Assembly (NCBI RefSeq): GCF_004010195.1
Contig: NC_057755.1
Coordinates: 2,935,498-2,956,146 of the forward strand
Source: Chiloscyllium plagiosum
Taxonomy: Eukaryota
DNA: 20,649 nucleotides
Reading direction: 5' to 3'
Under the pieces are notes generated by a model, which saw nothing but the letters and a program-made list of their open reading frames with translations, made no database searches and was not told where the DNA came from. Position numbers and translations under genes: made by a program. Numbering within the stretch: the stretch's first letter is position 1; each line of letters opens with the position of its first letter. This document shows positions 1 to 20,649 of the stretch, in pieces.

Positions 1-873
1 GCCATACTGGATTTGGTTCTGGGTAACGAACCAGGCCAGGTGTTAGAATTGGAGGTAGGTGAGCACTTTGGGGACAGTGACCACAATTCGGTGACTTTTA
101 CTCTAGTGATGGAGAGGGATAAGTGTGCACTACAGGGCAAGAGTTATAGCTGGGAGCAGGGAAATTATGATGCGGTGAGGCACGTCGTCGGATGCGTGGC
201 TTGGAAAAGTAGGCTTCAAGGCATTTGCACAATTGATATGTGGAGCTTGTTCAAGGAGCAACTATTGAGTGTCATTGATAAGTATGTACCTGTCAGGCAG
301 GGTGGAATGGGTCGTGTGAGGGAGCCGTGGTTTAATAAGGAATTGGAATCCCTTGTTAAATGGAAGAGGGCGGCCTATGTAAAGATGAGGCGTGAAGGTT
401 CAACTGGGGCGATTGAGAGTAATAAGGTAGCCAGGAAGGATCTGAAGAGAGAACTAAGAGCAGCAAGGAGGGGGACATGAAAAGTCCTTAGTTGGTAGGA
501 TTCGGGAAAACCCAAACGCTTCCTATAGGTATGTCAGGAATAAAAGAATGACGAGGGTAGGAATCGGTCCAGTCAAGGATAGTAGTGGGAAGTTGCGTGT
601 GGAGGCTGAAGAGATTGGGGAGACACTGAATGAATACTTTTCGTCAGTATTCACTCAGGAACAGGACATTGTTGCCGATGTGAATATTGAGTCACAATTA
701 ATTAGAATGGACGGCTTTGAGGTATGTAGGGAAGAGGTGTTGGAAATTCTGGAAAGGGTGAAAATAGATAAGTCCCCTGGGCCTGATAGCATTTATCCTA
801 GGATTCTCTGGGAAGCAGGGGAGGAGATTGCAAAGCCATTGGCCTTGATTGTTATGTCCTCGTTGTCTACAGG
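1..873 (+). mobile_element. CR1-clade LINE ORF2 fragment (end of the APE endonuclease through the start of RT), decayed
   Basis: Translation gives AILDLVLGNEPGQV..GDSDHNSV (endonuclease C-terminus), EPWFNKE, LNEYFSSVFT and KSPGPDSIYPRIL, all typical CR1 ORF2 motifs. There is a frameshift near 480. The match stops abruptly at ..SSLSTG, before the expected VPEDW. Confidence 0.93.
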
Positions 874-3822
874 TGCCAAGGAGTATGGAATTCCAACGAA
901 ATTTCTAGTCCTGCTATTACCCCTTGAAAGATCTTAGAAATAAAATGGGAACCTTGGTCTGAATCTATAGTTTCCACTATTCCATATGGTGGGATGATAT
1001 GTTCAAGGATTGTTTTCACTACTCCTTTTGAGGTAGCTGAAGACATTGGGAAAGCTTCCACTCACCCGGTTAAGTGGTCTACTATGACTAATACGTACTT
1101 TTGTTTCCCTACCAGGGGTAATTCTGTATAGTCGGCCTGTATGTTCTGAAGATGTCTTACCCTGGGATTCCTTCCAACTTTTTTGCCCTCCTCTTGTTAC
1201 CTTTTCATTAATCTTTTGGCAAATCGGGCATCCTGAGCATACCTGCTTGGCTAATGTGCATATCCCTTTCCATCCGTACTTCCTTAACACTGTGTCACAC
1301 ATAGTTTGAGACCCCCAATGACTGCCTTGGTGCAGGGTATTTAGAATGTTTCTCATGACTGGTTTACTCAACATTTCCCTCCCATCCGGGAGTATCTATC
1401 TTCCTTCACTTGTCTTAGTGGCTCCTATCTCCTGGAATTCTTTTTCCTCTTCCTTCGTATACACGAGCTTCACGGAAGGAGACTCCACTAGGGGTGTGAG
1501 AACCCGTATTTTTGTTACTGTAAGGTTCATAGCTGCCTCTTTGGATGCTTCGTCTGCGAGTCTATTTCCTCTTGCTTCTAGAGTGTTCCCTTTTGGTGCC
1601 CCGGTACATGAACTATTGCTATTTCTCGTGGTAATTCCGAACTTTTCAACACTTGTCCTATTAACTGTTCGTGTACTAATTCCTTCCCCCGGCTATTGAT
1701 TAGTCCACTTTAATGCCATATTTTTCAGAAGGTATGGAGCACCCCATCGGCATACTTAGAGTCGGTTTAAATTGTCCCATCCTGATTTTTTAGTTGTTTT
1801 AAAGCTTGGTTTAATACATACAACTCACAAGTTTGGGCCGAATATGTGCTAGGCAACCGGTCAGCCTCAACTGTTTGGTCCTTGTTACCATCTACTACTG
1901 CATATCCATTGTGTCTTTTTCCTTGTACGACTCTTGATGACCCGTCTATAAACAGTCTGCCCCCATCATGCAAGGGAATATCTTTTAGATCTGGTCTAAC
2001 CTTATCCTGATATCAATGATATCTAAACAGTCATGTCCTAATTCTCGTTTGTCCAGAGGTTTACCCTTCCATAGGAAGGTAGCTGGGTGTAGACAGGTAT
2101 CTATTGCTAACACGAGGTCATCTCTCTCTCCATCGGAATGGCTTCGTATTTCAAGATTCATGAGTCTGCCAACCATTTCCCTGCCTTTTGGTTTAACACA
2201 GTTCTGATTTGATGGGGGGTACTAACGACTAGCGCTCCTCCAAAAGTAAGGTTATGGCTCTACTCTACCAGTATGGCAGTGGCTGCCACTGCCTGTATAC
2301 ATTCAGGCCATCCTCTCAGGACAGGATCCAAGATCTTAGACAGGAAGGCTTTGGGCTGCCTCCTTCCCCCTCCCTTCTGGGTTAACACTCCTAAGGCTGC
2401 TTCATCATTTACTGTCACAAAAAGGTGAAATGGTTTCTCGAGGGAAAGCAGGACCAACACCGGAGCTTGTATTAAACTATGGTTTAGCTTATGTAACCCT
2501 TCCTTTTCCTCTTCTGTCCAGTGTAGTCTTTCATGTTCAGATTCTGTCAATTTATAATATAACCCTTTCGTTTTCTGGGCGTATGCTTCTATCCATAATC
2601 TACAATAGCCCACTAGCCCCAAGAACTTCTGTAATTCTCGTTTGGAGATCGGGAGGGGTAGTTCTACTATTCCTTTAATTCTCTCGGGGTTAATTCGCCT
2701 TGTACTCTCACTAGCAAGCTGCCATATATATTTCACTTCTTTCTCTACATGTTGCAATTTATTCCTAGATACTCTTAAACCTTGTTGCCCTAGGAAATTT
2801 AACAGCCTATTGGTGGAAGCTCACGTCATCTCTCTTTCGTCCTGACACAAGTAGATCTTCCACGTATTGTAACAGTGATGTCACTTTAGGCATCTCAAGT
2901 TGTTCCAGGACCTGTTCCAGTACTTGCTCGAATAGATTAGGTGATTCTGTGAATCCCTGGGGAAGTACCGTCCATCGGAATTGTTGCTTTCTACCAGTGT
3001 ATGGGTTTTCCCACTCAAAGGCAAACATATCACGGCTTTCTGGAGCCAGAGGGCAGGCCAAGAATGCATCCTTTAAATCTATTGCACGAAACCAGCGGTG
3101 GTGACACGGTATCTTGCCTAGCAAAGTGTACGGATTGGGAGCTACCGGGTGTCATGTTCAAACCAATCGGTTCAATGCTCTGAGATCCTGCACTAATCGA
3201 TAGGTTCTATCTGGTTTGCGGACAGGCAGTATTGGGGTATTAAAGGGTGACATACAGGGTTCTAACAATCTGGTTTTTAACAAAGAATCACTGGTTGCAG
3301 ACCTTTACGACCTTCCAGTGATATGGGGTATTGTCTAATCCGAACTGTCTTAATCTCCTGAATCAATGTAATTACCATCGGAGCAATAGTTAGATGCCCT
3401 GTATTACCCAGTCTTGCCCATACATCAGGACTGATTTGTTTTTCATCGCGAGGTGTTAACATGGTCATCTTTACGGTCACTGCACTATTTTCCACCCCAA
3501 TTTTTAAGCCGAACAAGATAATCAAATCCCTACCTAATGGATTACTTCCAATGTCGGGAGTATACAATAATTGTCCTGTCACTTCCTCATTATTTACTCT
3601 AATTAGCATTGGCTCAAAAATAGGCACGAAAAATTCTTCGCCTTTTACTCCGGAAACCCTGAGATTCTTGTTAGTCAATTTTACGCCGCCATGTCTAAAA
3701 CTTAGGGATGACCATGCTTCTCCCGTGTCCATCAAAAATACTGCCTCCTCCCCTTCAGGTCACACCTTTAGATTTATCAAGGGTTCCCGGTGGGTTTCAG
3801 GAGGAAGGAACCCCTGACTCCC
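872..3822 (-). pseudogene. pol: Retroviral pro-pol (protease, RT, RNase H, integrase), defective
   Basis: PR: FLMDTGEAWS (about 3700-3740) and LGRDL. RT: IDLKDAF, FAFEWENP, WTVLPQGFTESPNLF and QYVEDLL (YVDD mutated, 2855-2866), then FLGLVGYCRLWI. RNase H: LFIDGSS and SAQTCEL. IN: HQGSHWG..CSGCPIC, IQADYTEL, VEAFP and IDSDQGSHF, ending at FHTPWH. Confidence 0.93.
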
Positions 3823-3825
3823 CTA
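3744..3825 (-). promoter_or_regulatory. gag-pol amber stop read-through signal (TAG, purine-rich spacer, putative pseudoknot)
   Basis: The minus strand reads GAA TAG GGG AGT CAG GGG TTC..., and protease is in the same frame as gag. Stem 1: CAGGGGTTCC pairs with GGAACCCTTG. The loop TTCCTCCT can pair with downstream GGGAGGAG. Confidence 0.75.
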
Positions 3826-5337
3826 TTCCTCATCAAATGCCATTAAGGAAACAGTTTCCCTTTACCGCGTTAGTCCAGGGCATTCTTGATTAAAATGGCC
3901 CACTTTTCCACAATGGTAACATCCCGCCTGTTGCCTTCTTCCCCGGACGTCCGAACTTTGTCTTTCGTGTCCTCCTCTATCCTTATCCTTTCTATTATCT
4001 CCCAATCCTAATCTCCTCTTAGTTATTTCATCTACTGCTACCACCATCATTTTACCTTTCTGCTTCTGCTTCTCGTCCTCTCTCTTCACATGCACTTTCT
4101 GTGCCTCACGTAACAACTCTTCCATCTGTTTTTCACTCCATCCATCTATTTTCTGGAATTTCTTTTGTATGTCCAACCATGACTTTGTCACAAACTGGAC
4201 CTTCAAAAGTCCTTGCGCCACCGGTCATCAGGATTCAATCCCGAATATTTCCTTGTGGCTTCTTTGAGCCTTTGAAAAATGCCGAAGGGGTCTCGTCTTT
4301 CTCCTGCCTTACTTCAAAAGCCTTAACAAAGTTTTGTGATCTTGGCGCTGCTTCCTTAATTCCCAAGATCACCATTTCCCGAAAGTCTCTCATGCTTCCA
4401 CTATCACGTGCATTCATGCCCTCCCGTCGCTGATCTGTATTATGGAATATTTGTTCAGCCGGAGTTACTTCTTCTCCCGGAGGTATCTTCTTTCCCATTC
4501 CCTCACAGCGGCCCTTCTGATCATACCCTTTTTATTCTCCTGAGAATAACGTCCCCAATATTGCCATCATTTCCCCCCAGGTATACCAATTTGGCCCCAA
4601 AAACTGGTCTAACTGCTCCCCCAATCCCACGGGATCCTCAATTAGATTTTTTATTTCCTTTTTAAAGGCTCTGACCTCCCCACTGGTCAGCGGCGCATTA
4701 ACATATCCAATTTCACCGTTTCCAATGGGGACCTCTCTGAGAGGATATACCTGTGTGGCCCTGCCTTGTTACCTTTCTTCTCTCCTTACTGTTGATCTAG
4801 TCTTAACCTGGCTCACAGTGGAGTCCTCTTCTGGGCCTTTTTCAGATTCCTCTTCTGGGGGTTCCTCTGCTGGGGTACAGAGGGCTGGGGCGATGATCCA
4901 GTGTCATCGGGGGATGGTGGACCATCATTTCTAATGTAATAAGCGGGAGGTAAATTTGACAAAGGGTCCCAAAGGGGAGTTTTGGGTTTTTCATCCTTTT
5001 CCTCCCTTTCTTTCTTTTTTAAGACGAACATATTTTGGCTCCCTATCCAACAGGCTGCATAATCAGCCTCTTGTCGGCTTTCTTTCTCTTTGCTATTAAC
5101 ATATATATTTAAGTCTTGGCACAGCTAACCTTCATCGGACCCATATTTGGGCCAAAATATATCAGATTTCTTAATACTTTATTGTGTCCAGACTAAACAA
5201 CAATACCTTTTCATTATAAGTTTATCTTTCTCCACCGTCCAGGAGTAGTGTTCCCAATTTCCAAACATTTTCCCCAAGGGACTGTCGGACGGAATTTCTT
5301 CAAGTTTAACATTAACTATACATCAATCTTTATAGAG

Positions 5338-5560
5338 CTGGAAATGTGTTGCTGGAAAAGCGCAGCAGGTCAGGCAGCATCCAGGGAACAGGAGAATCGA
5401 CGTTTCGGGCTTAAGCCCTTCTTCAGGAAAGCCATTCCTGAAGAAGGGCTTATGCCCGAAACGTCGATTCTCCTGTTCCCTGGATGCTGCCTGACCTGCT
5501 GCGCTTTTCCAGCAACACATTTCCAGCTCTGATCTCCAGCGTCTGCAGACCTCACTTTCT
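5338..5560. mobile_element. Palindromic non-autonomous insertion, probably an inverted pair of Penelope-like pseudo-LTR ends, with a 17-bp TSD
   Basis: The direct repeat CATCAATCTTTATAGAG occurs at 5321-5337 and 5561-5577. Inverted arms at 5334-5429 and 5435-5530 are 96 bp with 1 mismatch and a 5-nt spacer. Removing the insert restores contiguous gag MA sequence. Confidence 0.85.
5434..5470 (+). ncRNA. Minimal hammerhead ribozyme-like core (mirrored on the minus strand at about 5394-5430)
   Basis: CTGAAGA-A-GGGC(TTAT)GCCC-GAAA-CGTC matches CUGANGA-stemII-GAAA..GUC. Stem III is reduced to the palindrome ACGT, and stem I pairing is imperfect. Confidence 0.55.
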
Positions 5561-5844
5561 CATCAATCTTTATAGAGACAACTTCCATTGCCTCCCATTT
5601 TTTTTAAAATTTAATTGATCTTTTCGAGGTCCGGTGTCACCTTCTTCCACATCCACTTCAGGTTCCTGACCTTCACGTGGGGGATTTCCCTTCTTAACAA
5701 CCAGTCTAAGGCTGGCTGCTAGAATTAGGTTGACACCCTTTCCCGTCCGATCAATCCGGCCAATTATATGTTATTTTTAGACCTCTCCAATTCCTCGTAC
5801 TTCTCGTACGTCCCCGACACCAAGGGAATACTTAAAGGTCCTTT

Positions 5845-5855
5845 TCTTACCTTGG
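5845..5855 (-). promoter_or_regulatory. Candidate major splice donor in the ERV leader
   Basis: CCAAG|GTAAGA on the minus strand (GT at 5850-5849), between the PBS and the gag ATG. Confidence 0.45.
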
Positions 5856-6161
5856 TCGGTGCACAGAGTCACCTGGTCATGTCAATTCGGTCGTTACCTG
5901 CGCGGCAATTCCCGCAACAGCTACTGTTACAAATTCCCGGTCGCCCGGATATATCTCGAGAGACCTTTCCTTACCCGGGTCTTGTGCACAAGAGTTACCC
6001 GAGCGAACTTGCCGCGTCTTCCTGTCTTGTTACCAGGGTCTTTCCCTAAGATCACGCTCGCTCAAAGCCGCCGCGGCAACAAGGGAAAACTAGAGATCGC
6101 CGAAGTCAGCGAGGTGCACCTTCTCCATTTCTCCAAGAATGATGAGCGACCAGAGTTTGGG

Positions 6162-6179
6162 ATCCCGGATTAGCCCCCA
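6162..6179 (-). promoter_or_regulatory. Primer binding site, tRNA-Pro
   Basis: TGGGGGCTAATCCGGGAT matches the canonical Pro PBS TGGGGGCTCGTCCGGGAT at 16/18. It lies 4 nt after the LTR-terminal CA. Confidence 0.88.
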
Positions 6180-6183
6180 AATC

Positions 6184-6674
6184 TGTTAGAAACAAACTTA
6201 CCAAAATTAGCCAAAACCCACCAAAACTGGAAACAAGACAATTTATTTTACGACCTTGCAAGAAAGGGCATAAAATGCTAAAGAAAATGAGCATTGAAAC
6301 AAGTGTACGGTTATACCTTTGAGCTGCGTGAGGTCACGTCTCCCGACTCCTACATTACCCAATCACTCTAGTTCTCTGCCTAACTTGCGACCTGACTGCC
6401 CCTACGTGACTTCTCCTTATCTTGATTAGATTCTACTTCCATCTCCTTGGGCCGTTATCTGCAACCGTTTTGTAACTATACTAACACTTGCTGTGCTAGT
6501 GTTTTCTATTGTTCTGCTTTTCTGCCTGCACAAACTTGTTTTTCCCGAAGTTTGCTAATCTGATCTTTGCCTGCAGCTGCCCTCTATACCTGTTTGTCAG
6601 CGCTATGCTGAAGCTTATTATCACTACCCTTTTTGCTACATCTGCGTAAACAACACCCTTCCCCACTTCTCACA
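6184..6674 (-). repeat. 5' LTR of the ERV (about 491 bp)
   Basis: TG...CA termini with an imperfect inverted repeat (TGTGAGAA ... TTCTAACA, 7/8). AATAAA lies at 6247-6242 and a TATAA-like box near 6315-6311. It sits immediately upstream of the PBS. Confidence 0.8.
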
Positions 6675-6986
6675 TAATGAAGCCGCACAATAATATTACT
6701 TGCAAGCTAAACAGCTGAAGCAGCGGTTAATAATCAGAGATAAGTGAATCCACGACCAAAGGTCGAAATCTCCGGTCTGCAGTTCTGTCACAACCAATCG
6801 TGAATGACTGTAGAGAATGGAACAACTCACTGGTCAAGGAGTTTATGGAAGTATAAGTGTCCTGAATAATGGGAGGGTCCAACACATCAACGGTCTACTT
6901 TAATCTGCCCAGAACCCGGACAGTGTACGGTTTTCTAATGCTTTCACTGCCTGACAGACCCTGGGAAATCCCTTAAGGTGCACATT

Positions 6987-7308
6987 GGCACGGTGGCACA
7001 GTGGTTAGCACTGCTGCCTCACAGCGCCAGAGACCCGGGTTCAATTCCCGCCTCAGGAGACTGACTGTGTGGAGTTTGCACGTTCTCCCCGTGTCTGCGT
7101 GGGTTTCCTCCGGGTGCTCCGGTTTCCTCCGGGTGCTCCGGTTTCCTCCCACAGTCCAAAGATGTGCAGGTCAGGTGAATTAGCCATGCTAAATTGCCCG
7201 TAATGTTAGGTAAGGGGTACATGTAGGGGTATGGGTGGGTTGCGCTTAGGCGGGGCGGTGTAGACTTGTTGGGCCGAAGGGCCTGTTTCCACACTGTAAG
7301 TAATCTAA
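6987..7308 (+). mobile_element. HE1-type tRNA-derived V-SINE
   Basis: A box TGGCACAGTGG, B box GGTTCAATTCC, and V-domain TGTGGAGTTTGCACGTTCTCCCCGTGTCTGCGTGGGTTTCC. The CR1/HER1-like tail is GGGCCGAAGGGCCTGTTTCC..GTAAGTAATCTAA. Confidence 0.93.
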
Positions 7309-7711
7309 ATTTGGCCTTACCACTTTCATTAGATGTTCTGTCACCCCCCGATGCCTCTTTTTGAAGTGTGTTTTTGGATTTCGTTTTGTAATCAATTATG
7401 TAAATCACCTTTGACCGTATTATTATATTCAACATGCGAGACAAATGCTAACAAATATATACTGCTTTTATTGAATGGTGTAACTTTTCCAATACAATAA
7501 AAAAAATGAAACATATCTAACAGAAGCCAGTAAATTTTATTGGCTGATATCGTTGAAACTATCGGAACATTCCCACGTGTAGAAACAATTTTGAATTGAA
7601 CTTCTGCGAACACCAGGAGAAGGGAGAATGAGAATTAACCTTTATGCAAACAACACCATCGTGTTCTTCTTTGAAGGACCGATTAGTTATTAAATTGTTC
7701 ACTTTGCCACG

Positions 7712-7935
7712 TGCCTGAAAGTGAAGTGTAGGATGTGATTCAACATATTCGAGAGGTGGAGTTACTGAGGACTGCAGATGATGCACAGATCGGCCAGGGC
7801 AAGCAGATTTATTAATTTTGGGGCAGAGATAGAAATGGGTGGTGTTGTGTTAAGGGAACTAATGTTGGAGATTACAGATGGAAGATCTCCAGAGAAGATA
7901 AGATTGTCGATGGTCTTGGAGAAGACATTTCTCGA
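7712..7935 (-). mobile_element. Penelope-like element RT fragment, highly decayed
   Basis: The minus strand gives TIDNLIFSGDLPS, then after a frameshift HFYLCPKINKSACPGR. This resembles the PLE RT motif FYxLPKIHKxxxPGRPI. Confidence 0.7.
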
Positions 7936-8409
7936 GGCAAATAACGGAAAGCAAAGCCCATCATTCAGATCCAAGTCACGTGTTGCCACATTGTTTCTTG
8001 TATGATCCTTTTGCTTTTATCTCCTGTTCCCTGTATCAACTCAAACTACAGCCACATTTCAAAGTCAAAGTAACTTTACATAGAGAGAAAAAAAAATAAG
8101 GTAGTAACAGTTGTCTCATTCAACTAACCTAATATTAATGGAATTACAAAGAGTGTGGAAAACAAAAGGGCACCAAATGTTTGCAAGAACATTCAAGAGA
8201 ATATTGTTTTCTCTTCATAATGTAAATAATAAGACAAACGAAAGTAACACAGTTCTGGATTATTTTAGGAAATTAAACTGGAAGATTGGATGAAATAGCA
8301 GTGAGTGTCTTAACCAGATGGCAATCAGATTGCAACTAGATTTGTCATCATTATGGAAAGGGACAAGGATATAAGCTTAGCTGAGTGTTGAACGTACAGG
8401 ATTGAAATA

Positions 8410-9587
8410 AAGAAGAGAATTAGGAAATCAACAACGTGATGCAACAATGCATTGACAGGAAAAACCAAACATTTGTTATCAGTACTTCAACAAACACATT
8501 AACAAACAGCATCAGGATAATTAGAAACGATGGGGCTGATCTAGGATGTAAAGGGTATCACACACTTGGATGTAGAAGATGAAGATTCTCAATAAATGTT
8601 TGTCTCAGTGACTCTTTTTTCACAAAGAACTGGATGATGCAGGCATTCTAGTTAAAGAGGAGGAATTAATTATTAGATACAACACGCATAGTTCGAGCTG
8701 AAATATCGGAAATGTTCTCTATGAAAGTGGATAAAATAAGAGAGTGATGGATTTTTCAACCGTTTAAAGGAAGCCAAACATGCAATAAGTGTCACATTGC
8801 AAATCATTTTCTAATGCTCAACAGAAATCAATGATGTCCCAGAGGATTGGAGATCTGTGAAAAATGTAGCTTGCAGCATTAAAAAAGATGTGCTATTTAA
8901 GCCTGATGTTATAGAAGGGCAGGTATGAATTCCATAGTCTGCAAAATTTTAGAATCAATTCTGACAGGAGAAACTGCCATTTGGAATTATTGTGCAGTAA
9001 GAAGAGAATGAGGAAATCAACAAAGTGAAGCAACAATGCATTTACAGGAAAAAACCAAACATTTGTTATCAGTACTTCAACAAACACATTAACAAACAGC
9101 ATCAGGATAATTAGAAACGATGGGGCTGATCTAAGATGTAAAGGGTATCACACACTTGGATGTAGAAGATGAAGATTCTCAATAAGTGTTTGTCTCAGTG
9201 ACTCTTTTTTCACAAAGAACTGGATGCTGCAGGCATTCTAGTTAAAGAGGAGGAATTAATTATTAGATACAACATGCATAGTCCGAGCTGAAATATCGGA
9301 AGTGTTCTCTATGAATGTGGATAAATTAAGAGATTGATGGATTTTTCAACCGTTTAAAGGAAACCAAACATGCAATAAGTGTCACACTGCAAATAATTTT
9401 CTAATGCTCACCAGAAATCAATGATGTCCCAGAGGATTGGAGATCTGTGAAAATGTAGCTTGCAGCATTAAAAAAGATGTGCTATTTAAGCCTGATGTTA
9501 TAGAAGGGCAGGTATGAATTCCATCGTCTGCAAAATTTTAGAATCAATTCTGACAGGAGAAACTGCCATTTGGAATTATTGTGCGGT
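8410..9587 (+). repeat. Tandem duplication, 2 x 589 bp (8410-8998 and 8999-9587)
   Basis: A direct head-to-tail repeat. About 21 differences were counted by eye (about 96% identity). Confidence 0.95.
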
Positions 9588-9900
9588 TTAGAGGTCCAGC
9601 GAGGTCTCGTAGTGGTGTGGCCAACATTGAAAGTGAGATGGCACTGAAAAGTGGCAACTCTCATTCCACTGGCAATTTGTGTTGCAGGGGAATCGTGCCT
9701 AGTCACGTGGTCTATTGCCCATGGCACGGCAATTAACAAGGAGGTCTGTAAAGTTGAAAACTTCTTCTTTATTTCTTTATTTTTGTGCAGTTATATTCCA
9801 TGTCTGGTTTTTATTTTTGCATTTTAAAATGGCGTTGCAGAGAGGCAATGCTGTACCATACTTTTCTCCGTATTTTGCAACAAAATACACCTGCAATAAA
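9588..9900 (+). mobile_element. Unclassified insertion of about 310 bp in CR1, with a LINE-like 3' hairpin and AATAAA tail
   Basis: It interrupts the CR1 homology. It ends CTTTTCTCC-GTATTTTG(CAA)CAAAATAC-ACCTGC-AATAAA, which resembles L2/Rex1-type 3' ends. Confidence 0.4.
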
Positions 9901-10460
9901 TACGTCAATTCAAGGAAGGTTGAGACATACTAAATGCCTTGCTGATGGACATAACATGGAGGATATATAACGGTAATTCAGTGGATGTTGTAAAAATGGA
10001 GTTTAGTAGGACATTTGACAAAATCCCAATTGACAGAATAGCCCGAGAAACAAAATTTTAAGGAACACAGGAGAATGTTGCCAGTTCAATCTAAAATTTG
10101 TTCTCTGAAAGGAAATTCGAGGTAATAGGTGATAGAAATTTGCGTGAATGGAAAGTTGTTTGCAACAGTATTCCACAGGGCTTAGTTTTGGATACCTTTG
10201 CATTATTTGTACATATTAATGATTTGGGTGTAAATGATGAAAGGTCGTTTGCAGACGATGTAAGTATCGCTGTTGTAGGTCAGAGTAAAGGTGATGGCTA
10301 TCAAACGTAGAATGTTGTCAGTTATTCAGTTGAGTAGGTGATGGCAAATGGTTCTCAATTCAGACAAGTGTGTGTTCGGCATTTGGGGAGGGTAAACTAA
10401 ATTCAGAACTTCATTTTGATTGAGATAATGAAAGGGTAGAGGAACTAAGACCTTCAACCT

Positions 10461-13336
10461 TAGAACATACAACATAAAGCACGGAACAGTATAACAAATA
10501 CGAACCATTCTGCCCTCGATGTTGTGCCAATCTTTTTTCCTACTCCAAGATCAAACTAAACTACATACCCTTCATTTTACTATCATCCATGGGCATATTC
10601 AAGCGTTGCTTAAATATCCCTAATGCATCTGACTCTAATACCAATGGTGGCAGCGCCTACCACGCACTCACCACCCTCTGTGTTAAAAAAAGCTCTGATA
10701 GCTTCCTAAACTTTCTTCTAATCACCGTACAATTATACCCCCACGATAGCCATTTCTGCCCTGGGAAAAAGTCTCTGACTGTTCACTCTATCTATGCCTC
10801 TCATCATCTTGTACACTTCTACCAAGTTGCCTCTCACCATTCTTTGCTTCATTAAGAAGGGACTTAGCTCCCTCAACCTTTTTTTAATCGGACATGAACT
10901 GTGGTCCAGGTAGCATCCTGGTAAATGTTCTCTGCACCTTCTCTAAAGCATCGAAATCCTTCCTATAATGTGGCGATCAGAACTGGACGCCATATTCCAA
11001 GTGTGGTCCAACAGGATTTTATAGAGCTGTAGCATAACCTCGCAGCTCTTAAGCTCAATTCCCCTGATAATGAATACCAACACATCATGTGCCTTCTTAA
11101 CCGCCCTATCAACTTAGGTGGCAACTTTGCATGGACACCAAGATCCCACTGTTCCTCCACACTGCCAAGAATCCTGTCTAAACATTGTATTCAGCATTCA
11201 AATTCAACCTTCCAAAATGAGTCACTTGTCATTTATCCAGATTGAATTCCATCTGCAACGTCTTAGCTCACCTCTACATCCTGTCAATGCAATGTTGTAG
11301 CCTGCAACAAACCTCAGCACTATCTACAACATCACTGATTTTTGTGTCATTGACAAACTTACTTCCACACCCTTCCACTTATTCATCCAAGTCATTTAGG
11401 GGCGGCACGGTGACACAGTGGTTCGTACCGCTGCCTCACAGCGCCAGAGACCTGGGTTCAATTCCCGCCTCAGGCGACTGTCTGTGTGGAGTTTGCACGT
11501 TCTCCCTGTGTCTGCGTGGGTTTCCTCCGGGTGCTCCCACAGTCCAAAAACGTGCAGGTCAGGTGAATTGGCTGTGGTAAATTTCCCTTAGAGATAGGTG
11601 CAGGGGTAAATGTTGGGGAATGGATCTGGGTGGGCGCGCTTCGGCGGGTCGGTGTCGACTTGTTGGGCCGAAGTGCCTGTTTCCACACTGTAAGTAATCT
11701 AATAAAAATTACAACGGGCAGAGGCCCAAGAACAGATACCTGCAGAACACCACTCATCACCGACCTCCAGGTGGACTACATTACATCTACTACCACTCTC
11801 TGTCTTGTTTTGCCAAGCCAATTCTGTATCCAGACAGCCAAATGTCCTTATATCCCATACCTCCTAACTTTCTGAATGAGTCTACCATGGGGAATCTTAT
11901 AAAATGCCTTTCTGAAATTATATACACCACATCCCACTGCTTGACATCCATCAGCTTGTCTTGTCACATCCTCAAATAACTCAATGAAGTTTGTGAGGCA
12001 TGACCTGCCCCTCACAAAGCCATGTTAACTGTCTTTAATCAAACTATGCTTTTTTCCAAATAAACTTTAATCATATCTCTCAGAATCCATTCCAATAACT
12101 TGCTTACAACAGACGTAAGTCTGACAGGTCTGTAATTGCCAGGCATTTCCCTATTCCCCTTTTTGAACAGAGGAACAACATTCGCTTCCCACCAACCTTC
12201 CAATACTATTCCTTTGGAGACTGCTGATGCAGAGATTATCGCCAGAGGCACAGCAATCTCATACCTCACTTGCCGTAGTAACCTTGGATATATCTGGTCC
12301 AGCCCTGGGGTCATATCCATCTTGATGTTCTCAGAATTTCCAGCACATGCACATTCTTCATATCAATCTGTTCAAGCCTATTAACCTGGTCCACAGCGAT
12401 CTCATTATCAACAAGGTAGCAAAACTTCATTTCGAGCCTCCTCTACCTCTTCAGATTCCAGACACAAGTTCCCTTCACTATCCCTGATTGGCCCAATCCT
12501 CTCTCTGATCATTCTCTTATTCTCGCAAACATGTAGAAAACCTTTGGCTTTTCCCTAATCGTTCCCGCCGAGGCTTTTTCTTGTACCCTTCTCGCTCTCC
12601 TCAGTCTGTTTATCAGTTCTTTCCGAGCTACCCAGTAATCCTCTAAAGTTATGCCAGATCCCTGCTTCCTCAGCCTAAAGTACGCTTTCTTCTTCCTCTT
12701 GACAAGAAGCTCCTCTGCTCTTGTCATCCAAGGCTCCTTCACCTTACCATTCCTTGCCTGTCTCAATGGGACAAAGTTATCCAACACTCGTTGCAAGTGC
12801 TCCTTAAACAGCCGCCACATTTCTTTTGTGCATTTTACATAGTACAATTGTTCCCAATTTGTACTCCACAACTCCAGTCTAACAGCAGTTTAATTTCCCC
12901 TCCCCCCAAACAAATACCTTCCCATACTGTCTGGTCCTATCCCTCTCCATTGCTATGGTAAAAGCGAGAGATCTGACACCTGGCCTGACCCGTTCTCTAG
13001 CACTAAATCCAATATGGCCTCTCCCCAGTCGGCCTATCTACATTAGGAGTCAGGAACGCTTCCTGGACACACCTGACACACCTGGCTCTATCCAGACCAT
13101 CTGCACTAAGAAGGTTCCAATCAATACTGGGAACGTTGAAGTCAACCATAACAATATCTCTGTTACATCTGCACCTTTCCAAGATCTGCTGTCCGATCTG
13201 GTTTTCTACCTCTCTGCTGCTATTGGGGGGTCCGGTAGAAAACACCCAATAAAGTGTCTGCTCCTTTCCCGTTACTGACTGCCACCCCTATTGACTCAGT
13301 AGACAAACCCTCCTCAACAGCCTCCTTTTCAGCAGC
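10461..13336 (-). mobile_element. CR1/HER1-type LINE, ORF2 and 3' UTR, decayed, running into the gap
   Basis: Endonuclease IVMVDFNVPSIDW, KEPWMT, TPGLDQIYPRLLR, ANVVPLFKKG..PGNYRPVRLTSVVSKLLE, SGVLQVSVLGP and WDLGVH. The 3' tail appears on the plus strand as AGAACATACAACAT near 10462. Confidence 0.93.
11399..11702 (+). mobile_element. HE1-type V-SINE inserted into the CR1
   Basis: Same A/B boxes, V-domain and GTAAGTAATCTAA tail as 6987-7308. The flanks GTCATTTA|TAAAAATTAC rejoin as continuous CR1 sequence. Confidence 0.93.
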
Positions 13337-13836
13337 NNNNNNNNNNNNNNNNNNNNNNNNNNNNNNNNNNNNNNNNNNNNNNNNNNNNNNNNNNNNNNNN
13401 NNNNNNNNNNNNNNNNNNNNNNNNNNNNNNNNNNNNNNNNNNNNNNNNNNNNNNNNNNNNNNNNNNNNNNNNNNNNNNNNNNNNNNNNNNNNNNNNNNNN
13501 NNNNNNNNNNNNNNNNNNNNNNNNNNNNNNNNNNNNNNNNNNNNNNNNNNNNNNNNNNNNNNNNNNNNNNNNNNNNNNNNNNNNNNNNNNNNNNNNNNNN
13601 NNNNNNNNNNNNNNNNNNNNNNNNNNNNNNNNNNNNNNNNNNNNNNNNNNNNNNNNNNNNNNNNNNNNNNNNNNNNNNNNNNNNNNNNNNNNNNNNNNNN
13701 NNNNNNNNNNNNNNNNNNNNNNNNNNNNNNNNNNNNNNNNNNNNNNNNNNNNNNNNNNNNNNNNNNNNNNNNNNNNNNNNNNNNNNNNNNNNNNNNNNNN
13801 NNNNNNNNNNNNNNNNNNNNNNNNNNNNNNNNNNNN
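13337..13836. other. Assembly gap (500 N)
   Basis: A run of exactly 500 N, probably a scaffolding placeholder. Confidence 0.99.
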
Positions 13837-16593
13837 CTGAAATGTTGTAGTGTCAACACCAAGATTAAAGTCTCTTTCTCAAGTGTCGATTATTTTTACT
13901 GATGAACATTTAATTTCCTGGAGAAATATCCAATTTTATCTTCTCATTGTCTTCCTGCAGCAGCACCGCACCAACACCCACATCACTGGCATTGATAGCC
14001 ACCTTGAAAGGCTTCATGTAATCCGGTGTGGCTGATACTAGGGCAGTGGTTAACACAATTTTCAGGCTGTCCAAAGCCTTTTGACAGTCTGCTGTCCACT
14101 GAACTCTTGCCCTTTATTAACAATTCAGTGAGTGGAGCAGCCACACTGCTAAACTTTGGCACAAACTTACAGTAAAATCGATTCAATCCCAAGAACAGTA
14201 GTACTGTTCCTTTTGTCAACGATGTGTAAAATTCCCCAATTACTTTCATTTTTGCTTCACGTGGGGCCATTTGTCTATGTCCAATAACATGGCTCAGGAG
14301 GGTGACTTAGGTTTTGGAAAATTCACTTTAGCTAGGTTTACCGCCAAGCCTGCCTTCCGAAGTCGATTGACCAAGTCCGATAAACGTTGGAGATGACTAA
14401 AAGTCACCAGGCCATCAACGTACACAACACAGTTGGTTAATCCGGTAAAGACCTTATTAGTTAGTCTCTGAAATGTGGTCAGAGCCTTTCTTATATCAAA
14501 TGACATGACTTTAAACTGCTACAGCCCATTTGGCATGACAAAAGGCGGAAGGCTTTTCCAGTAGCCTCTGAGCAAGTTCAACTTAGAAACATAAATTGCT
14601 TCTCCCACCTTTTCGATACAGTCCTCCAACCATGGAATTCGATATCCATTTGTCTTTTAATGGGATTGACTTTGCGATCGCCCACACATAACCGTTCGGT
14701 ACCATATGGCTTTGGCACCATGACTATGAGTGAGCTTCAGTCACTGCACAGTTTGATTATGTCATCTTGGAGCCTGCACTCTGTCTCCTTCTGAACCTGT
14801 GCCAAATTTACGGGGTTATGCCTATAATGATTTGATTAATTGGAACAGCATTTCCTATCACTATATCATGCACAATTAGGCTAGTAATTCCCAGTTTATT
14901 TCCGCATATCTCCCCATGTGATAGAAATAACTCTTTTAGGTGATTGTGATTTTTCTCAGGAATGAAACTCAATAATTTATCCCAATTTTTGACAACTTCC
15001 CCATTGTCCAATTTAATTTGAGGAATATCCAGTTCAAAACCGTCTGAGCTTGGTTCTTCCGTCTGTGCTGTTATTACAAACACCTTCTCCTCTTGCTTCC
15101 CTTCCTTATCAAAATATCTTTTAAGCATATTCACATGACACACTATGTGTGATTTCTTCCTGTCTGGACCCCGTATCAAGTAGTTCACCTCACTCAATTT
15201 CCTTTTGACTTGATAAGGTCATCTAAACCTTGCTTTTAAAGGCCAACCTTTTACTGGAAGCAATACTAATACCTTATCCCCAATTGTAAAATTGTGTATT
15301 TTTGATTTCATGTATTTTTCCTGTTTCATTGCATGCTGTGCTAATTTTAAGTGCTGTCTAGCCAACTCCCCAGCTCTATTAAATTGTTCCCCAAAATTTG
15401 ACACATAAGCTAAATGTGTGATCTCTGAATTCTGACTTCCTAATTTCTCCTAAATCAATTTAATGGTCCTCTCACTTCATGGCCAAACACCAATTCAAAT
15501 GGATTGAATTTGGCCCATTCATTTGGTGAGTCTCTGATCACAGAAAGCTCAAATGAAATTCCCTTATCCTAACCATCTGGATAGTCTTGACTATAAGCCC
15601 TCAACATGGTCTTTCGTGTTTGATGTCATCTTTCCAGCGCTCTCTGTGATTCTGGGTGGTACACAGTAGATTTGAATTGTTTCATGCCTAAGCTGTCCAT
15701 AACTTCCTTGAATAATTTCGGTGTGAATTTGATCCTTGATCTGACTATATCTCCATAGGTAGTCCATATCTAGTAAAACAAATTCAGTAGTTCCTCTACA
15801 ATCCTTTTAGCTGTGATATTGCATAATGGAATGGCCTCTGAAAATTTAGCTGAACATCCATTATTTTTGACGAATACTGATTCCCACTTCTTGATCGGGA
15901 TAGGGGACCTACGCAATCAATTAAACTCTTGTAAAATGTTTCTCAAATGTTGGAATAGATATTGAATATGCAAATTTTATTACTGCATGTGATTTCCCAA
16001 TTACCTGACATATATGACACATCTGGCAAAATTCAACTACCTCCATGTGCAGTCCAGTCCAGCCTTTTAAGCAAACCTTCATTTTTAATTGTCAATTTCT
16101 CAAGTTCAAACTCTCTCTCTTTTTCTCTCTCCTGCTGGAGCCCTTCCTTCTCTTTCTTTCACTTCTGCTAAAACCCTTCGTTTGTTTTCTCCTGAATTTA
16201 ATCGGAACTAAAACGGTTTCATTTCTGCTGCCCTTTCCTTGTCTTTCACGTCTAATTCAAGCTGTTTCATTTGCAATGGAATTCTTGCCGTCTCGACAGA
16301 TCCAGATGGTGTTTCGAACAAAAGTAAGTGCTGAGCCACTGCTGTAATCATCTCATCTTTCCTCACAATAGGAGGTAAATACAACACCAGGTTGTCTATT
16401 AATTCCTGCAGCTTGCTCGTATTTGCCTTTTGAAAAAAAAACCCAAGGTCACTATTTCCACCTCCAGAAACTTCTTGCTGCCTGAAAGAACCTTTGCTAT
16501 CTGAGTGTTGTTTAAACTAACCAAATTAACAAACAAAATGAAAGACACAACCACCTACCGCATGTTGTTTAACGCCCACAAAGAGCCTCAATC
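13837..16593 (-). mobile_element. Gmr1-like Ty3/Gypsy LTR retrotransposon internal region (gag remnant, IN, RT, RNase H), decayed
   Basis: Minus-strand order: gag N-terminus (..VRKDEMITAVAQHL, EREFELEK); IN (FCQMCHICQ, LIDCVGPL, SDQGSN, YHPESQRALER, GDKVLVLLP, HVNMLKRY); RT (FQRLTNKVF, VYVDGL, VNLAK); then FLGLNRFYCKFVPKFS and RNase H DASDVGVGAVLLQ..EKETL. Confidence 0.88.
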
Positions 16594-16878
16594 TGTTGAG
16601 GATTAGGCCAGACACATCAAAACATTTTAAGCAGGTAGTCCAGACCGTAAATTTGCTATTTGTTTAGCTATGTGTACAGTGGATATTCCCGGAGTCAATT
16701 AGCAGGGTTGCTTGCGATGTTTTAAACAAATAAAATATCTTTATAAAATTATGGAATGAAATTCTAAGAACAGAAAGCAGAATACTGGATAACGTCTCCT
16801 ATCCAAACCGAATTAATGATGCTATACCGAAAATATTTGCAACACTCCCAATATACACATACCTGAGCACAAACAGTA
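16594..16878 (-). repeat. Probable truncated 5' LTR of the Gmr1-like element
   Basis: The minus strand ends ..CCTCAACA, followed by a degenerate PBS-like TGAGGCTC. The other end is replaced by CR1 sequence. Confidence 0.5.
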
Positions 16879-16879
16879 G

Positions 16880-17285
16880 GCGTCCAGCCTGAAAAACACT
16901 CTTCCTCCACTGCCCTTTACCTTCTACAGGCAAACCAATTCTGAAGCCACACGGCTAAGCCATCATGAATGCCAGGTATTTTTTTTTCCTCTGGATGAAC
17001 TAATCATGAGGAATGTTGTCAAACGTCCGACTAAAATCCACGTAGACAACACCCACTGCTTGATTTTCGTCGGTCATCATTGTCACTTCCTTGAAAACTT
17101 CGATCAAGTTAGTAAAACATGTCCTGTCTCACTCAAAGCCATGCTGACTGTCTTCAATTTGGACAAGCCTTCCAAAATGTGTGTAAATCCACACCTTAAC
17201 AATTCTCTTCTACGAATATCCAACCACAAATGTGAGACTCGGCTGTCTGTAGTTTCCTGGAATATCCCATCTCCCTTTTATTATC
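16880..17285 (-). mobile_element. CR1 RT fragment
   Basis: Similar to the 11760-12170 part of the CR1 above (CCAATTCTG, AAAGCCATGCTGACTGTC). The minus strand gives AVGVVYVDFSRTFDNIPH. Confidence 0.8.
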
Positions 17286-17319
17286 CCAAAGAAGATATTG
17301 GATTGATTCCAGGTGCTGT

Positions 17320-17730
17320 CACAGAAATTTGGAGGAATGAGACATGATCTAATTGAAATGTCTGACCTTCTGATGAATGGGCAAGCGGGAAGCTATGTTA
17401 GTACTTCCCTTTACTGGGGGAGCACGGGGAAAAGCAGGCACAATCTCAGGATATGGGATGGGCCATTTCGGACTGAGATTGGAGCATATCTTTCCAGTTT
17501 TGGGGGGTGGGCGGTGATGATCACATGAAATTCTCTACCACAGAAATCTATGGAAGACAACTCATGTATATATTGATAAAATAAATGGGCAGATTTCTAA
17601 AGATAAAAAAGCCTCATGAGGAATTGGGGGAGAACAGGTATATGGAATTGGATAGAGGATCAGCTATGATCAAGTTAATTGTGAAGCAGAATTGATGAAC
17701 CAATGCCCTCCGCTTATGTCTACTATCTAT
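17320..17730 (+). mobile_element. CR1 3' fragment, old
   Basis: MRHDLIE, RHNLRIWDGPFRTEI and NSLPQ-like motifs, plus a CR1-type 3' UTR (GAGGATCAGCTATGATC). Confidence 0.7.
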
Positions 17731-18419
17731 TTTTCCACACATCCCACTCGATCACATAAAGCTCTTTGTGTTGTATCTATTGGGATTTTGAATGATTGAT
17801 TTGATTCGATTGTCATTTTTTTTATTTTACACATAATGCACATTTTCTGGCATCATTTAAACAATTTAAGATATAGCTTAAAGAGACTCCTTAACTTTCT
17901 TGCTGCCACCAGCCTCGAAGTTGCCACTACTCAAGTGACATCTTTCACTGCTGGGTCGATCTCGCCGATGGCGCCTCCACTGATGTAACAGCCTGGTCCC
18001 ATGCTCGCCACTTTGCCAGGTGCCTCCTCCATGCCAATGCACGTGTCCCGTTCAACGCTCATTGGCTTTCGCCTACAACTTGTTACTGTTGGCACCATGA
18101 CCAAGCTCATCCGAAAAGGTAAGTACAAGGCAAGAAAAGAAGGAGAAAAGGAAAAAGCAAAGAAAAGAAGACAGTGTGGATGAGGCCCGGGTTCAAGAGC
18201 CTGAATGCTGGCTACTCCACAATCAGCATACTGTGTTATGTTTTATTTTGGCGATCAGTTTAACATTCACACATATAAAACTAAGGGACATGCCTCGAGA
18301 CTACTGTCAGATCTTTTGTTTAAGTACTAATTGAATAATTAATGTGAGAGGATGTTTCATCATCTCCCTGAGTTGCTCTCTGAACTTCAGTTGAGTTGCC
18401 ATATAAACAAATGTGCATG

Positions 18420-18779
18420 GTTTGTGAAGGTTTGTACTCAGGTTGAGGTTTAGGGTGTCGGTTTGCTCGCTGAGCTGTAGGTTTGATATCCAGACGTTTC
18501 ATTACCTGGCTAGGTAACATCATCAGTGGCGACCTCCAAGTGAAGCGAAGCTGTTGTCTCCTGCTTTCTATTTCTTATCTTTCTCCTGGATGGCGTTCCT
18601 GGGGTTTTGTGGTGATGTCATTTCCTGTTCGTTTTCTGAGGCGTTGATAGATGGCATCTAGATCTTTGTGTTTGTTTATGGCATTGTGGTTGGAGTGCCA
18701 GGCTTCTAGGAATTCTCTGGCTTGTCTTTGCTTAGCCTGACCCAATAGATGTGTTGTCCCAGTCGAAATGGTGGTTTTT
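18420..18779 (-). mobile_element. Penelope-like element 3' end (C-terminal part of the GIY-YIG endonuclease region plus pseudo-LTR)
   Basis: NHHFDWDNT, then LGQAKQRQAREFLEAWHS..AINKH, followed by a 3' region containing a hammerhead motif. Confidence 0.88.
18490..18529 (-). ncRNA. Minimal type I hammerhead ribozyme of the Penelope pLTR
   Basis: CCA-CTGATGA-T-GTTACCT(AGCC)AGGTAAT-GAAA-CGTC-TGG. It has an intact core, a 7-bp stem II, stem I CCA/TGG, and a palindromic ACGT in place of stem III. Confidence 0.75.
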
Positions 18780-19345
18780 TGCAACTGTGTGTTGCAAATT
18801 AAACCATACGGAAGTAATAGCGTTAAAATCAAAACAGTAAACCCAATCCATCCAAGCTCAATAAAATAATTGTCCTTTTAATAGCAGAACCATGAACGTT
18901 TGGCAATGACCTATCGGTCATATATAAAGTAGAAGGGGATATTTGTAAAACAGAGCTGAATACAGGTTATTGAGAGGACAAGAGCTGCATTTTTCTGGGT
19001 GCAATATTTCGTTTTCAGGTTCTGAAAACAGATGGCAACAAATCAATCAAAGGAGAATATGACTGTGAACCAGACCGAGCGGTTTGTGGCTGAAAGAATC
19101 AAAATATTGTCAGCATGAAAGACAACGGGAAATAATAATATTTAAACTGCCATAGTATGACTTCAATGATTATAACGAATAGATCTGCAGTCGCCATGGC
19201 CACAAGATAGCGACTGGTGCAGGTTGGGATGCCGCAGTTTCCTTGGAACAAGATCACAATTGTGAGTAAATTAACTGCAAGTGAAATAACAGAGCATAAC
19301 ATCTATGAATTACAAATGGAAGCAATCTCACAGACATAAAATTAT

Positions 19346-19780
19346 TGAACATTAAAGCATAGTACAGGCCTTTCGACCCTTGATGTTGTGCTTATCTGTA
19401 AAACCAGTCTGAAGCCCATCCAAATCTACACTATTTAGTTATCATCCATGTGTTTATCCACTGACCATTTAAATGCCCTTAATTTTGGCGAGTCTACTAC
19501 AGTTGCAGTCAGTGTGTCCCACGCTCTTATTACTCTCTGAGTAAAGAAACTATCTCTGATACCTGTACTGTGTCTATCACACTTCAACTTAAAGCTATGT
19601 TCCCTCATCCTACCCATCACCACTTAAGGAAAAAGGCTGTCACTGTCCATCCTAACTAATCGTCTGATCATCTTGCACGTCTCCATGAAGTCACCTCTCA
19701 ACTATCGTCTCTCTAACAAAACCTGCCTCAAGTACCTCAGCCTTTCCTCATAAGACCTTCTCTCCATACCTGGCAATAGT
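19346..19780 (-). mobile_element. CR1/HER1 3' fragment
   Basis: REHSFKL..FFTQRVIRAWDTL..AFKWSVDKHM, followed by a 3' UTR like that at 10461-10560. Confidence 0.85.
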
Positions 19781-19781
19781 C

Positions 19782-20649
19782 TTTTTTTTAATAGTTATTT
19801 TTATTGAAAACATAACATGGTTTACAAGTTTATAAATAAAAGAAAACCCAAATATAAACATTGATATACAATTAAATCTTAAATAAATAATAGCCAAAAT
19901 CTATCAAACAAAAGGAGAGATACTGAAAAGAAAAAAAAGACAAAACTCAAATAACTACTAATCTAATCTACAACTAACCAGAGTGCATGATTAAATTTCT
20001 TACATTATACATTAAAAGAAAAAAATGATGGATAACACAGAAATTGAGTAGTAAAGTATATGCTAGGAATGTGTTAACATCAGCTCGTAACAAAACCCGT
20101 ATTCATGCAGATTCCTCCCCCAAGGGGCTCTGGCCCAGCCAGGGTCATTGTCGCGATTAGATAAAAGCCCTTGGTGGAAATGCCGAAATATTTGTATCTG
20201 CGTAATTCAAGAAGAGCTGCCATATATTAGAGAATAATTCGGTTTTTTGGTGCACCATGTTTGTAAGGAAGTCAAGGGGAATATATTCCATGATCATTCT
20301 ATACCAATTCGAGAGTCCAGGAGAGCCCTCAGCCACCCAGTTTACTAAAGTAATTTTCCTTGCACTGGAAGAGAAAATGGAAAATAATATCTTCCTGTGC
20401 ACACCCAGGGAAGGCAAGCTCGAAAAGCCCAAAAGGAGAGATACTGGATCCACTCTAATTTCCGTTCACAAGATTTCTATCAGTGCATTTGCTACTTTAG
20501 TCCAATATTTACGGATCTTATGACAAGTCCATAAGCAGTGTACAAGAATGCCCACCTCTGTTTTACATTTGGGTCACACTGAAGATGTTCCTGCCTTAAA
20601 ATTTGCCAATTGGTCTGGTGCTATATGGGCCCTGTGAAGTATCTTCAAC
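19782..20649 (-). mobile_element. L1-clade LINE 3' end (ORF2 C-terminus, 3' UTR, polyA)
   Basis: KILHRAH..HCLWTC (Cys/His-rich domain), KYW, LLLG, ARK..W and IWQLFL, with the stop at 20157. AATAAA lies at 19805-19800 and an A8 tail at 19789-19782. Confidence 0.85.

Follow-up and report, generated by a model that had tools for sequence, protein, structure and literature searches.

A hammerhead-bearing hairpin insert in a Chiloscyllium plagiosum endogenous retrovirus, most likely the dead remnant of one insertion by a Penelope-like element

A broken endogenous retrovirus (ERV) of Chiloscyllium plagiosum is interrupted by a short palindrome with a minimal hammerhead core on each strand, which raises the question of whether this palindrome is a mobile element in its own right or the debris of another. 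We addressed this question in the 20,649 nucleotides of contig NC_057755.1 from position 2,935,498 to 2,956,146, referred to below as the window. The insert comprises two head-to-head copies of a hammerhead-bearing repeat end, one tailed and one tail-less, between duplicated target bases. We consider it most likely the dead, 5′-truncated product of a single insertion by a Penelope-like element (PLE), with its mirror arm likely built at that moment and its ribozyme predicted to be silenced by the hairpin. The relevant features are as follows.

1003 to 6180, minus strand: broken ERV hosting the insert, with gag, RT, RNase H and integrase pieces
5321 to 5337, plus strand: left copy of the target site duplication (TSD), 17 bp of host ERV sequence, 71% AT
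5338 to 5429, minus strand: left arm, the inverted tail-less repeat end, equivalent to 5435 to 5526/5530
5399 to 5426, minus strand: minimal hammerhead core, the 5′ strand of its stem I shortened by the junction, 2 bp possible
5430 to 5434, plus strand: head-to-head junction spacer, which, judging from loose ends, resembles the family's own upstream letters minus 2 nt
5435 to 5530, plus strand: right arm, a forward copy of the repeat end, whose family is high-copy in related organisms
5438 to 5465, plus strand: minimal hammerhead core, with a predicted cut after 5465
5531 to 5560, plus strand: one-sided extension or PLE "tail", 30 nt (34 nt including microhomology), belonging to the same repeat family in reads
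5561 to 5577, plus strand: right TSD copy, from which point the repeat family diverges

The 223-nt insert (5338–5560) is bounded by an exact direct repeat (5321–5337 and 5561–5577, identical at 17 of 17 positions), for which the probability of a chance match over 40 × 40 placements is about 1.5e-7. The inverted arms (5334–5429 and 5435–5530) are complementary at 95 of 96 positions, the sole mismatch falling within the stem II loop, and are separated by the 5-nt spacer, with a further 30 nt on the right side. The last 4 nt of the left TSD copy double as the end of the left arm, a microhomology, and the 5′ end of that arm points to the center of the palindrome. The hairpin fold has a z-score of −28 relative to 200 shuffles, and the flanks of the insert are 70–74% AT, compared to 58% for the whole window. 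The first-pass annotation of this DNA had described the 223-bp insert, the 17-bp duplication, the arms, the spacer and about 30 extra nucleotides, all of which we find at the coordinates it gave; the extension is exactly 30 nt on the plus strand and is identified here with the known PLE tail. Separately, two runs of branch-point, pyrimidine and AG motifs, in the arm (5493–5512) and at the tail boundary (5528–5539), are visible in the letters, and we take them to resemble 3′ splice sites.

A minimal-hammerhead descriptor matches three times in the window, at the two arms and at a second PLE stub described below. In 100 shuffled windows, the same descriptor matched 0.01 times on average and never more than once. 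The two cores lie at 5438–5465 on the plus strand and 5426–5399 on the minus strand, the GUC triplet occupying 5463–5465, so that a core on each strand with GUC ending at 5465 is present just as had been annotated. The plus-strand core is followed through an extra nucleotide, a 4-bp stem II, a GAAA loop and a palindromic stem III stub, and the insert thus carries the catalytic core, the extra nucleotide after position 9, the G10.1–C11.1 pair and the palindromic stem III stub of minimal hammerhead ribozymes (min-HHRs). Helix I is short, with 2 bp, a U-U and then 1 bp in the plus arm and 2 bp in the minus arm, compared to 4–5 bp in the min-HHR reference; a family variant at 5468 (8–33% of depth) would pair the U-U of the plus arm. 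The variants listed, which are part of a longer list, fall at position 7, in loop II and at CpG sites. A search of Rfam gave no match to a hammerhead family at E ≤ 5, only hairpin (miRNA) models far below their gathering scores, which appear because the insert is a hairpin. Single arms folded alone showed no stable hammerhead fold (z 0.1–0.6), but since the second PLE stub gave none either, this negative is uninformative.

The architecture around these cores is what points to PLEs. In the accessible text of PMC8557442 and PMC8969392, PLE insertions are described as strongly 5′-truncated, often next to an adjacent inverted copy, with a 30–40-bp tail at one end, and the rotifer element Pen2a is reported to have an inverted pLTR, a 31-bp tail, a 9-bp TSD and palindromes at its head-to-head junction (PMC3846280). 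The insert has a terminal-repeat hammerhead, an inverted and 5′-truncated head-to-head copy, a one-sided tail of 30–34 nt (5527/5531–5560), and a host-derived TSD at an AT-rich site, identical at 17 of 17 positions and distinct from the repeat family, which has another letter at 5562 in 92–98% of its depth. By analogy, then, the layout of the insert is a pattern already described for PLEs, and the initial proposal of a PLE-type min-HHR in an inverted-pLTR arrangement with a TSD is supported, both motif and layout matching published PLE units. The putative PLE membership of the arm family is argued from this architecture. A BLAST comparison of the arm with the second PLE stub in the window gave no similarity, and the arm repeat is presumably the end of a Neptune-type shark PLE.

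We aligned four of 24 candidate sequence runs, from three related organisms, to 5405–5800 at 85% likeness. Organisms A and B each contributed what is probably a set of DNA contigs, with a raw RNA run for A in addition, and organism C a set of contigs that are probably RNA-derived. All four are from relatives and none from the source of the window, the best run containing 0.41 of the words. The runs gave 63,689, 69,381, 2,832 and 14,951 aligned records, and one arm is a huge, very high-copy repeat family in the three organisms. Depth jumps at 5433, peaks at 5489–5502, steps down at about 5517–5530 (in part from subfamily divergence and in part from ends) and collapses past 5561, a profile from which the arm and the 30 extra bases form one high-copy unit, with the 17-mer outside it. 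An ERV-like contig free of element sequence covers 5562–5644, which suggests an empty site as far as the aligned letters of that contig show.

The palindrome itself is far scarcer than its arm. Depth in the bin 5419–5432 is 0.26%, 0.36%, 1.5% and 0.09% of that in the bin 5447–5460 in the four runs, values that are rough lower bounds, and the single arm thus outnumbers the center about 65- to 1000-fold in depth. We note that contig depth is not copy number, that hairpins may be under-represented in contigs and PCR, and that palindromes with other centers register as loose ends, such that these data give no overall share of fold-backs and no count of the exact junction. Where the center is covered it varies: a 5-nt loss that yields a perfect palindrome occurs in 8, 13 and 4 contigs, another 4 and 11 contigs lack 2 nt, and there are substitutions at 5432 and 5434. 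Strand switches make up 8 of the 15 joints listed, with 30 further joints outside the list, every switch at a different pair of breakpoints, although rare joints of this kind may be library chimeras, and 6 of the 15 listed joints break at 5526–5529, the site at which the left arm ends.

Outside the alignments, a FUBP3-like isoform annotated in Chiloscyllium plagiosum has a translated copy of the arm as its C-terminus (residues 560–591, identical at 28 of 32 positions). This end is either an exonization or an annotation artifact, and the copy confirms the arm family in sharks, without a PLE ORF. A protein database search with one frame of the insert gave no match near its length, returning only this exonized copy and two low-complexity repeat proteins, which we rejected as artifacts. 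Prokaryote and viral collections scanned with a first motif gave 0 matches; a gapped motif gave 3, 3 and 14 loci in such collections, which we set aside as chance matches, with 0 of 20 similar to the insert by BLAST. A literature search that reached few subscription papers returned no description of this shark repeat family.

How could a single insertion build such a structure? In the first of two routes, the GIY-YIG endonuclease of a PLE would nick both strands 17 nt apart at an AT-rich site, and one 3′ end would prime reverse transcription at a distal start at 5560, tail included. The other end, aided by the 4-nt microhomology, would prime at a proximal start at 5526–5530, giving a copy without the tail; both cDNAs would halt 3–9 nt upstream of the hammerhead core and be joined head to head, and fill-in would then create the TSD. 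The arms would come from one template or one source copy. We infer all of these steps. The present analysis itself yielded the anatomy, the size of the family, the variability of the junctions and the energies of the folds; the PLE insertion signature, the two start sites for reverse transcription and the nicking of both strands are taken from published work. In particular, an anole PLE protein is reported to nick and extend both strands, preferring AT-rich DNA, and to initiate reverse transcription at two sites flanking the tail (PMC11167929).

The second route needs one primer only. Here, a cDNA started at the tail would stall upstream of the hammerhead, fold back on 1–2 complementary bases, copy itself as far as 5526–5530 and join the other target end through the 4-nt microhomology. 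Both arms have C at 5523, where T accounts for 72–97% of depth in the four runs, so that the arms derive from one template, and this common allele, together with the near-identity of the arms, the almost symmetric breakpoints, the 5-nt loop and the recurrence of the perfect-palindrome center in several contigs, is as expected from fold-back. (At 5480, the allele shared by the arms is the minor one in three of the four runs and the major one in the fourth.) Self-priming is, moreover, how junction palindromes of rotifer Penelopes, which have TSDs of 8–10 bp, are read in the accessible portion of PMC3846280. Fold-back alone, however, gives no reason for the mirror arm to stop where the tail begins, which is the recurrent breakpoint noted above, and asymmetric junctions such as 5433/5504 and 5433/5527 are a better fit to two independent truncations. 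On balance, we regard fold-back as a realistic but minority account of the insert, an assessment that overlaps with that of the PLE explanation, of which it is a sub-mechanism producing the same PLE stub. Within the single-insertion explanation, we lean slightly toward the two-primer route, with fold-back given somewhat less than an even chance. A literature search with thin coverage of subscription papers found no test of the two-primer model for PLE inversions, and the accessible text of PMC8557442 and PMC3846280 describes the way in which PLEs acquire their tails and inverted repeats as undefined.

Two further observations concern where copies begin. Loose ends pile up at 5433–5434, just upstream of the core and not at the cut site, a position partly forced by the reference turning into the mirror arm at 5433. 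One strand-switch joint, 5436/5468, recurs in all four runs and could, within its 2-letter ambiguity, begin at 5466, the first base past the predicted cut; among the joints listed with letters between their two parts, a list that leaves out 64 others, 7 of 12 break at 5463–5471. Joints in this interval may hint at cleaved RNA templates, and a 4-nt repeat (5434–5437 and 5467–5470) could be an alternative cause of them.

The pile-up at 5433–5434 also bears on the nature of the parent. With the low agreement of the loose ends there (0.32–0.59), it looks as if many copies start nearby, which would be accommodated by a one-arm parent, a short, SINE-like non-coding RNA of about 130 nt whose start lies just upstream of the hammerhead and which a PLE mobilizes in trans, with palindromes formed at insertion. 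The enormous size of the family and the lack of an ORF link in the one-frame protein search are in line with such a parent, and non-autonomous PLE derivatives have been proposed (bioRxiv 10.64898/2026.07.22.740005, as far as its accessible text goes). However, the pile-up is in part forced by the reference, and the loose ends share family letters both upstream of 5433 and beyond 5561, with low agreement (0.32–0.59), shared letters beyond both ends of the unit that indicate a longer parent. Heavy 5′ truncation, furthermore, is described as typical of PLEs (PMC8557442; PMC8969392). We therefore consider a short-RNA parent quite unlikely, and retain truncation of a longer PLE as the preferred reading.

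A different proposal goes back to the first-pass annotation, which saw a retrozyme-like PLE derivative that would give almost the same RNA from both strands and could alternate between a hairpin and a ribozyme fold; on this proposal, the palindrome would be a self-propagating unit. The intact cores on both strands speak for it, and some contigs and about 20–30 RNA reads do cover the center near 5430. The depth data, however, show an arm in vast excess over a rare center with variable breakpoints, and the arrangement of the cores is unfavorable. The two are 11 nt apart and fully complementary to each other, and opening the core with stem II formed costs 46.9 and 47.3 kcal mol–1 in the two transcripts. 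In this head-to-head arrangement, transcription of either strand reaches the antisense arm first and the sense core afterwards; as each transcript has one sense core, the dimer fold lacks a partner in cis, whereas min-HHRs are reported to be inactive as monomers (PMC4209133). The insert also has no same-strand tandem of hammerheads, which retrozymes require according to the accessible text of PMC7229834. Thus, the head-to-head arms are predicted to silence the ribozyme and not to switch it, and both the proposed switch and the retrozyme-like palindromic unit fare poorly; we judge this reading very improbable. No pile-up of read ends was seen at the predicted cut in the libraries used, which consist of relatives' contigs and one poly(A) run from single cells and are uninformative for cleavage. 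Read-through of the insert would, on the modeled fold, give about 92–96 bp of dsRNA and is a possible siRNA source, as with any hairpin of 92–96 bp. The copy studied here is probably inert.

The long inverted arms and the flanking duplication would also be found in a fold-back DNA transposon (MITE). In the insert, however, the inverted repeat stops 30 nt short of the right end, the TSD is 17 bp long, and the arm is abundant on its own and carries a hammerhead core, so that a MITE is hardly credible. MITEs are recognized by inverted repeats that reach both termini and by a TSD of short, constant length; the insert shows neither, and we rejected this class. The earlier preference for a retro-origin over a MITE is thus upheld by the one-sided extension, the 17-bp TSD and the abundant one-arm copies. 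Hairpins are, in addition, a known class of artifact, the window is a gapped scaffold (500 bases of N at 13337–13836), and none of the four aligned runs spans the locus. A fold-back created in assembly or library preparation would nevertheless not come with exactly duplicated 17-bp flanks, a tail on one side and a mismatch between the arms, and we give an artifactual origin almost no weight.

The insert sits in the leader or 5′-gag region of its host ERV, which is presumably of an epsilon/gamma-like subgroup. Four of the nine ORFs scanned against Pfam match Gag_p30 (below cut-off), zf-CCHC, RVT_1, RT_RNaseH_2 and Integrase_H2C2, and the longest open stretch within 1000–5320 is 186 codons. A probable 5′ LTR, within 6159–6700 on the minus strand, adjoins a primer-binding-site-like stretch at about 6160–6180, which we take to be of tRNA-Pro type. 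The leader at 5629–5712 reaches depths of 5,500–19,000 in two runs (X1 and X2), compared to a few hundred in its neighbors, which suggests a motif common to a larger ERV family. We searched the window for a second LTR of the host ERV and found none, and without an LTR pair there the provirus is undatable from the window. The nesting makes the insert younger than the ERV, as had been claimed; "much younger", however, holds only loosely, since the arms and TSD differ at 1 of 109 sites (0.9%, 95% interval 0.02–5.1%), inverted arms can be homogenized, and the ERV is undated.

The same window contains a second, independent stub of this kind.

18430 to 18775 (approximately), minus strand: second PLE stub, with a GIY-YIG C-terminal piece, then a minimal hammerhead (core at 18526 to 18493) and an AC-rich end

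Its core is the same as that of the insert, with a different, 7-bp stem II, and directly follows the protein piece. This piece is 76% identical to a protein of the shark Stegostoma that has weak RVT_1 and GIY-YIG matches (E 0.007 and 0.003, below cut-off). A TSD was sought around this stub and none was found. The stub serves as an internal control that agrees with the PLE reading of the hammerhead end. Protein relatives of the sequences in the window come from Hemiscyllium, Stegostoma and Chiloscyllium. The remainder of the window also holds a tandem duplication of about 590 bp (8410–9587, 96% identical) and a repeat of about 300 bp in two copies that are 80% identical (6987–7308 and 11404–11702), in which ARAGORN finds no tRNA and which we assume to be SINE-like. 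A Gypsy-like integrase C-terminal piece (14808–15218, Pfam Integrase_p58_C) lies within 13983–16516 on the minus strand; the other stretches, at 458–937 and 12039–12889, gave no Pfam match and are presumably LINE fragments.

The single locus matters little beyond showing, cleanly and in compact form, how PLEs are already known to insert. The value lies in the population, as each stub holds the nick stagger (as the TSD), both start sites of reverse transcription and the junction within about 250 bp, and with all three records in so short a span, the two-primer and fold-back routes become separable by counting. A bolder scheme, which we put forward as speculative and rather unlikely, is that a short non-coding RNA starting just upstream of the hammerhead is the source from which the shark family spreads, and that a PLE protein acting as a dimer uses the two start sites of reverse transcription to prime both target strands, each hairpin stub then recording one two-primer reaction with the nick stagger equal to the TSD, and some copies starting at the ribozyme cut. 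Were this scheme true, thousands of stubs would form a natural data set on the formation of PLE inverted repeats and on ribozyme action in vivo. For annotation, such hairpins call for caution, as they mimic miRNA precursors and MITEs.

Finally, the insert can be set against four known systems, for which the papers are drawn on as far as their accessible text extends (further comparison literature: PMC6155905, PMC6765202). The closest are the insertion units of EN+ PLEs (Arkhipova et al. 2013, PMC3846280; Craig et al. 2021, PMC8557442), which likewise have a head-to-head inverted 5′-truncated copy, a single tail (30–34 nt in the insert), a TSD, an AT-rich target and a junction palindrome. The insert differs from them in having no ORF, the whole unit being a 223-nt hairpin whose putative PLE kinship is argued from architecture, and its TSD of 17 bp exceeds the 8–10 bp of the rotifer units (PMC3846280). 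With the min-HHRs of metazoan PLEs (Cervera and de la Peña 2014, PMC4209133), the insert shares the core, the extra nucleotide before stem II, G10.1–C11.1 and the palindromic stem III stub, whereas its stem II has 4 bp and not the 7–8 bp reported for schistosomes, and its stem I is weak. That study also reported, in 2014, opposed pairs on opposite strands 100–700 bp apart; in the insert, a mere 11 nt separate the two cores, and mutual silencing is predicted.

The anole Poseidon element PAc (Frangieh et al. 2024, PMC11167929) has, downstream of its hammerhead, two 3′ ends with a tail between them, as well as an AT-rich site, and it extends both strands in vitro, which would yield the layout of the insert. 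Its hammerhead is described as protein-dependent and as dispensable for insertion in vitro. The sequence family of PAc differs from that of the insert, and inverted junctions of the type seen here are extrapolated from its biochemistry. Lastly, metazoan non-LTR retrozymes (Cervera and de la Peña 2020, PMC7229834; Li et al. 2026, bioRxiv 10.64898/2026.07.22.740005) are, like the insert, non-coding, hammerhead-bearing and PLE-related, with TSDs longer than 4 bp. Retrozymes, however, are tandems arranged head to tail, in which two or more hammerheads lie on the same strand and from which circRNA is produced, whereas the copies in the insert face each other head to head and each strand has a single sense core.
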